This document shows positions 1 to 64,000 of a stretch of 64,000 nucleotides of DNA, one piece after another. The stretch lies in the sequence record MW650886.1; one strand, written 5' to 3'. The translations under genes and the position numbers were made by a program. The first letter of the stretch is position 1. Every line of letters starts with the position of its first letter. The notes beneath the pieces were generated by a model. The model ran no database searches. It was not told where the DNA came from and saw only the letters and a list, made by a program, of their open reading frames with translations. The DNA is from Escherichia phage vB_EcoM-ZQ1.

Positions 1-20
1 ATACCGCGCCGTTCAATGAA

Positions 21-1388
21 TTGTCATCGCCGTTCTCTATGGAGATCTTCTATGACTGGGGTGAGTCCAGTAATTTGACCATTTCAGAAATCCAGAAGTG
101 GATTGATCGCGGCCAGCATGTTACTGTGGTGATCGAAGATAGTGTTCGTGCTCGTAACCTGAAGATCAAGCAGCTGAAAGATACAGGGACGATAGTCATC
201 GTGGCCAAGCCGAACACATCCTATGTCACCAAGCGCAACCAATCTAAGGACAACCCTGCGTTCAAGAATTCTCAGGCTCTCTATGATTTCTTTGAAACTT
301 GGATTGGTAAAGAAGAAACGACGGTTGATTATCTGTGCTTCGCTGACAAGTTCGTCGATTGGCTGAGTGCGGTGCTGGAGCCTGCCGAAGTCAAGTTCAT
401 GAACGAACTGACGTATGTCACACCCCCGGTCACCAAAGACCCTGGCCTATTTCCGTTCACGCGCAGCAACTTCGACATATACCAGTCTGAAGAACTGACG
501 GGCGACCAGATCTCAGATATCATCAACAAGGGCGAGCGCATCGTCTATATTGAGGTGTCTGGTTATGAGTGTATCCATCAGGTGATGGGCAGAACGTTGA
601 CCGCAGCTGCGGCGCGAGGCATCCGCGAGTCTCTCTACAAACATGCCGTTCACGCGGATGAAGATGGCAAGCCGGTGTATATCAGCGATATGTTGAACGT
701 TCACAACCGAATCTTCTTGGCTCGCCGTAAATCCGTGCCAATGATGAAGAAGTTCCCAGAGGTCTTCATACCGATTGATGAGATTCTGAAGATTATGTTG
801 GAGAATGCCAGGCCGATGCTGGAACGCCACAACGCGATACGGTTGCTGAAATCTCATCAGAGGCTTCACCTTGGTTCTAATCGCCTGAAATACGGGTGTC
901 ATCTGGTAAAACAGGCGTTCGGTGAAGGGGAAGACGGGCGTTATAATCAGCTGGTTAATCGGTATAACCAAATGCTGGATTATGTTGACGATATCTTGGA
1001 CGAACAAACTATCCGCCATTATCAGGCGATGTCGAAGCGTAATGTTTCTCTTCATGAGGTTCGCCGCTTCAAACATTTCCAGGATACGATCAGCACTCTG
1101 AATCTGAATCTGTATACCAATGAGCGGGATGAAAGGGTGTTCCGCGCAGAACAACGCATGTTGCAAATCTTCAGTCACGCATCGGAAGTTCTGAGGATTC
1201 ATGGATTCGTGCCGTTTGATTTACTGAAGACGCCAACACGGAACGCGAAAAAGGCGAACCGCATGACCGTAGAACGTCATCGTGTTGTCCGGTTCTTGAA
1301 AGAGAATTACAAACCAAGCGCCCTGAACCCGATTGAAAATTCTTCGGATTACTTGGACGTTATTTCAAATTCCATCATCAGGGCATAA
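21..1388 (+). CDS. hypothetical protein; start uncertain (frame is open to the window edge, TTG at 21, first ATG at 39), possibly 5'-partial
   Basis: 455-codon ORF with no in-frame stop upstream within the window; no recognisable catalytic motif. Confidence 0.5.
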   Translation: MSSPFSMEIFYDWGESSNLTISEIQKWIDRGQHVTVVIEDSVRARNLKIKQLKDTGTIVIVAKPNTSYVTKRNQSKDNPAFKNSQALYDFFETWIGKEETTVDYLCFADKFVDWLSAVLEPAEVKFMNELTYVTPPVTKDPGLFPFTRSNFDIYQSEELTGDQISDIINKGERIVYIEVSGYECIHQVMGRTLTAAAARGIRESLYKHAVHADEDGKPVYISDMLNVHNRIFLARRKSVPMMKKFPEVFIPIDEILKIMLENARPMLERHNAIRLLKSHQRLHLGSNRLKYGCHLVKQAFGEGEDGRYNQLVNRYNQMLDYVDDILDEQTIRHYQAMSKRNVSLHEVRRFKHFQDTISTLNLNLYTNERDERVFRAEQRMLQIFSHASEVLRIHGFVPFDLLKTPTRNAKKANRMTVERHRVVRFLKENYKPSALNPIENSSDYLDVISNSIIRA

Positions 1389-1419
1389 TAGTCCTGTTAA
1401 CCAACGTGGGAACTACAAG

Positions 1420-2985
1420 ATGAACAAGATTGACGAAAAGATCCTGAAGCATTTGAAGGAAGGCAAAAGCCAGAGCGCAATTGCTACTCTGTTGGGCATA
1501 CCCCGCTCGACTGTACAACGTGTTTCCGACAAGGAAATCGGTGTTGACCCTACTTCGCTGAAATCTCTGACAACAGATCAGATCGCCAATATCCAAAGGG
1601 ATTCGGCGGCAGGTAATGTCAGCAATGCATTCTTGGCCAAGGTGTACGGTGTGTCCGCCAAGACCATTGCTCGCGCTCTGTTGGTCCGCATTACCGAGGA
1701 GGAAAACAAGGTAACTGTGATCTCTCCTATCAAGCCGGAAGAGCAGGAAGTATTCGAGGTCCAACCGGGCGGCACGGCCAAAGACAAAGATGGCACAGAA
1801 TGGTATGTTGGGGCATATCTGCCGAACCACAACAAGTATCTGTGTCTCACTAACGACGACAATTTCAAAGGGGCTTTCTTTGAAAAGTCTGAATTGACTC
1901 CTGTGGAAGGTGATAGTCGTGCTTTCGATGTTGAAGATATCGGCAAGATGGCAGAAATTTCTGTGGCGCTGTCAGAAGGTGCGGACAAAGTCCCGGGCAA
2001 CGTTGAAATCAGCGTTGTGGTTGACGGGGAAACCTATCCTATCCGTGGATCCTTGGATGCCCGTCGCCGTGTTGGTTACTTTGATGGCATCCTCGGTCGC
2101 ACCCTGCGCCTGGCTCTGTCTTCTGTAGAATTCGCCGTCGCTGTCAAAGACGTTGAAGAAGTGGCTGATGATAAGAAGACCAAGCAGGACTTCGGCGCGA
2201 AAGACCTGGACGTGTTCCTGAACGAACACCAGATCCTGATTCTTCCTGACAGCGTTGTTATCGCGATTGACGGCAAGCCGGAAACGATCACCACTTCACA
2301 CCCGGCCTATGACCGCATCGTACAGGCGATCAAAGACAAAGACGTGAAACTGGCATACTCGCTGATGCGCCCCCGTGAAGCCATCGCGAAGTACGCTGCT
2401 GGTCTAGTAGACGTGTCTGACAACCGTGTCCGCTGGTCCGGTCATGACATCACAGGCACATCCATCGCCAAGCGTGTACTGGCGCTGATGCTGAAGGGTG
2501 ACTTCCACAACCTGGACCGCATGGCGAAGTTTATGGACAAAATGTTCCAGAACCCGTCAGCTTCTCTGGTTCAGTCTGGGCGCATCTATGAGTTCATGGC
2601 GTACTCTGACATCGAAATTGACGACGACGGTGACATCATCCTCTACAAATCGGTGCGCGGCAACTACATGGACAAGCACAGCAACACGATCAGCAACGCC
2701 CCAGGCACTATCGTGCGGATGGCTCGCTCATTCGTGAACGACAACAACTCTGAACTGTGTTCATACGGTTTGCACGTTTGCTCCCTGGCCTATCTGAAAC
2801 AGTGCTTCGGTTCTGTTGGCCAGCGTGTCGTTCGCTGTAAGCTGAACCCGCGTGACATCGTGTCGGTCACCGATGATTTTGGTTCAAGCAAAATCCGCTG
2901 CTGTGAATACCTGGTGTTGGATGACTACACCGCTGAGTACAACCGCCAGCACAAGTCTATTGACGTGACAGGTCTGTACAAGTAA
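1420..2985 (+). CDS. hypothetical protein with N-terminal helix-turn-helix-like segment
   Basis: ATG at 1420 follows the stop of the upstream gene (1386-1388); N-terminus ...SQSAIATLLGIPRSTVQRV... resembles an HTH; rest unassigned. Confidence 0.5.
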   Translation: MNKIDEKILKHLKEGKSQSAIATLLGIPRSTVQRVSDKEIGVDPTSLKSLTTDQIANIQRDSAAGNVSNAFLAKVYGVSAKTIARALLVRITEEENKVTVISPIKPEEQEVFEVQPGGTAKDKDGTEWYVGAYLPNHNKYLCLTNDDNFKGAFFEKSELTPVEGDSRAFDVEDIGKMAEISVALSEGADKVPGNVEISVVVDGETYPIRGSLDARRRVGYFDGILGRTLRLALSSVEFAVAVKDVEEVADDKKTKQDFGAKDLDVFLNEHQILILPDSVVIAIDGKPETITTSHPAYDRIVQAIKDKDVKLAYSLMRPREAIAKYAAGLVDVSDNRVRWSGHDITGTSIAKRVLALMLKGDFHNLDRMAKFMDKMFQNPSASLVQSGRIYEFMAYSDIEIDDDGDIILYKSVRGNYMDKHSNTISNAPGTIVRMARSFVNDNNSELCSYGLHVCSLAYLKQCFGSVGQRVVRCKLNPRDIVSVTDDFGSSKIRCCEYLVLDDYTAEYNRQHKSIDVTGLYK

Positions 2986-3002
2986 CCAAACCCCATCCAC
3001 CA

Positions 3003-3027
3003 AGGAGGCTTCGGCCTCCTTTCAGTT
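3003..3027 (+). terminator. GC-stem hairpin with UUCG tetraloop (aggaggc-TTCG-gcctcct) followed by a short T-rich tract
   Basis: 7-bp perfect stem read directly, 18 nt after the stop at 2985; U-tract is weak. Confidence 0.5.
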
Positions 3028-3209
3028 CGAAGGCGAGACCAGGGAATACTCCCACAAGAACTTTCCTCCCCGTGATGTTCATGACCAACAGTTCGTGAAA
3101 TTGTTCTGTCGCTGTGGTGGTTGCGACTTCACAGACGAAGGATACGCGATGCACGTATACTGCTGCAATTGCTGTGGTAAATACGTAACAGTCTATAGGA
3201 GAACCAAAC

Positions 3210-3635
3210 ATGGCGAAGAAACCTGAAGTCAAGAAAGTTGAAATTAAAACCGAAGCCCCAGTCGATGACATCCAGGCGAAGGAGGAAGGTGTGTTGCCTA
3301 CCTACCTACAACGCGCCATCGATAACATCCCTCCAGGGGGAGACGGAGGCGTCGTCTACGCTGGCGGGTACGGTTGGGTGTGCGAATACCAAGACGGCAC
3401 GAAGGAACTCCTCCAGGAGCTTCCAGGGCTGGCTGCGACCCTCAAGCGTTATGGTCGCGACAAGTTCGGCAAGCCGTTTGAAACCGGGGCTGTGATTGAA
3501 ACCAACATCACAGTCGAGACTCTGAACCTGCTGGGTGAAGATGATCTCAAGTTGTTGGCTGCGCCGCTGGGTATCACAGAAGAAGATCGCATTCAGCTGA
3601 TTGCGAAGCTGATCGAAAAATTGCAGATTAAATAA
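3210..3635 (+). CDS. hypothetical protein
   Basis: 141-aa ORF; AGGAGA Shine-Dalgarno about 8 nt upstream of the ATG. Confidence 0.5.
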   Translation: MAKKPEVKKVEIKTEAPVDDIQAKEEGVLPTYLQRAIDNIPPGGDGGVVYAGGYGWVCEYQDGTKELLQELPGLAATLKRYGRDKFGKPFETGAVIETNITVETLNLLGEDDLKLLAAPLGITEEDRIQLIAKLIEKLQIK

Positions 3636-3665
3636 GCCGGTGTACAACAGCTGAACTTATTCAAT

Positions 3666-4058
3666 ATGCCTATCGTTGACGAAAGCAACTTGATGGATTA
3701 TGCACTGAGGCATTATATTGTAGATTCTGTCTCGTGGGATGAACTGCTGGTAGACATTCAGCGGATTTCGCTAATTAATCAATCATTGAAGAGATTTGTC
3801 CCTGGTAAGAGTCCTCGGTTGATTCTCAATCAATTGATTACTGTCTTCAATACGTTCGAAACAGAGGCTGCTTGTCGCATGCTCGTTTTGAAGGTGGATA
3901 AGCCCCAGTTGCCACGCCTCAAGGCTGCTTTGTTGACATTAGGCGTATGGCGCGATGATTTATGTTCCGGTTCATACGAACCAGATAATGAGCTGATGAT
4001 GGCTCTGAACAACGATTTGGATGAGTGGAGGAAACCATGCCAACGATCACTGTATTAG
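3666..4058 (+). CDS. hypothetical protein
   Basis: 130-aa ORF, co-directional and tightly packed with neighbours. Confidence 0.45.
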   Translation: MPIVDESNLMDYALRHYIVDSVSWDELLVDIQRISLINQSLKRFVPGKSPRLILNQLITVFNTFETEAACRMLVLKVDKPQLPRLKAALLTLGVWRDDLCSGSYEPDNELMMALNNDLDEWRKPCQRSLY

Positions 4059-4846
4059 TAGCACCGGAAGTTGTTCGCAACAAACCGGAAACTGAGCGTC
4101 TTCACACTGTAACAGGTACTGCTCGGGGTTGGGAAAAGACCAGTCTTAACCAAGACCCAGACGAGATCCTGACTGAGTGTAAAGGTCTGGATGCACTGCT
4201 GACCAAGAGCAATTTGCAGGCCGATGGCGTCACCAAAGTGGATCCAACCAAGCCCGTTGGCTTCCAGCTGTCTTATGAAATCCACGACCCAAGCGCTGTG
4301 CTGACCACTGGCCTGACCATCACCCCTGAAACTGCTAATGGTGAAGTCGGTCAGGTTGTTGAACTGAAGGCGGTCGTCGCTCCGGAGAACGCGACCTACC
4401 AGGGTGTCAACTGGTACTCTGGCGATCTGACCAAAGCTGTGCATATCGGTGGTGGTAAATTCAAGCTGCTGGCGCCGGGTTCAGTGACTGTTTACGGTGT
4501 AACCATCGAAGGTGACCACACTGACTCTACCGTCATCACAGTGGCTGGCGCTCTGTCTCTGTCTACCGATCTGGCTGCTTCTCAGGATGTAACAACAGGT
4601 GAATCCGCAACCTTCACCATCGCTGCTACAGGCGGCACTACCCCATACACACATACTTGGTACTTCTCTGATGTCCCTGGTGGTGAAGGTGAGGTGATCG
4701 ATGCTGGCACTAACCCCACTGCTGCAACTGCGAGCCTGGTTATCACCACAGTTGCTGCCGAAAACGAGGGTGAGTACTGGTGTGTTGTTGAAGACGCTGA
4801 CGGCCACTCTGTGACCTCTACTCGTTGCGAAATGGCTGCGGTCTAA
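4037..4846 (+). CDS. Ig-like domain protein (Hoc-like fold candidate)
   Basis: ATG at 4037 preceded by GGAGGA; C-terminal half has Ig-type pattern ...TFTIAATGG...YTHTWYF...EGEYWCVVEDADG... (G-x-Y-x-C motif). Confidence 0.5.
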   Translation: MPTITVLVAPEVVRNKPETERLHTVTGTARGWEKTSLNQDPDEILTECKGLDALLTKSNLQADGVTKVDPTKPVGFQLSYEIHDPSAVLTTGLTITPETANGEVGQVVELKAVVAPENATYQGVNWYSGDLTKAVHIGGGKFKLLAPGSVTVYGVTIEGDHTDSTVITVAGALSLSTDLAASQDVTTGESATFTIAATGGTTPYTHTWYFSDVPGGEGEVIDAGTNPTAATASLVITTVAAENEGEYWCVVEDADGHSVTSTRCEMAAV

Positions 4847-4848
4847 TC

Positions 4849-5082
4849 ATGAAAGGCTTCCAGGACTTCCTTGAAGACTCGGCAGCCCCCGGAACCACGA
4901 CCGCCGATGTGGGGAAACCCGAAGGCGGTATGGTGAAAGAGCCTGTCAAGAAGCCCAAGGATCTTGAGGAAGAACAAGAGCAGACCTCCTTCCAAAAGAT
5001 CTTTGGAAACATCTTCAAAGACCTCGACCTGAAGAATGCGCGAAAGTGGAACTTCAGGACAGGCAAATATGAAGAGGAATGA
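4849..5082 (+). CDS. hypothetical acidic/lysine-rich small protein
   Basis: ATG at 4849 directly after the stop of the upstream gene (4844-4846). Confidence 0.4.
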   Translation: MKGFQDFLEDSAAPGTTTADVGKPEGGMVKEPVKKPKDLEEEQEQTSFQKIFGNIFKDLDLKNARKWNFRTGKYEEE

Positions 5083-5110
5083 GCCATGAACGCGATGATC
5101 ATGGGTTAAC

Positions 5111-5133
5111 AAAAGAGGCTCCGGCCTCTTTTT
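5111..5133 (+). terminator. rho-independent terminator (agaggc-TCCG-gcctct then TTTT)
   Basis: perfect 6-bp GC stem, tetraloop and T-run about 30 nt after the stop at 5082; a TATAAT hexamer follows at 5152-5157. Confidence 0.6.
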
Positions 5134-5200
5134 CATTTCCAGCATTTAGTGTATAATGGACCCGTTCCCCATGAGCGGAACCTAACTGAGGATACACCAA

Positions 5201-5701
5201 ATGAAATCCATGGTCAAACGTAAAGTTGAAATCTCCCTGACTGCCCATATTGAAATGGTCCAACAACTTATCCTGGATGCGTATGAAATCCAGAAAGATC
5301 GCCAATCGAGGGGAGGTGTGACGGACCCCACCTGTCCTGGAAACATACTGTACTATCGCATGCTGCGCCAGACTGGGCACACCGCCGCGCTGAAGAAGAT
5401 TCTGTCCTATGATTTCCAGACAGAGAACAACCTCAACATCATGGGCGTCTTCCATAGCGTTAGTGAACGCGATTCTTTCTTCCGCTCCCGAGCAGGCGCG
5501 GATGTATCATTGCCCGATGTAGACAAGAAACAGCACACGACAACCATCTCCCATTACATGGGCACGGATATCGATAAAGCAAACATCATCGTGTTCTCTG
5601 ATACGTTGCATGACCCCAAGCGCCTTGCATCTGCGCATGAAATGCTGCGGGAAGGTCGCAGCACCCTCACTAATTTGACTTTAGTAGTGTTTCTGGGCTA
5701 G
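5201..5701 (+). CDS. hypothetical protein
   Basis: 166-aa ORF; GAGGA upstream of the ATG. Confidence 0.5.
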   Translation: MKSMVKRKVEISLTAHIEMVQQLILDAYEIQKDRQSRGGVTDPTCPGNILYYRMLRQTGHTAALKKILSYDFQTENNLNIMGVFHSVSERDSFFRSRAGADVSLPDVDKKQHTTTISHYMGTDIDKANIIVFSDTLHDPKRLASAHEMLREGRSTLTNLTLVVFLG

Positions 5702-5746
5702 ATAGTTACAGGGGAGGAAACTCCCCGCTTCAACCAGGAGGCGCAT

Positions 5747-5944
5747 ATGTTCAGGTTCAAGATCTACAAAGAACGAAACTCGTTCAAATTCGGTGTCGTC
5801 GCTGGGGTGTGTTTCTTCCTGACGATCGAAAACGTGATCGGGCTGCTCACAATACCACAAATGCAGATAACCCGATTTGTCCTTGCTATCGTATTCGCCG
5901 CTATCGGCTTGGCCTGTAGTTATATGGGCTGCATGAAGAAGTAA
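5747..5944 (+). CDS. small membrane protein (two predicted TM helices)
   Basis: 65-aa ORF with two hydrophobic stretches (VVAGVCFFLTI...; FVLAIVFAAIGLA). Confidence 0.4.
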   Translation: MFRFKIYKERNSFKFGVVAGVCFFLTIENVIGLLTIPQMQITRFVLAIVFAAIGLACSYMGCMKK

Positions 5945-5986
5945 TTTCACTACACACAGCAATACTTTGATTTGAGAAACTACATC

Positions 5987-6475
5987 ATGATGCTGTTAAT
6001 GAGCGTTCCACAGAACAAGATGACCCCTGCAACAGAGGGCAAGAATCACTTCAACATCTACAGCCGGAGCCAGACGGAACTCGGGCGCTTCCTCTCGCAT
6101 TTTACCCATCATCCAATGACTACCCATGAACATGGTGTGTTTAACTCCATGGAGGGGTACTGGTATTGGCTGAAGTATAGGGATGACAACCTGCGCCTGC
6201 TCGACGGTTATGAGGCCAAGCAATATGGACAGGGATTGGCGGCTTCCCGCGTCATTGTCCTGGACCCGTCTACCGAAGAATTCAAGCGCGATATCCTATT
6301 TGCAACTAGCATGAAACTCCAGACAATGCCTGAACGTCTGAAGATCAGATTGGCGTACAGTCGCCTACCCCTGATCCATGCATATGTTCAGAACGGGAAA
6401 TACAGTTTTCAAAACTCTATGGACTATATCATTGCCCACATTAATCGTCTCCGCATACAAGGAACTTTGAAATGA
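5987..6475 (+). CDS. hypothetical protein
   Basis: ORF track begins at TTG 5972; first ATG is at 5987. Confidence 0.45.
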   Translation: MMLLMSVPQNKMTPATEGKNHFNIYSRSQTELGRFLSHFTHHPMTTHEHGVFNSMEGYWYWLKYRDDNLRLLDGYEAKQYGQGLAASRVIVLDPSTEEFKRDILFATSMKLQTMPERLKIRLAYSRLPLIHAYVQNGKYSFQNSMDYIIAHINRLRIQGTLK

Positions 6476-7053
6476 AATTTCTACACACTATCGTCGACAC
6501 TTCTTATGACTGCACTGCTCATACCCCAGACCGTTCGCCTGTGTTTGTTCTGAACAAACTAGGTGAAGAGATCTGTGAACTGTCTGATGTGTTTCATGGC
6601 ATAGTATCTTCCGAGCCGTTGAATGGCGAAGTTGCTGATGTCATTATCTCTGCTATTGACCTTCTGTACGTCATGGATTATGACGACGTCCAATTGCGCG
6701 GCTCTCTGAACAAGGCCGAAATGATCGACTCTGTCATCAACCACATGGCGACAGTGAACGATATTTCTTCTAATCTGTTGGAAGAAGACTGGTTCCGTCT
6801 GATTGATCGTGATCCTCAAAAGCATCTGAATCTTATCCATCATTATCATGGCCGGATTATCCGATTGTGCAACCAGCCTTATCGCAGTCAAGACAGATTG
6901 GATCAACTCGTCAATGACCTAATCAAGCATGTTGCGCGCATGGGGTGTGGGGAAGGGGCGATACGTGGATCCTCTTTGATGGCCACTCGCATTAAAGTGG
7001 AGCACGCTATTGAACACAAGGTTGAAAAGTGGCGTACTGAATTTGGCTTATGA
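6472..7053 (+). CDS. MazG-like all-alpha nucleoside triphosphate pyrophosphohydrolase candidate
   Basis: ATGA overlap with the upstream gene; motifs LGEEICELSD (E-E-x-x-E) and GEVADVIISAIDLL (E-x-x-D) typical of MazG/HisE-type NTP-PPases. Confidence 0.4.
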   Translation: MKFLHTIVDTSYDCTAHTPDRSPVFVLNKLGEEICELSDVFHGIVSSEPLNGEVADVIISAIDLLYVMDYDDVQLRGSLNKAEMIDSVINHMATVNDISSNLLEEDWFRLIDRDPQKHLNLIHHYHGRIIRLCNQPYRSQDRLDQLVNDLIKHVARMGCGEGAIRGSSLMATRIKVEHAIEHKVEKWRTEFGL

Positions 7054-7319
7054 ATAACATACAACCTTGGGAACACCCGACTGTCGTAAAGACGGGTAAA
7101 TCCCGACAATGGCTCTTGGCTGGTGAATTCTTTGAATGGTGGTATAGTAACGGTGAAGACAAAGTGAAGAACCGTTATTGTTTAATGTTGAAAGAAACCG
7201 GGTTAAGCTCTGTGTGTTCTAAGGCCACAGCACAAACTTGTATATCTAAATTTCAGAAAGGTTGGATACCAAAAGAAGATTCCGCCTGGTTGAAATTTTA
7301 CGGAGATAATAATGGTTGA
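7050..7319 (+). CDS. hypothetical protein
   Basis: 89-aa ORF, ATGA-coupled to the upstream gene. Confidence 0.4.
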   Translation: MNNIQPWEHPTVVKTGKSRQWLLAGEFFEWWYSNGEDKVKNRYCLMLKETGLSSVCSKATAQTCISKFQKGWIPKEDSAWLKFYGDNNG

Positions 7320-9210
7320 TGTAAACAGAAAATACAAAAAGCTCTCACACATCGAGCATATACTCCTTCGCCCAGAGCGCCATCTAGGGAGTATCCGTTC
7401 TTCTGTCGGGATGGCTTGGGTATATGATCTCAGCAAAGACAAAGTTGTGTTTAAAGACAATTTTGAATATAACCCCGCTCTTATCAAACAGTTTGATGAA
7501 ATCATCACCAACTGTGTTGACCACAGCAAGACCCCTGAGGGCAAATCCCTGACGGAAATCACCGTCACAGTTTCCCCGATGAACGGTCAAATCATCGTTG
7601 CTGACAACGGGGGTATCCCTGTGGTCAAGCATGAATCTGGTATGTGGTTGCCAGAAATGTTATTTTCAGAATTGTTTGCTGGATCGAACTTCAACGACGA
7701 AGACGAAGAGTACAACAACCAGAAGTCCGGTGGTCAGAATGGCGAAGGGGCGTCCCTCGTCAACGTGTTCTCCAAATGGTTCCGCGTCACGACTAATGAC
7801 GGCAAGAAGTCTTATACTCAGACGTTTGAAGACAACATGAGCAAGAAATCTAACCCAGTCATCAGCAACGTGAACAGTCCTGGCACATCCATCGCCTGGA
7901 TCCCTGACTATGCTCGTCTGGGCGTCAAAGGACTTGACCAGAACAACCTGCTGATGATCTATCGCCGCGCGTTTGAAGTGGCTGCGTGTAACCCGCGCCT
8001 GAAGATTGTTCTCAACGGGAAGCAAATCCGGATTGACCGCTTTGGCCATTTCGTTGATTACTTCCATGCTGGCTCGGCTGTTGACGAAACCGGGGATTGG
8101 TCTGTTGCTGTAGCCCCTTCATCCGGTACGTTCATGCACGCATCATACGTGAACTCTATTGCCACCCACATCGGTGGTCCTCACGTTGATTATGTTGCCG
8201 ACCAGATCGTGGCAGCGATTCGTCCCCAGCTGGTGAAGAAGTTCAAGACCGAGCTGAAGCCAGCAATGATCAAGAACCACATGTCCTTGTTCATCGCTGC
8301 CGACATCAACAACCCGCGCTTTGACAGCCAGACCAAGGAGCGCATGACCACTCCTGTCAGCCAGTTCGGTACGTCGTACAAGCCCAGCGATAAACTGATC
8401 CGCAAGGCGCTTGAGTTCGTTACGGCTGGTCTGAGCAAAGAACTGGCTTCCCTACGCAATGAGCAGGATGATGCTGAGTTTGAAAAGGCCAAGAAGGATA
8501 TCAGCAAGCGGGATTATCGTGAGATTGAGAAGTATTACCCGGCGACCGCCCGTGGTGACCGCAGCGGATGCTCCTTGCTGCTGACCGAGGGTGATAGTGC
8601 ATCCAACCCTATCCTGAACGCCCGTGACACCAAGAAGATCGGGTTGTTCCCGCTTCGTGGTAAGTTCATCAACTGCCTGAACGCCCCGCGCTCAAAGGTG
8701 ATGAACAATGAAGAGTTCAAGAACCTGTGTACGATCCACGGCGGCGCAGTGCCAGGCCAGCCCCTTGATATCACCCGTTACCCACAGACTGTTGTGGCTA
8801 CCGATGCGGACGATGACGGCATCCACATCCGTGGGTTGTTGATCACCCTGTATTGCACCTACTGGCCGGAGTACGTCCGTCAGGGCAGGCTGAAGCTCCT
8901 GCGCACCCCTTACATGCGTGTGTGGTGTGGTAAGGTGATGCATGAGTTCATGAACAACGCCGAGTATGAGGAGTTCCTGAAGACTCCCGATGCCAAGAAG
9001 ATCACGAAGAAGAAATATCTGAAAGGTCTGGGTGGTAACAGCACTGAAGACTTCAAACGTATTCTAAACAACCTGGATGCGTATACTACGACAGTCACGC
9101 TGGACGATGGCTACCAACAGTCACTGAAGAATGGCTTCGGTGATGAGGCCGCCGATTACCGCAAAACCTGGTTTAGCGATGTTTGTCTATTTGAGACTGA
9201 GGATGAATAA
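7312..9210 (+). CDS. DNA topoisomerase II large subunit (T4 gp39-like, probably including the gp60-equivalent region)
   Basis: 632 aa; GyrB-type ATPase N-terminus (LSHIEHILLRPERHLGS), Toprim-like region (LLLTEGDSAS...DADDDG). Confidence 0.85.
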   Translation: MVDVNRKYKKLSHIEHILLRPERHLGSIRSSVGMAWVYDLSKDKVVFKDNFEYNPALIKQFDEIITNCVDHSKTPEGKSLTEITVTVSPMNGQIIVADNGGIPVVKHESGMWLPEMLFSELFAGSNFNDEDEEYNNQKSGGQNGEGASLVNVFSKWFRVTTNDGKKSYTQTFEDNMSKKSNPVISNVNSPGTSIAWIPDYARLGVKGLDQNNLLMIYRRAFEVAACNPRLKIVLNGKQIRIDRFGHFVDYFHAGSAVDETGDWSVAVAPSSGTFMHASYVNSIATHIGGPHVDYVADQIVAAIRPQLVKKFKTELKPAMIKNHMSLFIAADINNPRFDSQTKERMTTPVSQFGTSYKPSDKLIRKALEFVTAGLSKELASLRNEQDDAEFEKAKKDISKRDYREIEKYYPATARGDRSGCSLLLTEGDSASNPILNARDTKKIGLFPLRGKFINCLNAPRSKVMNNEEFKNLCTIHGGAVPGQPLDITRYPQTVVATDADDDGIHIRGLLITLYCTYWPEYVRQGRLKLLRTPYMRVWCGKVMHEFMNNAEYEEFLKTPDAKKITKKKYLKGLGGNSTEDFKRILNNLDAYTTTVTLDDGYQQSLKNGFGDEAADYRKTWFSDVCLFETEDE

Positions 9211-9211
9211 T

Positions 9212-10543
9212 ATGGTTGCCAAGAGCATTACTGTAACGGACTTTGTCAACACTGACCATAAACAGTTTTCTGTGGTCAACAGCATCCGTCAAATCCCTCA
9301 GCTGATTGACAGTCTCAAGCCAAGCCAGCGCAAGATCCTTTTCGCTGCTCTTGAGTACAACAAGGAGGAGATTGTTGACCGCCTTGGTATGTTCGCCGCC
9401 GCTCGGACCAACTACAAGTCTGGTGGGGAGAACATGAGCGGCACTATCGTGAACATGGCCCAGGGGTTCCCAGGTACGAACAACATCCCGTACTTTGACC
9501 GCGATGGCCAGTTTGGTTCTATCATGGGGCGTGATGCTTCATCTGCCCGATACATATCCGTCGCTGTATCTGACGTTATCCGCAAGATCTTCCGCAAGGA
9601 GGATGAGGGTATCTTGGAATACAACTACCTTGGTGAAGAAAGGCTGGAGCCGAAGTTCTTTCTACCCATCCTGCCCATGTTCCTGGTGAATGGGATCAAT
9701 GGTATCGGCACCGGATATTCCACCGACACCCCGTGTCATTGCGTTAAGTCCGTGCTGAATGCCCTGAGAGCGCTTCTCCGTGGCGAAGACCCGAAAGACT
9801 TAAAACCGTACTGGAACGGCTTCAAAGGAGAGACAGGCTATACTGAGGAAGGAAGAGCATACAGTCGCGGCATCTTCCGTCGCGTCAATGCCACCACCCT
9901 GCATATCACCGAAGTCCCAGTGGGCTGGTTTGCCAAAACCTATGAGACCAAGGTGTTGCTGCCTCTGTACAAGGCAGGTATCCTCACCGAGTACGCCAAC
10001 GACACGACGGAAGATGGCTGGGATATCACGGTTGTGTTTAAGCGCGGCGAACTCTCTAAGCTGAGTGACGAGCAGGTTGAGCAGATGTTCAAACTGTATT
10101 CAGCTACCAAGCCTGTGTGGACAGCATGGGATGAAGACGGTGTTATTCATCGTTATTCTGGTTGGCGGGACATGTTGCTACCGTTCTTCAATTATCGCCT
10201 ATCACGGTACGAAGACCGTCGCCAGTATCTGTTGAAGGACATGGCAGACAGGATCCGCAAGCTGGGTGACCGGGCGGTGTTCATTGAATGGGCGACGCGT
10301 GTTGATCTCCGCCAAAAGATTGACGTGCTGAAGTCTCTGTTCATGCAGGACTACCCGGACTTTGGTGGTGATCTTGACGAGTTGTTCAAGATGCCTCTGT
10401 CGTCTATTACTCTGGACGCCCGTGAGCGCCTACTCAAGCAGATTGAGAACCTTGAAGCACAACATAAGGAATTAAGTAAGAAAGAGGACATCGATCTTTA
10501 CACTGAAGACCTTGATGACCTTGAAAAGGCTCTTGGCCTATAA
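9212..10543 (+). CDS. DNA topoisomerase II medium subunit (T4 gp52-like, GyrA-type)
   Basis: ATG at 9212 just after the gp39-like stop; N-terminal LKPSQRKILFAA resembles the GyrA/ParC breakage-reunion motif. Confidence 0.8.
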   Translation: MVAKSITVTDFVNTDHKQFSVVNSIRQIPQLIDSLKPSQRKILFAALEYNKEEIVDRLGMFAAARTNYKSGGENMSGTIVNMAQGFPGTNNIPYFDRDGQFGSIMGRDASSARYISVAVSDVIRKIFRKEDEGILEYNYLGEERLEPKFFLPILPMFLVNGINGIGTGYSTDTPCHCVKSVLNALRALLRGEDPKDLKPYWNGFKGETGYTEEGRAYSRGIFRRVNATTLHITEVPVGWFAKTYETKVLLPLYKAGILTEYANDTTEDGWDITVVFKRGELSKLSDEQVEQMFKLYSATKPVWTAWDEDGVIHRYSGWRDMLLPFFNYRLSRYEDRRQYLLKDMADRIRKLGDRAVFIEWATRVDLRQKIDVLKSLFMQDYPDFGGDLDELFKMPLSSITLDARERLLKQIENLEAQHKELSKKEDIDLYTEDLDDLEKALGL

Positions 10544-10547
10544 CATC

Positions 10548-10565
10548 GGAGGGGTTCGCCCCTCC
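10548..10565 (+). promoter_or_regulatory. intercistronic UUCG-tetraloop hairpin (ggagggg-TTCG-cccctcc) with no U-tract, directly upstream of the next RBS
   Basis: 7-bp perfect stem read directly; followed by GGAGGG RBS and the ATG at 10585. Confidence 0.5.
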
Positions 10566-10584
10566 TCACCCGGAGGGTTGCGCT

Positions 10585-10872
10585 ATGTTCTATCTCCGTT
10601 CTGCAGCACCTGTGGTATTCATCATTTCCCTATTTGATTTCTTGGTTCCTCGCTTTATCAAAGAAGAGGTAGCGTTTGGTCTCTATGGTGAGACGGAAGA
10701 CCCAGAGGTCGATGAATATTACCCAATGTGCGCCCTGAAAGATATCGAGGAAGGGGAAGATGTTGCAATGGTCGGCACCATGCGTTCTTTCAATCTGTTT
10801 GGGCTTGCACTCTTTCCGAAACTGGTTGGTGAACTGCGCCCCTACGATCCTGAAGCCACTGTAGATGGTTAA
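10585..10872 (+). CDS. hypothetical protein
   Basis: 95-aa ORF with a strong GGAGGG RBS. Confidence 0.45.
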   Translation: MFYLRSAAPVVFIISLFDFLVPRFIKEEVAFGLYGETEDPEVDEYYPMCALKDIEEGEDVAMVGTMRSFNLFGLALFPKLVGELRPYDPEATVDG

Positions 10873-10919
10873 TCATAACATAGCTTCTGAGCCCTAAACT
10901 TCTGTCTACGGATGATTCC

Positions 10920-11129
10920 TTGTATTTTCATTGTCCTGGGTGTGGTATACTTCATCTATATCGCATTAAGGGCGAAACCCAAGGTCCGATGTGGATGTGG
11001 AACAACAATGTTATTGAGCCTACGTTCACACCGAGCCTGCTGGTGAATGCAACTGATCCAGCATTATTTTGCCATCTGTTCCTGACCGACGGCAAATACA
11101 ATTCCTCGGAGACTGTTTCCATGATCTGA
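10920..11129 (+). CDS. hypothetical small protein
   Basis: 69-aa ORF with CPGCG near the N-terminus; ORF only. Confidence 0.3.
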   Translation: MYFHCPGCGILHLYRIKGETQGPMWMWNNNVIEPTFTPSLLVNATDPALFCHLFLTDGKYNSSETVSMI

Positions 11130-11188
11130 AGAACCAGACAGTGGATATGGTCGACATCTCTGAACCTGAAATTTGGATTGAATAGATT

Positions 11189-11599
11189 ATGAAATTACTG
11201 GGATATTTTCGTGAACTCCCAACGGGAACTGAAGGCAAGTTGTTCTCACAGGTGAAGGGGGATGACATTGGTGATACGATGATTCCCCTGTACACTCGTG
11301 AACTTCCTGTCGAAGGTGCCTGGGAGCGCCGTGTGGTCGCTGCCGCCAACAAATATGGTGATGTAATCGTCGTTGCTGACCGTCACCACAGCCGATTCAT
11401 GAACAGCCAGCTCAAGATCCTGAAAGAAGCAGGCGTCATTAAATCCACCCATACCCGCGAACAGGGCTTCATCGACAACCAGGGCAACTTCCTCACTCGT
11501 GAAGAGGCGTGCATCGTAGCCCGTGAAGCTGGACAGATCAATCAGGTGCGCCTGAAGACAACCCCTTTCCGCGAACTCTTTTCCGAAGACCTCTATTGA
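11189..11599 (+). CDS. hypothetical protein
   Basis: 136-aa ORF. Confidence 0.45.
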   Translation: MKLLGYFRELPTGTEGKLFSQVKGDDIGDTMIPLYTRELPVEGAWERRVVAAANKYGDVIVVADRHHSRFMNSQLKILKEAGVIKSTHTREQGFIDNQGNFLTREEACIVAREAGQINQVRLKTTPFRELFSEDLY

Positions 11600-11605
11600 A
11601 GAAAA

Positions 11606-11625
11606 AGGCGGTATTATTACCGCCT
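11606..11625 (+). promoter_or_regulatory. stem-loop (aggcggta-TTAT-taccgcct) after the stop at 11599; possible terminator or RNA-stability element
   Basis: 8-bp stem read directly; downstream tract only partly T-rich. Confidence 0.4.
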
Positions 11626-11649
11626 CGACCCCTTGTTTGGTAACATCAA

Positions 11650-11892
11650 ATGAGCCCAGAATTTGAAAATCTGTTCGAGCGATGCTTCGAACCAGGTTCT
11701 GTGTCCGGTTACATGGACCGCCTTTGCACTGCCATTGTAATACGCCTTGCTGCCAAGGGTATCGTTGTCAACACCATTATCAACAATGGGAACAACTTTA
11801 TCATGCAGATGACTGATTATCACCACCGCACAGGCATCATCCAGGTGTCATGTGTTGACAACAGCATTATTGAATGGAGACAGTACGCATGA
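11650..11892 (+). CDS. hypothetical protein
   Basis: 80-aa ORF. Confidence 0.35.
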   Translation: MSPEFENLFERCFEPGSVSGYMDRLCTAIVIRLAAKGIVVNTIINNGNNFIMQMTDYHHRTGIIQVSCVDNSIIEWRQYA

Positions 11893-12488
11893 CAACTTAT
11901 GTAATCAATGGTGGTGATCTACTGAAAGCCGCCTGTAGCTTCAATCTGATCGACATCTTTGCCCACGGTGCCAACTGTTGGTCTACCATGGGCGCGGGCA
12001 TTGCTCTGCACATCGGTAACAACTTCCCAGCCCTGCGTGAAGTCGATGCGAACGACCCTCGTGGTCCAGAGCAACGCCTGGGTGGCATGTCCTATGCATT
12101 TGACCACAGCACTGGTGTCTGGGGCGCGAACCTCTACACTCAGTTTTATCCAGGTCCGAACGCTCGCATGCCGTCTGTCATCAGTTCTGTTCAGATGTTG
12201 TTTGAGCAGGTTCACGAAATTGTGGAAGCAACTAAAGACGAAACCGTCTATGTCGGCCTGCCTGCTATCGGTTGTGGTATTGGTGGTCTGAACCTCTACA
12301 GTGTAGTGCGCCATATCAATCGAATCTCTGAAAGCGTGTATGAAGAGACCCGCCGTCGTGTCGTCCCAGTCTTCTATATCAGGGAAGGAGACGGATTCGA
12401 TGATGATCTGATGGAACTTTCTCATCTGGACACAGAAGGTATCATGATTGTCGAAGATGAGCAAGAAATCATCGACGAGGAGGCGTAA
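11889..12488 (+). CDS. macro-domain protein (ADP-ribose binding/hydrolase family)
   Basis: ATGA overlap at 11889; motifs DIFAHGANCWSTMGAGIALHI (N-A-A-N ... G-G-G-V-like) and GLPAIGCGIGGL match the macro-domain signature. Confidence 0.65.
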   Translation: MTTYVINGGDLLKAACSFNLIDIFAHGANCWSTMGAGIALHIGNNFPALREVDANDPRGPEQRLGGMSYAFDHSTGVWGANLYTQFYPGPNARMPSVISSVQMLFEQVHEIVEATKDETVYVGLPAIGCGIGGLNLYSVVRHINRISESVYEETRRRVVPVFYIREGDGFDDDLMELSHLDTEGIMIVEDEQEIIDEEA

Positions 12489-13121
12489 ATGTACAAGTCT
12501 AATTTCCTTGCAGTTGCCGACAGCGAAACCCTGGGGCGCTGGGATGATGCAGTCATGCTGTCTTGGGCACACACCATCGCCGACCTGACCAAGCGTTATA
12601 CTCTTCAGCAGCTGGTTGAGGAGCGCACGACGTTCATTAAGCTGAATGTCAAAGAGCAGATCGAACTCGGTCGCGTGAAGGACCAGGGGACGGTAGAATG
12701 GTGGTTGGGGACGGGTAAACGTAACCCGTGTGATGCGGCTCGCGCCGTCAGTCTGTACCCCAAGGAAGATGACATCTCTATCTTCCAGCTGGCCGATGAA
12801 ATCCGCAAGGGTTGTCATCGTCTTGGGGTAGACCCGCGCTCGGTTGACTGGTGTGATCGCAACCTGTTTGATCTGCGCAAGGCTCAGCACATCATTGAGG
12901 TGACATGTAAGCAGGACTCCAACGAGCCTTGGGATTACCACCACACCTTCGACATCGTGAGCTGGCTGAAGGGTGTTGGGCAGCAGGATCGGTATGCTGG
13001 CATCAAGGCATGGGAACTGGAAGGTATGGTCTATCATGACCCTCGTTATGACGCTGCGCTTGACTGGCTGCGTATTCAGAAGACCATGGAAGATCTGATG
13101 GGTCTGGAGGTTGTGGGATGA
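12489..13121 (+). CDS. DEDDh-type 3'-5' exonuclease (DnaQ-like; T4 DexA-like candidate)
   Basis: N-terminal AVADSET (D-x-E Exo I motif) and C-terminal YHDPRYDAALD (H-x4-D Exo III motif). Confidence 0.6.
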   Translation: MYKSNFLAVADSETLGRWDDAVMLSWAHTIADLTKRYTLQQLVEERTTFIKLNVKEQIELGRVKDQGTVEWWLGTGKRNPCDAARAVSLYPKEDDISIFQLADEIRKGCHRLGVDPRSVDWCDRNLFDLRKAQHIIEVTCKQDSNEPWDYHHTFDIVSWLKGVGQQDRYAGIKAWELEGMVYHDPRYDAALDWLRIQKTMEDLMGLEVVG

Positions 13122-13420
13122 TTGTATTCACTGTCATCGGTGTGATCGTAACAGCTGGGGTGTTCACAGCCATATTGGGCTACCTGTACTTCATGTTCCT
13201 TCATCCGTTATTTCAGGCGTTCAGTCTCACGAATTGGTACTTGGCCTGCCTAAAGGCCGACGGCGGCGTGAACATGGCCTCTCTTCCTTACTGGCGGCTG
13301 GTAGCGCATTACTACTCGGTCGGTGGCTGGCCTGGGGAAAGGACATGGAACTCTATCGGTGAGTGGTATGGAATAGGTCGATGGCGTATATTCCCTGATG
13401 AAGACGATCAAGCCCCGTGA
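13118..13420 (+). CDS. small membrane protein
   Basis: ATGA overlap; N-terminal hydrophobic helix IVFTVIGVIVTAGVFTAILGYLYF. Confidence 0.4.
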   Translation: MIVFTVIGVIVTAGVFTAILGYLYFMFLHPLFQAFSLTNWYLACLKADGGVNMASLPYWRLVAHYYSVGGWPGERTWNSIGEWYGIGRWRIFPDEDDQAP

Positions 13421-13430
13421 GGGGCTTTTC
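13411..13430 (+). terminator. rho-independent terminator (agcccc-GTGA-ggggct then TTTC), GNRA-type loop
   Basis: hairpin overlaps the stop codon at 13418-13420; argues against the 13398 start of the next ORF. Confidence 0.55.
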
Positions 13431-13484
13431 TATATCCTGGATAGAGTATCATTGGTTCACCAACGAATCCTCGGGAGAGGTGAT

Positions 13485-13826
13485 ATGAAACGTTCGGTTG
13501 TTGTAAATGACATCACGAGATTGATAAACCTTGTCAAAGATGTGTTTCCACAACAGGTGGATGTCGAGTACGTGGGGAAGAACGGGAAGTGCTATCAGGT
13601 TGCTCTACTTCTGAAGCACGTGTATCCCCAAGCAGAGATACATTACAGTCAGACCGAAGGTCATGTGTATACTCTGATTGATGGGCATTACTACGACATC
13701 GACGGCATCCACTTCAGTGTCCCACCGGATACGTGTTTGCTCGAACACAACAGAGGCCATAAACCCCATCGCTGGCATAAAGGGTTTGTGAACGTACCGA
13801 TTTTAGAATGGTTGAGGAGACCATAA
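13485..13826 (+). CDS. hypothetical protein
   Basis: ATG at 13485 preceded by GGAGAGG and downstream of the terminator; the ORF-track start at 13398 lies inside the terminator. Confidence 0.4.
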
Positions 13827-14386
13827 TGGCAGGAATTGTGAAGTATCTGGGAGACACCCACCTTGGGCACAAGAAGATCTTCAAGCCCCGTGGGTTCGAT
13901 ACCCAAGAGGCGCATGATGCTGCAGTTATCGACAGTATCTTTCAGGGGCTGAAGTCTCGAGACGTCCTTGAACTTGCAGGCGACATCTGCTTCATCGGGG
14001 CTGAGGGGTTCATTCGCCTGATGCGCGAGGGTGCCAAGCGGAATATTGATGAGTTCAAGCGCCGCCCGGTTCCCGATGACTGGCGACCGAACTTTATCAT
14101 CAGGGTGGCGCAAGGCAACCATGACAGATTCAAGATGTTGATGCAGCTGTATCAAGAGGGATGGATTAGCTCCTTTGGTGCGATGTATGAGCGTGATACC
14201 CCGGTTGGTTGTGTGCTGACCACTCACGTTCCTTATCAATTAGGCCGCTGGGCTTATAATATCCATGGTCATCTTCACAGTAAAATGCGTGAAGAACGTG
14301 AATACCTGAACTGCAGCTGGGAACAATTCAAGCGCCCTGTGACATTGGCCGAGCTGCTCTACACCAATCTGGGGATTGAAATATGA
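13826..14386 (+). CDS. calcineurin-like metallophosphoesterase
   Basis: TAATG overlap start at 13826; motifs YLGDTHLGH (GDxHG), AGDICFIG (GDxx), QGNHD (GNHD/E), HGHLH. Confidence 0.65.
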
Positions 14387-14700
14387 AAATTTATTTTCCT
14401 GGCCAAAAGGTGCCTTCTGAAGTGCAGAAGGTCACAATCACAGGCTACCGGAAAGGGGATCCATATCTGCGCTTCTCCTCTCCATGTATCGTGAAGCAAA
14501 CTAAAACGGGTTATTATATCAGGCCGATTGTGTTGATGGGCTGTGTAATGACATTCAGAGCTTCCTGTGAACACGTTCTTATACAAGGAAGTCCGAACAT
14601 CGAAGGTGGAGAAACCCACATGAACTGCAAGCCGATTATCCCGACATGGTTGATTATTGGTGTGCTTTCCGTTTTAGCTCTGAAAGGAGTATTGTCATGA
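14383..14700 (+). CDS. hypothetical protein with C-terminal TM helix
   Basis: ATGA overlap; C-terminal [17 protein letters not shown] is hydrophobic. Confidence 0.4.
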
Positions 14701-15035
14701 AAAAGCCGCGTATTACAGGACACCAACTCTTGGTTCTCTACGGGATGGAGAACTTTGAGAAAGGTCATTGCCGTTATGGTGAATGGTACTTGCATCCCAA
14801 ATCCTGGACCAATGACAAGGGCAACACCGTCTGGACGTTCCAGGTATGCCCGAACACTGGTGGTTTCACCTCCGTCAAAGGCGACCCATGGGACACCCGC
14901 ACAGGGGCTTCCCTGCTAGCCAAGGGGTTGATCGAACCAGCTGGCTCAATGGTTCATGACGGTTCTTACGTGAACTGGCCGAACACTGAGGTGACGTTCT
15001 ATCGCCTGACTGAACTCGGTAAATCTTATCTCTGA
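14697..15035 (+). CDS. hypothetical protein
   Basis: ATGA overlap at 14697 (MKKPRITG...). Confidence 0.4.
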   Translation: MKKPRITGHQLLVLYGMENFEKGHCRYGEWYLHPKSWTNDKGNTVWTFQVCPNTGGFTSVKGDPWDTRTGASLLAKGLIEPAGSMVHDGSYVNWPNTEVTFYRLTELGKSYL

Positions 15036-15060
15036 ATAAAGATTCAGCGGTTATTGAAGA

Positions 15061-15091
15061 AGGGGGAGTATATACTTCCCCTTAGTTTATT
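15061..15091 (+). terminator. rho-independent terminator (9-bp stem, ATAT loop, then TAGTTTATT)
   Basis: hairpin read directly about 25 nt after the stop at 15035. Confidence 0.55.
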
Positions 15092-15105
15092 AAGAGGAAC
15101 CGGAA

Positions 15106-15420
15106 ATGACCCCATTAAAAGAAATGTATGAGCGTCTGGCTGAACTACAGGCGAAGGAAAAGCGCTTCTCAGAAGAAGAGTCTGAAATCGCCGAGCTGAA
15201 CAACCTGATTGCCACTCGTGAGAAGTACCTGCATCGCTACATTAATCACCCGCCGCGCATGGTAGACCGCGTCAGCACTATCATGGACCTGGATGAAGTT
15301 ACTCCTGGCAAAGAAATCATTGTCAGGGAAGTCCACCAGATGGTCGCCATGGGTCAGATCTTTGGTCGTGCAGACCAAGACGACATGATCTTCCTCCTTG
15401 AAAAGAAACTGGTGATGTGA
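15106..15420 (+). CDS. hypothetical protein
   Basis: 104-aa ORF with AAGAGG RBS. Confidence 0.45.
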   Translation: MTPLKEMYERLAELQAKEKRFSEEESEIAELNNLIATREKYLHRYINHPPRMVDRVSTIMDLDEVTPGKEIIVREVHQMVAMGQIFGRADQDDMIFLLEKKLVM

Positions 15421-15926
15421 TGGCTATCAAACCCCGTATGTTATTTGCGCATATGCGCTCGGCTCATGCATACGCTCTGTCCAGCTATGCCCAGCGCCTG
15501 AAGGTCGGCTGTGTTATCGTTGACCCGCGTGTTGACCAGCCCCTGTCTATCGGTTGGAACGGGACTGCTCCTGGCGCTCCTAATGTCTGTGAGAAGGAAG
15601 TAGACGGTCAACTGGTATCGGTGGGTGTTATCCACGCCGAGGAGAATGCTCTGAGCAAACTCCCCCAGCACACTGAAGACTGTTGTGGCCTGGTGATGTT
15701 TGTCACTCATAGTCCATGCCCAGAGTGCACCCGTCGTATTATCGGCAGTGGCAAGATCGCTAAAGTATTCTATGACCGACCATATCGTATCATAGACGGC
15801 ATTATTGAAATGCTGGCTGCTGGGATTGAAGTGTATCGCATGGTCGATCAGATTGTTGTAGTCCAGCATTCTGTGAAGAACGGCGAACTGGTATCCACCC
15901 CTGTTTTAGTGAACCCTGACAAATAA
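15420..15926 (+). CDS. dCMP deaminase (cytidine/deoxycytidylate deaminase zinc-binding family)
   Basis: HAEENAL (H-A-E) and SPCPEC (P-C-x-x-C) zinc-binding motifs; start overlaps the upstream stop (GTG at 15417, ATG at 15420). Confidence 0.8.
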   Translation: MAIKPRMLFAHMRSAHAYALSSYAQRLKVGCVIVDPRVDQPLSIGWNGTAPGAPNVCEKEVDGQLVSVGVIHAEENALSKLPQHTEDCCGLVMFVTHSPCPECTRRIIGSGKIAKVFYDRPYRIIDGIIEMLAAGIEVYRMVDQIVVVQHSVKNGELVSTPVLVNPDK

Positions 15927-15936
15927 GGAATTTATC

Positions 15937-16344
15937 ATGCGTTATGTAGATCGTATGCTCGGCAAAGACGAGCACGTTATTGCCTTCACCCGCCCGACTT
16001 GGTGGAGCGGTTTTTGGATTTACGTTCTGGTTATTTTAACGTTTATCCCAACATTTGGATTCAGCTTGTTATTTCTGATACCAACAATTTTAAATGTATT
16101 GACAACTGAATTCGCTGTGACTAACAAGCGTGTCATCGTCAAACGTGGTTTCATCCGTCGTGATGCTGATGAGTTGCGCATCGGTAAGGTGGAGACAGTG
16201 AAGGTTGATCAGTCCATCACAGGCCGCATCTTGGGCTTCTCAACAATCAGCGTGATCGGTACGGGCGGCACCCGCCTGCTGGCCAAGGGTTGTGCTGGTG
16301 GTAATGCGTTCCGTCAGAAGATCTACGATCACCTAGAAGACTGA
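15937..16344 (+). CDS. membrane protein with bacterial PH-like domain (YdbT/DUF304-like architecture)
   Basis: two TM helices (WWSGFWIYVLVILTFIP...LLFLIPTILNVL) followed by a soluble domain; family assignment is from pattern recall only. Confidence 0.4.
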   Translation: MRYVDRMLGKDEHVIAFTRPTWWSGFWIYVLVILTFIPTFGFSLLFLIPTILNVLTTEFAVTNKRVIVKRGFIRRDADELRIGKVETVKVDQSITGRILGFSTISVIGTGGTRLLAKGCAGGNAFRQKIYDHLED

Positions 16345-16346
16345 TT

Positions 16347-16559
16347 ATGATCACTTCAGGTTACACCATCGATCTTTATTGTGAATGCTCAGATTGCAAG
16401 GCATGCAGTTGGGCTTGGGAAGAGCATCACACCAAGCGCGGGTTCAAACAATACACTGGTGAGACTTGGGGTGATTGTGTCAGGCAGGCTCGGGCTGATG
16501 GTTGGCAAATCGGGCGCGACAGACATACCTGTTACGCCCCTGGTCACAAGAGAAGTTAA
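16347..16559 (+). CDS. small cysteine-rich protein (possible zinc-binding)
   Basis: 70 aa with CECSDCKAC ... CY cysteines. Confidence 0.4.
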   Translation: MITSGYTIDLYCECSDCKACSWAWEEHHTKRGFKQYTGETWGDCVRQARADGWQIGRDRHTCYAPGHKRS

Positions 16560-17170
16560 GGTAAGAGCAGTCCATCATCCCGCTCCGTTGGGGCGGGTTT
16601 AATCTCCTTCCGCATCTGTTCCTTCAGCACCCTGACACGCTCAGCATGGCGACGGTCTTGCATCTCCATATCCCGTTTCTTTTTCGACTTCAGCTCAAAC
16701 TGTTTACGAACATCCGGATCTTCACCCGGAACAAGATGCTCTTCGGTCCATATAATGAACTTCCAGTTCTTCTTGGCACACAGTTCGCGGGTGGCCTCCC
16801 ACTTGGCAGAGTTGACCAACCAGGTTCGCATCGCATTGTTGAATGTCGACTCCTTCATGTTCGGAGTCTTCTTCGGCTGCTTGATCTGGTCTTTGGGCTT
16901 GATCTCAATGAGGGTGACCTGTAGTTCCTCTTGCCCTTCACGGCGCGTCCAGACCTTGAGGTCCATGAAGTAACGATGGGTGCGCCCGTCGACTGGGGAA
17001 ATGTAAGGGATTACGGTCTCCTCACTAGACCACTTTACTATCGCGGAGTTCATATCACAGAACTTGAAAGCCACCAACTCCAGCGAAGAGCGGAAGATGA
17101 TGTTATTCACATTCCCCTGATACTTCTTGGGATTAACTGGGGTGTACTTCCCCTGAAGATAGTTGCTCAT
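16556..17170 (-). CDS. PD-(D/E)xK nuclease-like protein; possibly a gp4-like head completion nuclease
   Basis: lone reverse-strand gene; motif YFMDLKVW ... LIEIKPK (D ... E-x-K); sits divergent to a structural gene block. Confidence 0.4.
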   Translation of the reverse strand: MSNYLQGKYTPVNPKKYQGNVNNIIFRSSLELVAFKFCDMNSAIVKWSSEETVIPYISPVDGRTHRYFMDLKVWTRREGQEELQVTLIEIKPKDQIKQPKKTPNMKESTFNNAMRTWLVNSAKWEATRELCAKKNWKFIIWTEEHLVPGEDPDVRKQFELKSKKKRDMEMQDRRHAERVRVLKEQMRKEIKPAPTERDDGLLLP

Positions 17171-17220
17171 AATCTAGTCCTAAATAGCTATAACACTCTA
17201 TCTATTTAAGGGCTGAGACC

Positions 17221-18189
17221 ATGGCCGACTTCAAGAAGACAATCGATAAGATCAAGGTTCTGAACACGAAGGGATTGTCCCAGGCTCAGAAGCAATTGTC
17301 TTATCCCCTAGACGTTACTGGGGGTAAGACCTTGGGACACTATGTCCTATTCAACATCAACCGTATCTCCGGTTCATCTTATGGCAACACGGCTACTCAG
17401 ACTATCGAGAACCCAATACAGAACCCTCTGGGGAATACTCCTGTGGTCTATGGGTCCAAGTCTGGTTCCATCACCAAATATGCATGGGCGCGTCACGTTC
17501 GTTCAAACGAGTCTATCGTACTTTGTATGCCTGAGTCCATTACAACCAACTATGGTGTTGGCTGGAACGGTAGCGAGCTGGGGCTGGCTGGTATGGGGGC
17601 ACAGTTCCTTTCCCGCGCCGCCCAAGACATGACTCAGTTTAAACTGGGTGATGCGCTCAACGTCGGGAAGGAGATGGGGCGATTCGCTGCCACCAAGGCT
17701 ATCCAATCTGCGTCGGAGGCTATTCCATTCCTGCCGAGCATTAACGCTCATGACACCCTTGAGTTGTTCACAGGCACCATGACCAACCCATATGTGGAGA
17801 TGATCTTCCAGGGTGTTCGCAACCGTGAGATTCCATTTACATTCAAATTCACGCCGCGATCTCAGAAGGAAGCCAAGATGGTCCGTGAGATCATCCGCAT
17901 GTTCAAGATGCACATGTACCCAGAGTACAAGTACAACAAGAATTCCAGCGCGTTTTACTTGCATCCTTCAACATTCGACATTACGTTCATGGTCAATGGG
18001 GAGCGTAACCAGTGGCTGCACCGCATCTCCACTTGTGTGCTTTCCAACATGTTCGTCAACGAGACGCCGGACAGTTCATACGCGGTTCACAAAGATGATG
18101 GTATCGTGTCCACGCAGGTTGACATGACCTTCATCGAACTGGAGCCTCTGCATAAAGGGCGCTTTGAAACCGAAGGCGATAGCTTCTAA
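17221..18189 (+). CDS. virion structural protein (baseplate/tail-tube-associated, gp48/gp54-like candidate)
   Basis: 322 aa; first gene of a co-directional block ending in a tape-measure-like protein; assignment by position and weak resemblance. Confidence 0.35.
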   Translation: MADFKKTIDKIKVLNTKGLSQAQKQLSYPLDVTGGKTLGHYVLFNINRISGSSYGNTATQTIENPIQNPLGNTPVVYGSKSGSITKYAWARHVRSNESIVLCMPESITTNYGVGWNGSELGLAGMGAQFLSRAAQDMTQFKLGDALNVGKEMGRFAATKAIQSASEAIPFLPSINAHDTLELFTGTMTNPYVEMIFQGVRNREIPFTFKFTPRSQKEAKMVREIIRMFKMHMYPEYKYNKNSSAFYLHPSTFDITFMVNGERNQWLHRISTCVLSNMFVNETPDSSYAVHKDDGIVSTQVDMTFIELEPLHKGRFETEGDSF

Positions 18190-18200
18190 GAGAGGATGCC

Positions 18201-18755
18201 ATGAAATATTTTGAGAAGTTTCCACTTGTTTGGCATCAATTGCAAGATGTCCAAGAGAATGATCAGGTGCTGTTACAGAACTTAACGCGCCGGGTGATGA
18301 TCTTACAGAAAATTAAGGACATCGAAGGGCTTCTCCTGCCGTATACGATCCAAGATGGGGAAACCCCAAGGTCTTTCGCAGAACGCGTTTACGGATCCTT
18401 CGAGTTGTTTTGGATACCTTGTCTGATAAACGGCATCATGGACATCAATAAGGACTGGCCGAAACCGGAACGCCGTATTGTTGAAGAACTGACTGCAGAT
18501 TATGGCATCGATGGTATGTGGGATACAGCCTATTATGTCGACCAGTTCAACAATGTGACCGACGCCCGTGCTATCAAATTTGCATATAACCTAGACCTGG
18601 ATGAGCCGTCCATAATTGCTAACTATGGTCTGACGGCAGTTTCATACCATGATGATGCAATCAGTAAGAATGAAGCCAAACGGAACATCCAAGTACTCGA
18701 CCCAGATTATGTGTCTTCGTTTGTCAATCAGCTGGAGCAGGAGTTGGCGAAATGA
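18201..18755 (+). CDS. hypothetical structural-module protein
   Basis: 184 aa, tightly coupled within the structural block. Confidence 0.35.
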   Translation: MKYFEKFPLVWHQLQDVQENDQVLLQNLTRRVMILQKIKDIEGLLLPYTIQDGETPRSFAERVYGSFELFWIPCLINGIMDINKDWPKPERRIVEELTADYGIDGMWDTAYYVDQFNNVTDARAIKFAYNLDLDEPSIIANYGLTAVSYHDDAISKNEAKRNIQVLDPDYVSSFVNQLEQELAK

Positions 18756-20140
18756 TCGAAAACAGAGAGACCCAAGACGGTATTGTAACACCGTCAACAA
18801 CATTTGACCTGAAGTATATGGCGATACTCCCTCATACACCCCAGGGCGGATCACCAACGCCATATGACCTGACGGCGTTGTTTGAGGAGTTCAACGTCTT
18901 CCAGGATCTGGGTCTTGAAGGGAAGTCATCTCCATCACTTACAGCCAATGTCTTGATAAAAGAGGGGTGGGACATTCTTGACACAATGCCTATCTTGGGT
19001 GGTGAAGAAGTTGTGGTGTCATTCAAGAGTCCGGCGGCCTCGGAATACACCACTCTCTCCCTGCGCGTAGCGCGTGTTGGGCGCGTAGCTGATGAGTCCA
19101 ACAGCTCGTCCAAGAAAGCATTCTGGTTGCACATGGTGACCACCGATGCCTATAAGGACAGCATGATCCGATGCTCCCTCGGTCTTGACGGTTCGTATTC
19201 TGACATGGCGAAGACAATCTTCAATCAGCTGGAGTCGCGCACCAAGTTCGAAGACATCGACCCGTCATATGGAATTCAAGAGCGGTTCGCCACCCCGCTC
19301 TGGCCTGTGCTGCGATCTATTGATTATATGGCGAGCCGTTCTTATGACGAATTGTTCATGCCATTCGTGTTCTATGAAGACTTCAATGGCTATCACTTCA
19401 AGAGCCTGACGACGTTGTTCAACCAGGGTAGCCAGTCATTGACAGCAGAAGAGAAGCAGGAACTAGCTCAGCAGAACAAGTTGTTCCGTGATCCTCAGGA
19501 CGCGCCGCTCATGCAGGATAACAACTTCAACTCTGAGCGCTTTATGCGCACGATCATCAAGGCAGAGAAGAAGCTGGCGCGTGACCAGTTCATGGCAAAC
19601 TACCGCGATGTCCTGGCAGTGAACGAGCGCGTCTACGACTTTGAGACCAAGACAGTCACCCCAACACAGCGCATCTATACTGAGTGGTTTGCAGAGACGG
19701 CTCACCTTGATCCGTTCCCGATGTTCTCAGATGAATTCAATCGTCAGAACGTCCGTTACATTGAAGCCCAGCCGGATGGAGCGGAGCAGATTGATTATGC
19801 TCGTCGTGTTATCAACTTCAGTCTTGCCAGCACTGTGATGCGCGTGTTGCTCGTTGGTGATAACCGCCTGAACGTCGGTCAGGTGTTCTACGTCGAAGAC
19901 CAGTCCAACCGTCCTAAGAAGAACGAAAACCTGGCAGAGTTAAGTAAGCTATCGACAGGCCACTATATCGTGACCAAAGTGCGTCACAAGATTTCCCGCC
20001 TGACCAAAGATTATCAGTGCATCGCTGAGATTGCCAAGGACAGTTTGCTGGAGCAGGTGCTTCCACCTCAGACCAATCAGACAACTGCTTCCACCACTAC
20101 TCCTCAGGCGATTGAGAAAGGCCAAGCACAGAAGGTTTAA
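18752..20140 (+). CDS. hypothetical structural protein (baseplate hub candidate)
   Basis: 462 aa, ATGA-coupled, immediately upstream of the tape-measure-like gene. Confidence 0.35.
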   Translation: MIENRETQDGIVTPSTTFDLKYMAILPHTPQGGSPTPYDLTALFEEFNVFQDLGLEGKSSPSLTANVLIKEGWDILDTMPILGGEEVVVSFKSPAASEYTTLSLRVARVGRVADESNSSSKKAFWLHMVTTDAYKDSMIRCSLGLDGSYSDMAKTIFNQLESRTKFEDIDPSYGIQERFATPLWPVLRSIDYMASRSYDELFMPFVFYEDFNGYHFKSLTTLFNQGSQSLTAEEKQELAQQNKLFRDPQDAPLMQDNNFNSERFMRTIIKAEKKLARDQFMANYRDVLAVNERVYDFETKTVTPTQRIYTEWFAETAHLDPFPMFSDEFNRQNVRYIEAQPDGAEQIDYARRVINFSLASTVMRVLLVGDNRLNVGQVFYVEDQSNRPKKNENLAELSKLSTGHYIVTKVRHKISRLTKDYQCIAEIAKDSLLEQVLPPQTNQTTASTTTPQAIEKGQAQKV

Positions 20141-20151
20141 CGAGGTGACCC

Positions 20152-22098
20152 ATGGCACAGGAAGCAACGAACAATGATGTTGTCAAAGTTCTAGACAAGA
20201 TCAAGGCGGAGATGATGCAGCGCAAACAACTCCGCGCTCAGAATGAAACCAACAAACAGCTTGACCGGATGAACAAGAATCTGGCCAAGCTGGAATCTGC
20301 CACTAAACAGGGCACCAAGGCCGAGTCCAAGCCATTTGAAATCCGTATCCCGACAGTCAATGAGATCGTCATGGGATTCGCTCGCATGTCTCCGATCTTC
20401 ACCCGCGACTTCAGCGTATGGATGAAGGATACTGTCGATGTGGGTAACGAAGGCAATCGGGAACTGGAGAATATTGCAGGCAAGATTGACCGCCTCGGTG
20501 AGATCACCCGCATGCCAACAGATGACACGTCCCTGGAGTATCTTAACCTGATCTCAGACCAGCTGAAGTCTGCCAATGATGACACCCTCAAGCGCATGGA
20601 CGAGCAGAGTGTGTCTCTGGTCCGCGTGGGATCATTCTTGAACATGATCGACGGAGTGATGATCGAGGTTCGTGACGATGTTGCTGAACTGAAAAAGAAC
20701 TCCGATGACACCCTTACTCGATTGTCTAGCATTGAAAACAAGATTGGGCGCACGGGCGGTCATATCGTTGGAGTGCTGACACGCATCTTTGATGAAGACC
20801 AGAAGTGGCGTGAGAAGGACGAGATGCGCCGTGGGGAAACCGACAAAGAAACGGGTGGTCATCCTCAGGCGGGTTCTGTTATACCCAAAGACGATGACCA
20901 GAAAGACGATTCCTCCGGTATCGGGGCTGCTGTGGCGGCCATGCTTGGCCTGAATGCACTGAAGGGCTTCTTGCTCAAGCCGTTCAAGATCATCGGTGGT
21001 GTTGTCGGGACTTTCCTCGGCATGTTCTCCAAGCTGGGAGAAGGTATCACCAAACTTCTGGGTCCATTTGGGAAGGTGTTTAAGTTCCTGAAAGTCGGCC
21101 CACTGGCTCTCCTGTCTATGATCTGGGACTTCGGTAAAGGCTTCATTGATGCGAAGGAGATCCTGGGTAAAGGTGCTGTCACGATAGTTGACCGAGTACG
21201 GGCGGGGATATCAGAACTGGTTGGTGGATTTGGTGATCTATTTGACTGGGTGTCCAAGATCTTTGGCTTCGATACCAAGGCGGGAGAAACCCTGCGCAAA
21301 TACACCCTCATGATCACTGAGGCTCCCGCTCGTTGGCTGAATGGTATTATCGACTGGATTAGCAACGACTTGTTTGCAGGGATCGGGAGAGACACGTCTC
21401 TTACGGATATCCCTGGCAAGTTAGCAGACAACCTACAGTCCGAGTTGATGAAGCTGGTAGACTGGATCACAGGGGGTATCAGTAGTGTGATCGACGAGGG
21501 CATGGGTGTGGCCAACAAGGTCATTGACGATATCAAGAAGGGATTTGCCGAAAATGTGAAGAAACCTTTCTTCAACATGCTGAACACAATCACCAATGCG
21601 ATGTTCGATATCGTTGACAAGTTCGTCAGCATCATCCCTGACGCTCTGGGTGGACAGGCTGCGAAGCAGAAGATGGATGAGGCTCGCCAGTCTATGCTGA
21701 TTGACACTGATGAGAATCCATCTCCTAATGTGACAGAGACCCAGCAGCCACAGACGCCAGCACAACCGAACATCGATCCACAAACGCTGACTCCAATACC
21801 TTCTGGTGCGTCTTCGGATGACAAGAATATGACTAATGACCGCACCTCTCAGCTGAAAGCTGCGTATGGTTCTATCGGGGGTGGTACTCTGGGCGGGGCC
21901 ATGCCATCACAAGGGAGGGCGCTGTCTAATATTGAGCAAGTACAAGGCGGCTATTCACCGCCTCCAGCCAGCGTCGTGATGCCAGTACAGCAGAATGTGG
22001 ATGCTTCTAAGAGGATCAACACGACCAATAACTTCAACAGCTCATATCTTGAGCCTGAGAACAAAACAGATAATTCCCGCATCCTGTGGGAATGGTAA
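20152..22098 (+). CDS. tail tape-measure / baseplate hub protein (T4 gp29-like candidate)
   Basis: 648 aa; coiled-coil-like N-terminus, Gly-rich hydrophobic central segment (GIGAAVAAMLGLNALKGFLLKPFKIIGGVVGTFLGMF), Ser/Thr/Pro-rich C-terminus. Confidence 0.45.
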   Translation: MAQEATNNDVVKVLDKIKAEMMQRKQLRAQNETNKQLDRMNKNLAKLESATKQGTKAESKPFEIRIPTVNEIVMGFARMSPIFTRDFSVWMKDTVDVGNEGNRELENIAGKIDRLGEITRMPTDDTSLEYLNLISDQLKSANDDTLKRMDEQSVSLVRVGSFLNMIDGVMIEVRDDVAELKKNSDDTLTRLSSIENKIGRTGGHIVGVLTRIFDEDQKWREKDEMRRGETDKETGGHPQAGSVIPKDDDQKDDSSGIGAAVAAMLGLNALKGFLLKPFKIIGGVVGTFLGMFSKLGEGITKLLGPFGKVFKFLKVGPLALLSMIWDFGKGFIDAKEILGKGAVTIVDRVRAGISELVGGFGDLFDWVSKIFGFDTKAGETLRKYTLMITEAPARWLNGIIDWISNDLFAGIGRDTSLTDIPGKLADNLQSELMKLVDWITGGISSVIDEGMGVANKVIDDIKKGFAENVKKPFFNMLNTITNAMFDIVDKFVSIIPDALGGQAAKQKMDEARQSMLIDTDENPSPNVTETQQPQTPAQPNIDPQTLTPIPSGASSDDKNMTNDRTSQLKAAYGSIGGGTLGGAMPSQGRALSNIEQVQGGYSPPPASVVMPVQQNVDASKRINTTNNFNSSYLEPENKTDNSRILWEW

Positions 22099-22758
22099 TC
22101 AGACTCCGTGGGCTTGTATTAGCTCACGGAGTCTCTGTTTTGAATATGTGGTATCCTCATCCGGAACCACAGCATTCGTCTTCCTGAGCAAGAACGCCTC
22201 TGAGTTCCAGTAGATGTCATCACGCAGAATCGTATCGTATAGATGAATGAAACCAACGATCTTGTTCAGACCGACAAGGAACCAAATCGGGAACTTCTTG
22301 ATGATGATGTCTGTCAGCAACGGTGGATGACCTGTACCCGTCCCCTTGATGTACTCAATGAAGGTGCAGTTGCGCTCCCTTATGGCAGGGATCATCTCCC
22401 GCTCGAACTCCTCAAGGAAGTTATATGTAAAGTTCTCGTACAGCTTACGGTATTCATCATAATTGGCCTGAGCCTGGCGTGTAAGCAATGTCGTCACCCA
22501 GGTCTTGGGTGATTTGATGAAGTTGGCAATGATGTAGTTCTCTACCACTTCACCCTGTGATGACTCGAACCGACGGGCAAGGCGAGCAAACTGTTTGCAC
22601 ACGGCCTCCTTCGCCAAGAACGTCTCGAACTTGTAATTCATCGGTCCATACAAGCTGTAATCGAAGTCCTTAGTGGTGAAGTGCAGCTTGATCGCCATGA
22701 AGACACAGTAAACGTTGAACGCCCGCTCGAACTCCATCTTCTGCCACTCTGTTAGCAT
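22099..22758 (-). CDS. gp59-like helicase loader candidate
   Basis: 219 aa; loose N-terminal resemblance to T4 gp59 from recall, and position in a replication-gene neighbourhood. Confidence 0.4.
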   Translation of the reverse strand: MLTEWQKMEFERAFNVYCVFMAIKLHFTTKDFDYSLYGPMNYKFETFLAKEAVCKQFARLARRFESSQGEVVENYIIANFIKSPKTWVTTLLTRQAQANYDEYRKLYENFTYNFLEEFEREMIPAIRERNCTFIEYIKGTGTGHPPLLTDIIIKKFPIWFLVGLNKIVGFIHLYDTILRDDIYWNSEAFLLRKTNAVVPDEDTTYSKQRLRELIQAHGV

Positions 22759-22994
22759 TTGCGTTCCTCTTCTTTAATAAATTGCAATAACTCTTCCATC
22801 AGCCCTTTCTTCTTGATGAACTGTAACACCAGGATGAAGCGACGGAAGGAGCGGGGGACAACACGATAACCCTTCGCCCAGTAGTTCACAACATTAGAAC
22901 AATCCAATAAACGAGCCAGCCCAGATTGTGACACCCCGAGGCTCAGCAGAACCTTGTACATGTACTTCTTGTCATTTACCGGAAGCTCTTTCAT
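22752..22994 (-). CDS. XRE/Cro-type helix-turn-helix protein
   Basis: LLSLGVSQSGLARLLDCSNVVNYWAKG matches the HTH_XRE pattern; start uncertain (ORF-track start 23006 overlaps the upstream gene). Confidence 0.4.
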   Translation of the reverse strand: MKELPVNDKKYMYKVLLSLGVSQSGLARLLDCSNVVNYWAKGYRVVPRSFRRFILVLQFIKKKGLMEELLQFIKEEERKC

Positions 22995-23229
22995 TCTTAA
23001 ACTCATGATATTTGTCCGCTAATGTCTTATAATATTTGTTAGGATTATACTCCTGTTTGGAATAGTGAAGAGTAAGGGAAGCACTCAGACCTAGGATAAT
23101 CACGACAACGAGCGCCTTGTGGTTATTGATCTCGGGAATAGCTATCCACACCAGCAACAACACAAGCGAGCTGATAATCAAGGACAGCAAGAACGTTAAT
23201 GCAATCACCAATGCGAATAGCTCGTCCAT
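22972..23229 (-). CDS. small membrane protein (two TM helices)
   Basis: FALVIALTFLLSLIISSLVLLLVWIAI and ALVVVIILGLSASLTL hydrophobic helices. Confidence 0.4.
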   Translation of the reverse strand: MDELFALVIALTFLLSLIISSLVLLLVWIAIPEINNHKALVVVIILGLSASLTLHYSKQEYNPNKYYKTLADKYHEFKNERASGK

Positions 23230-23233
23230 CAGA

Positions 23234-23455
23234 TCACACCTCTTTGTGATTCTTCATCTTGCGGACAGTGCCCACAAACCCAAGATCCTTCCCGCAATGG
23301 GTGCAGATAGCATGGCAAGCATGGTTCTCACGATAGGTGCTGTGTTTGCAGCGCCATTGCTTGAACGCCGAACGGGCAACTGGGATCAAGGCGATCAAGA
23401 AGACGATGCCGGACATCTGAAGTTCAACCAAGAACTTCGCCCACCAGAAACTCAT
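23234..23455 (-). CDS. small membrane protein with C-terminal CxxC...CxxC
   Basis: ATG at 23455 sits 4 nt after the ligase stop (23460-23462); TM helix then CKHS...CHAICTHCG. Confidence 0.35.
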   Translation of the reverse strand: MSFWWAKFLVELQMSGIVFLIALIPVARSAFKQWRCKHSTYRENHACHAICTHCGKDLGFVGTVRKMKNHKEV

Positions 23456-23459
23456 ATAC

Positions 23460-24890
23460 TCACCCATTACCCTTCTCCAACAGGAATGCGATGTTTTCAA
23501 TGTACGCTTTCTGTATCGCATAGACTTCATCCAGTGTGTTGGCCACTTTCTTGTCAATGCGGACTTCTACAAGGCGAGGTAGGAACAAAGACTTCATCGC
23601 ATCATCTGTCTTATCCTGTACGCCATTGGAGAGCACTGCGGCGATTTTGCCAATGTAGTCGCCCTGGTTCTCCCACATATGGCGTCTCAGCTCATCTGAG
23701 ATCCCTGATACGCCAACAACAAGCAGGCTGTCGGAAGTTTTACAAATCAGTGAGCCAAAAGTCTTGGCGTGTTTGCCTTTCTTGTCGGCCTCGTTGAATC
23801 CCACGATTTCAAGGTCACACTCAACCTCCATCTTCAGCTTCAGACCTTCAGAAGAAGTACCATCTTCCCACGGCATGTCTGCGGCCTTACATATCGTGCC
23901 TTCTTCTTTGCGAGCCAGCGCGTCTTTGAAGTGGTCGACGGCTTCGGCAAATGAGTGAACAACACGAGTTTCTTGAACCTGAACCAGACCGTCGTCTTCA
24001 TCAAACAGTTGCTGGATGATATCGAAGCGGCGCTCATACGGGGTATCCACGCGTTGGGCGTTGAACCATTGTTCATACGGCACAACATCCCACACCCGGT
24101 AGATCACCCGATAACGATCTTCTAGGGGTTCTCCTGTCTGAATCACGCTGTTGAGTTTACCGTTACCGACAGCACGAGGCAGGATGGTATTCGACTTGAG
24201 GTCAACAACGAGAAGTTCACCATGGAACACACTCTCACCAATCCCCGTATCGTAGATCAGGTCTTTGAACACCAGTGAAAGGTTATCAACAGAACCACCT
24301 GCGATAAGGGAACCGGAGCGAGAGCGAATCTCAGGCTCTTTATTGTACCGACATATGATGTTGGCGAACATACCGTCTGACTTCAGCTGGCTGTAGACGC
24401 CACGCTTGAAGTCCATCTTCTTCAGCAGGTCAATTGTCATGTTGTCATAACGATGATACGGAAGAATGTTGATCAGGCGTCCAGTGCCTCCGGCGGCGTT
24501 GAATGCAGCGTTGATACCCTTCTCAGCGATACCCGCCTTGATATCACGGTCTAGGATCATCTGAATGAGTTCGTGGTATTGGGGATCCATCTTCAGGGCG
24601 ACAGAGGCCAACAGGGCATCAGCCTTTTGGCCACTGACAAGGCGCTGTGCCATCTGGTCGAGGACGTCATAGACTTCGCTGATGTCATCAGTCTTCTCAC
24701 GGACGAGCATGCGAGGGTACGCGCTGAGCTTCAACTCAGTCCGATAGAACGACGTCATTGGGTCATAGACATACTGCAGGAAGTCTGCCAAGTCTGGGTT
24801 GTTCTTGAATGCTTCGGTCAGCACGGCTTTCTTCGCATTGCTGCCTTTGGTTTCGCGAAGTCGGTGGACTGTTTCAAGGATAGGGATCAT
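23460..24890 (-). CDS. ATP-dependent DNA ligase (T4 gp30-like)
   Basis: 476 aa; nucleotidyltransferase motif I LKSDGMF (K-x-D-G); size matches T4 DNA ligase. Confidence 0.8.
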   Translation of the reverse strand: MIPILETVHRLRETKGSNAKKAVLTEAFKNNPDLADFLQYVYDPMTSFYRTELKLSAYPRMLVREKTDDISEVYDVLDQMAQRLVSGQKADALLASVALKMDPQYHELIQMILDRDIKAGIAEKGINAAFNAAGGTGRLINILPYHRYDNMTIDLLKKMDFKRGVYSQLKSDGMFANIICRYNKEPEIRSRSGSLIAGGSVDNLSLVFKDLIYDTGIGESVFHGELLVVDLKSNTILPRAVGNGKLNSVIQTGEPLEDRYRVIYRVWDVVPYEQWFNAQRVDTPYERRFDIIQQLFDEDDGLVQVQETRVVHSFAEAVDHFKDALARKEEGTICKAADMPWEDGTSSEGLKLKMEVECDLEIVGFNEADKKGKHAKTFGSLICKTSDSLLVVGVSGISDELRRHMWENQGDYIGKIAAVLSNGVQDKTDDAMKSLFLPRLVEVRIDKKVANTLDEVYAIQKAYIENIAFLLEKGNG

Positions 24891-24902
24891 GTGGTGTCTC
24901 CA

Positions 24903-24935
24903 GGGTTATATGTGCTGCTATTATAACCCTGGGGA
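24903..24935. repeat. 33-bp near-perfect palindrome (ccagggttata-N11-tataaccctgg) upstream of the ligase start
   Basis: 11-bp inverted arms read directly; no adjacent U-tract on either strand. Confidence 0.6.
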
Positions 24936-25004
24936 CTTCAATAGATTATTGGTGGGTGTGGGATCTTGCTTAGCCGATAATGACCGCAAATGTTTCTGTA
25001 TCCA

Positions 25005-25565
25005 TCATGAACCCTCCGCCCAGACAAAGCCGTATTTGTTCAGTAGATCCACGGTTTCACCACGAGCGCGAGCCACGATAGATTCTACTGATTCTTCCAC
25101 CTCGAGTGGTGGGCAACCAGCCTTTTCGTACGTGTTAAGCAAGAGAGCAAGTTCTTTTACGAACTCTTCTTGTTCCTCTCCTCCAAAGAACCACATCCGC
25201 AGATCGTCGCGTTCCCCGTGCTTGTTCAGAGAAGCCATATTCACGTACACGTAATCGTTTTTCTGAACAACGTCATTTATCTCCGGCCAATGCAACCCAG
25301 TCATCGCATAATTGAAGAATTCCGAAGGGGTGACTTCATCCGACAAATAATACAAACGGAAGTCACCGCTGGGGCCATGTTTGCAAGTTCTATCCAGCAT
25401 TATTTTGTGGATGTCAACACGGTCTCGCTTCAAGACTTCCCGTTTCTTCAGTCGACCTCTCAGCCAGGCACTGCCAATACACAAAAGAACGAAAGCAGTA
25501 GCACCAGTGAGTATGTTGAAAGAATCAATAATGTTCATAAGATCCCCGAAGTGATAAAGGGGCAT
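25005..25565 (-). CDS. membrane-anchored protein (N-terminal TM helix, soluble C-terminal domain)
   Basis: GGAGGGG RBS upstream of the ATG at 25565; N-terminal NILTGATAFVLLCIGSAWL is hydrophobic. Confidence 0.45.
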   Translation of the reverse strand: MPLYHFGDLMNIIDSFNILTGATAFVLLCIGSAWLRGRLKKREVLKRDRVDIHKIMLDRTCKHGPSGDFRLYYLSDEVTPSEFFNYAMTGLHWPEINDVVQKNDYVYVNMASLNKHGERDDLRMWFFGGEEQEEFVKELALLLNTYEKAGCPPLEVEESVESIVARARGETVDLLNKYGFVWAEGS

Positions 25566-25579
25566 AAGCCCCTCCGATG

Positions 25580-26188
25580 TTATTTGCTCAGGCTGGCGAG
25601 GTAGTTGTCGGCTTCGATAGACGACGGGCTGTTGGCGGAGTAGCTCGAATCAGCGATTTCGGTTTCGCGCAGGATGGCATCGATATCGATGGTGGTCATA
25701 CCAGCGGCATAATCGATATCTTCAGGGAGCACCAGACCCAGGTCGTTCGTCTCTTTCTGAACACGAACCAGCTCGAGATTGGACTTGACTTCGTCCAGTT
25801 TGTCACCCAGCTGGATGATCGCACCGTTCAGTTTGTCGCTGCTTGCTTCGATGTCCTTCACCTGAGCCAACAGGGCTTCACCGATACGGCGGCGATGCAG
25901 AATAATCAGGGCGTCGGCGCGGGTTGGTGTGACACCACGAGCGATGGCGTCCTTCAGAACTTCTTCGCGCTTGGCGGCTTCACTCAGGTTCTGTTCTGCG
26001 GTCTTCTTCAGTTTGACGCCGTTGCGGACGTTGGTGACACGGGCTTCCTCCAGGCGACGGATTTCGTCAGACAGCTTGCGAGCAGCCAGGTTCAGGCGCT
26101 TTTCGGTGTCGGTCAGTTTATCCAGACCTGCGGTGACGTTGGCTTCAACAGTGGTGAAGATGCGTTTCAGTAAGTTTTTCAGTGACAT
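25580..26188 (-). CDS. PspA/IM30-family (phage-shock protein A / Vipp1-like) protein
   Basis: 202 aa; N-terminal amphipathic helix then long heptad-like coiled coil (LKNLLKRIFTTVEANVTAGLDKLTDTEKRL...) resembling PspA; GAGGA RBS. Confidence 0.55.
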   Translation of the reverse strand: MSLKNLLKRIFTTVEANVTAGLDKLTDTEKRLNLAARKLSDEIRRLEEARVTNVRNGVKLKKTAEQNLSEAAKREEVLKDAIARGVTPTRADALIILHRRRIGEALLAQVKDIEASSDKLNGAIIQLGDKLDEVKSNLELVRVQKETNDLGLVLPEDIDYAAGMTTIDIDAILRETEIADSSYSANSPSSIEADNYLASLSK

Positions 26189-26205
26189 CAGTGTGTAGTC
26201 CTCAG

Positions 26206-26547
26206 TTATTTCTTCGGGGGTTCAATTGAGGTGAAAGAATCCTTCCAACTCTTGAATTTTTCAACTAGGGCTTCTTCACCCAGCTCGTCATTTGACACGC
26301 TGTGAATATAGGCGAATGCTCCATAGCCGGATCCTGGCATAGCCTTGCAGATGCGCAGACTGACCAAAGAATCTCCTACGGAAACAAGATAGTGGTCACG
26401 ACGATTGTTCAGGGCATAGTGGTTGTCATGAAACTTGTCGATAACAACACAGTTCTGAGGTTCGACGTCAATCGGTAGCCCGTTGGCTTCGGATCCACCG
26501 CGCCCAAGCACGCAGCCTGGGAATAATGTTTCTACGAGTGTGGTCAT
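26206..26547 (-). CDS. hypothetical protein
   Basis: 113-aa ORF, co-oriented with the PspA-like gene. Confidence 0.45.
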   Translation of the reverse strand: MTTLVETLFPGCVLGRGGSEANGLPIDVEPQNCVVIDKFHDNHYALNNRRDHYLVSVGDSLVSLRICKAMPGSGYGAFAYIHSVSNDELGEEALVEKFKSWKDSFTSIEPPKK

Positions 26548-26776
26548 GGTCTGTTCCTTCTGTAAGTTCCCATGTATTATATGGGTGAATCGTTTAATGA
26601 ATTATTTGTTATGGAAACCCAGAGCCTTGTAGACTTCTTCACGATTTTAATTTCGGCCTGAGCCTCTGTGTGATTAATCCGGCGCTTGTGTTGTCGGGCG
26701 TCAATGGCATCGATTAGACAACGGATCTCAGCGCATCAGGGGCTTACCCAACAGCCAGTTGAAATACTCGCGCATG

Positions 26777-26989
26777 TCACTTCCTCATCAGTGAGAGCAG
26801 ATTGACCGTAGCCGGGCGCGCATCAGGGGCGTAGAAGACGTCCTGAGAGTGCCTCTTACAGCACGGGCAATCCTTCGTGGCGATTACACAGGGAGCCTTG
26901 CTTACGGCAAATCCGGCGGCTTCGGCTTCCTTCACAGTGGTGAATGGCATGTAAGCACTTGTGCCCTGCCCTCCGCATGAACATTCCAT
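26777..26989 (-). CDS. small cysteine-rich protein
   Basis: 70 aa with CSCGG ... C ... CPCC; start overlaps the upstream micro-ORF stop (TGATG). Confidence 0.4.
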   Translation of the reverse strand: MECSCGGQGTSAYMPFTTVKEAEAAGFAVSKAPCVIATKDCPCCKRHSQDVFYAPDARPATVNLLSLMRK

Positions 26990-27105
26990 CAGCGTTTCCT
27001 CTTAAAGGGGATGACCAGGGCTATGATGAGAAGCATAGCTGTAATCATCCCACATGCTATCAGACCAAAGGCGAACGACTTCAGAACAAACTCAATCAAA
27101 TTCAT
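26989..27105 (-). CDS. micro-ORF encoding a 38-aa hydrophobic peptide (absent from the ORF track)
   Basis: hand-translated MNLIEFVLKSFAFGLIACGMITAMLLIIALVIPFKRKR; ATGA-coupled to the upstream gene stop and TGATG-coupled to the downstream start. Confidence 0.3.
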   Translation of the reverse strand: MNLIEFVLKSFAFGLIACGMITAMLLIIALVIPFKRKR

Positions 27106-28328
27106 AACTTCCTCAATTTGGCTCTGGTGACCTGAGTTTGTTTAACGCCGTTGTACTCAGTCAGTTCTTTGACACGACCACGGATGATCATATCGCCCTG
27201 CAAGAACTCTGTATCCATATAAGAGGTCTTCCAGGTAATTGTATTGCCTTCTGCTGTTTTGAAAGTAAACAGGTAGCTATCACCATATTCATTGGAGAAG
27301 AGGAAGGTGCGCTTGTCGAACCTGACTTGCACTTCCAGCATTTCACCGACTTCTCCCACCCATTTGTTCTCCGCCTTGCGGTCAGTACGAGGACGATGGA
27401 TGTAATCGTAATACTTCTTGGCACCCCAGCGGACTGTGTTGTTATCCTTGATGAGGTGATAGCCGGGTTCACACATGCGTTTCAGGCGAACATTGAACTC
27501 ATTAGATTCGGACAGCGCACTGATGAAGAGCTTCATATGGTACATTTCCGACTCGGCGTCTTCACGGTATTCGTGTGCCTTGTTTACGAAATACTCTTCA
27601 TCGGAACCTGCTTTTGGTTTCTGGTGAGACCGGACATAGCCCAGTACTTTGTCAAACAGTTCAGACTTGATATCCACGCCTGCCAGCATCACCTGGAAGC
27701 ATGCGCGCAGGTAACTGTGGGTGTCGGTGAAGCGCTCATTTTGGACGCGATATATACCCTCTGGGTCGTCCTCGTCTGGCATGAAGAACTCTTGGATTTC
27801 CAGATAGTAAGACATAATCGCGTCAAGGGACTTCTGATGAGGCACATAATGATGCATACAGGTGCTACCAATCAGCATCTGGGTATGCGTTTCCTCATTT
27901 TCAATCACATACGTGTTCTTGCGACGGATGGCTAGATTGCAATGCTGACACCAAGAGACGTTCTCTGTCTCGAAGCGACGGATGAAGTCAGGATTGATGT
28001 TGTCGGACAGGCGGTTAAGAATAACCTTTGGATATTCGTGATTGAACTGACCGATGATCTTCCAGCCACCATAAGAGATGGGGCGGTCAATGCCTTCGCC
28101 TTCGAGAGTGACAGGTTTCCACCAGTGAGTAAGGATCTCACCAGTGAAGTCGCGGGTGTGGGTTTTGAAGGGTTCACCATAAGTCACAGTCGGAAACGGA
28201 ACACCCAACCTTTCGGCAGTGCGCTCGAGCTTCTTCAGTCGCTCAACTACCAACCCTTCATTGTCGATCGGAATATTGAATGTTTTGACGTTCATTTCCA
28301 GCCTCATGATGTAGTTGTAACTCTTCAA
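27102..28328 (-). CDS. hypothetical protein (408 aa) with Cys/His cluster
   Basis: long ORF; WCQHCNLAIRR...STCMHHYV cluster; no enzyme family recognised. Confidence 0.55.
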   Translation of the reverse strand: MKSYNYIMRLEMNVKTFNIPIDNEGLVVERLKKLERTAERLGVPFPTVTYGEPFKTHTRDFTGEILTHWWKPVTLEGEGIDRPISYGGWKIIGQFNHEYPKVILNRLSDNINPDFIRRFETENVSWCQHCNLAIRRKNTYVIENEETHTQMLIGSTCMHHYVPHQKSLDAIMSYYLEIQEFFMPDEDDPEGIYRVQNERFTDTHSYLRACFQVMLAGVDIKSELFDKVLGYVRSHQKPKAGSDEEYFVNKAHEYREDAESEMYHMKLFISALSESNEFNVRLKRMCEPGYHLIKDNNTVRWGAKKYYDYIHRPRTDRKAENKWVGEVGEMLEVQVRFDKRTFLFSNEYGDSYLFTFKTAEGNTITWKTSYMDTEFLQGDMIIRGRVKELTEYNGVKQTQVTRAKLRKL

Positions 28329-28375
28329 TACAGATTAAATATTAGGCGATTATTTCTTGAAAGTAAAGTTATTGA

Positions 28376-28403
28376 AGTAAAAAGCCCAGTACTTGACTGG
28401 GCT
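28376..28403 (-). terminator. rho-independent terminator on the minus strand (8-bp stem then TTTTTACTT)
   Basis: agcccagt / actgggct stem read directly, downstream of the stop at 28422. Confidence 0.55.
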
Positions 28404-28421
28404 TCTTGGTGTTCGATTGGC

Positions 28422-28736
28422 TTATTCGCCACTGACATTCGGATCTCGATCGGGCTTGGCGTTCGGGAACAGGGACTCGTAGAGATCCTGATACTTCTCG
28501 CTCGTTTCGATCGTCTTATGGTAAGTTCCATTGGCGCGGTCGGATACAACCTTGCGCAAGTCGCTGGCCTTGATACCCGTATCTTTCGCCAGCTCGGCCA
28601 GAGTCTCAGTAATGAAAGTCTGTTCCGACTTGATGCGGACCTGGGCGGCACGACAGTTTTCAATCGCACCTATCAGCTTGCGACGGGATTCAGGATCAGA
28701 TGGTAGTACATAAAAGCCGATTTGTTCTACAGACAT
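28422..28736 (-). CDS. hypothetical protein
   Basis: 104-aa ORF. Confidence 0.45.
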   Translation of the reverse strand: MSVEQIGFYVLPSDPESRRKLIGAIENCRAAQVRIKSEQTFITETLAELAKDTGIKASDLRKVVSDRANGTYHKTIETSEKYQDLYESLFPNAKPDRDPNVSGE

Positions 28737-28751
28737 TTGGTGTTCCTCTTG

Positions 28752-29087
28752 TTAAGATCTCATACCTTGTGGGATCAGATTAGTCCCGCAACGGCGTAAA
28801 AAGAAGTTTACGATTGAGTGATACTGGAACTTCGGGATGATCTCTACACCATCTTCCGTCGTATACCATTCCACTGTGTTGGTGCGCACTGGAAGGGGGA
28901 ATGACGGCAGATCCAGCTGTACGAGTTCACCCTCTTGGCATATCATACCAATTCCATATTCCTCCCAGATTTTACGATTGCTGAAGAACTCCAGAGTCTG
29001 CTCCGGACTCAGCTCAATCGCTTGTTTGGTGTGGCACACCTGTTTGGCGGCCTGCACCAGGCCAGCCATAAAATCATTGTGTGACAT
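28752..29087 (-). CDS. hypothetical protein
   Basis: 111-aa ORF. Confidence 0.45.
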   Translation of the reverse strand: MSHNDFMAGLVQAAKQVCHTKQAIELSPEQTLEFFSNRKIWEEYGIGMICQEGELVQLDLPSFPLPVRTNTVEWYTTEDGVEIIPKFQYHSIVNFFLRRCGTNLIPQGMRS

Positions 29088-29151
29088 GATGTGCTCCTGG
29101 TTTATATTCAGATCATAAAATTATACCCTATGACCCGCTTTATTGAATTAC

Positions 29152-30576
29152 CTAGAATTTCCAATTATTGACTGTTTGGGCTTTCTGCTCATCGCTGGCA
29201 GCAGCTCCGGACTTGTTGAGGTCATGTTTGATGTGTACGTTTTCGACATATTTGGCCTCAGCCTCAGTCAGGTCCTTCTTAACTTCATTCCAGTCCAGGT
29301 CAAACAGGATCTGTTTGTCTTGGTCCATACCAAACAGGAATGATTTCAGCTTCTGCTTGTTGGCATAACGGTTCTTGAGTATTGAGGCTCGGGCTTTCTT
29401 GACCGCCGCCAGTTCGTCGGGAGCATAGAATGCCATGATGAAGTCGGCCACCTTCGGAATACCGATAGCATCTGCCAAATCACTGATTCCACCATCAGTG
29501 CTATTCTGATTCTCACGATTGAACTGCATACCAGTCCATACAGGGACATCAAACTCAAATCCCAGCGCACGAAACTCACGAGCCACAGACGTGTAATAGA
29601 CGTTCGTGTTCTGCATCAGGTGGGCAGGCAGGCGCGAGGAAGCAGCTTCGCCAAGATAGTCAATAACGATAACATCAGGAGCACGACCAGTTGCCTGGAT
29701 GTACTCAAGGATATCGCGGCGGAATAAACCCGTGTGTCCAGCACCGGAAGGATATTCCTTGATGACGATATCACCCTTGGGCGCACCATCTTGGCGACTG
29801 CGGAGCTTCTCTATCGTTGCAATATACTCGTGCCTTGTGAGTTTCTCTAAAGACTCAAAGTCGCGACGCATGATACGGGCATCAAGACGGTGTCGCCAGA
29901 CGTTCTCGGCCACTTCAAGGGTGAAGACAAAGACGTTCAGCCCCTGCTCCGAGTACCCTGCGGTCAGGTCAATCAGCGTTGTGGTCTTACCTGCGTTGAT
30001 CGCGCCTGTTACGATGTTCAGTGTCTTCTTACCAACGCCACCACGTGTCGCCTTATTGAATATCTCAACTGCGAACGGGATCTTGGCCTCGTTGGAGTTC
30101 ATGTGGTCATACTGCTCTGCCGCCATCTCCCAATAGATGTGACCGAGGTATGAATCAAACCGGATCGCCAGGGCTTCCTGCAACATGGTCGGGATGTTGT
30201 TCATCTCGTCCTTGCGCTTCTCGTCACCGTAGATGTTGACGGCAGTCTTGATTGCGTTGTGTACGGCCTTTTGCCGCGCCCAAGCCTCGGTTTCCTTCGC
30301 CAGCCACTCTTCATTGAAGGTGTTGTCGTTGATGTTCTCCAGGGCAGATACCGCCTGGTCAAACACATATTCGTTCAGCTTTGTCCGTTCAAGAATTATA
30401 GATAGTGCTTCGACAGACGGGCGGGCATTGTACTCTGAGGTATAACTGTCAATCAGACCAAAGATGACCTTTTCGCCTTCGTTGTCAAAATAATCGGCTT
30501 TCAGGTACGGCAGGATCTTTCTTTGGTAATCTTCATTGTAAATCAACTGTGAAAGCACGACAGATTCGAGTAACAT
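29152..30576 (-). CDS. replicative DNA helicase (T4 gp41-like, DnaB family)
   Basis: 474 aa; Walker A GAINAGKTT; size and downstream-of-uvsX position match T4 gene 41. Confidence 0.85.
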   Translation of the reverse strand: MLLESVVLSQLIYNEDYQRKILPYLKADYFDNEGEKVIFGLIDSYTSEYNARPSVEALSIILERTKLNEYVFDQAVSALENINDNTFNEEWLAKETEAWARQKAVHNAIKTAVNIYGDEKRKDEMNNIPTMLQEALAIRFDSYLGHIYWEMAAEQYDHMNSNEAKIPFAVEIFNKATRGGVGKKTLNIVTGAINAGKTTTLIDLTAGYSEQGLNVFVFTLEVAENVWRHRLDARIMRRDFESLEKLTRHEYIATIEKLRSRQDGAPKGDIVIKEYPSGAGHTGLFRRDILEYIQATGRAPDVIVIDYLGEAASSRLPAHLMQNTNVYYTSVAREFRALGFEFDVPVWTGMQFNRENQNSTDGGISDLADAIGIPKVADFIMAFYAPDELAAVKKARASILKNRYANKQKLKSFLFGMDQDKQILFDLDWNEVKKDLTEAEAKYVENVHIKHDLNKSGAAASDEQKAQTVNNWKF

Positions 30577-30582
30577 TGGCCA

Positions 30583-30912
30583 CTACCCCACCAAAAATTT
30601 ATTATATTCCTGAGCATTACGCTGCATGAGGTCTACAAGGATATCCCCTGACACCTCAGTGAACAAGTCATTTTCTTTCAAATTCACAAACATCAGACGC
30701 AATGGTTTCTTCAATATATCAGTCACGAAAGACAGGCGGGGTTCGCCGTCCACTTCGTTGATGGCCACCTTGCCGAACCTGAATTGAACACCACGGAATT
30801 TGCCAGAAGTGATCTTGATGATCGCCAGCTGATCAGCACCAGGGTCGATGATTGTGTAGTTATTGGGGGAGTCTCCTCCCCCTCCACTGTTATTCGCTTG
30901 TGTTAATAACAT
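30583..30912 (-). CDS. hypothetical protein in the position of T4 gene 40
   Basis: small ORF between uvsX and gp41; ORF-track start 30963 overlaps uvsX, a later ATG is more likely. Confidence 0.4.
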   Translation of the reverse strand: MLLTQANNSGGGGDSPNNYTIIDPGADQLAIIKITSGKFRGVQFRFGKVAINEVDGEPRLSFVTDILKKPLRLMFVNLKENDLFTEVSGDILVDLMQRNAQEYNKFLVG

Positions 30913-31975
30913 GGTCCATTTGCTCCAGCATGTTAGCAGGCATAACAGTACCGTTAGAAACACCGAACATTTTCTTCACGTCATCGGCGAAGTTGACATT
31001 CTCCAGCAGCGGATACCAGAAATCATCATCCATCTGACGCTTCTGATATTTCTTTTCCTTCTCAGGATCGAAACCACCCTTGGTTGTACGCACATACCAA
31101 CCGGAAGACGGCATATCAACATAACCCAGAGCACGAGCGATCTCAAGCAGGCCGCTCCAGCGATCAATACCGCCGTTGTACAGTACCGTCACAGGGAGCT
31201 TGGCTTTCTCTTTGACATGGCGACCTTTCATGATGCTTATGTTGAAGTTCCAGCCCAGCAGATCTTTGTCTTCCTTCACCTGAGAACGGGTGATAAACCA
31301 GATCAAGTTGGAGGATAAGAAGCCCTGCTTGCCGCCTTTGATGTTAGGCTCGGCATATTGGTTGCCGATCTCATCGTAATAGGAGTTGATCCAAACACAC
31401 ACGAGATTTTTGCTATTGATTTCAGGAGTCATGACACGCCAGAAGCTGTTGAGGGCACGGGCGCGGGTCATGTCTTGAGTGTCGTTCCCTTTGATCGCAT
31501 CTTCAACTTCCTTGGTGGAGGGAAGTTGGCTGATAGAGTCGATGAAGATTATAACATGGTCGCCTTTCTTGACTTCCTGTAGGATCTGCAGCAAGCGGAT
31601 CTTGGTCTGTTCAACGTTGTCGATCGGTACGTACAGGACGCGGTCCATGTCAATGCCCATAGAGGTCCAGTAATCAGCGTTGGCACCCTTTTCCGAGTCA
31701 GCAAATACACAGATAGCATCAGGGAACTTGTCCATATAAGCCTTGACATCGACCAGGCCGAACATCGTTTTGAAGGTACGGGAATCACCCACCATCATCT
31801 TGATACCGGAGATCAGGCCGCCGTCAATACGCCCAGACCATGCGATATCGATCAGGGGAATACCAGTAGAACAGATGATAGACGGTTCCAGAGCGTCGGA
31901 TTTGGACAGCACTGAAGCCTGGTCATCGTGTTTCTTAGCAACCTTCAGCATGCGATCCATTAATGAACTGGCCAT
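30890..31975 (-). CDS. uvsX: UvsX recombinase (RecA/Rad51 family)
   Basis: 361 aa; extended collinear similarity to T4 UvsX from recall (GIPLIDIAWSGRIDGGL..., ICVFADSEKG..., VIIFIDSISQL..., MTRARALNSFWR...). Confidence 0.9.
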   Translation of the reverse strand: MASSLMDRMLKVAKKHDDQASVLSKSDALEPSIICSTGIPLIDIAWSGRIDGGLISGIKMMVGDSRTFKTMFGLVDVKAYMDKFPDAICVFADSEKGANADYWTSMGIDMDRVLYVPIDNVEQTKIRLLQILQEVKKGDHVIIFIDSISQLPSTKEVEDAIKGNDTQDMTRARALNSFWRVMTPEINSKNLVCVWINSYYDEIGNQYAEPNIKGGKQGFLSSNLIWFITRSQVKEDKDLLGWNFNISIMKGRHVKEKAKLPVTVLYNGGIDRWSGLLEIARALGYVDMPSSGWYVRTTKGGFDPEKEKKYQKRQMDDDFWYPLLENVNFADDVKKMFGVSNGTVMPANMLEQMDHVINTSE

Positions 31976-32502
31976 TTCACTTCCTCTTTGTTGTTAATCG
32001 TCGTTAGTAAGTCTACACCCATAACCTTCTGGGACAAAATGTTAACCGCCTCTTGGATGCTCTTCAGGGACATTGTCTCAACAAGTGACGATGCGTCATT
32101 ATGCCGGTCGGTTAGGTACATATTGCGCAGATTGTTGTAGTTCGTGCGGTTGATGCACGCAGTGTTCAGTGCTATATTCAGGATATACATCATCTGTTCA
32201 ATGGTTATATCCTTTGGTATAGCGTGGATGTAATAGATCGAGCCTTCAAAATAGACGTCTACCAGTTCATCTGGTATCTTGGCCCCACCACCGGCATAAT
32301 CTTCGATCATCCTGAACAGAGACTCTGGTTGCTCGCTGGCGATCTTATGCGTAACAGTCGCCGAAAGACCGTCGCCCGGTTTAACAGGCCTGGTGTATTC
32401 GGTAAGGAATACATTATGTCCGCCGCCGATGATGTGCTCGGCGAATTTGGAGGATGCCTGAGCAGCGTTCTCCGCATGGTATGAAACGACGACTGTAAAC
32501 AT
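31960..32502 (-). CDS. hypothetical protein (in the position of T4 beta-glucosyltransferase, no recognisable similarity)
   Basis: 180-aa ORF coupled between the NTP-PPase-like gene and uvsX. Confidence 0.45.
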   Translation of the reverse strand: MFTVVVSYHAENAAQASSKFAEHIIGGGHNVFLTEYTRPVKPGDGLSATVTHKIASEQPESLFRMIEDYAGGGAKIPDELVDVYFEGSIYYIHAIPKDITIEQMMYILNIALNTACINRTNYNNLRNMYLTDRHNDASSLVETMSLKSIQEAVNILSQKVMGVDLLTTINNKEEVKWPVH

Positions 32503-33056
32503 TAGAACTCCAGGGTCAGAGGGGTTTCTGCGGACTTGTCGTAATCCGCACCACCAGAAGCACGCAGACGATTGCGATCGTTCTTGCGTTTGTGTGCCAG
32601 TATGTAAGTCTCAATGTCGATCTCCATATAAGAACACGCAGACGACAGGAAGAACATGAGAGTCTCAACGCAAGGATCGTTCATGAATTGCCCAAGGCGG
32701 TACGTAACATTGCGATGCCCTACAACACCCAAAGCAGATGGGGTGAATTCGCGATTACTAAGGACTTCAAATTCTTCTTCGATCTCACCTTTGGTGCGGT
32801 CCACAAGGATGAAGCACAACATGAAGTGTACCACGTCCACCAGCTCATAAACTGCGTTCGTATGGTCAAACCCGATGTCGTTGCCATAGACCTTCCAGTC
32901 ACGGGTGGTTTCATCAAGGAACTCTGCCCACTCACGATAGATAGAGTTGATGACTGCGTTCTGACTCCATACATTCTTCCACTCTTCCCCAAAGTAGGCC
33001 ACGTTAGTGGCCTTTTGGAGTTCGAGCAGGCTTTTGATATGTCCTGCTGTGATCAT
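32502..33056 (-). CDS. all-alpha NTP pyrophosphatase candidate (dimeric dUTPase/dCTPase-like)
   Basis: acidic helix motifs (FGEEWKNVW ... YREWAEFLDE); ATGA-coupled to dNMP kinase; family assignment tentative. Confidence 0.4.
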   Translation of the reverse strand: MITAGHIKSLLELQKATNVAYFGEEWKNVWSQNAVINSIYREWAEFLDETTRDWKVYGNDIGFDHTNAVYELVDVVHFMLCFILVDRTKGEIEEEFEVLSNREFTPSALGVVGHRNVTYRLGQFMNDPCVETLMFFLSSACSYMEIDIETYILAHKRKNDRNRLRASGGADYDKSAETPLTLEF

Positions 33057-33622
33057 TTACGTTCTCCGTAGAATTTAACGAACGGTTCCCAACCATCAAA
33101 TGGATTGAGGAATTCGTAGTCCACTTTCATTTGGTCAATGAAAGCCTCTATATCGTCCTCTATGATACCAGCACGGTCGGCCTTTGAAATACGGGTGATA
33201 GGGCATTTCGTACTCAGCGCCCATTCATATTCCTGAGGGGTACGCAGATCACTCACGATATAATGGACGTGGGGGTTCTGCTCTACCAGAGGAAGCTGGA
33301 AGCGCTTGAAGAATGCCAGGAACAGATCGGGTTGTACGTAACGCAAGCCCGTATCGCTGCCTAGATGAAGCCAGATCTGCCGTGGAGTTAAGCCCTTGGG
33401 ATTATCAGGGTGCACGTAAGGAACGTCCTTCACGGCATCCTCTACCTCCGCTGGGAGCCATGGGTAGATGTAGTTGGCTACACGGCGCAGTTCATCAGAG
33501 AAAGAAAGGCGCTGTATGTCCATATCACCCTGTAAGTGGTGGTAACTGATCAGGGACTCCAAACAGAAGTCCTTACCGGAGCGCTTGCGCCCCGTAAAGA
33601 ATTCAAGATTTGGGTACATCAT
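33053..33622 (-). CDS. deoxynucleoside monophosphate kinase (T4 gp1-like)
   Basis: N-terminal P-loop FFTGRKRSGKD resembles the T4 gp1 signature. Confidence 0.7.
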   Translation of the reverse strand: MMYPNLEFFTGRKRSGKDFCLESLISYHHLQGDMDIQRLSFSDELRRVANYIYPWLPAEVEDAVKDVPYVHPDNPKGLTPRQIWLHLGSDTGLRYVQPDLFLAFFKRFQLPLVEQNPHVHYIVSDLRTPQEYEWALSTKCPITRISKADRAGIIEDDIEAFIDQMKVDYEFLNPFDGWEPFVKFYGERK

Positions 33623-34665
33623 ACTACACCTTCCAGGAACTTAGGATCAATGATCTTGCGGTCAACCGGGGAATGGGTGAGCGCGGTGTTCAAGCCATGA
33701 TCCTGAATCAGGTCCAGGTTAATGAGCTTTTCGTTCAGTTTACAGTGCAGACAGTACGCCATCTGTACAATCAGGCCGCGATCCGCATCGTATTCCTTCA
33801 GGTGAGCAACCACAGTTTCCCACGGGCTACCGATATCACAGTGATGAAGCACACCAGTGAACAGATTGCGGATATGGTTCTGGTTGGTCACGTTCGTGAA
33901 GTGAATCATGGAGTTGATGAACCCAGCTTCTACTTTGGTGTCCTTCGTGATCTTTCCCAGCTGCTTCTGGCTGACTTCATTGTTGTAGTAATGAAGATTG
34001 TTAGAGAATAGCTTGTACTGACCGACATCAACATCCAGCACCCGAGCAATCACTTCCTGAAGAATAGAGAACTCAATGAAGTTAATTGAACTCATCCCCC
34101 ACAGAACATCCTGTGAGCGGTTGATGACCGTCAGGTTCAGACGACCTTCAACGATGGCGAACAACAGAGCCAGGTTACACACCATGTCCTTAGTCTTTGC
34201 TTCGCCGCTCTCGCTGAACTTCGCCAGACCAGCATCCGAATCTAGAGCCGGGTCATAGATGGTGAGGTACGCCTGGCGAGTGTTTGGGTTCTTGCGCAGG
34301 CGGTTGATAACGCTATCCAGCTGGCCATGGGCGTACAGACGCGGACCATAAGCAGCTCGCCATGTTACCCCATCATCCGAAAAGTTAGCAGCGCGAGGCA
34401 ATACGCGTGACAGGAACTTTATGTCGTTGCGACCTGACAACACCCAGAAGGTCTCGCCGATGGCAGCGATAGCCGATGAGTTGCGACCTTCAACGGAGAG
34501 CCAGCGGTCACGAATATCGGAAACAGTGATCGTCACACCATCAAGGAAGCGGGTGCTATCAGTATTGATTTCAGCATTACCAGGATCAGATTCGATCCCG
34601 AATTCACGGATAGCCAAGACAGCCTGCTTCAGCATGTCATTGTTGTTAATTGCTTTGATTTCCAT
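33619..34665 (-). CDS. thymidylate synthase / pyrimidine hydroxymethylase family enzyme with about 100-aa C-terminal extension
   Basis: ThyA-fold motifs: ETFWVLSGRND, RKNPNTRQAYLTIYDP, catalytic-Cys region DMVCNLALLF (VCN instead of PCH), NRSQDVLWGMSSINF (R-S-x-D ... N); occupies the T4 gene 42 position. Confidence 0.75.
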   Translation of the reverse strand: MEIKAINNNDMLKQAVLAIREFGIESDPGNAEINTDSTRFLDGVTITVSDIRDRWLSVEGRNSSAIAAIGETFWVLSGRNDIKFLSRVLPRAANFSDDGVTWRAAYGPRLYAHGQLDSVINRLRKNPNTRQAYLTIYDPALDSDAGLAKFSESGEAKTKDMVCNLALLFAIVEGRLNLTVINRSQDVLWGMSSINFIEFSILQEVIARVLDVDVGQYKLFSNNLHYYNNEVSQKQLGKITKDTKVEAGFINSMIHFTNVTNQNHIRNLFTGVLHHCDIGSPWETVVAHLKEYDADRGLIVQMAYCLHCKLNEKLINLDLIQDHGLNTALTHSPVDRKIIDPKFLEGVV

Positions 34666-35336
34666 CAGATACTCCCAAAATCACGACAGAGGAATGCCAT
34701 CACAGCCTGGTCTACTGTTAGGCCGTGAGACTTCATCATACCCGCAGCCACCGTAGGGAACAAGTCTTTATGTCGTTGACGATGGTCATGAACTCTCTCC
34801 CACTTCTCGACCACCAGACTTTCATTGAAGTCCACACCGCCGTTACGTGATTTAACACGAGCGATACACGTTTCAAGAGGAGTGTCCATAAAGAGCACAA
34901 CCAATTCACGTGGTGGGCGTGTCAGACGGGGGATCCAAGAACTCAATAATGTGGATGGAATGATACCTTCGAAAATCACATCATATTTCAAGTATTCTGG
35001 TTGGTCAGCAATAGACAACGCGAACAACATCTGCTCAGTGTCCTTCAGGGAATCAACCCCCTTGGACTTCGACTTGTCATATTTACCGATACAGACCACG
35101 TTGAACGAAGGACAGACAGTCAGCATGACCTTGCCGTTATGGGTCACGACATACGCCTGAGGATCCCTCTCCGCCAGCTGAGACGGCACAGTGGATTTAC
35201 CGCTACCATTGGAGCCTTTGACGTAGTAGATTTGCCCTCGTGCTGGGTAGATCCCCTTTACGACGGGTGGTTTAAAGAATGTGTGGACGGGGCGCTTCAT
35301 CAGCCCCTTCAGGGAGTAGGACATAAACTGCTCCAA
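34665..35336 (-). CDS. P-loop kinase of unassigned specificity
   Basis: Walker A YYVKGSNGSGKST; coupled by 1-nt overlap to the ThyA-family gene. Confidence 0.55.
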   Translation of the reverse strand: MEQFMSYSLKGLMKRPVHTFFKPPVVKGIYPARGQIYYVKGSNGSGKSTVPSQLAERDPQAYVVTHNGKVMLTVCPSFNVVCIGKYDKSKSKGVDSLKDTEQMLFALSIADQPEYLKYDVIFEGIIPSTLLSSWIPRLTRPPRELVVLFMDTPLETCIARVKSRNGGVDFNESLVVEKWERVHDHRQRHKDLFPTVAAGMMKSHGLTVDQAVMAFLCRDFGSI

Positions 35337-35340
35337 TAAA

Positions 35341-35365
35341 CAAAAGGAGCTGCTATTATAGCAGC
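35341..35365 (-). terminator. rho-independent terminator on the minus strand (gctgcta-TAA-tagcagc then TCCTTTT)
   Basis: hairpin read directly, downstream of the stop at 35400. Confidence 0.5.
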
Positions 35366-35399
35366 CCCTTCATCTATTGAACAGTTTCTGAACTTAAAT

Positions 35400-36236
35400 T
35401 TACACAGCTTTCGCTTCAGCCAGAGCCTGTGGAAGCCATTCATTGATCGCCTTAACCAGAGACTCAGCATCAGACTCTTTGATCTTCTGACGTTTGGTGA
35501 AGGACTTGCCGTTCACATACAGACTGAAGCCCCAGCCACCGGAAACGATAGGCGCAACGTCGACATACGTATTGGTGCGGGCGTGAAGGTTTTCAGGGTT
35601 AGCCAGTTCGGTGACCGGGAACTGGAACCAACGCATGTCTGGGTTCACGTAGCTCAGGAACACGCTGGGAACAACACCAGCTTCAATCGCCGCCAAGACC
35701 GGACCGTGATCAGAAGCGCGAGCCACGTCAACCATTTCCTCACGTTTGGTGTGACGGCGTTTACGCTCTACCAGCGCCGCCTGCGGGGTCAGGGTCTTAC
35801 CCTTCGATGCTTCTTTCAACATAGAAGACGCCAAGGAACCGATTTTCGCGTCGGACGGCTGATTGCCTTCTTCCAGCGCCGCGTTGACTGCATCTTCAAC
35901 CGCGTCTACCGGGGCGTCGGACACTGAGGCTTCACATGCATCGGCAGAGATCGGTGCTTCAGCATCAATAGTTTCAGCGACTTTCAGGGATACTTCAGCT
36001 TGGGCTTGCTCTTGGGCTTGCGCCAGAGCCTGCTGAGTTTCTTCCTTCTCTTCGGCGCTCAGACCTTCAATCAGTTCGAAGCCGTTGGCAGCCTGAAGAA
36101 CACCTTCAACCATACGGCGCAGGGTAACGTTTCCGATGATCAGACCTGCTTCTTTGATTTCAGCCTGAATAGCAGCAACGTCTTTGCCTTCAATTTCAAT
36201 TTTGGTTCCAGAATCCACATGAAGAATATATGACAT
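35400..36236 (-). CDS. hypothetical protein with acidic Ala/Glu-rich linker
   Basis: 278-aa ORF; no assignable domain. Confidence 0.5.
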   Translation of the reverse strand: MSYILHVDSGTKIEIEGKDVAAIQAEIKEAGLIIGNVTLRRMVEGVLQAANGFELIEGLSAEEKEETQQALAQAQEQAQAEVSLKVAETIDAEAPISADACEASVSDAPVDAVEDAVNAALEEGNQPSDAKIGSLASSMLKEASKGKTLTPQAALVERKRRHTKREEMVDVARASDHGPVLAAIEAGVVPSVFLSYVNPDMRWFQFPVTELANPENLHARTNTYVDVAPIVSGGWGFSLYVNGKSFTKRQKIKESDAESLVKAINEWLPQALAEAKAV

Positions 36237-36307
36237 AATAAAAAACCCTTTCGTTATTAAGACCGTATCCGCGGCATATTGTTGTTCTGACTGTGTAGTG
36301 AGAACAT

Positions 36308-36335
36308 AATATACTGCATTTTCATAGATGTAAAC
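36308..36335 (-). promoter_or_regulatory. T4 early-type promoter candidate (GTTTAC -35, 16-nt spacer, TATATT -10) on the minus strand
   Basis: hexamers read on the reverse complement, about 70 nt upstream of the start at 36236 in an AT-rich region. Confidence 0.4.
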
Positions 36336-36426
36336 TACTTTTTATTGAAAAGAAAGTTAACACCTTAGTGTTATAAGGTGCGCGACCAAGCGGAGCGCGA
36401 ACTTGCGTGAATATTAACTTTCTACG

Positions 36427-44405: not shown

Positions 44406-46016
44406 ATGTTAGACAATATGAGATGGTTTTACGGCACCGTTGAAGATGTCAACGATCCAGACCAAAACGGGCGAGTTGCTGTTCGCATATATGGCGTACA
44501 CACCGACGATCCCGTCCTCCTGCCTACGGACAAACTCCCATGGGCGAAGGTACTGATGCCTGCTTCAAACGCCTCCTCTGCTGGTTTAGGTTGGTCTCCA
44601 ACGGGTATCATTCCTGGTACTGAGGTTATGGGGTTCGCCCTTGACGAAGCATACCAGAATTTACGCATCACCTGGACTTGGACTGGTTCAAGTCCTACTG
44701 ATGGTGCCGACACAAACCCACTGGCTCTCGGGCAGGTCGTTCAATCTGTGGAACGTCAGGCGTACAACGCCGTCACTGACGTTCCTGTGAAACAAGAAGA
44801 CGAACCACAACCAGATCCACAACCACCTGTTGGCGGGTATGATCCAGAGAAGTGGATGACAATCGCTCGTGGCGAATTGGGTATCAAGGAGTACGCTGGA
44901 AAGTTCAACAACAACCCGCGCATTATAGAATATCACAAGACAACCTCCCTTGGTGCTTCTGAAGATGAAGTGTCGTGGTGTGCGGCGTTCGTGGGTTGGG
45001 TTATGATACAGGCTGGATACACGTCTACACGCTCCGCTCTTGCCCGATCTTACCTTACATGGGGCACTCCACTGTCAGCACCACAATATGGCGCTATCGT
45101 AGTCTTCCGGCGTGGTAACAACCCTACATTTGGACACGTAGCGTTTGTGCAGAAGTTCGATGCAAACTATGTCTGGTGTATTGGTGGCAACCAATCCGAT
45201 TCAGTGAAGGTTAGTCGTTTCAGACGTTCTTCGGTCTTGGGATATCGTTGGCCTGGTCCTGCTAACACAGCCACAGCCGTGCCTGCGCAGCAGAATGGTA
45301 AATGGTCAGAACCTATCCCAGATCGTACTCCAAAGGAACAACCGACTCCGGCTCCTACTGGGCGAGTACAGGATATTGACAACACTGGAGAAACCATGGT
45401 TCCGGCTGCGGGTGGCTCCAAATACCCGTACAATAACGTCATGGTGTCCCGAGCTGGGCATATTATGGAAGTGGATGACACCCCTGGTGGTGAACGTCTT
45501 CATTGGATGCATAAGTCTGGGTCTTACAAGCAAATGTTGCCGGATGGTGATGTGGTCAACAAGTCCGTCAAAGACCACTATGACCTGACGATGTTCAACA
45601 AGCGTTATTATGTCGGCGGGGACCACAACCTGACGGTCAAAGGAACTGAAGTTCAGCGCAAGACAGGTGAGGTCTATCATTTGCATTCCAACAACTACTC
45701 AAATGTGGTTGCGGGCACAGCGCTGATGAAATTCAGTGACCTAGCGGAAATGCAAGCGCAGAATATTCTGCGCATTATCTGCGAGACTCTGGAGGTCGGC
45801 GGGACATTGAAGGTTCCTAAGATTCTAACGACTGAGATCATCGCTGACAAACTGACTGTCGCTCAGACGATCAATGGTAACATCATATATGCCGAAGGTG
45901 CTGGTCGCGCTTCTTCTCTGTCAGGTGCAACCCCTGCATCCCCTACGGGTCCGGGTGAGATTGACATCAAGGCAGAATTAAAAGACAATGGTGGTAATTT
46001 CGGCACCAAAGAGTAA
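44406..46016 (+). CDS. baseplate central hub / cell-puncturing protein (gp5-like) with CHAP/NlpC-P60-type peptidase domain
   Basis: N-terminal gp5-type OB segment (WFYGTVEDVNDPDQNGRVAVRIYGVHTDD...LPWAKV); central Cys/His peptidase-like region (SWCAAFVGWVM ... GHVAFV); C-terminal repeat-rich region. Confidence 0.65.
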   Translation: MLDNMRWFYGTVEDVNDPDQNGRVAVRIYGVHTDDPVLLPTDKLPWAKVLMPASNASSAGLGWSPTGIIPGTEVMGFALDEAYQNLRITWTWTGSSPTDGADTNPLALGQVVQSVERQAYNAVTDVPVKQEDEPQPDPQPPVGGYDPEKWMTIARGELGIKEYAGKFNNNPRIIEYHKTTSLGASEDEVSWCAAFVGWVMIQAGYTSTRSALARSYLTWGTPLSAPQYGAIVVFRRGNNPTFGHVAFVQKFDANYVWCIGGNQSDSVKVSRFRRSSVLGYRWPGPANTATAVPAQQNGKWSEPIPDRTPKEQPTPAPTGRVQDIDNTGETMVPAAGGSKYPYNNVMVSRAGHIMEVDDTPGGERLHWMHKSGSYKQMLPDGDVVNKSVKDHYDLTMFNKRYYVGGDHNLTVKGTEVQRKTGEVYHLHSNNYSNVVAGTALMKFSDLAEMQAQNILRIICETLEVGGTLKVPKILTTEIIADKLTVAQTINGNIIYAEGAGRASSLSGATPASPTGPGEIDIKAELKDNGGNFGTKE

Positions 46017-46089
46017 GTTGGTATAAGTTTGGTGGTAGAGGGGCAGCACGTCTCTCTGCTCCTTATAGGCATCCTGAGAGGATCGCGAA

Positions 46090-46470
46090 ATGAAAGAGTA
46101 TAAAGATGTCGATCTGAAGTTCGGCATGCATCCAGTGACCAAAGATGTCACCATGAAATCAGGTGTGTATGCTGTCTTACAATCCGTGCGGAATATCGTC
46201 ATGTCTTCAGTCGGGGACTGGCCCACTTATCCTGGGATCGGCGCGGGGCTTTATGGGCTGCTGGGTGAAAACACGACACCGACTATCCAGGTAGATGTGA
46301 AGAACAAAGTAGAGGACGCCATCGCCCTGTATGAACCCAGAGCAGAGGTAGAAGAAGTCACGGTGAGTCTGTCAGAGGATTACCACTCTCTGGGCGTGAC
46401 CATCACATTCTATGTGGTCAACAATCCAGATCCAATAACAGACACCGTGTGGTTGAAAAGGACGAATTAG
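46090..46470 (+). CDS. gp25-like baseplate wedge protein (GPW/gp25 family) candidate
   Basis: 126 aa, size and position next to the hub protein; weak pattern match. Confidence 0.5.
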   Translation: MKEYKDVDLKFGMHPVTKDVTMKSGVYAVLQSVRNIVMSSVGDWPTYPGIGAGLYGLLGENTTPTIQVDVKNKVEDAIALYEPRAEVEEVTVSLSEDYHSLGVTITFYVVNNPDPITDTVWLKRTN

Positions 46471-46557
46471 AATTTCTTCCTGAATGCCGGAGCCACGACT
46501 AACATGAAGTGGGGACTGCCAGCTGCATGCCCAGCTCTTTGTAATCTTGCATGAGGA

Positions 46558-47019
46558 CTACTCCGCCAGGGTGATCACAACCATATTTAAGACTGTGTCG
46601 ATAGCTCGGCCTGTTTCCTCTTCATGGAGGGTTTCGGCGCGGAGGTGCACGTCGGTGATGAAATTGTCGATGTGCATTGAAGTCAGGTACGGGCGGTGCT
46701 GGGATAATGGACGGTTGGCCATCACATAATTGCGCAGTGTGTTGAAGTCCTGATGAGAGCATTCTGTGGTATCGATACGGAGGAAGCGTTCGTTGTGTCT
46801 TGTCTTCAACTCAGTTGCTTTCCCGAGGTAGACCAGAGGTCCATTGCGACCGATACGGAACATGACATCAACAACAGACTTGAAGATTTCGCGTTCAATC
46901 AGTGCGGTGGGTGACCAGCAGATCTCTTCTTTGTCGTCGGCGTACAGGGTGTCGATCACCAGAGGAAGCTGAATGTAACCGAAGTTGTGCAGTGGGTTGG
47001 TAAGTACCTTGTTTGTCAT
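46558..47019 (-). CDS. GIY-YIG endonuclease candidate (T4 DenA / endonuclease II-like)
   Basis: LVYLGKATELKTRHNERF resembles the GIY-YIG core of T4 DenA; sits downstream of nrdA-nrdB as in T4. Confidence 0.45.
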   Translation of the reverse strand: MTNKVLTNPLHNFGYIQLPLVIDTLYADDKEEICWSPTALIEREIFKSVVDVMFRIGRNGPLVYLGKATELKTRHNERFLRIDTTECSHQDFNTLRNYVMANRPLSQHRPYLTSMHIDNFITDVHLRAETLHEEETGRAIDTVLNMVVITLAE

Positions 47020-47087
47020 GATATAGTTCCCGCTTTCAATTTGTGGCGAATGCCAATGAATTACTGGGAAGTATAAGCGCAGGGATT

Positions 47088-47118
47088 ATAGAAGTAAAGC
47101 CCCTCAATGAGGGGCTTT
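47088..47118 (-). terminator. stem-loop after the glutaredoxin gene on the minus strand
   Basis: long stem aaagcccctc...gaggggcttt followed on the minus strand by TTTACTTC. Confidence 0.45.
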
Positions 47119-47124
47119 GGCTTG

Positions 47125-47349
47125 TCAGCGTTTAAGGCTGGCGGCGAGTCCATTAACGTCGGTCACGGTCTGGTCAGCGAGAACGATTACAGGCATCGAC
47201 ACGCGCGGCTTACCTGTCAACTGCTGAAGTTCTTCCAGCCGGTAATCTTTGTCCAGCTTGAGGATCTTGTGTTCCAGCCCTTTCATTTTGCACAGATTTT
47301 CGGCTGTTACACACTGAGCGCAACCTTGTTTGGAATAGATCGTAATCAT
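47125..47349 (-). CDS. glutaredoxin-like protein (NrdH / T4 NrdC-like redoxin)
   Basis: 74 aa; N-terminal IYSKQGCAQCV (C-x-x-C); immediately downstream of nrdB. Confidence 0.7.
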   Translation of the reverse strand: MITIYSKQGCAQCVTAENLCKMKGLEHKILKLDKDYRLEELQQLTGKPRVSMPVIVLADQTVTDVNGLAASLKR

Positions 47350-47358
47350 TTCTCACCT

Positions 47359-48462
47359 TTAAGCGAATTTGAGGCCATCGGATACCGAACCAGTCAGTAC
47401 ACCCATCAGATAATCAGGAGCTTCCGCTTCCTGCAACGCGTACTGCATTGCCTTATTATCTAGCCAGTCATTAATCCATGGGACTGGGTTCTCCTTGCGA
47501 GGTTCACCGGGATATGGATGCCCGATAGCGCCCATCCGGTGGGTTGCCAGCCAGTCTACCATCTGATGAAGGATCTTGGCGTTCAGCCCCAGGATGGAAC
47601 CGTCTTTGAATAGGTAGTTCGCCCACTCCTTCTCCTGATGGACCACGTCCAGGAACATCTGGGTCATCTCACCACGCAGTTCCTCACGGATGATTGCAAA
47701 GTCGGGGTCCATACCAGGCAGGCGGTTTAGAAGCGTCTGGGTCAGGATCAGGTGATCCTGCTCATCACGGGCGATCTGTCGAATGATTTTGGCATTGCCT
47801 TCCATCTTCTTCTGGAACTGTGTGAATGCCCAAGAGCATGCAAAGGACACGTAGAAGCGGATGCCTTCCAGTGTGTTGGCAGCAAACAGAGCACGCCAGA
47901 ATGCGCGTTTGGCATTCATCAGATCTTCTCGGGTGAAGATGCGTCCGGCCATACGCATGCCACTGTACTGTACCATGTCATCGTAGTACACACTGATCTG
48001 GTGAGCACAGTCCACGATCTCCACAACATCCAGTACGTGGTCAAACACGATACCTGGATCGTTCACAGTATTGCGCAAAATGTGGGTGTACGATAAAGAG
48101 TGAATGGCTTCCTGGCGCGTCCATTCAAGGACAGCAAACTGCATTTCAGGGGTAGACGCCCATGGACCAAACGCCTCGAACGGAGCCGCACCCTGGATAG
48201 AGTCCAGCATGGTCTGGCGCTTCAGGTTGCTGAAGTAGACATGTTTCTCTGCTTCGTTCAGAGTAGCGAAGTCTGCCTTGTCCTTGGTGATGTCCACCTC
48301 TTCAGGACGCCAGAACTGGCTGAGACCTTTCTCATACCACTTCTGTACGAATGGCCAGGCCACGACATCGTAACGCTGGATGCTCACTGGGTCACCGAAG
48401 AACGGTAGACCAGTGTTGTCCGAGCTTGGGTCGAATACGGAGAATTGTTTCTGTTCGCTCAT
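47359..48462 (-). CDS. nrdB: ribonucleotide reductase beta subunit (class Ia)
   Basis: 367 aa; ferritin-like diiron pattern (EAIHS ... EGIRF ... DEQDHL) and adjacency to nrdA. Confidence 0.85.
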   Translation of the reverse strand: MSEQKQFSVFDPSSDNTGLPFFGDPVSIQRYDVVAWPFVQKWYEKGLSQFWRPEEVDITKDKADFATLNEAEKHVYFSNLKRQTMLDSIQGAAPFEAFGPWASTPEMQFAVLEWTRQEAIHSLSYTHILRNTVNDPGIVFDHVLDVVEIVDCAHQISVYYDDMVQYSGMRMAGRIFTREDLMNAKRAFWRALFAANTLEGIRFYVSFACSWAFTQFQKKMEGNAKIIRQIARDEQDHLILTQTLLNRLPGMDPDFAIIREELRGEMTQMFLDVVHQEKEWANYLFKDGSILGLNAKILHQMVDWLATHRMGAIGHPYPGEPRKENPVPWINDWLDNKAMQYALQEAEAPDYLMGVLTGSVSDGLKFA

Positions 48463-48481
48463 GTTTCTTTCCTGATTAATA

Positions 48482-48501
48482 AGGGGTGATCTCTCACCCC
48501 T
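48482..48501 (-). promoter_or_regulatory. intercistronic hairpin between nrdA and nrdB (aggggtga-TCTC-tcacccct)
   Basis: 8-bp perfect stem read directly, just upstream of the nrdB RBS. Confidence 0.45.
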
Positions 48502-48532
48502 GATGATATAACGGTAGTAGGTTTAGACCAAT

Positions 48533-50815
48533 TTATACAATACAACTATCACAACCAGGTTCCTCAGCCTGCTTCAGCTCTTCGTCTTCCTTGGCGTCCT
48601 TGTTTGTGTTATAATACAGAGTCTTGCCACCCCACATATAGAACGACAAGATATCCTGCATCATCTTGGCGCGAGGGATCTTGCTGTCAGGATACTTCTC
48701 TGGGTCATACCACGTGTTGGTACTGATGGACTGGTCAACCCAGCGCTGGATGACAGCAGCGGTCTTCAGGTACTCAATACAGTCCAGGTCCCACTTGAGG
48801 TCATACATCGGCCCAAGGGTCTCAACGTCCGGGACGACCTGCTTATAAGTGCCGTCCTTGCTACCCTTGATGCTCACCAAGCCCTTCGGTGGCTCAATGC
48901 CGTTCGTTGCGTTGAGGACCTGTGAGGAGCTTTCGGTAGGGGCTACTGCCAGCAGGGTGGCGTTGCGGATACCATAGGTCTTCAGATTGTCCTTCAACTC
49001 ATCCCAATCCAGCCCATATGCCATCCCTTCTGGCTTCTTGCCATTTGGTAGGATATCAAGTGGAAGCGGCTGAAGGTCGGCGGTGACCTGCCCATTATTG
49101 TGGATGGTTCTGCGTTTACACGCCCCGAACTTCATAGCCAGACGGTTGGACGCCTTGACCAGATAGAAGTGCAGGTGTGCCATCCACGCATCTAGCATTT
49201 CAAGACCAGCTGGTGAGCCATAGCCCGTGAAGTTCTTGGCCAAGAAGTGAGCCACGTTCACGATACCAACACCCAGAGGACGATAGTCTTCAACAGCCTT
49301 GCGAGCCTGAATCGCTGGATAGTCCTGATATTCCAACAGCATGTCCAGCGCAGATACCAACACGAACGCCACGTCTTCCATTTCCGTAGGATCTTCGAAC
49401 GCCGTCAGGTTGAAGGAAGCCAGGGTGCACAGAGCCACGCGCCCGTTTTCATCGTTGTACTGCTCAAACTCACGGGTCGGCAGGGCGATTTCTAAACAAA
49501 GATTTGAAGAATAAATCGTGTCTAGGTTGAATGGACTGTATTCATTCATGTGATCGACAAACGCGATGTAGATGCGGCCTGTGTCTGAACGCTGGTCTAA
49601 CAGCATCTGGAACACCTCTTCTGCCTGCAACTTTTTAGCACGAACCAAACCAGCATCAGCGGCCTTGATCATGTTCTCATACAGAGTACGGAACTTGTCA
49701 ACGTCAGCGAAGTATGCTTCATACATTTCGCGGTTGTCTTTCGGGTCGAACAGATACAGAGGCTGCTTGGCAACAAGGCGCTCAAACATCACGCGGTTGA
49801 TCTGAATGCCATAGTCGATACGGCGTTCGCGGTTTTCTTCAGTACCACGGTTGTTCTTCAGAACAACGACGTCATCGAACTGGTAATGCCACAGAGGGAT
49901 GTACGCTGTTGCTGCACCACCACGAATGCCGCCCTGAGAGCACGATTTGAGTGCCCCAGTGAGATACTTGATGAACGGGATCAGGCCTGTGTGAACCATC
50001 TCTCCGCCGCGAATAGGACTACCAATCCCACGGATTGCCCCGACATCGAAGCCGATACCCGCACGTTTGGACACATAGTCAACGATGGTCTTGGCTGTTG
50101 CGTTGATAGAGTTCAGGGTGTCATCAGTCTTGATTAACACACAGGAACTGAACTGACGGGTAGGAGTACGAACACCTGCCATAATCGGGGTGGGAAGACT
50201 GAACTTGCCTGTGCTGGCATATTCATAGAACTTTTTCACCATCTCCAGGCGGCTGTCTTTGTCCCAGTTAGAGAACAACGCCATGGCGATGCCCATGTAC
50301 ATGACCTGAGGGGTTTCGTAGAAGATCTTGCTGTCTTTCTTGGAACGGTCGCGCAACAGGTACTTCTCAGTCAGCTGACCCATGGCCGCCCACGTGAAGT
50401 TCTTATCGCGTTTGTGATTGATAACATCGTTCAGCTCGTTGAACTCTTCGATCGTGTAGAGATCAAGGAACTCACGATCATACACGCGCTGTTTGATGTT
50501 CTTGATGAAGATGTCCAGCAGGTGAGGCGGCTTGTACTGGCCGTAGACAGCCTTGCGCAGATCATACGACTTCAGACGAGCAGCCACATATTGGTAATTG
50601 GGTTTGTCTACAGAGATCAGTGAAGCCGCAGCCTGGATGAGGATATCCTGAATGCGATCTGTTCTCATGTTGTCGGTGAACTGAATCTTCGATGCAGCGA
50701 TCACCTCTGACATTGACACACCAGACAGGCCATCACATGCGCGGTCTACGACCGTGTGTGGTTTCTCAATATCAAATGGGACAGAAGATCCGTCACGTTT
50801 TATAACGTTAATCAT
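48533..50815 (-). CDS. nrdA: ribonucleotide reductase alpha subunit (class Ia)
   Basis: 760 aa; ATP-cone-like N-terminus (VIKRDGSSVPFDIEK), glycyl-radical-fold catalytic region, C-terminal redox cysteines (EEPGCDSCIV). Confidence 0.9.
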   Translation of the reverse strand: MINVIKRDGSSVPFDIEKPHTVVDRACDGLSGVSMSEVIAASKIQFTDNMRTDRIQDILIQAAASLISVDKPNYQYVAARLKSYDLRKAVYGQYKPPHLLDIFIKNIKQRVYDREFLDLYTIEEFNELNDVINHKRDKNFTWAAMGQLTEKYLLRDRSKKDSKIFYETPQVMYMGIAMALFSNWDKDSRLEMVKKFYEYASTGKFSLPTPIMAGVRTPTRQFSSCVLIKTDDTLNSINATAKTIVDYVSKRAGIGFDVGAIRGIGSPIRGGEMVHTGLIPFIKYLTGALKSCSQGGIRGGAATAYIPLWHYQFDDVVVLKNNRGTEENRERRIDYGIQINRVMFERLVAKQPLYLFDPKDNREMYEAYFADVDKFRTLYENMIKAADAGLVRAKKLQAEEVFQMLLDQRSDTGRIYIAFVDHMNEYSPFNLDTIYSSNLCLEIALPTREFEQYNDENGRVALCTLASFNLTAFEDPTEMEDVAFVLVSALDMLLEYQDYPAIQARKAVEDYRPLGVGIVNVAHFLAKNFTGYGSPAGLEMLDAWMAHLHFYLVKASNRLAMKFGACKRRTIHNNGQVTADLQPLPLDILPNGKKPEGMAYGLDWDELKDNLKTYGIRNATLLAVAPTESSSQVLNATNGIEPPKGLVSIKGSKDGTYKQVVPDVETLGPMYDLKWDLDCIEYLKTAAVIQRWVDQSISTNTWYDPEKYPDSKIPRAKMMQDILSFYMWGGKTLYYNTNKDAKEDEELKQAEEPGCDSCIV

Positions 50816-50851
50816 GGTGTTCCTCGGGTTTGTTTACGCAGGTTTTATTAT

Positions 50852-50878
50852 ACGCCGCCCTCGTAGATTGAAGGCGGC
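50852..50878 (-). promoter_or_regulatory. GC stem-loop followed by a TATAAT-containing A/U-rich tract between phoH and nrdA
   Basis: cgccgcc / ggcggcg 7-bp stem with a 13-nt loop; could be terminator, promoter or both. Confidence 0.35.
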
Positions 50879-50898
50879 GGGGAGGGTTGGTGAGTTAC

Positions 50899-51741
50899 TT
50901 AAATGTCGTACAGATCGTTGACTTCCAGCATCAGGCGGGTGAAGTCGCCGCGCCCGTTGCGGTCAGACTTGTCGAACTCGATGATACTGAAAGGCTGAAC
51001 CCATTCAGGGTACTCATCACCGACGCCAACACCATCGATCTTCAGGGTTCCGGCCTCCAGCTTGGCGTTGAAGTCGCGGAAGGAACTGACGTACTTTTCA
51101 AGGGCGCTGTCGCGCAGGCGCTTGTTGGACTGTTTGATGTCACCGTTGACAAAGATGTAAGTCGAGTCAGATGCGCGGGTCAGTAGGTTCTTCAGCTGCT
51201 CCATATCACATTCCTGCGCTTCTTCAATGATCAGGAAGGTGTCGTCGAAGGTCATCCCCTTGATGGTCTCCAGATCCTGGATCTCAATGATCCGCTTCTC
51301 CCACAGATAGTTGAAGAAACCGTCGCTACCTGTGTCAGTCTTCAGCACCTTCTTCAGCGTCTGAATCAGGGGCATCAGATATGGCATCAGTTTTTCGTAT
51401 GTGTCGCCAGGGCGGAAGCCTGCAGTCTGGCCTGTTGGCAGCGGAGAGCGCGTGATGACGATCTTACTGACCACTTTATCGATCAGGAGCTTGGCGGCGG
51501 CTGAGGCACCACAATACGATTTACCTGTGCCTGCCGGACCGATTGCGATGGTGAGGTTTTCTTCAAGAGCAGATTGATACGCGAGGTTCTGATTTTCTGA
51601 GAGGCCATTGAACGGAGCGATTCTGAAGTCACCTTTAGAGAACTTCATCCAGTCATCTTCTTTCTGGATTGTCTCTTTCTTGCGTGCTGACTTGGTCTTG
51701 CCCGCTGGCTTCTTACTTACAACTTTGGTGGCAGATTGCAT
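50899..51741 (-). CDS. phoH: PhoH-like ATPase
   Basis: Walker A GPAGTGKSY and overall PhoH-like layout. Confidence 0.8.
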   Translation of the reverse strand: MQSATKVVSKKPAGKTKSARKKETIQKEDDWMKFSKGDFRIAPFNGLSENQNLAYQSALEENLTIAIGPAGTGKSYCGASAAAKLLIDKVVSKIVITRSPLPTGQTAGFRPGDTYEKLMPYLMPLIQTLKKVLKTDTGSDGFFNYLWEKRIIEIQDLETIKGMTFDDTFLIIEEAQECDMEQLKNLLTRASDSTYIFVNGDIKQSNKRLRDSALEKYVSSFRDFNAKLEAGTLKIDGVGVGDEYPEWVQPFSIIEFDKSDRNGRGDFTRLMLEVNDLYDI

Positions 51742-51812
51742 GGGAACCTTCCTATATCTCAGGGTGTCATCACCTCTAATTAAGGTGACAACCCCAGCAT
51801 ACCTGAGGATTG

Positions 51813-51838
51813 GATAAAGAAAAGGCCGTTTCCGGCCT
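51813..51838 (-). terminator. rho-independent terminator on the minus strand (aggccg-TTTC-cggcct then TTTCTTTAT)
   Basis: read directly, downstream of the endolysin stop. Confidence 0.6.
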
Positions 51839-51843
51839 TTGAG

Positions 51844-52638
51844 TTAACTGAAACTCTTGTATGCTGCTGCGAGCTTCTTGTCGTACTGGTTCTTGGCATA
51901 CGCCGGACCATTATAGCGCCGTGCAAATTCAGACCAGTTCTTGTCCTTCAGAGCCTTCCAGAGCTTGGCGTCAGCCTTGATGAACTTCACGAATGCCATC
52001 AAATGAGCACGTTCTCCTGTCAGGAAGTCGTTGAACATCTCCTTGGCGTTGGCATATCCACAGACCTGGCAGTTGAATCCCATGATCTGGAAGAGACCGT
52101 AAGAGGCGCTCTCGTACGCACAATCCTCATCGATGTTGATGGCCGCATGAAGTCGATCCAACTCCGCGTCGCCTCCCGTGTACCCGCCTGCGGAAGGACT
52201 GACCAACGTCGGGTACATATGTCCCATGGCATTCGCCCGAGCCTGTCCGAACTTCGCCATCAGCTTCTTATACATGATGTGACGCTCAAATAATGTCTTG
52301 ATCTTACCTGACTTGGTGAAGCCCGTGCCGCGCGACTCAACCTGATTCACCGCCTTGACAGAGGCAAGGTCAACACCCAGATCATTAGCAGCATCAATCA
52401 GGTCTGACTCAGTTAAATGATCCTGATGGGCGTCTCCGGCGTTGCGAATAGCATAGGAGGTCTTTGGACCCACGATACCATCAATGACAAGCCCCGCACC
52501 CGCCTGAACAGTCTTGACGGCGTTCTCTGTTGCCTTACCAAAGATGCCGTCAGCGACGAGGGTGAAGCCGATTTTGTTGAGGCTATCCTGAAGTGCCTTC
52601 ACTTCAGTACCACGGTTGCCAAATTTTAGAATGGCCAT
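51844..52638 (-). CDS. endolysin: N-terminal peptidoglycan-binding repeats plus C-terminal muramidase-like domain
   Basis: ATG at 52638 with GGAGG RBS; two PG_binding_1-like repeats (GTEVKALQDSLNKIGF ... FGKATENAVKTVQ); C-terminal catalytic-like domain (YGLFQIMGFN). Confidence 0.65.
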   Translation of the reverse strand: MAILKFGNRGTEVKALQDSLNKIGFTLVADGIFGKATENAVKTVQAGAGLVIDGIVGPKTSYAIRNAGDAHQDHLTESDLIDAANDLGVDLASVKAVNQVESRGTGFTKSGKIKTLFERHIMYKKLMAKFGQARANAMGHMYPTLVSPSAGGYTGGDAELDRLHAAINIDEDCAYESASYGLFQIMGFNCQVCGYANAKEMFNDFLTGERAHLMAFVKFIKADAKLWKALKDKNWSEFARRYNGPAYAKNQYDKKLAAAYKSFS

Positions 52639-52700
52639 AAGAAAATACCTCCACAATGAATGTAGAGGTATTTAAAGTGAAAGTGAACTGACTTTGAGGA

Positions 52701-53000
52701 TTACATGGTTTCCAGCATAGAATTCAGCTTAACGATCTGCATTTCAATATTTTTCTTTAGACTCAGATACGCTTCAACTGGGGAAGCGGTTGGGCCAGTC
52801 TGATATTTTCCTGCTTGAGCTGACCAACACCGAGTGGCTTTCCAATAAAAGAGGAATACAGTGGATTCAACGCTTTCTATTTCGATAGCACCAACACCGA
52901 GTGGGCAATATTTGCGTATACCGTATCTCCACTGCTTACCAGTCTCTTTTTCCAGGGCTTGGCAAGCAACTGAACCAATTTGTTCTAGAGTAAGTTTCAT
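52701..53000 (-). CDS. hypothetical protein
   Basis: 99-aa ORF. Confidence 0.4.
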   Translation of the reverse strand: MKLTLEQIGSVACQALEKETGKQWRYGIRKYCPLGVGAIEIESVESTVFLFYWKATRCWSAQAGKYQTGPTASPVEAYLSLKKNIEMQIVKLNSMLETM

Positions 53001-53185
53001 CGCACTACCACCACTGGCATGATTTCTCTGAATGACTCGCGCACCTCAGTGTCGTACCCGTATTTCTCAAGGATTGCCATCATCGCCTGCTCAAGTTCCT
53101 CTTGGAACTGAGGAAAGACTTTGTTCGGGATGCGTTCAACAACCCAGAGAGCGCCCGCAGACGCCTGAATGACTGCTCGTGCCAT
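52997..53185 (-). CDS. hypothetical protein
   Basis: 62-aa ORF, ATGA-coupled. Confidence 0.35.
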   Translation of the reverse strand: MARAVIQASAGALWVVERIPNKVFPQFQEELEQAMMAILEKYGYDTEVRESFREIMPVVVVR

Positions 53186-53199
53186 GAGGATGGCCTCCT

Positions 53200-53236
53200 A
53201 CCAAAAACCTGAAAGGAGGGGAGTTGCCTCCCCCTT
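53200..53236 (-). terminator. rho-independent terminator on the minus strand (GC stem then TTTCAGGTTTTTGG)
   Basis: hairpin read directly, just downstream of the stop at 53245. Confidence 0.55.
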
Positions 53237-53244
53237 GCTACCGC

Positions 53245-53733
53245 TTATGCCAGTTTGCTCACCAGAGCTTCAACTGCGTCGGCGCTCAGTTTACCCATTT
53301 TGACGTACTGAGCTTTTGCTTCGCCACCAACAGCTTTCACGATGTCGGTGTTGTCGTACCCCTTCTTAGGGAAGACCATCACAGAGAAGGAACCGTTGTT
53401 CAGCGGGTTCAGCTGGATGCGACCTTTACCGACTACGATGGTGCCGTAAGTTTCGGTGCTTGCTTCGACAATGTGGATGTCGTGACCCAGGTTTTTCAGC
53501 ATACCAACTTTGTCGGCAGTCTTAGCAACCACAGCTTTATCAACCACAACCTGCTCTACCAGGGTGAAGCCGTTAGTCACTTTCACTTTACCGTTCAGCA
53601 GGTTCATGAAGGAAGTTTTACCACCAGTGAAGCCAGCTGCCTGAGCGATGCGGAACATTTCAACTTTAGCAACTTCGGTGTTCAGTTCGAAAGAGATGGT
53701 GCCGTTGGTGATCAGAGTTTTGGTAGTAGCCAT
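53245..53733 (-). CDS. hypothetical protein, monocistronic with its own promoter and terminator (likely highly expressed)
   Basis: ATG at 53733 (MATTKTLI...) with GAGGA RBS; promoter-like hexamers upstream, terminator downstream. Confidence 0.45.
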   Translation of the reverse strand: MATTKTLITNGTISFELNTEVAKVEMFRIAQAAGFTGGKTSFMNLLNGKVKVTNGFTLVEQVVVDKAVVAKTADKVGMLKNLGHDIHIVEASTETYGTIVVGKGRIQLNPLNNGSFSVMVFPKKGYDNTDIVKAVGGEAKAQYVKMGKLSADAVEALVSKLA

Positions 53734-53806
53734 GATGTAATTCCTCATAATGTAGTTGGTGCGTTTCACTTTTCATTCGGCGGTGTGTTGCCGCCCTATG
53801 TGAACT

Positions 53807-53835
53807 ATAATAGTGCATCATTATTGAAGAGTAAA
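53807..53835 (-). promoter_or_regulatory. promoter candidate (TTTACT -35, 17-nt spacer, TATTAT -10) preceded by a strongly AT-rich tract
   Basis: hexamers and spacing read on the reverse complement. Confidence 0.4.
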
Positions 53836-53867
53836 GTCTTTTTCAATAATTTTTAAAAATTATTTTT

Positions 53868-53902
53868 GAAGTATTTTAAAAGGCCTCGTCGAATGAGGCC
53901 TG
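53868..53902 (-). terminator. rho-independent terminator on the minus strand (aggcctc-N7-gaggcct then TTTTAAAA)
   Basis: 7-bp stem read directly, downstream of the stop at 53930. Confidence 0.5.
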
Positions 53903-53929
53903 GAGGGAAGTAATGTGAAGTAAAAAGTT

Positions 53930-54136
53930 TTAGTTCGGGCGAAATCTTACAAACTCGCGAGCCAATTCGGCTTGCTCATCACTGATGGGAACCCCATGGA
54001 AGTCCGCCTGACCATTCTTCCAGCCGTGGATGAAACTCGGAGATTCTTCCCCAGATAAGACATACCCCTCACGAGATTTCAAGTACCCCCGCACGATCTC
54101 TCCGTCGTCCAGTTTGTTCAGTTCTTCTAACGTCAT
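53930..54136 (-). CDS. hypothetical protein
   Basis: 68-aa ORF, ATGA-coupled to primase. Confidence 0.35.
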   Translation of the reverse strand: MTLEELNKLDDGEIVRGYLKSREGYVLSGEESPSFIHGWKNGQADFHGVPISDEQAELAREFVRFRPN

Positions 54137-55191
54137 CGCACTTTCCTCAGTTCAGCGAATTGTAATGATGCGGCCATACCTTGGTAAACGTTCTTGGCGA
54201 TCAGCTTCAGGAGGTCTTGTATGGACATGTTGCCCTTTGATGGCATGACCATGTCGTTGATATCCTTCCAAGGAACGTCTGGTGGGAACAGTACAACCTT
54301 GACACCTTTATCTATCATCTTCTGAATACCGTCACACACCTGCGGGTTCCGGTACTGATTATCAGGGATATAAATGTCACCCTTCACGCTCAGTAGATCA
54401 GCGTCGGCCGATGCAAGACAGTTGGGTAGGAACAGGCTGTCAATCGGACCTTCCACAACCAGCTTGGTCTTGTGAATGTTCACCCGGTCTTCACCATACA
54501 CCTTAGTGTCTTCATCCTTGGGCTTGACTGTTGCGTAGCGTAGTGCCGCATTCTTGTCGAATGCACGCCCCTGAACGATCTTCATGCGACCATCCTGAGT
54601 CCAGAACGGAATCACCAGCCGCTCGTCATCGGGGATCTTCAGCTGCTTCTCAGGGTTCGTTTCGAACTGGAGTAGATCCTGGCGGAAGTGTTGTGTGTAA
54701 TACAGGAGGGACAAAGTGCTCTCCGGCAGTCCACGCCACTGTACGTACTGTCGAGCCTTATGGTCAGGCGGTAGCAGATCAAGCCGTAGCATATTGCCGA
54801 GGAGGCTCTCGTCGCGTTTCGCCGCCACTGAGCCAATACGGGCGGTCTGTGTCAGCTTTGGCAGCGGCTTCAGGGAAGGAAGTGGTCTGCCCGACGTATC
54901 ACCCAGCAGACGGAACTTCTCCATGTTGTACTCTGTTGAGAGGCGTTCGTCGAACTTCTTCAGCCAGAACTCAAATGACCAGCCATTCATGTTATGGCAA
55001 TTGTGACATTTAAACCGGAAGCAGTCATTATCTCGATCGAAGAAAAAATAACCTCGTCGCTTATTAGCACTTTTGAGAGAATCTCCACACAGGGGACAAC
55101 GGAAGTTTGCGACAGCACCAACGCGCTCCCACTTGAATTTATCGAGTCTGGGAGCAACGTAATTTATGAATTGTTCATCAAGAAATTTCAT
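54133..55191 (-). CDS. DNA primase (T4 gp61-like)
   Basis: N-terminal zinc ribbon FRCPLCGDS ... FKCHNCHN matching the T4 gp61 pattern, then a Toprim-like region. Confidence 0.8.
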   Translation of the reverse strand: MKFLDEQFINYVAPRLDKFKWERVGAVANFRCPLCGDSLKSANKRRGYFFFDRDNDCFRFKCHNCHNMNGWSFEFWLKKFDERLSTEYNMEKFRLLGDTSGRPLPSLKPLPKLTQTARIGSVAAKRDESLLGNMLRLDLLPPDHKARQYVQWRGLPESTLSLLYYTQHFRQDLLQFETNPEKQLKIPDDERLVIPFWTQDGRMKIVQGRAFDKNAALRYATVKPKDEDTKVYGEDRVNIHKTKLVVEGPIDSLFLPNCLASADADLLSVKGDIYIPDNQYRNPQVCDGIQKMIDKGVKVVLFPPDVPWKDINDMVMPSKGNMSIQDLLKLIAKNVYQGMAASLQFAELRKVR

Positions 55192-55367
55192 TAGATCTTC
55201 TGCCTCTGGAACACTTCGGTCACAGTATAGTCTACATCACGACTTTGAGCTATACACAGTGCTCGACAAGCCCTCTATACAAAATATTTGTTTACCAGCC
55301 GTGTTGTGTTCGAAGTGGGCGAAGCTGTCCAAGAGATTCATGTAGCTGCGCATGTGACGGGGTAAAG

Positions 55368-55411
55368 ATTTTGCTCATTGTCCTTTCCTTTCGGTGGATA
55401 ATGAGCAAAAT
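55368..55411. repeat. perfect 12-bp inverted repeat (attttgctcatt / aatgagcaaaat) with 20-nt spacer
   Basis: read directly in the 244-bp intergenic region upstream of the primase gene. Confidence 0.6.
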
Positions 55412-55435
55412 TATATGCCTTTATTTTGTATTGAC

Positions 55436-55787
55436 TTACGACAGCTGCTTCAGTTTGTAGATCGTCTGATAGCACAGCGTCTTGATTTCATCAAGTGTGT
55501 TCTGAAGGTGGGAGTCACACTGCTTGTAGATGCCATCTACGTCTATCACCACACTGTTAATATAGGAGATAGGGTCTGGGTTGTACAATTTGATATTCTC
55601 GAATGATGGAACATACTGGCCACCCGCACCGATGTATGCTTCGGTAAACGTGTCCAGCAAGTCCTCTAGATCCCCGTAGAACTCCCCGAGTGCCTTGTGC
55701 TTGGCATAGGACGTTGTAACGAAGTGTAAGGCATGAGAGTGGGCTATAGCAAGCAGTCCACGGTTGATGAAAATACTCGCATTGACC
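55436..55787 (-). CDS. hypothetical protein (possible four-helix ferritin/Dps-like fold; weak)
   Basis: ATG at 55787 with GAGGA RBS; ORF-track start at 55843 lies inside a terminator hairpin. Confidence 0.4.
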
Positions 55788-55799
55788 ATGATGTTGTCC

Positions 55800-55832
55800 T
55801 CAGAAAAAGAAATCCCCCTGTATTTAAGGGGG
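55800..55832 (-). terminator. rho-independent terminator on the minus strand (atccccc-loop-gggggat then TTCTTTTTCT)
   Basis: read directly, downstream of the stop at 55875. Confidence 0.55.
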
Positions 55833-55874
55833 ATTGTAATCACTGCTTGACAAGAACCATCTTGATGGTTTCAC

Positions 55875-56180
55875 TTAGTCTTTGTCGGCAGACTTGCCAA
55901 AGAAGAATTCGAAACCGTCATGGACAGCAACGACTTCCTGACCTTGGGAGATACCGTGAGTCTGGTCTGGGGTCAGCTTCACCTTGATGGTGTTGCCATC
56001 GGTTAACTCCAGGTTGTAGACATCCGCCTGATTGTCAGGAGTGATCTGGGTCACGGTAGCGCCGGAACACCACTGAGTGCCATCAGCTTGTTTGGTGATG
56101 GATACGGTCTTACCCTGGACACCAGCATGGGTCTGAGGTTTAGCGGCTTGTTCTTTAAAATATTCGATAAACGGTTTCAT
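55875..56180 (-). CDS. late-promoter-driven small protein (virion component candidate)
   Basis: 101 aa; exact TATAAATA about 24 nt upstream, GGAG RBS, own terminator downstream. Confidence 0.45.
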   Translation of the reverse strand: MKPFIEYFKEQAAKPQTHAGVQGKTVSITKQADGTQWCSGATVTQITPDNQADVYNLELTDGNTIKVKLTPDQTHGISQGQEVVAVHDGFEFFFGKSADKD

Positions 56181-56204
56181 CTTAATCTCCTCGGGGATTT
56201 AAGT

Positions 56205-56212
56205 TATTTATA
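56205..56212 (-). promoter_or_regulatory. T4 late-promoter box TATAAATA (minus strand)
   Basis: exact match on the reverse complement, immediately after the upstream terminator hairpin. Confidence 0.5.
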
Positions 56213-56229
56213 AGCCCCCGAAGGGGCTT
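56212..56229 (-). terminator. hairpin terminator after the 1096-aa gene (agcccc-TTCG-ggggct on the minus transcript)
   Basis: stem and UUCG loop read directly 8 nt after the stop at 56237; weak U-tract. Confidence 0.45.
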
Positions 56230-56236
56230 TTGATGA

Positions 56237-59200
56237 TCAGATCTTAATCTGCATGTTGCCACCCAGGGACTGCTCGTACTCGCTGTATGCGCCTTCCCCG
56301 TAGTCTCGTGCCCACTGGTCAGACTGCTGGGCGCTATCCAGAGTCATCAGGTTTGGTTCAGTCGGGTTGTAACCCTTGGACTTCGCATCCCGGTACAGAG
56401 TCTGCAGGTACTGGTTGGCGCGGTCAATCTGAGCTTTGAACTCGCGATATGCCCCTTCAGTTGTGTTGCGGCGGAAGGTGATATCCCAGTCCACGTTCAG
56501 AGTCTGACCATCACGGCTTGCATAGATCTGCCAATCCAGGTCGCGGCCTTTTGGTGCGTTGTCGCGGATGGAGTCGGCGTATGCCGCAAGGTCGTCCTTC
56601 GGATTGTGCGACGTGCTTTTCAGAAGTAGTGCATGACCCATACCACCGTTTGGCTCAAGAGACCATTTTCCTGTTTCTCTTCCCAGGCGTTCTATGTTGT
56701 TGAGTTGGTTTATCGACAATTCAGAAGAGTCAAATAATACCACATCACGTTTTTTGGGGGTTCTCACATAAGGGGTGAGATCAATGTCGATCATCCGGTT
56801 TATAAATTCTACCACTTCAGCTTGTTTCTTTGGCAATGTGGTATTGATATCCGGCTTGTTTGCCACTTTCTCTAGGCGTTTATTTTCTGCGCTTATCATG
56901 GACAGCATAATTTGTGTAACTTTGCCGTCAGACAAGTTGTAATCATTCCAAATCACTTCACCTTTATCCGTGATGGTTATATCGTTCAAGAACACCTGGT
57001 TTGGGTTGTATGACTGACTTTTCAACTGTTGGAGGTTTCTGGAAAGATATACCATTTTTGATGAAATCTCATCAATCACACTCTGGACCATATCTTTGTT
57101 TAAAGGAAGTTCATATGTCTTCGGATTGTTCAGGGTACGCCCTTTCTGAGAGACAATTGGGGTGAATGCAACTTTACCTTTGTCGTAGTAATAGGTCACG
57201 TTGGTTATCATAGAAGTACCGGCGTATTTTCCCGTTTCGGGGAAATTGACATCCCACCGAATGGACATGCCGTTGACAGTCTCACCAAACACCATGGCGT
57301 TGCTTGGTATCTTCAGGGTTCCAGAGTTGACCAGATCAGCGCCTTGGGCATTCAGGTCGATAGAACCATAGATAGCCCCGGTAATACGATCTTTCAACAT
57401 CAGGGTCTTGTCGCCCTTCTCTGGGATGATTTCCAGCGGGTGCTTGCCACGCGGAGGTTCTTTGATGAGTTCCAGTAGAGCAGTTTTCCCTGGTTTCACA
57501 CGATTCAGGACAGCGTCGGACACTGTCAGAGTCCAGTTTGCGGTTTCCACATAACCCCAGCCCCGAGAACGGCGAATGGCTTTGATAGGATATGGAGCGC
57601 TTGTTGGCACTGCGCTAATTTCCCATTTGCCAGTGTACTGGGTCTTGGCAACCTCAAAGATGGACGCAATTACTGCATTGGCGACGTCACGGGCGCTACC
57701 TTTGGCCACGTTCTCCTCTTCAGCAATTTCGCTGAAAACTGAGTATTGAACGAAACCAGCGAGGACGTTTGTGAAGTTGACAACGATAACCAACCCGCCT
57801 GCTGTCGTGTAACGACCAGCGCCCACACGACGGATGTTTTCACCAGGAAGAATAGAAGTGTCCAACCCAACGTTGGTATCAATGATACCCAGAACACGAG
57901 CGATGAAACCACTGTCACGTAATTGATCAACACTGGTTGCACCCTCGGTCGAATCCGATGCGGATTTAGACACTTTGTTCAACTTGATAGAGACAAGGGT
58001 TTCCCCGTTGACACCGATGATATCCCATTCAGTACCCTGCTCGTTCGAGGTGCGGGCAATCTTGCGCTTTGAATTGATGGCACCTTCGTAACGCCCGTTC
58101 TTGACCACAACAGAGGCAGTAGCAGCATCAGTCGCACTTGCTGCATTTGAAAAGTCTGGGTCAGAAATACTGATGTCGACGTCACCGTTTTGAGAACGCA
58201 TGCGAACACCGTTTTTGAATCGTTCAACGTTTACTTCTCGAGCACCAAGTCGTTTGGCATCAATAACAGCAGTTCCAGAACCGATAATGTTGGCTGGGTT
58301 ATTTCTGTCTGAACTGTTTTGAGAACCTTTCCAAAATTTTGTAGACGCCATGGTGAAATCATTCAGGATATTGATAGGGACTTGCGGTAATTTCAACTGA
58401 CGAGCAATGAAATCAGCACTTTGCCCACGCACAGGTTTCTCATTCATGTATGCGCCAACATACACGCCCGGCTCATTGTAGTGGGGAGCGATATTTGCCG
58501 TGTTCGTGCGGCCTCTCTCCTTACCAGCCCATAACAACATGGGCTGATCCCCGTTTGAAGTTAATTTCCATCCGTTGCCATTGCTGGTGTCATTGCTGGT
58601 GTCATTGCTGGTGTCAACGTCCACCACCAGAATTATCTGAGCACCTTTCTTGAAAGTGTACTGATCGTACATACCTTTCTTCTGTTTGGTCATGGACGCA
58701 CCGACCAAGTCTTGGTTGGTGAAGCCGCGCTTCATATTCCAAGATACCTCAGTCCCGTCTGGATATTTGTCAAAATCATAACCATAGAATGTGGCTACTT
58801 CTTTCGAACCGCTTATCAGACGGACGTAATTTCCACGAATCGGGTCTCGCCCGCTCTTCAACTCCAGACCAGTGTCCGAGCTGTTGTACCACTCGCGGTT
58901 GACTTCTATTTCAGAAGAACCAGCCCCAACTCCCACATCCGGAGTATTGTTCTGAACCGGAACGTCACCGACTTTGTCTGGATCATCCCAGGTGATACCC
59001 TGCATCTTCGGACCGTCGAATACCTGAGCCGGATCTTTACCCTTACGAACTAGCCACACATAACCACGGTCAGGAACAGGCGCGTAGGTCAGGTCCATGA
59101 CGTTCAGTTTCTGCTTCAGGCCGGACTGGCGGATGATCTTAGGAATCAGGGTCATACCGCGATCCAGCGCTTTCTTAGAGAAGTTGACAGCAAAGCCATC

Positions 59201-59527
59201 GATGGTCTTACCCAGAGGGGTCGCCATGAATTGTTTGGTCGCTTCGATCATGGAAGCGATAACGCGCATTGGGTTCTTGAAGCGAGCGATGGCGTCAGGA
59301 TAGACGGAGCCGCGCTTCTGGCCGATGAAAACCTGACGAACGCTCTTGCCCAGCCCCTGAGGAGTATAGAACTGAATGCGGTATTCCTTATCATCTTCGT
59401 CGACGAAGGTAAAGAACACATCGCCTGCGTTCTTCTTACCCATGGTCAGCTCATACGGAGCGGAGTTGAACGCTTCGTCTAACTGATCTCTTTCCTGCAT
59501 GAACTGGAGGAAACTTAGCTTTGACAT
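56237..59527 (-). CDS. large hypothetical protein (1096 aa), possibly virion-associated
   Basis: long uninterrupted ORF with AGGAGAT RBS; contains in-frame (TSND)n repeat; no catalytic motif recognised. Confidence 0.6.
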   Translation of the reverse strand: MSKLSFLQFMQERDQLDEAFNSAPYELTMGKKNAGDVFFTFVDEDDKEYRIQFYTPQGLGKSVRQVFIGQKRGSVYPDAIARFKNPMRVIASMIEATKQFMATPLGKTIDGFAVNFSKKALDRGMTLIPKIIRQSGLKQKLNVMDLTYAPVPDRGYVWLVRKGKDPAQVFDGPKMQGITWDDPDKVGDVPVQNNTPDVGVGAGSSEIEVNREWYNSSDTGLELKSGRDPIRGNYVRLISGSKEVATFYGYDFDKYPDGTEVSWNMKRGFTNQDLVGASMTKQKKGMYDQYTFKKGAQIILVVDVDTSNDTSNDTSNGNGWKLTSNGDQPMLLWAGKERGRTNTANIAPHYNEPGVYVGAYMNEKPVRGQSADFIARQLKLPQVPINILNDFTMASTKFWKGSQNSSDRNNPANIIGSGTAVIDAKRLGAREVNVERFKNGVRMRSQNGDVDISISDPDFSNAASATDAATASVVVKNGRYEGAINSKRKIARTSNEQGTEWDIIGVNGETLVSIKLNKVSKSASDSTEGATSVDQLRDSGFIARVLGIIDTNVGLDTSILPGENIRRVGAGRYTTAGGLVIVVNFTNVLAGFVQYSVFSEIAEEENVAKGSARDVANAVIASIFEVAKTQYTGKWEISAVPTSAPYPIKAIRRSRGWGYVETANWTLTVSDAVLNRVKPGKTALLELIKEPPRGKHPLEIIPEKGDKTLMLKDRITGAIYGSIDLNAQGADLVNSGTLKIPSNAMVFGETVNGMSIRWDVNFPETGKYAGTSMITNVTYYYDKGKVAFTPIVSQKGRTLNNPKTYELPLNKDMVQSVIDEISSKMVYLSRNLQQLKSQSYNPNQVFLNDITITDKGEVIWNDYNLSDGKVTQIMLSMISAENKRLEKVANKPDINTTLPKKQAEVVEFINRMIDIDLTPYVRTPKKRDVVLFDSSELSINQLNNIERLGRETGKWSLEPNGGMGHALLLKSTSHNPKDDLAAYADSIRDNAPKGRDLDWQIYASRDGQTLNVDWDITFRRNTTEGAYREFKAQIDRANQYLQTLYRDAKSKGYNPTEPNLMTLDSAQQSDQWARDYGEGAYSEYEQSLGGNMQIKI
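58579..58614. repeat. 12-bp tandem repeat, three perfect copies (cattgctggtgt), in frame inside the 1096-aa ORF, encoding (TSND)3
   Basis: copies at 58579-58590, 58591-58602, 58603-58614 with partial copies flanking. Confidence 0.8.
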
Positions 59528-59602
59528 TTTATATCTCCTGATTGAATTAATGGCGGTTTCTTCTAATTAGCGAAACCAAAAGGGAGCGTCAGCCCCCTTA
59601 TC

Positions 59603-59959
59603 TTATTTTTGAACTTGGGCTACAGACATCGCCCAGAGCGGGAGGGTGTGGGGGTCCAGGGCTTCCAGTAGATATTCGACGCGCTCTGACATGATACCTT
59701 CAGGGAAGTTTACTTCTTCTGGTTCGTTGTTGGCCGTCCAACCCAATGTCAGTCCTTCAGCGTGATGGATGATATAAACGAAGTCGTCTGGTTCGTAGTC
59801 CTTTTCCATCAGGGCGAAGAAATCTTCCATTTCTTCGTCGGAGAAGTAGTAGATGCGAGGTACAGAGCCGTCAGCAAAGTGCTCAGCACCCTGGAAGGCA
59901 AACATGTCATCGGCGGTGAAGTTCTTGAGTTGTGTCATGATATAGTTCCTGCTTTTCAA
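59603..59959 (-). CDS. hypothetical acidic protein
   Basis: 118-aa ORF; alternative start at 59938. Confidence 0.4.
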   Translation of the reverse strand: MKSRNYIMTQLKNFTADDMFAFQGAEHFADGSVPRIYYFSDEEMEDFFALMEKDYEPDDFVYIIHHAEGLTLGWTANNEPEEVNFPEGIMSERVEYLLEALDPHTLPLWAMSVAQVQK

Positions 59960-60014
59960 GTTGGTGTCGTACTGCTTATGGAATGAAGTATAGGAAAGGA
60001 TATTGAAGAAGTAA

Positions 60015-60033
60015 AGGGGCGAAAGCCCCTTTT
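60015..60033 (-). terminator. hairpin terminator (aggggc-GAAA-gcccct), GNRA-type loop, T-rich on the plus side
   Basis: read directly, just downstream of the stop at 60045. Confidence 0.5.
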
Positions 60034-60044
60034 ATTGAATTATT

Positions 60045-60683
60045 TTACGGCGTCGGATTCACAACCGGAATGTGGGATCGAATACCTGCGATGATGTCCT
60101 TCAGCCGAGGATTCCATCCACCCACCAAACGGGGGAGAGCGATAGCGCCAGGCTGGACCAAAATGATGTCGCTGCCTGTGATATTGTGCTGAGGGAACTG
60201 AGCAAGGTACTGCTCCATGGCGACACCCTCATCAATCAGAACAGGACCGACATCAGATGACGCGTAGGTTGCACCCAGACCGTCAACGCCCCATGCCAAG
60301 ATACCCCAGTCAGGGATGTTGGCTTCAGATGTGATGGTGAATCCAAACACGGTGTTCAGCGAAGTAAAGGAATAGACATCGTGGGTGATGTCATACACCA
60401 GATACCCCTTGGCCAGCATATCGGCAAAGATCGCGTCCGTATCGCCAACAGCCGGAGTCGGCACAGTAAACAACAGCTCGCCATCAGGAGGAGCAGGATA
60501 CGTGCCGAGGGCATAGAGGCACCATGCATCAATGCACTTCTTAATGAACGCCTCTGGCGCGACATAATCAGCAAGGCGAACCGTACCTGAGTACTCTGAT
60601 ACGATAATGCCTTCCTTCGCACCCTGTAGAGCAATGAAGACCAAGATATGTTCATATCCGGCCTGAGATGGAGTGATGTTCAT
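60045..60683 (-). CDS. hypothetical protein
   Basis: start set at ATG 60683 (MNITPSQ...), TGATG-coupled to the upstream gene stop; ORF-track start 60779 overlaps the upstream CDS. Confidence 0.4.
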   Translation of the reverse strand: MNITPSQAGYEHILVFIALQGAKEGIIVSEYSGTVRLADYVAPEAFIKKCIDAWCLYALGTYPAPPDGELLFTVPTPAVGDTDAIFADMLAKGYLVYDITHDVYSFTSLNTVFGFTITSEANIPDWGILAWGVDGLGATYASSDVGPVLIDEGVAMEQYLAQFPQHNITGSDIILVQPGAIALPRLVGGWNPRLKDIIAGIRSHIPVVNPTP

Positions 60684-61297
60684 TATCTTGTCCTCTTCAG
60701 TTTCTCTATTGTGTGCTTGTTCATGGCGATCACCTGAGGATCTACCTCGGAGATGGTCCGGCCTTCGAAAGACACACATTTCTGAAGATATTTAGCTTTC
60801 TTCACGACGTCGGCAGCATAAGCGTTCGATGCAGGATTACGGGCGAAGCCAGCATTGTAAGAGGAGAGGGATTTGCGGATATTCTGATTGTGATAGGTCA
60901 GCCAGAACTGCATCTCATCGAGGGCGGCTTGCGCGGCATATTCTTGGTCGGTCAGCAACTTTATGGCGACATTGGCATAGCACTTGCGATTCTTACAACC
61001 TTCGCGATCACCAACTGTCTTCACCTTGTTCTGAAAGGCTCCCATGTTGGCCGCCTTGAGACCGTATCGCATTGACACTACATCTTCACCAGCGCGGCTC
61101 TCTCGCCAAGATATGGCGGCCAGAGTGTAGCCAAGATCTTGTGTCTTGCCTACGTGATAGGCGGTTGCCATCGTATTAAGTTGTTGCTCGGAGAAATTAT
61201 AAACACATTGACTTGTATTTTGGGAAGCGTGCACATTCCCGCTGGCAATGGTAAAGGTCACGGACAAGGCCATGGCCTTCAACGTTGTCATCGTCAT
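60683..61297 (-). CDS. soluble lytic transglycosylase (SLT-domain) with N-terminal signal peptide
   Basis: N-terminal signal-like MTMTTLKAMALSVTFTIASGNVHAS; SLT motifs ISWRESRAGED (E-S) and SSYNAGFA (Y-N-x-G). Confidence 0.55.
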   Translation of the reverse strand: MTMTTLKAMALSVTFTIASGNVHASQNTSQCVYNFSEQQLNTMATAYHVGKTQDLGYTLAAISWRESRAGEDVVSMRYGLKAANMGAFQNKVKTVGDREGCKNRKCYANVAIKLLTDQEYAAQAALDEMQFWLTYHNQNIRKSLSSYNAGFARNPASNAYAADVVKKAKYLQKCVSFEGRTISEVDPQVIAMNKHTIEKLKRTR

Positions 61298-61349
61298 GAT
61301 GGCGTTCCTTATGTTTGTCGACTTGCAGCTCGATTGAGCCTCCTGACAG

Positions 61350-61386
61350 GGGTTAAAAGATAAAGGGCACGTGATATTTAGTGCCC
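61350..61386 (-). terminator. rho-independent terminator on the minus strand (gggcac stem then TTTATCTTTTAAC)
   Basis: read directly, downstream of the stop at 61394. Confidence 0.5.
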
Positions 61387-61393
61387 TTCAGCC

Positions 61394-61678
61394 TCATTCG
61401 TAGATGAGGTGGTAGGATTCCTCGATACACTCCAGCCAGCCATAGACGAACTGTAGAGGGTCATCCCATGCCGTCTTGGTCGCGACGGTAAAGTTGCCGT
61501 CCAGGATCTGCATATCTTGGTACTTGTTGAAAGCGAGTACAGCATCAACCACAATCAGGCCGCCCTGCTCAAGATAACGATTCGGAGTGACGGCCACTTG
61601 GTAACGAGGATTCCTGTGATTCCATATCTCCACAGCAATGTCACAGGAATCCTGAATTTCATCTTTGGTTTCTGACAT
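61394..61678 (-). CDS. hypothetical protein
   Basis: 94-aa ORF. Confidence 0.4.
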   Translation of the reverse strand: MSETKDEIQDSCDIAVEIWNHRNPRYQVAVTPNRYLEQGGLIVVDAVLAFNKYQDMQILDGNFTVATKTAWDDPLQFVYGWLECIEESYHLIYE

Positions 61679-61988
61679 ACGTTTGTCTCAGGTGTTCAGT
61701 AAAGGATTTACCCAGCTTGCGGAATAGTTTAATACGACCAATGACTTTGACGTAAACATCTCCGTGGCAGGGGCGTGGCTTACACCAGCACCCCAATACC
61801 TTCCCGTCAAGCTCAAGGAGTTCATCCTCGGTGATATCCCCTTCAATCAGGCGCACATACAGGTCTTCTTCAAACAGTTCGATACAGACGCCTCGTCCAT
61901 GGTCTTTGACCTCAAATGGGTTCCCCCATTTACCAGGCCGACCAATGTAGACGTCATATGGCTCCTTCTTGAAGTGGACGACTTTCAT
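61659..61988 (-). CDS. conserved hypothetical protein (GRPGKWGNPF motif)
   Basis: 109-aa ORF; ATGA-coupled to the upstream micro-ORF. Confidence 0.4.
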   Translation of the reverse strand: MKVVHFKKEPYDVYIGRPGKWGNPFEVKDHGRGVCIELFEEDLYVRLIEGDITEDELLELDGKVLGCWCKPRPCHGDVYVKVIGRIKLFRKLGKSFTEHLRQTYVRNQR

Positions 61989-62149
61989 TTCAGGATTTGA
62001 CCTGCAAGTAGATAACAGAACCAGACAGAGAACCCGAGATACCCCAGTGCTTTCAGGTAGTTTTTCCTTTCGACTTCACGAGAAAATGCAATGATGTCAA
62101 TGATGCATGCAAAGACCAGGATTGCGAGTTTAATTTGTTCGTAGTTCAT
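61985..62149 (-). CDS. micro-ORF encoding a 54-aa two-TM membrane peptide (absent from the ORF track)
   Basis: hand-translated MNYEQIKLAILVFACIIDIIAFSREVERKNYLKALGYLGFSVWFCYLLAGQILK; starts 2 nt after the gp46-like stop, ends in ATGA overlap. Confidence 0.3.
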   Translation of the reverse strand: MNYEQIKLAILVFACIIDIIAFSREVERKNYLKALGYLGFSVWFCYLLAGQILK

Positions 62150-62151
62150 GA

Positions 62152-64000
62152 TCAATCCTTCTTGATAACTTCAGTCAGGCCGTTTCGCAGGCCGTAGCGA
62201 ATGTTGTGTTGGAAGTATTCCTGGAACTCCTGTTCGCGCTGGCTAATAACAAACAGGTTGTTCCCGCCGAACTTATGCTTCAACATCTCAACCGATTCCT
62301 GCACCCCGCGCTCGCTCATGTTCTCAAGGATCTCGTCCAGCACGAACAGGTTACATTGTACAGACGCCTTGAGGTTAGCCACATCGCGCAGAGCTAATGT
62401 CACAGCCAGGTTCAGACGACTGCGCTGGCCAGTAGACAGGGAGAAGATACTCTGTCCTTTGCGGCCTGCTGCGCTCATGGTGATCTCAAAGGTATCGTCA
62501 ACAACGATGTCCAGGAACATGTTGAGGGCTTCAAGATACTCGTTGATCTTGCTATTGAGGAATGGCAGATACAGGGCGATGATACGCGCCTTGGTCTGGT
62601 CATCTTTCAAGAAGAACAGCAGGTGCTGTAAGTCCTGGAGTTCTTGGTCGGCATCCTCGCGGCGCTGGTATAGATCCTCCAGTTCACCTTCCAACGCAGC
62701 GATGGAGTTCTCCAGGTCGGTGGTAGGTGTTGGCTTTACAGCCAGTTTACGCTCCAGATCGGCAATAGACGCCACGAGAGGAGCACGACGGGCTTTCAGC
62801 TCGGCGATCTTATCATCGACGGCTTTAATCCCGCTAACGGCATTCTCTCGCGTCTGTTGCAGCGACGCAGTGATGTCTTCAAAACGAACGTTCATTGCCT
62901 TACGGATGTCAAGGATCTTCTGTTGGCATTCACGGTTCAGCGAATTACACTCAATCGTGGCGACATCATGAAAACCTTGAATATCACGGCGCAGCTGCTT
63001 GATGTTGTCAACGATTTCGTCGGCCTGCTTGCGCATTGCATCAAGTTCAGCATCCAACACAGCAATGTCAGCAACCAGCTTGTCGTCCTGGGCTTTGTGG
63101 TCATCGATCAACACAGTGACTTCGGCGGTGACTTTATCCAGCTGGTCCAGCTTCGCCTGTAGATCCTGAATCCGAGGATTGTACTCGCTTTCAATGCGCG
63201 CCTTGGTATCGTCGGACACCAGTTGGGTACATGTTGGGCAAGTCCCCATGTCGTGGAAGCGCTTGATGGCCGACTGATGCCCCTCCATTTCAGTCTGGAA
63301 CTTGATACGGAAGTTCTCACCCTGCTGGCGGCGCTGAATAGCAGCGTTCAGGGTGTCCAGGTTTGTGTTGCGCTTGGTGAGCAGGGTGTTCTTGCGTTCG
63401 GCCACTGTAAAGGCGCGGTCACGCAAGACCTGAAGTTCATGCTCCGCAGTAGACACTTCGATGCGCTCATAATCATCGGCCTTTTCCTGAGCGGCATCCT
63501 TCACCGCCTGGATCTTGGCATCAAAGTCTTTCTTGACAGCCTCGATCTCTACCATGGATTCATCATGCAGGCGGCTTTCCACCGTCTTCATTTCCTGGGT
63601 GGCTTCAAACTCCACAGCCGTGAGGCGGGTGCGCTCCTCATTCTGCGCGGCAATGTCAGCATCCAGGGAATTCAGGGCTTCCTGTTGCTGTACAAGGATA
63701 TCGGCCGACTGCTGTTGGATCAGGGCGTTGGATTGCTCGATCTGCTGAAGCTGCGTCTTCTTGTTGGTGTGGTCAACAACCTTCAGTGCGCATTCGTTAG
63801 ATATAGAGTCCAGAGTTGCATTTGTCCTTTTGATGGCGGCCTTGACATCTTCGTTCATCAGGCTGAAGAAGCCCAAGTCCCAGATAGTCTCCACCATGGC
63901 GCGGCGGTCGGCTGTGTACATCTCCGTGAACGGAATGAACTTCTCTTTACCCAACACCAGAGAGTTCTCAAACATCTTCTGGTCTACACCGATGAGGTTC
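62152..64000 (-). CDS. recombination/repair ATPase (T4 gp46-like, Rad50/SbcC family), 5'-partial (N-terminus beyond the window end)
   Basis: long coiled coil, ABC signature LSTGQRSRL and D-loop LFVLDE at the C-terminus; no Walker A within the window, so the N-terminus lies upstream. Confidence 0.75.
   Translation of the reverse strand, partial: NLIGVDQKMFENSLVLGKEKFIPFTEMYTADRRAMVETIWDLGFFSLMNEDVKAAIKRTNATLDSISNECALKVVDHTNKKTQLQQIEQSNALIQQQSADILVQQQEALNSLDADIAAQNEERTRLTAVEFEATQEMKTVESRLHDESMVEIEAVKKDFDAKIQAVKDAAQEKADDYERIEVSTAEHELQVLRDRAFTVAERKNTLLTKRNTNLDTLNAAIQRRQQGENFRIKFQTEMEGHQSAIKRFHDMGTCPTCTQLVSDDTKARIESEYNPRIQDLQAKLDQLDKVTAEVTVLIDDHKAQDDKLVADIAVLDAELDAMRKQADEIVDNIKQLRRDIQGFHDVATIECNSLNRECQQKILDIRKAMNVRFEDITASLQQTRENAVSGIKAVDDKIAELKARRAPLVASIADLERKLAVKPTPTTDLENSIAALEGELEDLYQRREDADQELQDLQHLLFFLKDDQTKARIIALYLPFLNSKINEYLEALNMFLDIVVDDTFEITMSAAGRKGQSIFSLSTGQRSRLNLAVTLALRDVANLKASVQCNLFVLDEILENMSERGVQESVEMLKHKFGGNNLFVISQREQEFQEYFQHNIRYGLRNGLTEVIKKD

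What the first reader, a model, noticed from the sequence alone, without database searches (positions are those of the whole stretch)
24903..24935. 33-bp palindrome upstream of the DNA ligase start
The 11-bp arms (ccagggttata ... tataaccctgg) form a near-perfect palindrome between the membrane-protein/PspA operon and the ligase gene, with no U-tract on either strand. It looks more like a protein-binding site or an RNA processing hairpin than an intrinsic terminator.
Basis: seen in the sequence. Interest (0 to 1): 0.35.

Follow-up and report, generated by a model that had tools for sequence, protein, structure and literature searches.

The report
Ribosome-site-hiding hairpin with embedded ligase promoter
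The palindrome in front of this phage's DNA ligase gene most likely folds in long read-through RNAs to hide the ligase ribosome-binding site, while a promoter inside it makes short translatable RNAs, a trick known from phage T4.

Summary
The palindrome is real. It has perfect 11-nt arms at 24900-24910 and 24922-24932, 3 nt left of the stated coordinates, and extends to 15-nt arms with one mismatch.

The genes here lie on the minus strand. On the mRNA strand, the 3' arm contains the ligase Shine-Dalgarno GGAG, 7 nt before the ATG. The junction of the 5' arm and the loop holds a perfect TATAAT.

The whole module is kept in 20 further Ackermannviridae genomes from several genera, whatever gene lies upstream. 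The module is an AT-rich box, the 5' arm with TATAAT, a loop of variable sequence but fixed length with an invariant A 7 nt after TATAAT, and the 3' arm with the SD.

Predicted cost to open the SD is 11-18 kcal/mol in read-through RNA and 3-5 kcal/mol in RNA starting at that A.

Among 81 start sites in the window, the five most buried all carry a -10-like hexamer in the 5' arm: endolysin, RuvC-like resolvase, ligase, 5-hmdU DNA kinase and gp48. Endolysin and resolvase are the analogues of T4 genes e and 49.

Best reading: a T4 gene-e-type translational lock with an embedded promoter, here of the sigma-70 -10 type. It is not a terminator. A DNA operator role is not excluded. There are no transcript data.

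The parts
24922..24936 (-). 5' arm of the hairpin on the mRNA strand (GTCCCCAGGGTTATA). It overlaps the promoter spacer and the first four bases of the -10 hexamer.
   Evidence: Kept in all orthologues.
24911..24921 (-). Loop (AUAGCAGCACA in the window). Its sequence varies between genera. The distance between the conserved GGGTTAT and ATAACCC cores is always 13 nt.
24896..24910 (-). 3' arm of the hairpin (UAUAACCCUGGAGAC). It contains the ligase Shine-Dalgarno sequence.
24920..24925 (-). Perfect -10 hexamer TATAAT at the junction of the 5' arm and the loop. It is invariant in all 13 distinct orthologous sequences.
   Evidence: TATAATAG occurs three times in the window, all intergenic.
24913..24913 (-). 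Predicted transcription start: an invariant A (followed by an invariant C) 7 nt after the -10 hexamer, inside the otherwise variable loop. Inferred, not mapped.
   Evidence: alignment columns 38-39 invariant
24936..24950 (-). Conserved AT-rich upstream box AATAATCTATTGAAG (about -37 to -23). It marks the left edge of the conserved module. It contains no sigma-70 -35 match at 16-18 bp.
24898..24901 (-). Shine-Dalgarno GGAG, 7 nt before the ATG. It is base-paired in the stem of the full-length RNA.
24888..24890 (-). Ligase start codon ATG.
23460..24890 (-). ATP-dependent DNA ligase gene (T4 gp30-like, 476 aa), the gene under control.
25005..25565 (-). Upstream membrane-protein gene. Its read-through transcripts would carry the complete hairpin. 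No convincing terminator lies between it and the hairpin.

Best explanation
The palindrome encodes an RNA hairpin that makes ligase translation depend on the ligase gene's own promoter. Transcripts that start upstream, at the PspA/membrane-protein genes or, in other phages, at whatever gene precedes ligase, run through the gap and contain both arms. The 14-15 bp stem (about -19 kcal/mol) then pairs the Shine-Dalgarno GGAG, and ribosomes cannot load. A promoter whose -10 hexamer TATAAT sits in the 5' arm starts transcription in the loop, at the invariant A at 24913. These short transcripts lack the 5' arm, leave the SD open and are translated. Shown here: the hairpin, its conservation, the SD in the 3' arm, the conserved TATAAT and A in the 5' arm and loop, the predicted energy difference, and recurrence of the same design at four other genes. 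Inferred: promoter activity, the start site, upstream read-through and the translational block.
For: - Anatomy on the coding strand is ...CTATTGAAG-GTCCCCAGGGTTATAAT-AGCAGCACA-TATAACCCTGGAGAC-ACCAC-ATG.
- Conservation footprint across 13 distinct sequences from Agtrevirus-, Limestonevirus-, Kuttervirus- and Klebsiella-phage-type genomes: the upstream box, the 5' arm, TATAAT, an 'AC' 7-8 nt later, the 3' arm with the SD, and the ATG are conserved. The rest of the loop and the SD-ATG spacer vary.
- 97.8% of stem cells pair as sense RNA, and pair 21-49 runs A-U, G.U, G-C. Read from the same table, only 87.9% would pair in the antisense RNA and 86.8% as a strict DNA palindrome.
- Complementarity is not a by-product of two separate motifs. 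The TATA of the -10 pairs with a 3' TATA that has no other role, and the SD pairs with promoter-spacer bases that have no other role.
- The module travels with ligase. At least five unrelated upstream contexts are seen, and LHE287/A221-type phages lack the membrane and PspA genes altogether yet keep the module.
- Predicted cost of opening the SD is 11.2-17.8 kcal/mol in read-through RNA against 2.7-5.3 kcal/mol in RNA starting at the invariant A, in all 9 orthologues tested.
- No convincing terminator lies between the upstream genes and the hairpin; the scan's only minus-strand hit is a weak 5-bp stem inside the membrane-protein CDS.
- Of 81 start sites in the window, ligase ranks third for SD burial. 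The top five all have TATAAT or TAAATA 35-44 nt before the ATG in the 5' arm, although only 19 of 81 genes have such a hexamer.
- Those five are endolysin, RuvC-like resolvase, ligase, 5-hmdU DNA kinase and gp48. The kinase, endolysin and resolvase hairpins are conserved in relatives with pair-preserving changes, including a compensatory 1-nt deletion in both resolvase arms.
- T4 genes e (lysozyme), 49 (resolvase), soc and I-TevI use exactly this design (review PMC3014915).
Against: - There are no transcript or translation data for any Ackermannviridae phage in the searched literature.
- No sigma-70 -35 element lies at 16-18 bp, and the consensus promoter scan calls nothing on this strand.
- Covariation support is weak. 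No pair changes on both sides relative to the commonest pair, and 198 of 500 shuffles reach the observed score.
- The window's own clade has a C.A mismatch in the stem. In the window, L001 and L015 the antisense strand folds more stably than the sense strand, so strand specificity is not proven.
- Weak alternative pairings of the SD are still predicted in the short transcript.
- The more distant Ackermannviridae phiEa2809, phiMAM1 and Vibrio phage K414 have no such hairpin, so it is dispensable.
- Ligase is not an obviously harmful or late protein, so the reason for locking it is less clear than for lysozyme or resolvase.
Confidence: 0.6

Rival explanations
1. The palindrome acts on DNA as an operator. 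A dimeric regulator binds the two arms across the -10 and the start site and represses (autoregulates) the ligase-to-gp59 operon. The candidate is the 84-aa protein encoded three genes downstream at 22755-23006(-).
For: - The inverted repeat overlaps the putative -10 and start site, and the arm spacing is strictly constant.
- The 84-aa protein (phrog_4600) has a conserved ...LGVS.SGL..LL.CSNVV..W..GYR.IP... stretch that reads like an XRE-type helix-turn-helix (my reading).
- Its AlphaFold model is all-helical. The six best PDB matches are all small helix-turn-helix DNA binders, five of them Aca1, Aca2 or Aca7.
- A homologue lies downstream of ligase in every hairpin-bearing locus and was not found in the three hairpin-less loci.
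Against: - The fold matches are not significant (E = 1.7 or worse, pLDDT 68), and there is no Pfam hit even at E = 10.
- The co-occurrence is confounded by phylogeny.
- 14-bp arms with a 13-bp spacer (41 bp in all) are atypical for a small HTH dimer.
- The arms differ from each other mostly at positions that remain G.U pairs in the sense RNA.
- Four other genes carry the same hairpin-plus-hexamer-plus-SD layout with unrelated arm sequences. One sequence-specific protein cannot explain all of them.
- The outer half of the stem is the SD itself.
Confidence: 0.15
2. The hairpin is an RNA processing or stability element. It could be an RNase III-type cleavage site that separates the ligase mRNA from upstream mRNA, or a 3'-end protective stem for the upstream transcript.
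For: It is a stable, conserved stem-loop in an intergenic region of a polycistronic unit with no U-tract.
Against: - The stem has 14-15 bp, shorter than the roughly two helical turns typical of E. coli RNase III substrates (established knowledge, not tested here).
- The element stays with ligase while the upstream gene changes, which argues against a 3' element of the upstream mRNA.
- This reading does not explain the conserved TATAAT and invariant A, nor why the SD is always in the stem.
- There is no Rfam match.
Confidence: 0.1
3. The hairpin is a U-tract-less transcription stop or pause signal that insulates ligase from upstream transcription at the RNA polymerase level, with re-initiation at the adjacent promoter.
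For: Other promoter-like TATAAT sites in the window sit inside hairpins that do have U runs: the 5-hmdU kinase at about 35327-35383 and ssb at about 40340-40362. So overlap of terminator and promoter is used in this genome.
Against: There is no U run after the ligase stem on the coding strand. The 11-13 nt loop and AU-rich inner stem do not resemble intrinsic terminators, and the scan does not call it.
Confidence: 0.05

Closest known systems
Phage T4 inhibitory hairpins at the translation initiation regions of genes e, 49, soc and I-TevI (review PMC3014915)
   Same: The SD and/or AUG lie in the 3' strand of a helix, and a promoter lies in the DNA encoding the 5' strand. Long upstream-initiated transcripts are therefore silent and promoter-proximal transcripts are translated. 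In this window the endolysin and the RuvC-like resolvase, analogues of T4 e and 49, show the same layout with an nTAAATA motif.
   Different: The gene is DNA ligase, which is not among the T4 cases listed in that review. The embedded hexamer is TATAAT(AG), a sigma-70-type -10, not the T4 late box TATAAATA. The host family is Ackermannviridae. Nothing has been tested experimentally.
RBS-sequestering hairpin of the homing endonuclease gene mobE of Aeromonas phage Aeh1 (Gibb and Edgell, cited in PMC3014915)
   Same: A hairpin hides the ribosome-binding site of a gene that is transcribed as part of a longer message in a T4-related phage.
   Different: There the target is a mobile endonuclease gene embedded in another gene. 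Here it is a core replication gene with the promoter -10 built into the stem.
Aca-type helix-turn-helix autorepressors and their inverted-repeat operators
   Same: An inverted repeat overlaps the promoter of an operon that also encodes a small HTH-like protein.
   Different: Aca1 was crystallised on a 19-bp palindrome (PDB 7vjm title), whereas this element spans 41 bp with a 13-bp spacer. The fold similarity is not significant, and the arms include the SD.
Intrinsic (rho-independent) terminators
   Same: A stable stem-loop at the end of an upstream gene.
   Different: There is no U-tract, the loop is long and the inner stem is AU-rich. The scan does not call it.
T4 middle promoters (MotA box near -30 plus a sigma-70 -10, no -35)
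   Same: A perfect -10, no -35, and a conserved box (CTATTGAAG) centred near -28 in front of a replication gene.
   Different: ViI-like phages have no MotA or AsiA homologues (PMC3184105). The box was not found at the same spacing elsewhere in the window. This is a resemblance only.

Membership tests
T4 gene-e-type translational lock (inhibitory TIR hairpin with embedded promoter) | The Shine-Dalgarno sequence and/or start codon is sequestered in an RNA helix in the long transcript. | tested here: met
   GGAG (24898-24901) lies in the 3' arm. P(unpaired) is 0.01 or less for three of its four bases, and opening costs 11-18 kcal/mol in 9 orthologues. These are predictions only.
T4 gene-e-type translational lock (inhibitory TIR hairpin with embedded promoter) | [quoted passage not shown] | tested here: met
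   A perfect, invariant TATAAT lies at 24920-24925(-) at the 5' arm/loop junction, with an invariant A 7 nt downstream. This holds at motif level only.
T4 gene-e-type translational lock (inhibitory TIR hairpin with embedded promoter) | Transcripts really start inside the hairpin, and these are the translated ones. | not testable with these tools
   This needs 5'-end mapping and translation assays. The predicted opening cost for the short RNA is 3-5 kcal/mol.
T4 gene-e-type translational lock (inhibitory TIR hairpin with embedded promoter) | Longer transcripts from upstream promoters extend into the gene. | tested here: inconclusive
   There is no terminator-like site between 26600 and 24936 on the minus strand, apart from a weak 5-bp stem inside a CDS. 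There are no RNA data.
T4 gene-e-type translational lock (inhibitory TIR hairpin with embedded promoter) | The embedded promoter is a gp55-type late promoter (TATAAATA). | tested here: not met
   The ligase motif is TATAATAG. TATAAATA occurs only at 38251(+) and 56212(-). The element therefore works like the T4 cases but is not a late-promoter member.
Sigma-70 promoter | -10 hexamer TATAAT. | tested here: met
Sigma-70 promoter | -35 hexamer (TTGACA-like) 16-18 bp upstream. | tested here: not met
   The scan finds none. TTGAAG lies only 10 bp from the -10.
Intrinsic terminator | A G+C-rich stem with a short loop, followed by a U run. | tested here: not met
Operator of an operon-encoded HTH autorepressor (Aca-like) | An inverted repeat overlapping the promoter. 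| tested here: met
Operator of an operon-encoded HTH autorepressor (Aca-like) | A cognate helix-turn-helix protein encoded in the same operon. | tested here: inconclusive
   For the 84-aa protein there is no Pfam hit, AF2 pLDDT is 68, and the best PDB matches are Aca1/Aca2/Aca7 at E = 1.7 or worse. It co-occurs with the hairpin, but within one clade.
RNase III processing site | About two helical turns (roughly 20 bp) of double-stranded RNA. | tested here: not met
   The stem has 14-15 bp. The size criterion comes from established knowledge.
Described RNA families (Rfam 15) | A match to a curated covariance model. | tested here: not met
   No match at E <= 1 in 24700-25200.

The most novel reading that the evidence does not exclude
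The ligase element may be one visible instance of a genome-wide 'promoter inside a start-site hairpin' code in Ackermannviridae. On this reading, TATAAT(AG)-type hexamers in front of replication and DNA-modification genes, and nTAAATA hexamers in front of late, lysis and resolvase genes, are the family's so far unidentified promoter classes. Each gene's translation would be wired to its own promoter, which would let early and late genes be interspersed. The ligase palindrome might in addition serve as operator for the operon's small XRE-like protein.
Probability: 0.3. Interest if true: 0.55.

Novelty: new member of a known kind. Interest (0 to 1): 0.4.

Why it matters
Gene regulation in Ackermannviridae (ViI-like phages, widely used for biocontrol and detection) is essentially uncharted. 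The CBA120 genome paper states that early and middle promoters, and the late promoter sequence, could not be identified (PMC3184105). A 2024 review of the family contains no mention of promoters or transcription (PMC11721090).

The ligase hairpin and its four siblings give concrete, testable positions for promoters and start sites. They also suggest that the T4 strategy of tying translation to the right promoter was kept, or reinvented, in a distant family. In this family it would extend to a replication gene and a DNA-hypermodification gene, not only to harmful late proteins.

On the practical side, it warns annotators and engineers that this intergenic palindrome is not a terminator. Placing ligase or neighbouring genes under foreign promoters may give untranslated mRNA.

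Tried and rejected
- **Repeat family.** Searches for the arm, for GGGTTATAAT and for TTGAAG-N8-12-TATAAT in the window found only this site. A viral-contig scan for GGTTATAAT-N8-12-ATAACCC gave one site per Ackermannviridae genome plus many apparently unrelated contigs, not inspected individually. The element is single-copy.
- **More diversity for covariation.** Only one true orthologue (L168) was found. The first attempt failed for lack of a slot.
- **Existing annotation.** LIMEstone1 annotates terminators in this stretch but places no promoter or terminator before ligase. The AG3 record annotates no promoter or terminator before ligase either, and its ligase start is the same ATG.
- **A -35 element or shared upstream box.** None lies at 16-18 bp. 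TTCAAT-like hexamers occur at variable distances (12-16 bp) before other TATAAT sites and in inverted orientation before ligase. AATTCAATA is enriched, but I could not turn this into a consistent motif.
- **Late promoter reading.** Rejected, because TATAATAG does not contain the TAAATA core found before late genes.
- **Terminator.** Rejected.
- **Known RNA family.** None found.
- **Distant relatives.** phiEa2809, phiMAM1 and Vibrio phage K414 have no hairpin. A GGT(T)AAAATAG string upstream of their ligase genes may be coincidental.
- **HTH candidate.** Pfam, AlphaFold and Foldseek results were inconclusive.
- **Literature.** Four searches found no transcript maps for this family.

Full report
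**Observation.** The inverted repeat exists, 3 nt to the left of the stated coordinates. CCAGGGTTATA lies at 24900-24910 and its reverse complement at 24922-24932, with an 11-nt loop. It extends to 15-nt arms, 24896-24910 and 24922-24936, with one mismatch. No T run follows on either strand, and the terminator scan calls nothing there.

A single perfect 11-nt inverted repeat is not significant in 64 kb. Simulated windows average 0.36, and 22% have at least one. The window, however, has three such loci, the region folds with z = -3.5, and the element is conserved across genera (see Conservation below).

**Context.** The window comes from an Ackermannviridae phage of the Agtrevirus/Limestonevirus type. 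All genes around the site are on the minus strand:
- ATP-dependent DNA ligase, 23460-24890 (phrog_114, PF01068);
- a membrane protein, 25005-25565, upstream of ligase;
- a PspA/IM30-family protein, 25580-26188;
- downstream of ligase, two small membrane proteins, an 84-aa protein and the gp59 helicase loader.

**Anatomy on the coding strand.** The sequence reads 5'-AATAATCTATTGAAG-GTCCCCAGGGTTATA-ATAGCAGCACA-TATAACCCTGGAGAC-ACCAC-ATG.
- The 3' arm contains the ligase Shine-Dalgarno GGAG (24898-24901), 7 nt before the ATG.
- The junction of the 5' arm and the loop contains a perfect TATAAT (24920-24925).
- The hairpin alone is about -19 kcal/mol.

**Conservation.** All 19 Ackermannviridae ligase loci in IMG/VR keep the module, as do one metagenome contig and phage AG3. 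In the alignment of 13 distinct sequences:
- the conserved columns are the upstream box, the 5' arm, TATAAT, an 'AC' 7-8 nt after it, the 3' arm with the SD, and the ATG;
- the rest of the loop and the SD-ATG spacer vary;
- the distance between the conserved stem cores is always 13 nt;
- upstream of the box, homology stops.

At least five unrelated upstream contexts are seen. LHE287/A221-type phages lack the membrane and PspA genes entirely yet keep the module. The element therefore belongs to ligase, not to the upstream operon. Its left edge, about 25 nt before the -10, is where a promoter would begin.

**RNA or DNA?** As sense RNA, 97.8% of stem cells pair, and pair 21-49 runs A-U, G.U, G-C. 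Read from that table, only 87.9% would pair in the antisense RNA and 86.8% as a strict DNA palindrome.

The statistics are weak. No pair changes on both sides, 198 of 500 shuffles do as well, and the events are few. The window's clade also has a C.A mismatch, and its antisense strand folds more stably.

The stronger argument is structural. The TATA of the -10 pairs with a 3' TATA that has no other role, and the SD pairs with promoter-spacer bases that have no other role. The complementarity itself is therefore selected.

**Predicted consequence.** Opening the SD costs 11.2-17.8 kcal/mol in RNA that begins 150 nt upstream. It costs 2.7-5.3 kcal/mol in RNA that begins at the invariant A, in all nine orthologues tested. 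Weak alternative pairings remain in the short RNA.

**Recurrence.** I computed the same opening cost for 81 start sites in the window. The median is 6.9 kcal/mol, and ligase ranks third at 18.7. The five highest all carry TATAAT or TAAATA 35-44 nt before the ATG, in the 5' arm of the hairpin, although only 19 of 81 genes have such a hexamer. Starting the RNA 7 nt after the hexamer drops the cost to 3.6-8.6 kcal/mol.

| Gene | Hexamer in the 5' arm |
|---|---|
| Endolysin (Muramidase + PG_binding_1) | TTTAAATA |
| RuvC-like resolvase | GTAAATAG |
| DNA ligase | TATAATAG |
| 5-hmdU DNA kinase | TGCTATAAT |
| gp48 tail tube cap | CTAAATAG |

The kinase hairpin (about -30 kcal/mol) is conserved in 20 loci. 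The endolysin and resolvase hairpins are conserved with pair-preserving changes, including a compensatory 1-nt deletion in both resolvase arms.

**Comparison with T4.** The T4 review states that genes e (lysozyme), soc, 49 (resolvase) and I-TevI have the SD and/or AUG sequestered in a helix. It adds that late promoters lying in the DNA for the 5' strand give transcripts that lack it and are translated, and that structure lowers lysozyme synthesis about 100-fold (PMC3014915). The endolysin and resolvase of this phage reproduce that layout with a T4-like late core. Exact TATAAATA occurs only twice in the window, both intergenic, one before gp54 and one before a gene of unknown function. Ligase and the kinase reproduce the layout with a sigma-70-type -10.

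**Conclusion.** The ligase palindrome is most likely a translational lock with an embedded promoter (confidence 0.6). It works like the T4 cases but fails the strict membership feature 'late promoter'. It also lacks a -35, so the promoter may need an extended contact or a factor. The conserved CTATTGAAG box near -28 recalls the position of the T4 MotA box, but ViI-like phages have no MotA or AsiA (PMC3184105), and I found no second copy at that spacing.

**Rivals.**
- *Operator for the operon's 84-aa protein.* The protein reads like an XRE-type HTH and co-occurs with the hairpin. The structural evidence is not significant, the 41-bp geometry is unusual, and one protein cannot explain five hairpins with unrelated arms.
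- *RNA processing or stability.* The stem is short for RNase III, and the element follows ligase rather than the upstream gene.
- *U-less terminator or pause.* Nothing supports it beyond the use of terminator-promoter overlaps elsewhere in the genome.
- *Known RNA family.* No Rfam family matches.

**Limits.** There are no transcript data for this phage family in the searched literature. Promoter activity, the start site, read-through and the translational block are all inferred. More distant Ackermannviridae lack the hairpin, so it is a clade-specific refinement.

Noticed in passing
window 52643-52673 (minus strand), upstream of gene 51844-52638: The endolysin gene (N-acetylmuramidase + PG_binding_1) has the most buried start site of 81 genes. 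A 13-bp hairpin has TTTAAATA (one base off the T4 late box) in its 5' arm and GGAGG in its 3' arm. This is the same layout as T4 lysozyme gene e. It is conserved in four related genomes with pair-preserving changes.
   Followed up: partly
window 41993-42037 (minus strand), upstream of gene 41402-41992: A perfect 14-bp hairpin with a 17-nt loop fills the gap before a RuvC-like Holliday junction resolvase gene and abuts its ATG. (G/C)TAAATA lies in the 5' arm. This parallels T4 gene 49. It is conserved in 16 loci, with a compensatory 1-nt deletion in both arms in Limestonevirus and Kuttervirus.
   Followed up: partly
window 35327-35383 (minus strand), upstream of gene 34665-35324: A hairpin of about 27 bp and -32 kcal/mol (z = -7.3) lies before the 5-hmdU DNA kinase gene. 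TGCTATAAT (an extended -10) is at its apex, GGAG is in the 3' arm, and a U-rich run follows the inner stem. It looks like a terminator, a promoter and an SD lock in one element. It is conserved in 20 loci and shares TATAATAGCAGC with the ligase site.
   Followed up: partly
window about 17173-17225 (plus strand), upstream of gene 17221-18189: The gp48-like baseplate tail tube cap gene has an imperfect hairpin covering its SD and AUG, with CTAAATAG in the 5' arm (opening cost 15.4 kcal/mol, fifth of 81).
   Followed up: no
window 38251-38258 (+), 56205-56212 (-), 44364-44371 (+): The T4 late promoter box TATAAATA occurs only twice in 64 kb, both times intergenic: before gp54 and before gene 55875-56180. 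CATAAATA precedes gp5. Together with the nTAAATA motifs above, this suggests the family's late promoter core is TAAATA, which the CBA120 paper listed as unidentified.
   Followed up: partly
window 25005-26188 (minus strand); homology break near 24983: The membrane-protein and PspA/IM30-family genes upstream of ligase are absent from the closest relatives (LHE287, A221, YX22, fGh-Ecl02) and present in P46FS4, SKML-39, AG3 and MK-13. This is an insertion or deletion that ends just upstream of the ligase promoter module.
   Followed up: partly
window 22755-23006 (minus strand): An 84-aa protein (phrog_4600, no Pfam hit) between ligase and gp59 has a conserved XRE-like helix-turn-helix-looking stretch. 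Its AlphaFold model is all-helical, and its best (non-significant) PDB matches are anti-CRISPR-associated repressors Aca1, Aca2 and Aca7.
   Followed up: partly
window about 40340-40362 (minus strand), upstream of the ssb gene 39264-40274: GGGGTATAATTACCCC followed by GCTTTGT is a terminator-like hairpin that carries a perfect TATAAT in its stem and loop. It is another overlap of a stem-loop with a -10 element.
   Followed up: no
window, e.g. 29141-29149(-), 40367-40375(-), 43862-43870(+), 60033-60041(-): The motif AATTCAATA (up to 1 mismatch) occurs 30 times against 15.9 expected (0 of 100 shuffles reach 30). Three of the four exact copies lie just upstream of TATAAT or terminator-like sites, at variable distance. 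An inverted copy (CTATTGAAG) is part of the ligase upstream box. Its meaning is unknown.
   Followed up: partly
window 55369-55379 / 55400-55410 (minus-strand context), next to TATAAT at 55410-55415: This is the third perfect 11-nt inverted repeat in the window. It starts right after an intergenic TATAAT. An SD-like AAGGAAAGGA lies in its loop and an ATG in its 3' arm, possibly the start of an unannotated small gene.
   Followed up: no

What the first reader, a model, noticed from the sequence alone, without database searches (positions are those of the whole stretch)
31960..35336. Candidate pyrimidine-modification module in the T4 gene-42 position
Five coupled minus-strand genes (P-loop kinase, ThyA-family enzyme, dNMP kinase, all-alpha NTP-PPase, unknown 180-aa protein) sit directly upstream of uvsX-40-41. 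That is where T4 carries gene 42 (dCMP hydroxymethylase) and beta-gt. The ThyA-family member is divergent and the glucosyltransferase slot holds an unrelated protein, so this phage may make a modified pyrimidine other than glucosyl-hmC. A thymidine hypermodification route via 5-hmdU is one possibility. A DenA-like nuclease and dCMP deaminase elsewhere in the window fit a phage that discriminates its own DNA from host DNA.
Basis: partly seen in the sequence, partly recalled or inferred. Interest (0 to 1): 0.8.

Follow-up and report, generated by a model that had tools for sequence, protein, structure and literature searches.

The report
Known ViI-type thymidine hypermodification module

Summary
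Five translationally coupled minus-strand genes lie at 31960-35324, directly upstream of uvsX, a gene-40-slot ORF and gene 41. This is the slot where T4 carries beta-gt and gene 42. The window comes from an Agtrevirus phage (Ackermannviridae), 97-98% identical in DNA to phages YX22, RPN242 and fGh-Ecl02. The block is the syntenic orthologue of Salmonella phage ViI genes Vi01_057c-061c.

The "P-loop kinase" is the 5-hmdU DNA kinase (Pfam HMUDK_HMUD1, E 1.6e-108; 88% identical to ViI gp67, whose activity is biochemically proven). The ThyA-like protein belongs to the dUMP hydroxymethylase clade. It has the catalytic Cys163 and a uracil-specifying Asn195 where T4 gp42 has Asp. The other three genes are a T4 gp1-type dNMP kinase, a dimeric-dUTPase-family NTP pyrophosphatase and an ACT-like protein of unknown role.

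The later enzymes (serine:DNA transferase gp247, PLP decarboxylase gp226, gp160, gp243) lie outside the window. All four are present in the nearest relative, YX22.

The likely product is 5-(2-aminoethoxy)methyl-dU replacing part of the thymidine. The 5-hmdU reading is correct but already published (Kutter 2011; Lee 2018, 2021). Only the ACT-like protein and the substrate range of the pyrophosphatase remain open. Interest is low.

The parts
34665..35324 (-). 5-hydroxymethyl-dU DNA kinase (5-HMUDK), orthologue of ViI gp67 (Vi01_061c). It phosphorylates 5-hmdU already in the DNA polymer, giving 5-PmdU.
   Evidence: Pfam PF18748 HMUDK_HMUD1, E 1.6e-108, profile 1-195 of 196. 87.7% identity over 219 aa to ViI gp67 / YP_004327432. 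Walker A motif GSNGSGKS is visible in the translation. The ATG start at 35324 has a GGAG Shine-Dalgarno sequence. ViI gp67 kinase activity was shown in vitro (PMC8989533).
33619..34665 (-). ThyA-superfamily dUMP hydroxymethylase (dUMP + CH2-THF + H2O -> 5-hmdUMP), orthologue of Vi01_060c.
   Evidence: Thymidylat_synt E 1.1e-15 and phrog_3676 E 4e-183. 77% identity to the ViI orthologue. Cys163 aligns with E. coli Cys146. Asn195 aligns with E. coli Asn177 and T4 gp42 Asp179. The [FY]SDDG and xCN motifs (VCN here, PCN in Goe19 and YuA) and the C-terminal extension are shared with the SPO1-like Goe19 protein and YuA gp17. The best solved relative is MilA, a CMP hydroxymethylase (E 1.4e-17), ahead of true thymidylate synthases. 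It scores far below every NCBIfam thymidylate-synthase equivalog cut-off.
33053..33622 (-). T4 gp1-type dNMP kinase, inferred 5-hmdUMP -> 5-hmdUDP; orthologue of Vi01_059c.
   Evidence: phrog_139 deoxynucleoside monophosphate kinase, E 1.2e-47. 91% identity to ViI. P-loop GRKRSGKD aligns with T4 gp1 GVKRSGKD, and YIVSDLR with T4 YIVPDTR. No PDB sequence hit.
32502..33056 (-). All-alpha NTP pyrophosphatase of the dimeric-dUTPase family; inferred dUTPase, possibly also a dTTPase. Orthologue of Vi01_058c.
   Evidence: Pfam dUTPase_2, 36.9 bits against a cut-off of 22.9, profile 2-159 of 162. phrog_173 E 5.8e-40. In the alignment to C. jejuni dUTPase 1w2y, E42, E45, E71 and D74 fall on its E46, E49, E74 and D77. 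That these four are the metal ligands is from my memory of the structure paper. The ELVDxxHF motif is shared with T4 gp56.
31960..32502 (-). ACT-like phage protein (PF24021), function unknown. It is the positional orthologue of Vi01_057c, and its 3' end overlaps the uvsX start by 16 nt.
35343..35371 (-). Terminator-like hairpin (13 pairs, loop TATAATA, then a T-rich run) in the 75-nt spacer just upstream of the kinase start.
   Evidence: Found in the scan and read directly. A hairpin at the same position is present in ViI, Erwinia Ea2809 (several stem positions differ) and Vibrio K447 (a different GC stem followed by T6). Function not tested.
15417..15926 (+). dCMP deaminase, a distant accessory gene that supplies dUMP to the hydroxymethylase.
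   Evidence: HAE...PCxxC zinc motif at 15633-15728. dCMP_cyt_deam_1 E 9e-16. phrog_174 E 3e-53. tblastn hit with T4 Cd, E 2e-7. Its role in hmU phages is described in PMC8989533.

Best explanation
The block is the nucleotide-pool half, plus the first DNA-level enzyme, of the Ackermannviridae thymidine hypermodification pathway that ends in 5-(2-aminoethoxy)methyl-2'-deoxyuridine (5-NeOmdU).

Proposed flow:
1. The dCMP deaminase (15417-15926) and the dUTPase-family pyrophosphatase supply dUMP. The pyrophosphatase may also remove dUTP, and perhaps dTTP, from the pool.
2. The ThyA-like enzyme adds the methylene of CH2-THF to C5 of dUMP through Cys163. It resolves the intermediate with water rather than hydride, giving 5-hmdUMP.
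3. The gp1-type dNMP kinase makes 5-hmdUDP. Host NDP kinase makes 5-hmdUTP. The phage polymerase incorporates it opposite A.
4. The 5-hmdU DNA kinase phosphorylates the hydroxymethyl group in the DNA polymer, giving 5-PmdU.
5. Enzymes encoded outside the window finish the job. The gp247-type aGPT-Pplase2 attaches L-serine (O-SerT), and the gp226-type PLP enzyme decarboxylates it to 5-NeOmdU. The remaining 5-hmdU ends up as thymine by a route that is still unknown.

Shown experimentally for the ViI orthologues: step 4 and both reactions of step 5. Inferred here: steps 1-3, by homology, active-site residues and conserved gene order.

The ACT-like fifth protein has no assigned role. My best guess is an accessory or regulatory partner of this enzyme set or of UvsX.
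For: - Identity of the phage: the region is 96-98% identical in DNA to the closest Agtrevirus genomes, and megablast matches 266 phage records, almost all Ackermannviridae by name.
- Orthology and synteny with ViI Vi01_057c-061c: 56, 61, 91, 77 and 88% protein identity in the same order, upstream of uvsX, the 40-slot ORF and 41.
- HMUDK_HMUD1 match at E 1.6e-108. ViI gp67 (YP_004327432) is a proven 5-hmdU DNA kinase (PMC8989533).
- ThyA-like enzyme: Cys163 and Asn195, hydroxymethylase-clade motifs, nearest non-family homologues are YuA gp17 and an SPO1-like protein, best PDB match is MilA, and it fails all thymidylate-synthase equivalog cut-offs.
- The rest of the pathway is present in relatives. 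gp247 and gp226 homologues give the same Escherichia, Enterobacter, Shigella and Dickeya record counts as this region's DNA search (28, 3, 6 and 19). In the nearest relative YX22, gp226, gp247, gp160 and gp243 homologues are 92, 90, 83 and 47% identical to ViI.
- The block order (HMUDK, ThyA, dnk, dUTPase_2, fifth ORF, UvsX) is kept in Erwinia phage Ea2809, Vibrio phage K447 and a divergent metagenomic contig. A shorter 3.5-kb contig shows the dUTPase_2, ACT_phage, UvsX part.
- Literature: CBA120 does not incorporate 3H-thymidine, and the ThyA homologues of CBA120, ViI and AG3 cluster with hmdU synthases (PMC3184105). A 301-Da nucleoside replaces about 40% of T in ViI, CBA120, CBA6 and Vibrio phage 1.255.O, and Ag3, SKML-39 and LIMEstone are listed as 5-HMUDK phages (PMC5889632). 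5-NeOmdU was confirmed in a Taipeivirus (bioRxiv 10.64898/2026.05.19.726188). A review states that the modification genes are conserved across the family (PMC11721090).
Against: - No chemistry exists for this phage, and in the papers I could read none exists for any Agtrevirus. The final product is inferred by phylogenetic bracketing.
- The downstream enzymes are not in the 64-kb window, so their presence in this particular genome is inferred from relatives 97-98% identical in DNA.
- I found no report of a direct assay of the ViI-type ThyA homologue, dNMP kinase or NTP pyrophosphatase.
- The structure model of the ThyA-like protein was too poor to use (pLDDT 49.7).
- The gp243-type second kinase in YX22 is only 47% identical to ViI and carries an extra N-terminal domain, so some lineage-specific variation exists.
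- The ACT-like protein has no functional evidence at all.
Confidence: 0.9

Rival explanations
1. Ordinary thymidylate supply. The ThyA homologue is a divergent but normal thymidylate synthase, the P-loop protein is a thymidylate or dNMP kinase, and the block simply boosts dTTP for replication.
For: Database annotations call the proteins 'thymidylate synthase' and 'putative thymidylate kinase'. The ThyA homologue keeps the catalytic Cys, the Arg-Ser-x-Asp motif and Asn177-equivalent that a thymidylate synthase also needs. Virion DNA of ViI still has about 60% ordinary T (PMC5889632).
Against: The kinase matches the dedicated 5-hmdU DNA kinase family at E 1.6e-108 and is 88% identical to an enzyme shown to phosphorylate 5-hmdU in DNA. 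The ThyA homologue scores 16-58 bits against thymidylate-synthase equivalog cut-offs of 108-427. It lacks the equivalents of Trp80, Trp83 and His147 and the thymidylate-synthase C-terminus. It groups with hmdU-phage enzymes. CBA120 excludes 3H-thymidine (PMC3184105).
Confidence: 0.02
2. A cytosine pathway as in T4. The ThyA homologue is a dCMP hydroxymethylase occupying the gene-42 slot, and the phage makes a 5-hmC derivative.
For: The slot matches T4 gene 42, upstream of uvsX. The best solved relative, MilA, hydroxymethylates a cytosine nucleotide.
Against: The specificity position is Asn195, as in uracil-specific enzymes. T4 gp42 has Asp there, and in the pairwise alignment MilA has Asp one position before it. 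T4 gp42 and beta-gt give no significant tblastn hit in the window. A dCMP deaminase, which would drain dCMP, is encoded. The adjacent kinase is specific to the 5-hmdU family. CBA120 does not substitute hmdC (PMC3184105).
Confidence: 0.01
3. The 5-hmdU front end is the same, but this phage stops at 5-hmdU (as SPO1 does) or makes a final adduct different from 5-NeOmdU.
For: The downstream genes are not in the window. No Agtrevirus chemistry was found. The gp243-type kinase differs markedly in YX22 (47% identity, extra domain). The level of substitution varies between genera: about 40% in ViI and 16% in the Taipeivirus phiHS2.
Against: A 5-HMUDK is needed only if 5-hmdU is processed further. gp247 and gp226 homologues in the nearest relative are 90-92% identical to the ViI enzymes that fix the serine and decarboxylation chemistry. 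Vibrio phage 1.255.O, whose relatives share only 40-50% identity in these enzymes, still makes the same 301-Da nucleoside.
Confidence: 0.06

Closest known systems
Salmonella phage ViI (Kuttervirus) 5-NeOmdU pathway: Vi01_057c-061c including gp67 5-HMUDK, plus gp160, gp226, gp243 and gp247 (Lee et al. 2018, 2021)
   Same: Same five genes in the same order and strand, in the same position upstream of uvsX and 41. Protein identities are 56-91%. The same downstream enzymes are present in the nearest relative.
   Different: Different subfamily (Aglimvirinae, Agtrevirus). The C-terminal third of the ThyA-like protein is only 47-50% identical, against 86-90% for the catalytic core. The ACT-like and NTP pyrophosphatase proteins are the most diverged. 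The gp243 homologue in YX22 is longer and only 47% identical. No direct chemistry for this genus was found.
Bacillus hmU phages (SPO1 group): dUMP hydroxymethylase gp29, dCMP deaminase, dTTPase/dUTPase, dNMP kinase
   Same: The same pre-replicative logic of replacing dTTP with 5-hmdUTP (PMC8989533). The ThyA-like enzyme shares the clade motifs and about 28-34% identity with the SPO1-like Goe19 protein.
   Different: SPO1 keeps 5-hmdU in the virion and has no aGPT-Pplase (PMC5889632). Its genes are arranged differently.
Phage T4 hmC system: gp42 dCMP hydroxymethylase, gp56 dCTPase/dUTPase, gp1 dNMP kinase, alpha- and beta-glucosyltransferases
   Same: The same strategy: a pyrophosphatase clears the canonical dNTP, a ThyA-family hydroxymethylase makes the modified dNMP, a broad dNMP kinase follows, and DNA-level decoration comes last. 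The hydroxymethylase occupies the same slot upstream of uvsX. Motif-level similarity exists to gp1 and gp56.
   Different: The base is uracil, not cytosine (Asn195 against Asp179). There is no detectable gp42 or beta-gt homology by BLAST. Decoration is by phosphorylation and amino-acid transfer, not glucosylation. In T4 genes 1 and 56 lie far from gene 42.
Pseudomonas phages M6 and YuA (5-NedU) and PaMx11 (5-AcNmdU) hypermodification clusters
   Same: 5-HMUDK plus dUMP hydroxymethylase plus aGPT-Pplase2 plus PLP enzyme. YuA gp17 is among the closest non-Ackermannviridae ThyA homologues (E 8e-29).
   Different: Those clusters use glycine rather than serine and add a radical-SAM or flavin enzyme. 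They are compact siphovirus clusters, whereas here the pathway genes are scattered across a 150-kb genome.
MilA, CMP 5-hydroxymethylase of Streptomyces (PDB 5B6D, 5JNH)
   Same: The closest solved structure by sequence (E 1.4e-17). It is a hydroxymethylating ThyA-family enzyme of similar length.
   Different: It acts on a ribonucleotide cytosine substrate. In the pairwise alignment it has Asp one position before Asn195, across a one-residue gap. It is bacterial and part of an antibiotic pathway.

Membership tests
5-hmdU DNA kinase (5-HMUDK, Pfam PF18748) | Full-length match to the family profile above the curated cut-off | tested here: met
   361.1 bits against a cut-off of 27, E 1.6e-108, profile 1-195 of 196.
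5-hmdU DNA kinase (5-HMUDK, Pfam PF18748) | Orthology to a biochemically validated member | tested here: met
   87.7% identity over 219 aa to ViI gp67 (YP_004327432) at the syntenic position. Activity of gp67 was shown in PMC8989533.
5-hmdU DNA kinase (5-HMUDK, Pfam PF18748) | P-loop (Walker A) NTP-binding motif | tested here: met
   GSNGSGKS is present in the translation.
5-hmdU DNA kinase (5-HMUDK, Pfam PF18748) | Genomic association with a dUMP hydroxymethylase and, elsewhere in the genome, an aGPT-Pplase | tested here: met
   Overlaps the ThyA-like gene by 1 nt. gp247 and gp160 homologues are present in the nearest relative YX22. They are not in the window itself.
5-hmdU DNA kinase (5-HMUDK, Pfam PF18748) | ATP-dependent phosphorylation of 5-hmdU within DNA | not testable with these tools
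   Needs an enzyme assay on 5-hmdU DNA (for example SP8 DNA).
dUMP hydroxymethylase clade of the ThyA superfamily | ThyA/Thymidylat_synt domain with the catalytic cysteine and the Arg-Ser-x-Asp phosphate- and base-binding motif | tested here: met
   PF00303, 58 bits against a cut-off of 24.3. C163, R183, S184, D186, H225 and Y227 align with E. coli C146, R166, S167, D169, H207 and Y209.
dUMP hydroxymethylase clade of the ThyA superfamily | Uracil-specifying Asn (E. coli Asn177) rather than the Asp of cytosine-specific enzymes | tested here: met
   Asn195 is in that column and T4 gp42 has Asp there. It is invariant in six hydroxymethylase-clade sequences.
dUMP hydroxymethylase clade of the ThyA superfamily | Closer to known or predicted dUMP hydroxymethylases than to thymidylate synthases | tested here: met
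   YuA gp17 E 8e-29 and SPO1-like Goe19 E 6e-26, against T4-type td at about E 1e-4. Shared [FY]SDDG and xCN motifs and C-terminal extension. The published tree groups AG3, ViI and CBA120 with phiW-14, SPO1 and YuA (PMC3184105).
dUMP hydroxymethylase clade of the ThyA superfamily | The product is 5-hmdUMP (water addition), not dTMP (hydride transfer) | not testable with these tools
   Needs an enzyme assay. The AlphaFold model was too poor for active-site inspection (pLDDT 49.7).
Canonical thymidylate synthase (ThyA) | Score above the NCBIfam equivalog cut-offs; cofactor-shielding Trp80 and Trp83, the Pro-Cys-His motif and the closing C-terminus | tested here: not met
   16-58 bits against cut-offs of 108-427. 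The Trp80 and Trp83 columns hold other residues, the motif is VCN rather than PCH, and the thymidylate-synthase C-terminus is replaced by an unrelated tail of about 110 aa.
T4 gp42-type dCMP hydroxymethylase | Asp at the base-specificity position; detectable similarity to gp42 | tested here: not met
   Asn195 in place of Asp179. No significant tblastn hit of gp42 in the window. T4 gp42 structures did not appear among the PDB hits.
T4 gp1-type dNMP kinase | Family profile match and the gp1 P-loop GxKRSGKD | tested here: met
   phrog_139 E 1.2e-47. GRKRSGKD aligns with T4 GVKRSGKD, and YIVSDLR with YIVPDTR. Overall similarity to T4 gp1 is only at motif level, and there is no PDB hit.
T4 gp1-type dNMP kinase | Phosphorylates 5-hmdUMP | not testable with these tools
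   Inferred from position and from the hmU-phage pathway (PMC8989533).
Dimeric dUTPase / all-alpha NTP pyrophosphatase (Pfam dUTPase_2) | Profile match above the cut-off and the four acidic metal ligands | tested here: met
   36.9 bits against a cut-off of 22.9. E42, E45, E71 and D74 align with C. jejuni dUTPase E46, E49, E74 and D77. Their role as ligands is recalled from the literature.
Dimeric dUTPase / all-alpha NTP pyrophosphatase (Pfam dUTPase_2) | Substrate range: dUTP only, or also dTTP | not testable with these tools
   Kutter et al. proposed dTTPase activity by analogy with T4 gp56 (PMC3184105). I found no report of a test.
ACT (ligand-binding regulatory) domain | Beta-alpha-beta-beta-alpha-beta fold with specific similarity to ligand-binding ACT domains | tested here: inconclusive
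Complete ViI-type 5-NeOmdU pathway | aGPT-Pplase2 (serine:DNA transferase), PLP decarboxylase, aGPT-Pplase1 and the second kinase all encoded | tested here: inconclusive
   None is in the window. All four are in the nearest relative YX22, at 90, 92, 83 and 47% identity. gp247 and gp226 are conserved across the family. The rest of this phage's genome was not available.

The most novel reading that the evidence does not exclude
The only uncharacterised piece is the ACT-like protein at 31960-32502. It occurs only in Ackermannviridae-type phages and, in the loci examined, always lies between the NTP pyrophosphatase gene and uvsX. The most novel reading not excluded is that it is a dedicated component of the modification system. 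It could be a small-molecule-sensing regulator of the hydroxymethylase or kinase set. It could be an inhibitor of a host enzyme such as thymidylate synthase or a glycosylase that attacks 5-hmU. Or it could be a factor in the still-unknown conversion of leftover 5-hmdU to thymine, which sets the partial, sequence-dependent modification pattern.
Probability: 0.1. Interest if true: 0.45.

Novelty: already known. Interest (0 to 1): 0.1.

Why it matters
This module explains why Ackermannviridae DNA resists many restriction enzymes. That matters for phage therapy, because it affects host range and evasion of defence systems. It also matters for sequencing and cloning of these phages. For this window, though, the result only adds one more near-identical copy of a published system.

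Two practical points follow. First, the 5-hmdU DNA kinase is widely mislabelled 'terminase small subunit' in RefSeq and PHROG-based annotations. Second, three parts of the published pathway still lack direct evidence: the activity of the ViI-type ThyA homologue, the substrate range of the NTP pyrophosphatase, and any role for the ACT-like protein.

Tried and rejected
- I searched the window by tblastn for the ViI downstream enzymes gp226, gp243 and gp247. None was found. The gp160 homologue in ViI and YX22 lies beyond the stretch collinear with the window. These genes lie elsewhere in the genome.
- AlphaFold of the ThyA-like protein on a 6-sequence alignment gave pLDDT 49.7. This was too poor for a fold search, so none was run.
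- A profile search of 1.84 billion representative proteins found only 17 members and no annotated relative. One 1702-aa hit (P0023) has no Pfam domain and looks like chance.
- PADLOC gave nothing meaningful for any of the five proteins.
- PDB sequence searches found no hit for the dNMP kinase or for the DenA-like ORF.
- T4 gp42, beta-gt and gp40 show no significant similarity to anything in the window. The shared slot is therefore positional, not evidence of descent from gene 42.
- The sigma-70 promoter scan of 29000-37600 was not enriched over shuffles (14 found, 10.5 expected), so I draw no promoter conclusion.
- The EcoSal review by Hutinet et al. 2021 could not be retrieved.
- I rejected the database label 'terminase small subunit' for the kinase. 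ViI has its own small terminase next to the large terminase (Vi01_162c).

Full report
**What is in the sequence**

Between 31960 and 35336 the minus strand carries five ORFs of 223, 348, 189, 184 and 180 codons. Each matches a protein family far beyond chance:

| Coordinates (-) | Match |
|---|---|
| 34665-35336 | Pfam HMUDK_HMUD1 "5-hmdU DNA kinase", E 1.6e-108, full profile |
| 33619-34665 | Thymidylat_synt, E 1.1e-15; phrog_3676, E 4e-183 |
| 33053-33622 | phrog_139 dNMP kinase, E 1.2e-47 |
| 32502-33056 | dUTPase_2, E 5.8e-9, above the curated cut-off; phrog_173, E 5.8e-40 |
| 31960-32502 | PF24021 "Phage ACT-like domain", E 3e-78 |

The genes overlap by 1, 4, 4, 1 and 16 nt, and the last overlap runs into uvsX, so "coupled" is accurate.

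The kinase most likely starts at the ATG at 35324, not the TTG at 35336. That ATG is preceded by GGAG and matches the start of ViI gp67 and of annotated relatives.

Downstream lie uvsX (30890-31975), a 109-codon ORF in the gene-40 slot, and a gp41-type helicase (29152-30576). The gene-40-slot ORF shows no detectable similarity to T4 gp40.

T4 reads 41-40-uvsX-segA-beta-gt-42 on one strand, so the positional comparison with gene 42 is correct.

**Where the window comes from**

The region is 96-98% identical in DNA to nine phage genomes: Enterobacter phage fGh-Ecl02, Escherichia phages RPN242, YX22, LHE287, PC3, PH4, A221 and AV101, and Salmonella phage vB_CECAV_050. It is 92% identical to Shigella phage Ag3. 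Megablast matches 266 phage records, almost all Ackermannviridae by name.

The record of a close relative gives the taxonomy Ackermannviridae; Aglimvirinae; Agtrevirus. The right-hand 25 kb of the window gives the same ranking of relatives.

**Orthology with the studied system**

In Salmonella phage ViI the genes upstream of uvsX are, in order:
- Vi01_057c (unknown)
- Vi01_058c (NTP pyrophosphatase)
- Vi01_059c (dnk)
- Vi01_060c (thyA)
- Vi01_061c (YP_004327432)

[quoted passage not shown] It was shown in vitro to phosphorylate 5-hmdU in DNA (PMC8989533).

The five window proteins are 56, 61, 91, 77 and 88% identical to these, full length and in the same order.

The same block order (kinase, ThyA, dnk, NTP pyrophosphatase, small ORF, UvsX, small ORF, helicase) is kept in Erwinia phage Ea2809, Vibrio phage K447 and a divergent metagenomic contig. 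A shorter contig shows the dUTPase_2, ACT_phage, UvsX part.

**The ThyA-like enzyme**

I aligned it with E. coli ThyA, T4 gp42, YuA gp17 (annotated as a putative deoxyuridylate hydroxymethyltransferase) and the thyA homologue of an SPO1-like Okubovirus. The findings:
- It keeps the catalytic cysteine (C163 = E. coli C146) and R183/S184/D186, H225 and Y227.
- At the base-specificity position it has Asn195 (E. coli Asn177). T4 dCMP hydroxymethylase has Asp179 in that column. This points to uracil, not cytosine.
- With the YuA and SPO1-like proteins it shares [FY]SDDG in place of the thymidylate-synthase Trp80/Trp83 segment, xCN (VCN here, PCN in the other two) in place of PCH, a one-residue insertion before Asn195, and a C-terminal extension of about 110 residues in place of the thymidylate-synthase C-terminus.

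Its nearest homologues outside Ackermannviridae are in phages known or predicted to make 5-hmdU: YuA (E 8e-29) and the SPO1-like phage (E 6e-26). T4-type td scores about E 1e-4.

The best solved relative is the hydroxymethylase MilA (E 1.4e-17), ahead of all thymidylate synthases. The protein reaches only 16-58 bits against thymidylate-synthase equivalog cut-offs of 108-427.

Only one ThyA-family locus per listed Ackermannviridae genome was detected.

A structure model was too poor to add anything (pLDDT 49.7).

**The other three proteins**

*dNMP kinase.* It has the T4 gp1 P-loop (GRKRSGKD against GVKRSGKD) and the YIVxDxR motif. Beyond those motifs it resembles gp1 only weakly.

*NTP pyrophosphatase.* It belongs to the dimeric dUTPase family. 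Its E42, E45, E71 and D74 fall on E46, E49, E74 and D77 of the Campylobacter enzyme in the alignment. That these are the metal ligands is from my memory of the structure literature. It shares the ELVDxxHF motif with T4 gp56 dCTPase/dUTPase. Kutter et al. proposed that the CBA120 orthologue is also a dTTPase, by analogy with gp56 (PMC3184105). I found no report of a test.

**The rest of the pathway**

ViI gp226, gp243 and gp247 have no homologue in the window. In ViI they lie 100 kb or more from the block, and gp160 lies about 50 kb away, beyond the stretch collinear with the window.

Homologues of gp247 and gp226 occur in 376 and 346 phage records. The Escherichia, Enterobacter, Shigella and Dickeya counts (28, 3, 6, 19) are the same as for this region's DNA search.

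In YX22, whose ThyA-like protein is 100% identical to the window's, local tblastn finds four homologues:

| ViI protein | Identity in YX22 | Note |
|---|---|---|
| gp226 | 92% | |
| gp247 | 90% | |
| gp160 | 83% | |
| gp243 | 47% | sits inside a 532-aa protein with an extra N-terminal domain |

A dCMP deaminase that can feed dUMP is in the window at 15417-15926.

**Mechanism**

The pre-replicative scheme for hmU and thymidine-hypermodifying phages is laid out in PMC8989533. It has five elements:
1. dCMP deaminase supplies dUMP.
2. dUMP hydroxymethylase makes 5-hmdUMP.
3. A phage dNMP kinase and host NDP kinase make 5-hmdUTP.
4. dTTP is depleted.
5. The polymerase incorporates 5-hmdU.

For ViI, three further steps were reconstituted with purified enzymes: gp67 forms 5-PmdU in DNA, gp247 adds serine (O-SerT), and gp226 decarboxylates it to 5-NeOmdU.

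How the remaining 5-hmdU becomes thymine is not known.

The window block therefore supplies steps 2-4 and the first DNA-level step. The kinase step is shown for the orthologue. The hydroxymethylase, dNMP kinase and pyrophosphatase steps are inferred.

**Comparison with the literature and novelty**

- Kutter et al. 2011 showed that CBA120 does not incorporate 3H-thymidine. [quoted passage not shown]
- Lee et al. 2018 found the 301-Da nucleoside replacing about 40% of T in ViI, CBA120, CBA6 and Vibrio phage 1.255.O. They listed Ag3, SKML-39 and LIMEstone among the 5-HMUDK phages and pointed out that 5-HMUDK is associated with the dUMP hydroxymethyltransferase.
- A 2024 review states that the modification genes are conserved across the family.
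- A 2026 preprint confirmed 5-NeOmdU in a Taipeivirus.

I found no direct chemistry for an Agtrevirus. However, the genus is bracketed by lineages that make the same base.

The finding is therefore a correct reading of a known system.

**Verdict**

- Observation: confirmed.
- Interpretation: supported.
- Novelty: already known.
- Interest: 0.1.
- Residual open question: the ACT-like protein.

Noticed in passing
window 34665-35324 (-); orthologues in many phage records: The 5-hmdU DNA kinase is labelled 'terminase small subunit' in many RefSeq and Pharokka records and in PHROG 800. ViI has a separate small terminase next to its large terminase (Vi01_162c). This is a propagated annotation error.
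   Followed up: partly
window 35343-35371 (-): A 13-pair hairpin with loop TATAATA and a T-rich tail sits between the upstream gene (35400-36236) and the kinase start. A hairpin at the same position is present in ViI, Erwinia Ea2809 (several stem positions differ) and Vibrio K447 (a different GC stem plus T6). It may act as a terminator or attenuator ahead of the module. This was not tested.
   Followed up: partly
window 46558-47019 (-): A 153-aa ORF (phrog_3902, unknown function) has a GIY-YIG-like motif that aligns with T4 DenA residues 42-67 (pairwise E 2e-4). It lies downstream of nrdB, as denA does in T4. It has no Pfam or PDB hit.
   Followed up: partly
window 6472-7053 (+): A second MazG-like pyrophosphatase (phrog_1247, E 2e-34; no Pfam hit). 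ViI and YX22 carry a third MazG-like gene next to the gp160 aGPT-Pplase1 gene. Any of the three could be the dTTP-clearing enzyme.
   Followed up: no
window 11874-12488 (+) and 13808-14386 (+): A Tk.4-like phosphatase (phrog_335) and a phosphoesterase (phrog_547) lie near the dCMP deaminase. Either might be the dTMPase of the hmU-phage scheme. This is speculation and was not examined.
   Followed up: no
L010 42436-44034 (Escherichia phage YX22, outside the window): The YX22 counterpart of the ViI second kinase gp243 is annotated as a 532-aa protein. Its C-terminal 300 aa are only 47% identical to gp243. Its N-terminal 230 aa or so look like a GIY-YIG homing-endonuclease domain (YHYTYRI...GRFYVGIRS). 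It could be a fusion or a mis-called start.
   Followed up: no
window 33619-34665 (-): The ThyA-like protein is 86-90% identical to ViI over residues 1-240 but only 47-50% over residues 241-348. Yet it is 93.7% identical full-length to some Salmonella phages (Se_EM1, dinky), and the identity distribution across genomes is bimodal. Two alleles of the C-terminal domain seem to circulate across genera.
   Followed up: partly
L015 1-1144 (Vibrio phage K447): In the Vibrio branch the gp247-type serine:DNA transferase gene lies only about 4 kb upstream of the kinase, instead of more than 100 kb away as in ViI. The pathway is more tightly clustered there.
   Followed up: no
window 31960-32040 (-), C-terminus of the ACT-like protein: The last 30 residues or so (AVNILSxKVxGxxLLTTINxxEEVKWPVH) are the most conserved part of the family, although that region is modelled with low confidence. 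Only the final five codons can be explained by the overlap with uvsX. This may be a docking motif.
   Followed up: no

What the first reader, a model, noticed from the sequence alone, without database searches (positions are those of the whole stretch)
33619..34665. Divergent thymidylate-synthase-fold enzyme with altered catalytic motif and C-terminal extension
The ThyA core is recognisable, but the catalytic cysteine lies in VCN rather than the PCH of thymidylate synthases or the MCT I recall for T4 gp42. The specificity region reads RSQDVLWGMSSINF, so an Asn (uracil-type) rather than an Asp (cytosine-type) appears to occupy the base-recognition position after a one-residue insertion. About 100 extra C-terminal residues have no counterpart in TS. 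Together this points to a dUMP-directed hydroxymethylase or a novel activity.
Basis: partly seen in the sequence, partly recalled or inferred. Interest (0 to 1): 0.75.

Follow-up and report, generated by a model that had tools for sequence, protein, structure and literature searches.

The report
Phage dUMP hydroxymethylase, mislabelled thymidylate synthase
This gene is the already-recognised enzyme that ViI-like (Ackermannviridae) phages use to turn dUMP into 5-hydroxymethyl-dUMP, the first step towards their modified thymine; it is ordinary for this phage family, though databases usually label it "thymidylate synthase".

Summary
It is not a novel enzyme. The window is an Agtrevirus-like Ackermannviridae phage, and the protein is 100% identical to one in Escherichia phage YX22 and 77% identical to Salmonella phage ViI Vi01_060c.

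It sits between a 5-hmdU DNA kinase (Pfam HMUDK, 1.6e-108) and a dNMP kinase, exactly as in ViI. Kutter 2011 and Lee 2018 had already assigned this gene in CBA120, ViI and AG3 as a dUMP hydroxymethyltransferase.

Three published diagnostic positions read:
- Asn195 (E. coli TS N177): uracil rather than cytosine.
- Asp160 (three residues before Cys163; TS L143): hydroxymethyl rather than methyl.
- Asp186 (TS D169): folate-type rather than flavin-type.

Activity is inferred, not assayed. Interest is low: the main value is correcting the annotation.

The parts
33619..34665 (-). dUMP hydroxymethylase gene (348 aa; thymidylate-synthase superfamily). Orthologue of ViI Vi01_060c / orf00066 ('dU hmt').
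   Evidence: ORF. PF00303 at 1.1e-15 and PHROG 3676 at 4e-183. 100% aa identity to YX22 and 77% to ViI Vi01_060c. AF2 model pLDDT 94.6.
34174..34188 (-). Active-site strand D160-M-V-C163-N164. Cys163 is the nucleophile. Asp160 sits three residues upstream, at the position of T4dCH Asp145 and E. coli TS Leu143.
   Evidence: C163 and D160 are invariant and N164 is at least 90% conserved in 75 homologues. The role of the Asp is taken from PMC6400193 and PMC13326640.
34078..34119 (-). R183-S-Q-D186-V-L-W-G-M-S-S-I-N195-F. Arg183 and Ser184 bind phosphate and deoxyribose, Asp186 (= TS D169) is the folate-type residue, and Asn195 (= TS N177) is the uracil-specificity residue.
   Evidence: R183, D186, G190 and N195 are invariant in A2.
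34348..34455 (-). Segment from Glu71 (= TS E58, activates CH2-THF) to Tyr106 (= TS Y94, C5 proton abstraction). It includes the clade motif F95-S-D-D-G99, which replaces the TS 'IWDEWAD' folate and solvent-shielding tryptophans.
   Evidence: E71, W74, S96, D97 and Y106 are invariant.
34195..34239 (-). Variable loop and short helix (residues 143-157) inserted before the catalytic strand, relative to SPO1 gp29, MilA and TS.
   Evidence: A loop of similar length occurs in many non-Ackermannviridae homologues, so it is not lineage-unique.
33622..33960 (-). C-terminal helical domain (residues 236-348; helices 262-278, 282-290, 298-310, 323-331, 335-338). It replaces the TS C-terminal tail and resembles MilA helices alpha9-alpha13.
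34665..35336 (-). 5-hmdU DNA kinase (5-HMUDK), orthologue of ViI gp67. Its stop codon overlaps the hydroxymethylase ATG by 1 nt. The true start is probably the ATG at 35324.
   Evidence: PF18748 at 1.6e-108. 87.7% identity to ViI gp67 over 35324..34668. ViI gp67 activity was shown in PMC8989533. Junction sequence.
33053..33622 (-). dNMP kinase (predicted 5-hmdUMP kinase). Its start overlaps the hydroxymethylase stop (ATGA).
   Evidence: PHROG 139 at 1.2e-47. Junction. ViI 'dnk' Vi01_059c lies in the same position.
32502..33056 (-). All-alpha dUTPase_2 / MazG-type NTP pyrophosphohydrolase. Predicted to supply dUMP and possibly to deplete dTTP.
   Evidence: PF08761 at 5.8e-9 and PHROG 173 at 5.8e-40. 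The dTTPase idea comes from PMC3184105 and is inference.

Best explanation
The gene encodes the Ackermannviridae deoxyuridylate (dUMP) 5-hydroxymethyltransferase, a folate-dependent enzyme of the thymidylate-synthase superfamily.

**Inferred mechanism** (by homology to TS and T4 dCMP hydroxymethylase):
1. Cys163 adds to C6 of dUMP, which is held by Arg183, Ser184, Arg130', His225, Tyr227 and Asn195.
2. C5 attacks the iminium form of 5,10-methylene-THF, which is activated through Glu71.
3. Tyr106 and a water remove the C5 proton, and THF is eliminated, leaving an exocyclic methylene.
4. No hydride is transferred. A water activated by Asp160 adds to the methylene instead, giving 5-hydroxymethyl-dUMP plus THF.

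**Inferred pathway context:**
- The adjacent dNMP kinase and the host NDP kinase raise the product to 5-hmdUTP.
- The phage polymerase incorporates it into DNA.
- The adjacent 5-hmdU DNA kinase phosphorylates it in the DNA.
- A serine:DNA transferase and a PLP decarboxylase, encoded outside the window, convert it to 5-(2-aminoethoxy)methyl-dU.

**What is shown here:** sequence, fold, diagnostic residues, synteny and orthology. Catalysis itself is inferred.
For: **Orthology and synteny**
- The window is 98% nt identical to Aglimvirinae phages and 91.7% to Shigella phage Ag3.
- The gene order UvsX / ACT / NTP-PPase / dNMP kinase / TS-homologue / 5-HMUDK is identical to ViI Vi01_056c-061c.
- ViI gp67, whose orthologue is the window's neighbouring gene (87.7% identity), is an experimentally shown 5-hmdU DNA kinase (PMC8989533).

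**Prior assignment in the literature**
- PMC3184105 places the CBA120, ViI and AG3 'TS' with the dUMP hydroxymethylases of SPO1, phiW-14 and YuA. It also shows that CBA120 does not incorporate 3H-thymidine.
- PMC5889632 labels this gene 'dU hmt' next to 5-HMUDK and lists AG3 and SKML-39.

**Diagnostic residues**
- Asn195 = TS N177, Asp160 = TS L143 / T4dCH D145, and Asp186 = TS D169. All are invariant in 75 homologues.
- The rules come from PMC6400193 and PMC13326640.
- Arg130 and Ser184 are the deoxyribose-type residues, where MilA has Lys and Ala.

**Similarity ranking (BLASTP)**
- PaMx11-like phage 3e-42, SP10 gp188 2e-33, SPO1L4 orthologue of gp29 8e-33, E. coli ThyA 2e-13, T4 gp42 no hit. 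SPO1 gp29 itself gave 4e-30 by tblastn against the window.
- NCBIfam TS equivalog models score 58 bits against cut-offs of 327 or more for the best models.

**Structure**

**Rest of the pathway**
- The closest relative, YX22, carries the remaining genes: PLP enzyme (91.6% to ViI gp226), ADDT (PF18724, 89.8% to gp247) and HMUD2 (PF18747).
Against: - No enzyme of the Ackermannviridae clade appears to have been assayed. The papers I read use synteny and phylogeny only.
- No dUMP hydroxymethylase structure is in the PDB, so residue roles are transferred from T4 dCMP hydroxymethylase, MilA and TS.
- The Ser of the T4dCH 'S-x-Y' water-binding signature is Ala104 here. It is also Ala in SPO1 gp29, and T4 S94A keeps about 25% activity.
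- Pro before the Cys is replaced by Val or Ile in this lineage only.
- About 60% of thymines in ViI-type virion DNA are unmodified and their origin is unresolved. The nucleotide flux through this enzyme is therefore not fully understood.
Confidence: 0.9

Rival explanations
1. It is a canonical thymidylate synthase (dUMP to dTMP), as most GenBank, RefSeq and PHROG annotations say.
For: It matches Pfam PF00303 and the PHROG 'thymidylate synthase' families. Asn is at the uracil position. About 60% of T in ViI-type DNA is plain thymine.
Against: - NCBIfam TS equivalog models score 58 bits against a cut-off of 327.
- TS Leu143 is Asp160, and the P-C-H motif is V-C-N.
- The TS 'IWDEWAD' tryptophans are absent.
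- The TS C-terminal tail that closes over folate is replaced by a helical domain.
- It is closer to SPO1 gp29 than to ThyA.
- CBA120 does not incorporate 3H-thymidine.
Confidence: 0.03
2. It is a cytosine-directed hydroxymethylase, like T4 gp42 (dCMP) or MilA (CMP).
For: The best solved-structure match by sequence and by fold is MilA. The Asp three residues before the Cys is shared with these enzymes.
Against: - The specificity residue is Asn195, invariant in 75 homologues, where T4 gp42 and MilA have Asp.
- Arg130 and Ser184 are the deoxyribose type, not MilA's Lys133 and Ala176.
- There is no BLASTP hit to T4 gp42.
- ViI-type DNA has a modified T, not a modified C.
Confidence: 0.02
3. It carries out a different C5 chemistry. 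Examples are a flavin-dependent 5-hydroxylase like the RB69 and HY126 5hodCMP synthases, or direct formation of a larger adduct.
Against: - The diagnostic D169N substitution is absent: Asp186 is invariant.
- The downstream enzymes encoded next door, and in the relative YX22, act on 5-hmdU.
- The final base 5-NeOmdU retains the C5 methylene carbon.
Confidence: 0.03

Closest known systems
Salmonella phage ViI Vi01_060c (orf00066, 'dU hmt') and its CBA120 and AG3 orthologues (Kutter 2011 PMC3184105; Lee 2018 PMC5889632)
   Same: - 77% identity over the full length (88% in the core).
- Same length and the same V/I-C-N and SSINF motifs.
- Same neighbours and gene order, including 5-HMUDK gp67.
   Different: Only ordinary orthologue divergence. 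The C-terminal domain is 52% identical. Neither protein has been assayed directly.
Bacillus phage SPO1 gp29, the biochemically characterised dUMP hydroxymethylase (Wilhelm & Ruger 1992, cited in PMC8989533), and SP10 gp188
   Same: - 33-34% identity over the catalytic core.
- The K-D-x-x-C-N strand, the FSDDG motif, Asn at the specificity position (with the same one-residue insertion in SPO1), and the H-x-Y motif.
- A long C-terminal domain after the core.
   Different: - gp29 is 383 aa and has P-C-N rather than V-C-N.
- It lacks the 143-157 loop.
- Its C-terminal domain shows no detectable sequence similarity.
- SPO1 leaves 5-hmdU unmodified in its DNA, whereas Ackermannviridae process it further.
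MilA, CMP 5-hydroxymethylase of Streptomyces rimofaciens (PDB 5jnh / 5b6d; PMC5175136)
   Same: - Asp three residues before the Cys.
- It makes a hydroxymethyl product rather than a methyl product.
   Different: - About 21% identity.
- MilA has Asp186 (cytosine) and Lys133/Ala176 (ribose), where this protein has Asn195 and Arg130/Ser184.
- MilA works in antibiotic biosynthesis, not DNA precursor synthesis.
T4 gp42 dCMP hydroxymethylase (PDB 1b5e / 6l18; PMC6400193)
   Different: Asp179 (cytosine) against Asn195. gp42 is 246 aa with almost no C-terminal tail. There is no BLASTP-detectable similarity.
E. coli ThyA thymidylate synthase
   Different: - Leu143 is replaced by Asp160, and P-C-H by V-C-N.
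- The Trp80/Trp83 region is absent.
- The C-terminal tail is replaced by a helical domain.
- The product is predicted to be hydroxymethyl rather than methyl, with THF rather than DHF released.

Membership tests
Phage dUMP hydroxymethylase (deoxyuridylate hydroxymethyltransferase; SPO1 gp29 type) | Thymidylate-synthase fold with the conserved nucleophilic Cys, the Glu, the Tyr and the Arg/Ser/His/Tyr nucleotide ligands | tested here: met
   [not shown]
Phage dUMP hydroxymethylase (deoxyuridylate hydroxymethyltransferase; SPO1 gp29 type) | Asn (not Asp) at the pyrimidine-specificity position (E. coli TS N177) | tested here: met
   Asn195 aligns with N177, and T4 gp42 has Asp in that column. It is invariant in 75 homologues.
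Phage dUMP hydroxymethylase (deoxyuridylate hydroxymethyltransferase; SPO1 gp29 type) | Acidic residue three positions before the catalytic Cys (TS L143 to D/E), the published hydroxymethylase signature | tested here: met
   Asp160-x-x-Cys163, invariant in 75 homologues. The rule comes from PMC6400193 and PMC13326640.
Phage dUMP hydroxymethylase (deoxyuridylate hydroxymethyltransferase; SPO1 gp29 type) | Ser-x-Tyr water-binding pair (T4dCH Ser94/Tyr96) | tested here: inconclusive
   Tyr106 is present, but the Ser position is Ala104. It is also Ala in SPO1 gp29 and SP10 gp188. The signature was defined on dCMP enzymes.
Phage dUMP hydroxymethylase (deoxyuridylate hydroxymethyltransferase; SPO1 gp29 type) | Closer to characterised dUMP hydroxymethylases than to TS or dCMP hydroxymethylase | tested here: met
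   BLASTP: SPO1L4 orthologue of gp29 8e-33, SP10 gp188 2e-33, E. coli ThyA 2e-13, T4 gp42 no hit. SPO1 gp29 itself gives 4e-30 by tblastn against the window.
Phage dUMP hydroxymethylase (deoxyuridylate hydroxymethyltransferase; SPO1 gp29 type) | Genomic association with enzymes that use 5-hmdU(MP) | tested here: met
   The gene overlaps the 5-HMUDK gene (PF18748, 1.6e-108) upstream and the dNMP kinase gene downstream.
Phage dUMP hydroxymethylase (deoxyuridylate hydroxymethyltransferase; SPO1 gp29 type) | Catalyses dUMP + CH2-THF + H2O to 5-hmdUMP + THF | not testable with these tools
   This needs an enzyme assay.
Canonical thymidylate synthase ThyA | Scores above the curated equivalog cut-off of the NCBIfam TS models | tested here: not met
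   Best score is 57.8 bits against a cut-off of 327.
Canonical thymidylate synthase ThyA | Hydrophobic Leu143, the P-C-H motif, Trp80/Trp83, and a C-terminal tail that seals the folate site | tested here: not met
   Asp160 and V-C-N are present instead. 'PRAANFSDDG' stands in place of 'VTIWDEWADE'. A helical domain replaces the tail.
dCMP / CMP hydroxymethylase (T4 gp42, MilA) | Asp at the specificity position (T4 D179, MilA D186). For MilA also Lys133/Ala176. | tested here: not met
   Asn195, Arg130 and Ser184 are present instead.
Flavin-dependent 5-hydroxy-dCMP synthase (RB69 gp48 type) | Asn at E. coli TS D169 together with Asp at N177 | tested here: not met
   Asp186 and Asn195 are both invariant.

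The most novel reading that the evidence does not exclude
The fast-evolving C-terminal five-helix domain may be more than a folding aid. It is 52% identical to ViI against 88% for the core, and it is present in every member of the dUMP hydroxymethylase/MilA clade but not alignable by sequence between clades. It could be a lineage-specific docking module. It would tether the hydroxymethylase to the translationally coupled dNMP kinase and 5-hmdU DNA kinase, or to the replisome, channelling 5-hmdU nucleotides much as T4 gp42 works within the T4 dNTP-synthetase complex. Nothing in my evidence tests this.
Probability: 0.12. Interest if true: 0.4.

Novelty: already known. Interest (0 to 1): 0.15.

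Why it matters
The practical value is annotation. Most of the phage records listed call this gene 'thymidylate synthase'. Several RefSeq records and PHROG 800 call its neighbour, the 5-hmdU DNA kinase, 'terminase small subunit'. Both labels hide the fact that these therapeutic-candidate phages carry hypermodified thymine, which blocks many restriction enzymes.

Two gaps remain. No dUMP hydroxymethylase has a solved structure, and no Ackermannviridae enzyme appears to have been assayed. The confident model and the residue map (Cys163, Asp160, Asn195, Asp186, Glu71, Tyr106) therefore give a ready mutagenesis plan. None of this changes current understanding.

Tried and rejected
- **C-terminal domain homology by sequence.** I ran profile-profile hhalign between the C-terminal domains of the Ackermannviridae group and the other homologues. 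The result was E 0.023, probability 2%, which is inconclusive. BLASTP of the C-terminal 113 residues found only ViI. The link to MilA therefore rests on structure alone.
- **Second TS-family gene or other pathway genes in the window.** tblastn with E. coli ThyA, T4 gp42 and ViI gp226, gp243 and gp247 found none. Those pathway genes lie outside the window and were found in the relative YX22.
- **Promoter and terminator scan of 30500-37600.** Counts were not above the shuffled expectation (11 against 8.7±2.5; 4 against 6.4±2.7), so I make no operon-boundary claim.
- **Bifunctional TS/hydroxymethylase idea.** I considered this as an explanation for the 60% unmodified T. I rejected it as unlikely because Asp160 replaces the water-excluding Leu, the TS tail is absent, and CBA120 excludes labelled thymidine.
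- **Papers not held.** The EcoSal review (PMC11163837) and the Viunalikevirus paper (PMC4174289) were not available.
- **SPO1 gene 29.** My first coordinate guess missed it. It was found on the second try.

Full report
**Observation.** The minus-strand ORF at 33619..34665 encodes 348 aa.
- It matches Pfam Thymidylat_synt (PF00303) at 1.1e-15, residues 67-235 to profile positions 54-219 of 266.
- It matches PHROG 3676 over its full length at 4e-183.
- The quoted strings are present: V-C-N at residues 162-164 and RSQDVLWGMSSINF at 183-196.
- In a reference alignment, Cys163 falls in the invariant catalytic-Cys column.
- Asn195 aligns with E. coli Asn177 after a one-residue insertion, while T4 gp42 has Asp in that column.
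- After the conserved H-x-Y motif the protein has 121 residues, against 55 in E. coli TS and 28 in T4 gp42.

The extension is about 66 residues longer than TS rather than about 100, although the whole tail differs in fold.

**Where the window comes from.**
- The 5-kb region is 98% nt identical to Aglimvirinae (Agtrevirus-like) Ackermannviridae phages (fGh-Ecl02, RPN242, YX22, AV101).
- It is 91.7% identical to Shigella phage Ag3.
- The protein is 100% identical to a YX22 protein.
- It is 77% identical to Salmonella phage ViI Vi01_060c.

**Neighbourhood.** On the same strand, with overlapping stop and start codons, lie these genes:

| Coordinates | Product | Evidence |
|---|---|---|
| 34665-35336 | 5-hmdU DNA kinase | PF18748, 1.6e-108 |
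| 33619-34665 | the TS homologue | see above |
| 33053-33622 | dNMP kinase | PHROG 139, 1.2e-47 |
| 32502-33056 | dUTPase_2/MazG-type NTP pyrophosphohydrolase | PF08761, PHROG 173 |
| 31960-32502 | ACT_phage protein | PF24021 |
| 30890-31975 | UvsX | ViI uvsX Vi01_056c |

- ViI has the identical order, Vi01_056c to 061c.
- Vi01_061c (YP_004327432) is gp67, which was shown experimentally to phosphorylate 5-hmdU in DNA (PMC8989533).
- The window's copy is 87.7% identical to gp67.
- The window holds only one TS-family gene.

**What was already published.**
- Kutter et al. [quoted passage not shown] It clusters with the dUMP hydroxymethylases of SPO1, phiW-14 and YuA, and CBA120 does not incorporate 3H-thymidine.
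- Lee et al. 2018 (PMC5889632) list AG3 and SKML-39 among the ViI-like phages. They label this gene 'dUMP hydroxymethyltransferase (dU hmt)' next to 5-HMUDK.
- The same paper shows that about 40% of T in ViI-type DNA is 5-(2-aminoethoxy)methyl-dU.
- Lee et al. 2021 (PMC8989533) reconstituted the later steps: gp67/gp243 kinases, the gp247 serine:DNA transferase and the gp226 PLP decarboxylase.
- The closest relative, YX22, encodes all three later enzymes: 91.6% to gp226, 89.8% to gp247 (PF18724 ADDT), and an HMUD2 (PF18747) protein.

**Diagnostic residues.** Three positions, in E. coli TS numbering, have been proposed to classify TS-superfamily enzymes.

| E. coli TS position | Rule | This protein |
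|---|---|---|
| N177 | Asn = uracil, Asp = cytosine | Asn195 |
| L143 (three before the Cys) | hydrophobic = methyl product, Asp/Glu = hydroxymethyl product | Asp160 |
| D169 | Asp = folate enzymes, Asn = flavin-dependent 5-hydroxylases | Asp186 |

- The rules come from PMC6400193 and PMC13326640.
- All three residues are invariant in a 75-sequence alignment that includes the SPO1L4 orthologue of SPO1 gp29, SP10 gp188 and a PaMx11-like phage. This is the dUMP / hydroxymethyl / folate combination.
- Arg130 and Ser184 are the deoxyribose-type residues, where MilA has Lys133 and Ala176.
- The TS region 'VTIWDEWADE', with its two solvent- and folate-shielding tryptophans, is replaced by 'PRAANFSDDG'. 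FSDDG is a clade motif.
- One feature of the T4 dCMP-hydroxymethylase signature is not matched: the Ser of S-x-Y is Ala104. It is also Ala in SPO1 gp29.
- The 'altered' C-N after the cysteine is the norm in this clade (P-C-N in SPO1, SP10 and PaMx11-like phages). Only the Val or Ile before the Cys is specific to this lineage.

**Similarity ranking.**
- BLASTP E-values are 3e-42 (PaMx11-like), 2e-33 (SP10 gp188), 8e-33 (SPO1L4 orthologue of gp29) and 2e-13 (E. coli ThyA). T4 gp42 gives no hit.
- SPO1 gene 29 itself, annotated as dUMP hydroxymethylase, hits the window at 4e-30 by tblastn.
- NCBIfam TS equivalog models score at most 57.8 bits against a cut-off of 327.

**Structure and the C-terminal extension.**
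- An AlphaFold2 model built from the 75-sequence alignment is confident throughout: pLDDT 94.6, pTM 0.93.
- Residues 236-348 form helices at 262-278, 282-290, 298-310, 323-331 and 335-338.
[quoted passage not shown] The domain sits away from the active site, and truncations are insoluble (PMC5175136).
- All 75 homologues carry 87-188 residues after the core, so the extension is a clade feature.
- At sequence level the tails of different sub-clades cannot be aligned reliably (hhalign E 0.023). Within Ackermannviridae the tail evolves faster than the core: 52% against 88% identity to ViI.
- The loop at residues 143-157 before the catalytic strand varies in length across the clade and is not unique to this lineage.

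**Mechanism (inferred by homology).**
1. Cys163 adds to C6 of dUMP.
2. C5 attacks the iminium form of CH2-THF, activated through Glu71.
3. Tyr106 and a water remove the C5 proton, and THF leaves, giving an exocyclic methylene.
4. A water activated by Asp160 adds to the methylene, giving 5-hmdUMP and THF.
5. The adjacent kinase and host NDK produce 5-hmdUTP for the phage polymerase.
6. The adjacent 5-HMUDK starts the post-replicative conversion to 5-NeOmdU.

**Verdict.** However, it is the known dUMP hydroxymethyltransferase of ViI-like phages and is identical to a deposited sequence.

Remaining unknowns:
- There is no direct assay of this lineage's enzyme.
- There is no solved dUMP hydroxymethylase structure.
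- The role of the C-terminal domain is unknown.
- The origin of the unmodified thymine in ViI-type DNA is unresolved.

Noticed in passing
window 34665-35336 (-): The 5-hmdU DNA kinase orthologue (PF18748, 1.6e-108) is annotated 'terminase small subunit' in several RefSeq records (ViI, Ag3, Det7, SKML-39) and in PHROG 800, which looks like a propagated mis-annotation. The mechanical ORF starts at a TTG (35336), but the ViI gp67 alignment and the AV101 annotation point to the ATG at 35324.
   Followed up: partly
window 35343-35371 (-): A perfect-looking 13-bp-stem hairpin (GAAGGGGCTGCTAT AAT AGCAGCTCCTTT) followed by a T-rich stretch. It lies in the 63-bp gap between the upstream unknown ORF (35400-36236) and the kinase gene. 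It may be a terminator or attenuator, or an RNA-processing site, at the head of the nucleotide-metabolism gene run.
   Followed up: no
L011 (Escherichia phage YX22) 42436-44034 (+): The second 5-hmdU DNA kinase (HMUD2, PF18747) is a 532-aa protein in this Agtrevirus-like lineage. It has a roughly 235-residue N-terminal region with no Pfam match, and the kinase part is only 47% identical to ViI gp243 (304 aa). The extra domain is uncharacterised.
   Followed up: partly
metagenomic proteins P0046, P0050, P0073 and about 40 others: Many homologues of this hydroxymethylase are 470-590 aa long. They have the TS-like core at the N-terminus and 250-350 further residues without any Pfam match. They may be fusions to an unknown partner domain.
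   Followed up: partly
window 31960-32502 (-): A 180-aa 'Phage ACT-like domain' protein (PF24021, 3e-78; PHROG 3839, unknown function) is translationally coupled between the NTP pyrophosphohydrolase and UvsX. It is conserved at the same place in ViI (Vi01_057c). ACT domains usually bind small-molecule effectors, so it might regulate the nucleotide enzymes.
   Followed up: no
window 35400-36236 (-) and 36723-37472 (-): Two conserved proteins of unknown function (PHROG 3905, with an Ala/Glu-rich acidic middle region; PHROG 4253) lie immediately upstream of the modification genes. Neither has a Pfam match.
   Followed up: no
[not shown]
   Followed up: yes

What the first reader, a model, noticed from the sequence alone, without database searches (positions are those of the whole stretch)
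34665..35336. Unassigned P-loop kinase coupled to the ThyA-family gene
A 223-aa Walker-A protein (GSNGSGKST) overlaps the ThyA-family start by 1 nt, implying co-expression. T4 already supplies dNMP kinase (present here at 33053-33622), so a second kinase in this operon needs another substrate. 5-hydroxymethyl-pyrimidine DNA kinases of thymidine-hypermodifying phages are P-loop kinases of about this size, which makes that a testable hypothesis.
Basis: inference. Interest (0 to 1): 0.65.

Follow-up and report, generated by a model that had tools for sequence, protein, structure and literature searches.

The report
Known phage 5-hydroxymethyluracil DNA kinase

Summary
The ORF is real. It lies on the minus strand, carries the Walker-A motif GSNGSGKST, and its TGA stop overlaps the ATG of the ThyA-family gene by 1 nt. 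The likely start is ATG 35324 (219 aa), not TTG 35336 (223 aa).

The protein matches Pfam PF18748, "5-hmdU DNA kinase", end to end (E 1.5e-108, 361 bits against a cut-off of 27). It is 88% identical, without gaps, to Salmonella phage ViI gp67 (YP_004327432). Lee et al. (PMC8989533) showed that ViI gp67 moves one phosphate from ATP onto 5-hmdU in DNA, giving 5-PmdU. That is the first post-replicative step towards the hypermodified base 5-NeOmdU.

The window is an Aglimvirinae phage, 98.5% identical over the 3.3-kb locus to Escherichia phage vB_EcoM-RPN242. It is not T4. The gene order kinase, dUMP-hydroxymethylase-like, dNMP kinase, dUTPase is conserved out to Vibrio phages.

The remaining pathway genes (second kinase HMUD2, serine:DNA transferase, PLP decarboxylase, aGPT-Pplase1) are not in the window. 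All are present in the nearest relative.

Interest is low. The practical value is correcting the widespread mislabel "terminase small subunit".

The parts
34665..35324 (-).
   Evidence: ORF list. Pfam PF18748 E 1.5e-108, profile positions 1-195 of 196. 88% identity over 219 aa without gaps to ViI gp67. 99.5% identity to Escherichia phage LHE287.
35190..35216 (-). Walker-A / P-loop GSNGSGKST (residues 37-45)
   Evidence: Read directly from the sequence. G40, G42, K43 and T45 are invariant in the 17-sequence family alignment A1.
35331..35334 (-). Shine-Dalgarno GGAG, 6 nt upstream of ATG 35324
   Evidence: Sequence. Conserved in ViI and RPN242.
35343..35371 (-). GC-rich hairpin followed by a T-run (intrinsic-terminator-like) between the upstream gene and the kinase. 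The extended stem also pairs with the kinase SD.
   Evidence: Terminator scan, 13-bp stem. RNA MFE -34.4 kcal/mol, z -6.9. About 55 nt are 100% identical to ViI. A different GC stem plus T-run sits at the same place in phiMAM1 and Vibrio phage K474.
34663..34667 (-). ATGA stop/start overlap (1 nt shared) between the kinase and the ThyA-family gene
   Evidence: Sequence. The same 1-nt overlap is in ViI, K751 and phiMAM1; Vibrio phage K474 has a 4-nt overlap.
33619..34665 (-). ThyA-superfamily enzyme, probable dUMP hydroxymethylase (makes 5-hmdUMP), 348 aa
   Evidence: Pfam Thymidylat_synt E 1.1e-15. PHROG 3676 E 4e-183. 77% identity to ViI Vi01_060c. Nearest solved relative is MilA CMP 5-hydroxymethylase at 1.4e-17, against 1e-6 to 1e-9 for true thymidylate synthases. 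It has Asn where MilA has Asp. Lee 2018 labels this gene 'dU hmt' next to 5-HMUDK.
33053..33622 (-). dNMP kinase, 189 aa; 4-nt overlap with the ThyA-like gene
   Evidence: PHROG 139 E 1.2e-47. 91% identity to ViI 'dnk' Vi01_059c.
32502..33056 (-). dUTPase_2 / MazG-type NTP pyrophosphohydrolase, 184 aa
   Evidence: Pfam PF08761 E 5.8e-9. PHROG 173 E 5.8e-40.

Best explanation
The gene encodes the HMUD1-type 5-hydroxymethyl-2'-deoxyuridine DNA kinase (5-HMUDK) of a ViI-like Ackermannviridae phage, the orthologue of ViI gp67.

Proposed pathway. dUTPase and dCMP deaminase supply dUMP. The adjacent ThyA-like enzyme converts dUMP to 5-hmdUMP. The phage dNMP kinase and a host NDP kinase raise it to the triphosphate, and the phage polymerase incorporates 5-hmdU in place of T.

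The 219-aa P-loop kinase then acts on the DNA polymer. It binds ATP through GSNGSGKST and an hhhhEG motif and transfers one gamma-phosphate to the 5-hydroxymethyl oxygen of 5-hmdU, giving 5-PmdU and ADP. The phosphate is the leaving group for a serine:DNA transferase (gp247 type). A PLP decarboxylase (gp226 type) then yields 5-(2-aminoethoxy)methyl-dU, which blocks many restriction enzymes.

Shown here: family membership, orthology, synteny, and conservation of the motifs and of the gene overlap. Shown in the literature for the orthologue: the kinase reaction and the downstream steps. Inferred: that this particular protein, and this phage's DNA, behave the same way.
For: Pfam PF18748 HMUDK_HMUD1 matches at E 1.5e-108, 361 bits (cut-off 27), covering the whole profile.

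Identity to ViI gp67 / YP_004327432 is 88% over 219 aa with no gaps. The neighbouring genes are the same: dUTPase, dnk, thyA, gp67.

ViI gp67 produced the 418-u 5-PmdUMP species from 5-hmdU DNA. For the homologue M6 gp54, ADP was the only other major product and only a single phosphate was added (PMC8989533 section 15). ViI gp67 was part of the five-protein reconstitution of 5-NeOmdU (PMC5889632).

The nearest relative, RPN242, carries orthologues of all other pathway proteins (76-91% identity). Their Pfam families are HMUDK_hel, PALP, HMUD2 and ADDT.

All 27 homologues found in the protein database carry PF18748.

Walker-A residues G40, G42, K43 and T45, together with E119, G120, D91, R160 and K174, are invariant across 25-88% identical homologues. 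These include the Yuavirus kinase (from the M6-like 5-HMUDK phage group) and a kinase of the Bacillus spounavirus Nachito, which sits beside an aGPT-Pplase clade 1 gene.

The AF2 model (pLDDT 88) is a P-loop kinase fold.

A review states that the modification genes are conserved across Ackermannviridae (PMC11721090). 5-NeOmdU was measured in another genus of the family, Taipeivirus phiHS2.
Against: No assay exists for this exact protein or phage. The other four pathway genes are outside the 64-kb window, so their presence in this genome is inferred from collinearity with relatives. No solved structure of the family exists, so the roles I suggest for D91, R160 and K174 are inferred. I found no statement on whether gp67-type kinases also accept free nucleotides.
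Confidence: 0.95

Rival explanations
1. It is an ordinary nucleotide kinase acting on free nucleotides (thymidylate kinase or 5-hmdUMP kinase), as some GenBank records label it ('putative thymidylate kinase', 'cytidylate kinase').
Against: No Pfam thymidylate kinase, thymidine kinase or dNK family appears at E <= 0.1, while PF18748 scores 361 bits. The 88%-identical ViI gp67 phosphorylates the base in polymeric DNA. A separate dNMP kinase already sits two genes downstream. The structural similarity is only at superfamily level (TM <= 0.51).
Confidence: 0.03
2. It is a polynucleotide (5'-OH end) kinase, like T4 PNK or bacterial Pnkp.
Against: Sequence identity is only 12-17%, comparable to many other P-loop kinases in the same list. 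The orthologue's phosphate is added internally: for the homologue M6 gp54 it protects an NcoI site, and a base-phosphorylated nucleotide was recovered.
Confidence: 0.01
3. It is the small terminase subunit, as RefSeq and PHROG 800 annotate it.
For: PHROG 800 is labelled 'terminase small subunit' and matches at E 2e-68. Many RefSeq and Pharokka-style records carry that name.
Against: The genuine small terminase lies next to the large terminase elsewhere: ViI Vi01_162c/161c and RPN242_gp152/gp151. No Pfam terminase family matched. The match covers only positions 4-220 of a 511-position PHROG profile. The orthologue has kinase biochemistry. The label therefore looks like a propagated annotation error.
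Confidence: 0.005

Closest known systems
Salmonella phage ViI (Vi01) gp67, YP_004327432: 5-hmdU DNA kinase (Lee et al. 2018 PNAS; Lee et al. 2021/22 NAR)
   Same: 88% identical over the full length with no gaps. Same Pfam family (PF18748). Same position upstream of the ThyA-like gene, with the same 1-nt stop/start overlap. The ~55-nt upstream hairpin region is identical.
   Different: Different subfamily and genus (Aglimvirinae versus Cvivirinae/Kuttervirus). There are 27 substitutions, none in the invariant family columns. This protein is untested.
M6-like Pseudomonas phage kinases (M6 gp54 characterised; YuA gp13 compared here), a kinase of Bacillus phage Nachito (P-loop kinase beside an aGPT-Pplase clade 1 gene), and by literature PhiW-14 gp37 and SP10 gp186N
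   Same: Same Pfam family and the same reaction, 5-hmdU to 5-PmdU in DNA. They share the Walker A, hhhhEG, D91, R160 and K174 columns.
   Different: Only 25-31% identical and shorter at the N-terminus: they lack the first ~30 residues, including the strand at residues 8-12 of the model. The downstream chemistry differs (glycine, putrescine or glutamate adducts). In YuA the kinase is three genes away from the hydroxymethylase rather than overlapping it.
ViI gp243 / RPN242_gp183: 5-hmdU DNA kinase 2 (Pfam PF18747, HMUD2)
   Same: Also a P-loop kinase shown to make 5-PmdU, and encoded in the same genomes.
   Different: Only 23% identity over 167 aa (E 6e-4). It is 301-304 aa, belongs to a different Pfam family, and lies near the serine:DNA transferase gene outside the window.
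Polynucleotide kinases and NMP kinases (C. thermocellum Pnkp 4gp6, T4 PNK 1ltq, adenylate and UMP/CMP kinases)
   Different: Only 12-17% identity. Their substrate is a 5'-OH end or a free NMP rather than a nucleobase hydroxymethyl group inside DNA.
ThiD hydroxymethylpyrimidine kinase
   Same: Lee et al. cite it as the nearest chemical precedent, phosphorylation of a pyrimidine hydroxymethyl group.
   Different: From background knowledge, it has an unrelated ribokinase-type fold and acts on a free small molecule. No sequence match was seen here.

Membership tests
5-hmdU DNA kinase, HMUD1 type (Pfam PF18748) | Full-length profile match above the curated threshold | tested here: met
   361.2 bits against a cut-off of 27, E 1.5e-108, profile positions 1-195 of 196.
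5-hmdU DNA kinase, HMUD1 type (Pfam PF18748) | P-loop (Walker A, GxxGxGKS/T) and the acidic hhhhEG motif conserved with characterised members | tested here: met
   GSNGSGKST and DVIFEG are present. G40, G42, K43, T45, E119 and G120 are invariant in alignment A1, which includes ViI gp67 and a YuA (M6-like) kinase.
5-hmdU DNA kinase, HMUD1 type (Pfam PF18748) | Orthology to an experimentally characterised enzyme | tested here: met
   88% identity without gaps to ViI gp67 in a syntenic position. The activity of gp67 is reported in PMC8989533.
5-hmdU DNA kinase, HMUD1 type (Pfam PF18748) | Genomic association with a dUMP hydroxymethylase (the source of 5-hmdU) | tested here: met
   The adjacent ThyA-family gene overlaps by 1 nt. 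This association was noted by Lee 2018, Fig. 2 legend. It is conserved in K751, phiMAM1 and Vibrio phage K474.
5-hmdU DNA kinase, HMUD1 type (Pfam PF18748) | Co-occurrence in the genome with an amino-acid:DNA transferase (aGPT-Pplase2 / ADDT) that uses 5-PmdU | tested here: inconclusive
   It is not in the 64-kb window (tblastn). It is present in the collinear nearest relative RPN242 as gp186, PF18724. The rest of this genome is not available.
5-hmdU DNA kinase, HMUD1 type (Pfam PF18748) | ATP-dependent phosphorylation of 5-hmdU within DNA to 5-PmdU | not testable with these tools
   This needs a biochemical assay. It has been shown only for the orthologue.
Thymidylate kinase, thymidine kinase or dNMP kinase | Profile match to the family model | tested here: not met
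   No such Pfam or NCBIfam family matched at E <= 0.1 / 0.01. The only signal is PHROG 761 at 1e-6, which is 62 orders of magnitude weaker than the protein's own family.
Terminase small subunit | Terminase-small domain and adjacency to the large terminase | tested here: not met
   No Pfam terminase match. The real TerS/TerL pairs lie elsewhere in ViI and RPN242.
Polynucleotide 5'-kinase | Sequence-level membership | tested here: not met

The most novel reading that the evidence does not exclude
The two very divergent DNA kinases of Ackermannviridae may not be redundant.

The HMUD1-type kinase in this window may work as a pair with the gp160-type helix-hairpin-helix protein (aGPT-Pplase1). Pfam now names that protein family 'HMUDK_hel, 5-hmdU DNA kinase helical domain'. 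It is fused to the kinase in SP10 gp186 and sits two genes after the kinase, across one small ORF, in Bacillus phage Nachito.

The HMUD2 kinase, by contrast, sits three genes upstream of the serine:DNA transferase gene and may serve it.

Such a split could decide which thymidine positions become hypermodified. The literature reports that only about 16-40% are.

The strictly conserved hairpin upstream of this kinase, which is terminator-like, contains TATAAT and pairs with the SD, could time its expression.
Probability: 0.2. Interest if true: 0.45.

Novelty: already known. Interest (0 to 1): 0.12.

Why it matters
As a discovery it matters little. The enzyme family was predicted in 2013, demonstrated in 2018-2021 and has its own Pfam model. 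Near-identical proteins (99.5%) are already in GenBank.

It matters for annotation. In many GenBank and RefSeq records the gene is labelled 'terminase small subunit', 'thymidylate kinase', 'baseplate hub' or 'hypothetical protein'.

It also predicts that this phage's DNA carries 5-NeOmdU. That affects restriction digestion, sequencing chemistry and susceptibility to host defences.

Three questions remain open: why these phages keep two unrelated-looking DNA kinases, what sets the partial level of modification, and what the enzyme looks like (no structure of the family is solved).

Tried and rejected
- **PDB sequence search with the kinase:** only spurious P-loop hits at E >= 0.009, so there is no solved relative.
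- **NCBIfam:** no family for the kinase.
- **tblastn of ViI gp160, gp226, gp243 and gp247 against the window:** no hits. They lie outside the window.
- **Rfam (gathering threshold) and tRNA scans of the whole window:** nothing.
- **Search for further copies of the upstream hairpin in the window:** none. The inverted-repeat finder did not report it, although the terminator scan and RNA folding did.
- **Sigma-70 promoter scan:** not enriched over shuffles, and no site called directly upstream of the kinase.
- **Small-terminase reading, from PHROG 800 and RefSeq labels:** considered and rejected.
- **TTG 35336 as the start codon:** considered and judged less likely than ATG 35324.

Full report
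**Observation.** The minus-strand ORF 34665..35336 is present as described. Direct reading of the sequence shows three things:
- The Walker-A motif GSNGSGKST is encoded at 35190..35216.
- The stop TGA lies at 34667..34665.
- The ATG of the next gene, a 348-aa ThyA-family protein, lies at 34665..34663. The two genes therefore share one base (ATGA).

The mechanical ORF starts at TTG 35336 (223 aa). An ATG at 35324 is preceded by GGAG at the right distance, and homologues are annotated from that Met (RPN242_gp052; ViI gp67). The three codons between the TTG and this ATG are GAG CAG TTT here; two of them differ in ViI (GAG CAC ACC). In phiMAM1 an upstream ATG lies out of frame with the annotated start; I did not check for a TTG equivalent there. 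I therefore take the protein to be 219 aa.

**What genome this is.** Megablast of 33000-36300 finds 267 phage records. The best is Escherichia phage vB_EcoM-RPN242 at 98.5% (Ackermannviridae, Aglimvirinae), followed by other Escherichia, Enterobacter, Shigella (Ag3) and Dickeya phages. The whole window is collinear with RPN242 positions 1370-65314 at 92-98% identity, with a few indels. It is a ViI-like phage, not T4, although it has T4-like replication genes such as UvsX, gp32 and gp41.

**What the protein is.**
- Pfam gives a full-length match to PF18748 HMUDK_HMUD1, "5-hmdU DNA kinase": E 1.5e-108, 361 bits against a cut-off of 27, profile positions 1-195 of 196. Nothing else is above threshold, only generic P-loop families at E > 1e-4.
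- PHROGs places it in phrog_800 (E 2e-68), which carries the label "terminase small subunit". Thymidylate kinase (1e-6) and polynucleotide kinase (3e-3) are far behind.
- NCBIfam has no model for it.

The ViI record shows the same gene string: dUTPase, dnk, thyA, Vi01_061c. Vi01_061c is YP_004327432 (orf00067), which RefSeq mislabels as "terminase small subunit". [quoted passage not shown] The window protein is 88% identical to it over all 219 residues without a gap. The neighbouring ThyA-like and dNMP-kinase proteins are 77% and 91% identical to their ViI counterparts.

**What is known about the orthologue.**
- Lee et al. 2018 (PMC5889632) showed that ViI DNA contains 5-(2-aminoethoxy)methyl-dU (5-NeOmdU). 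Lysates expressing gp67, gp160, gp226, gp243 and gp247 rebuilt it on 5-hmdU DNA. The paper also noted that 5-HMUDK co-associates with a dUMP hydroxymethyltransferase.
- Lee et al. 2021/22 (PMC8989533, section 15) showed that M6 gp54 makes a 418-u nucleotide, 5-PmdUMP, from SP8 DNA. ViI gp67, ViI gp243, PhiW-14 gp37 and SP10 gp186 do the same.
- For M6 gp54, ADP was the only other major product, only one phosphate was added, and the label was internal to the polymer.
- The phosphate is then displaced by serine through gp247, a clade-2 aGPT-Pplase that acts as an amino-acid:DNA transferase. gp226, a PLP enzyme, decarboxylates the product.
- A 2024 review states that the modification genes are conserved throughout Ackermannviridae (PMC11721090).
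- A 2026 preprint measured 5-NeOmdU (~16% of T) in a Taipeivirus with the same gene set.

**The rest of the pathway.** tblastn with the ViI proteins finds only gp67 and the ThyA-like gene in the window. In RPN242 all the others are present:

| ViI protein | Identity in RPN242 | RPN242 position |
|---|---|---|
| gp160 | 76% | 83956-85149 |
| gp226 | 91% | 137230-138504 |
| gp243 | 82% | 147795-148700 |
| gp247 | 88% | 149258-150484 |

Their Pfam families are HMUDK_hel (PF18723), PALP, HMUD2 (PF18747) and ADDT (PF18724). For this genome their presence is therefore inferred from collinearity.

Within the window the supply side is visible:
- a dCMP-deaminase-type ORF at 15417..15926 with HAE and PCPEC motifs (RPN242_gp026 is annotated as such);
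- a dUTPase_2/MazG-type enzyme at 32502..33056;
- the dNMP kinase at 33053..33622;
- the ThyA-like enzyme.

The nearest solved relative of the ThyA-like enzyme is the CMP 5-hydroxymethylase MilA (1.4e-17), ahead of true thymidylate synthases (1e-6 to 1e-9). The catalytic Cys aligns. The residue that is Asp in the cytosine-specific MilA is Asn here, as in uracil-specific thymidylate synthases. The meaning of Asn versus Asp is established knowledge of the family, and its application to this protein is inference.

**Family and fold.** tblastn finds homologues in 404 phage records: Ackermannviridae of Salmonella, Klebsiella, Escherichia, Dickeya, Serratia and Shigella; ~157-kb Vibrio phages; M6/YuA-like Pseudomonas siphoviruses; and Bordetella and Bacillus phages. 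All 27 clusters found in the large protein database carry PF18748.

A 17-sequence alignment spanning 25-88% identity keeps these residues invariant: G40, G42, K43 and T45 (P-loop); G80, Y82, G89 and D91; E119 and G120 (end of the hydrophobic strand, Walker-B-like); C153, R160 and K174. I suggest R156/R160 (SRNGG) act as lid arginines and D91/Y82 are part of the acceptor site. That assignment is inference.

An AlphaFold2 model is confident (pLDDT 88.3, pTM 0.87). Its PDB neighbours are only generic P-loop kinases:
- uridylate and adenylate kinases;
- tRNA-ligase kinase domains;

All are at 11-25% identity with TM <= 0.51. No sequence relative is in the PDB. No structure of this family has been solved.

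**Operon context.** From the kinase onward the genes are packed with 1-, 4-, 4-, 1- and 16-nt overlaps: kinase, ThyA-like, dNMP kinase, dUTPase, ACT_phage-domain protein, UvsX. The order kinase, ThyA-like, dNMP kinase, dUTPase and the kinase/ThyA-like stop-start overlap are retained in four other phages:
- ViI: 1-nt overlap;
- Klebsiella phage K751: 1-nt overlap;
- Serratia phage phiMAM1: 1-nt overlap, at 56% protein identity;
- Vibrio phage K474: 4-nt overlap, at 46% protein identity.

Upstream, the 75-nt spacer contains a terminator-like hairpin at 35371..35343 followed by TTTTGTTTATT. The whole spacer folds at -34.4 kcal/mol (z -6.9), and the extended stem pairs with the kinase SD. About 55 nt are 100% identical between this phage and ViI. 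In phiMAM1 and the Vibrio phage a different GC stem plus T-run sits in the same place. I did not resolve its role.

**Rivals.**
- A free-nucleotide kinase is very unlikely. The profile scores are far weaker, the orthologue's substrate is polymeric DNA, and a separate dNMP kinase is present.
- A polynucleotide end-kinase is supported only by fold-level similarity.
- The "small terminase" label is contradicted by the real TerS/TerL pairs elsewhere and by the absence of any terminase domain. It looks like a propagated annotation error.

**Verdict.** The gene is an orthologue of a biochemically characterised enzyme in a well-described pathway, so it is already known and of low interest.

The least conventional reading the data leave open is a division of labour between the HMUD1 kinase, possibly partnered with the gp160-type "HMUDK_hel" protein, and the HMUD2 kinase that lies three genes upstream of the transferase gene. 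The pieces behind this reading are:
- the SP10 gp186 fusion of kinase and gp160-type protein;
- in Bacillus phage Nachito, an aGPT-Pplase clade 1 gene two genes after the kinase, across one small ORF;
- only 23% identity between the two kinases.

I give that reading a probability of about 0.2.

Noticed in passing
window 35325-35399 (-), core 35343-35371: The spacer upstream of the kinase forms a long hairpin (RNA MFE -34.4 kcal/mol, z -6.9) ending in a T-run. About 55 nt are 100% identical to ViI, although the flanking proteins are only 77-88% identical. TATAAT sits in the loop, and the extended stem pairs the kinase Shine-Dalgarno. phiMAM1 and a Vibrio phage have a different GC stem plus T-run at the same spot. 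It could be a terminator combined with a promoter or a translational control element.
   Followed up: partly
window 34665-35324 and homologues in about 400 phage records: The 5-hmdU DNA kinase is widely mis-annotated as 'terminase small subunit' (RefSeq and PHROG 800). Other labels are 'thymidylate kinase', 'cytidylate kinase', 'baseplate hub' and 'hypothetical protein'. The true small terminase lies beside the large terminase elsewhere in these genomes.
   Followed up: yes
window 24950-26719: A 1.8-kb segment next to the DNA ligase gene is absent from the nearest relative RPN242. It carries three minus-strand ORFs: 25005..25565, 25580..26188 and 26206..26547. The middle one matches the PspA/IM30 family (Pfam E 4.9e-11). 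Conversely, an HNH endonuclease gene of RPN242 (record 24783-25382) has no counterpart in the window.
   Followed up: partly
window 33619-34665 (-): The ThyA-family protein is closer to the CMP 5-hydroxymethylase MilA (PDB 5b6d, E 1.4e-17) than to any solved thymidylate synthase (>= 3.5e-9). It has Asn at the position where MilA has Asp, and a ~100-aa C-terminal extension with no Pfam match. This is consistent with a dUMP hydroxymethylase. GenBank mostly calls it 'thymidylate synthase'.
   Followed up: partly
window 31960-32502 (-): The 180-aa ORF between the dUTPase and UvsX matches Pfam PF24021 'Phage ACT-like domain' over its full length (E 3e-78). Its function is unknown, and it is packed into the same overlapping gene string as the nucleotide-metabolism genes.
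   Followed up: no
window 35400-36236 (-): The 278-aa acidic, Ala/Glu-rich protein just upstream of the kinase belongs to phrog_3905 (unknown function, E 1.6e-133). It is conserved at this position in ViI, K751, phiMAM1 and Vibrio phages, and has no Pfam or NCBIfam family.
   Followed up: no
window 15417-15926 (+): This is a dCMP-deaminase-type ORF with HAE and PCPEC zinc motifs. It corresponds to RPN242_gp026, 'deoxycytidylate deaminase', and is a likely source of dUMP for the hydroxymethylase. The listed GTG start may be too far upstream.
   Followed up: partly
whole window: No tRNA genes (ARAGORN) and no Rfam family at gathering threshold were found in the 64 kb. In the relative RPN242 the tRNA genes lie at record positions ~135.7-136.1 kb, outside the region that corresponds to the window.
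   Followed up: yes
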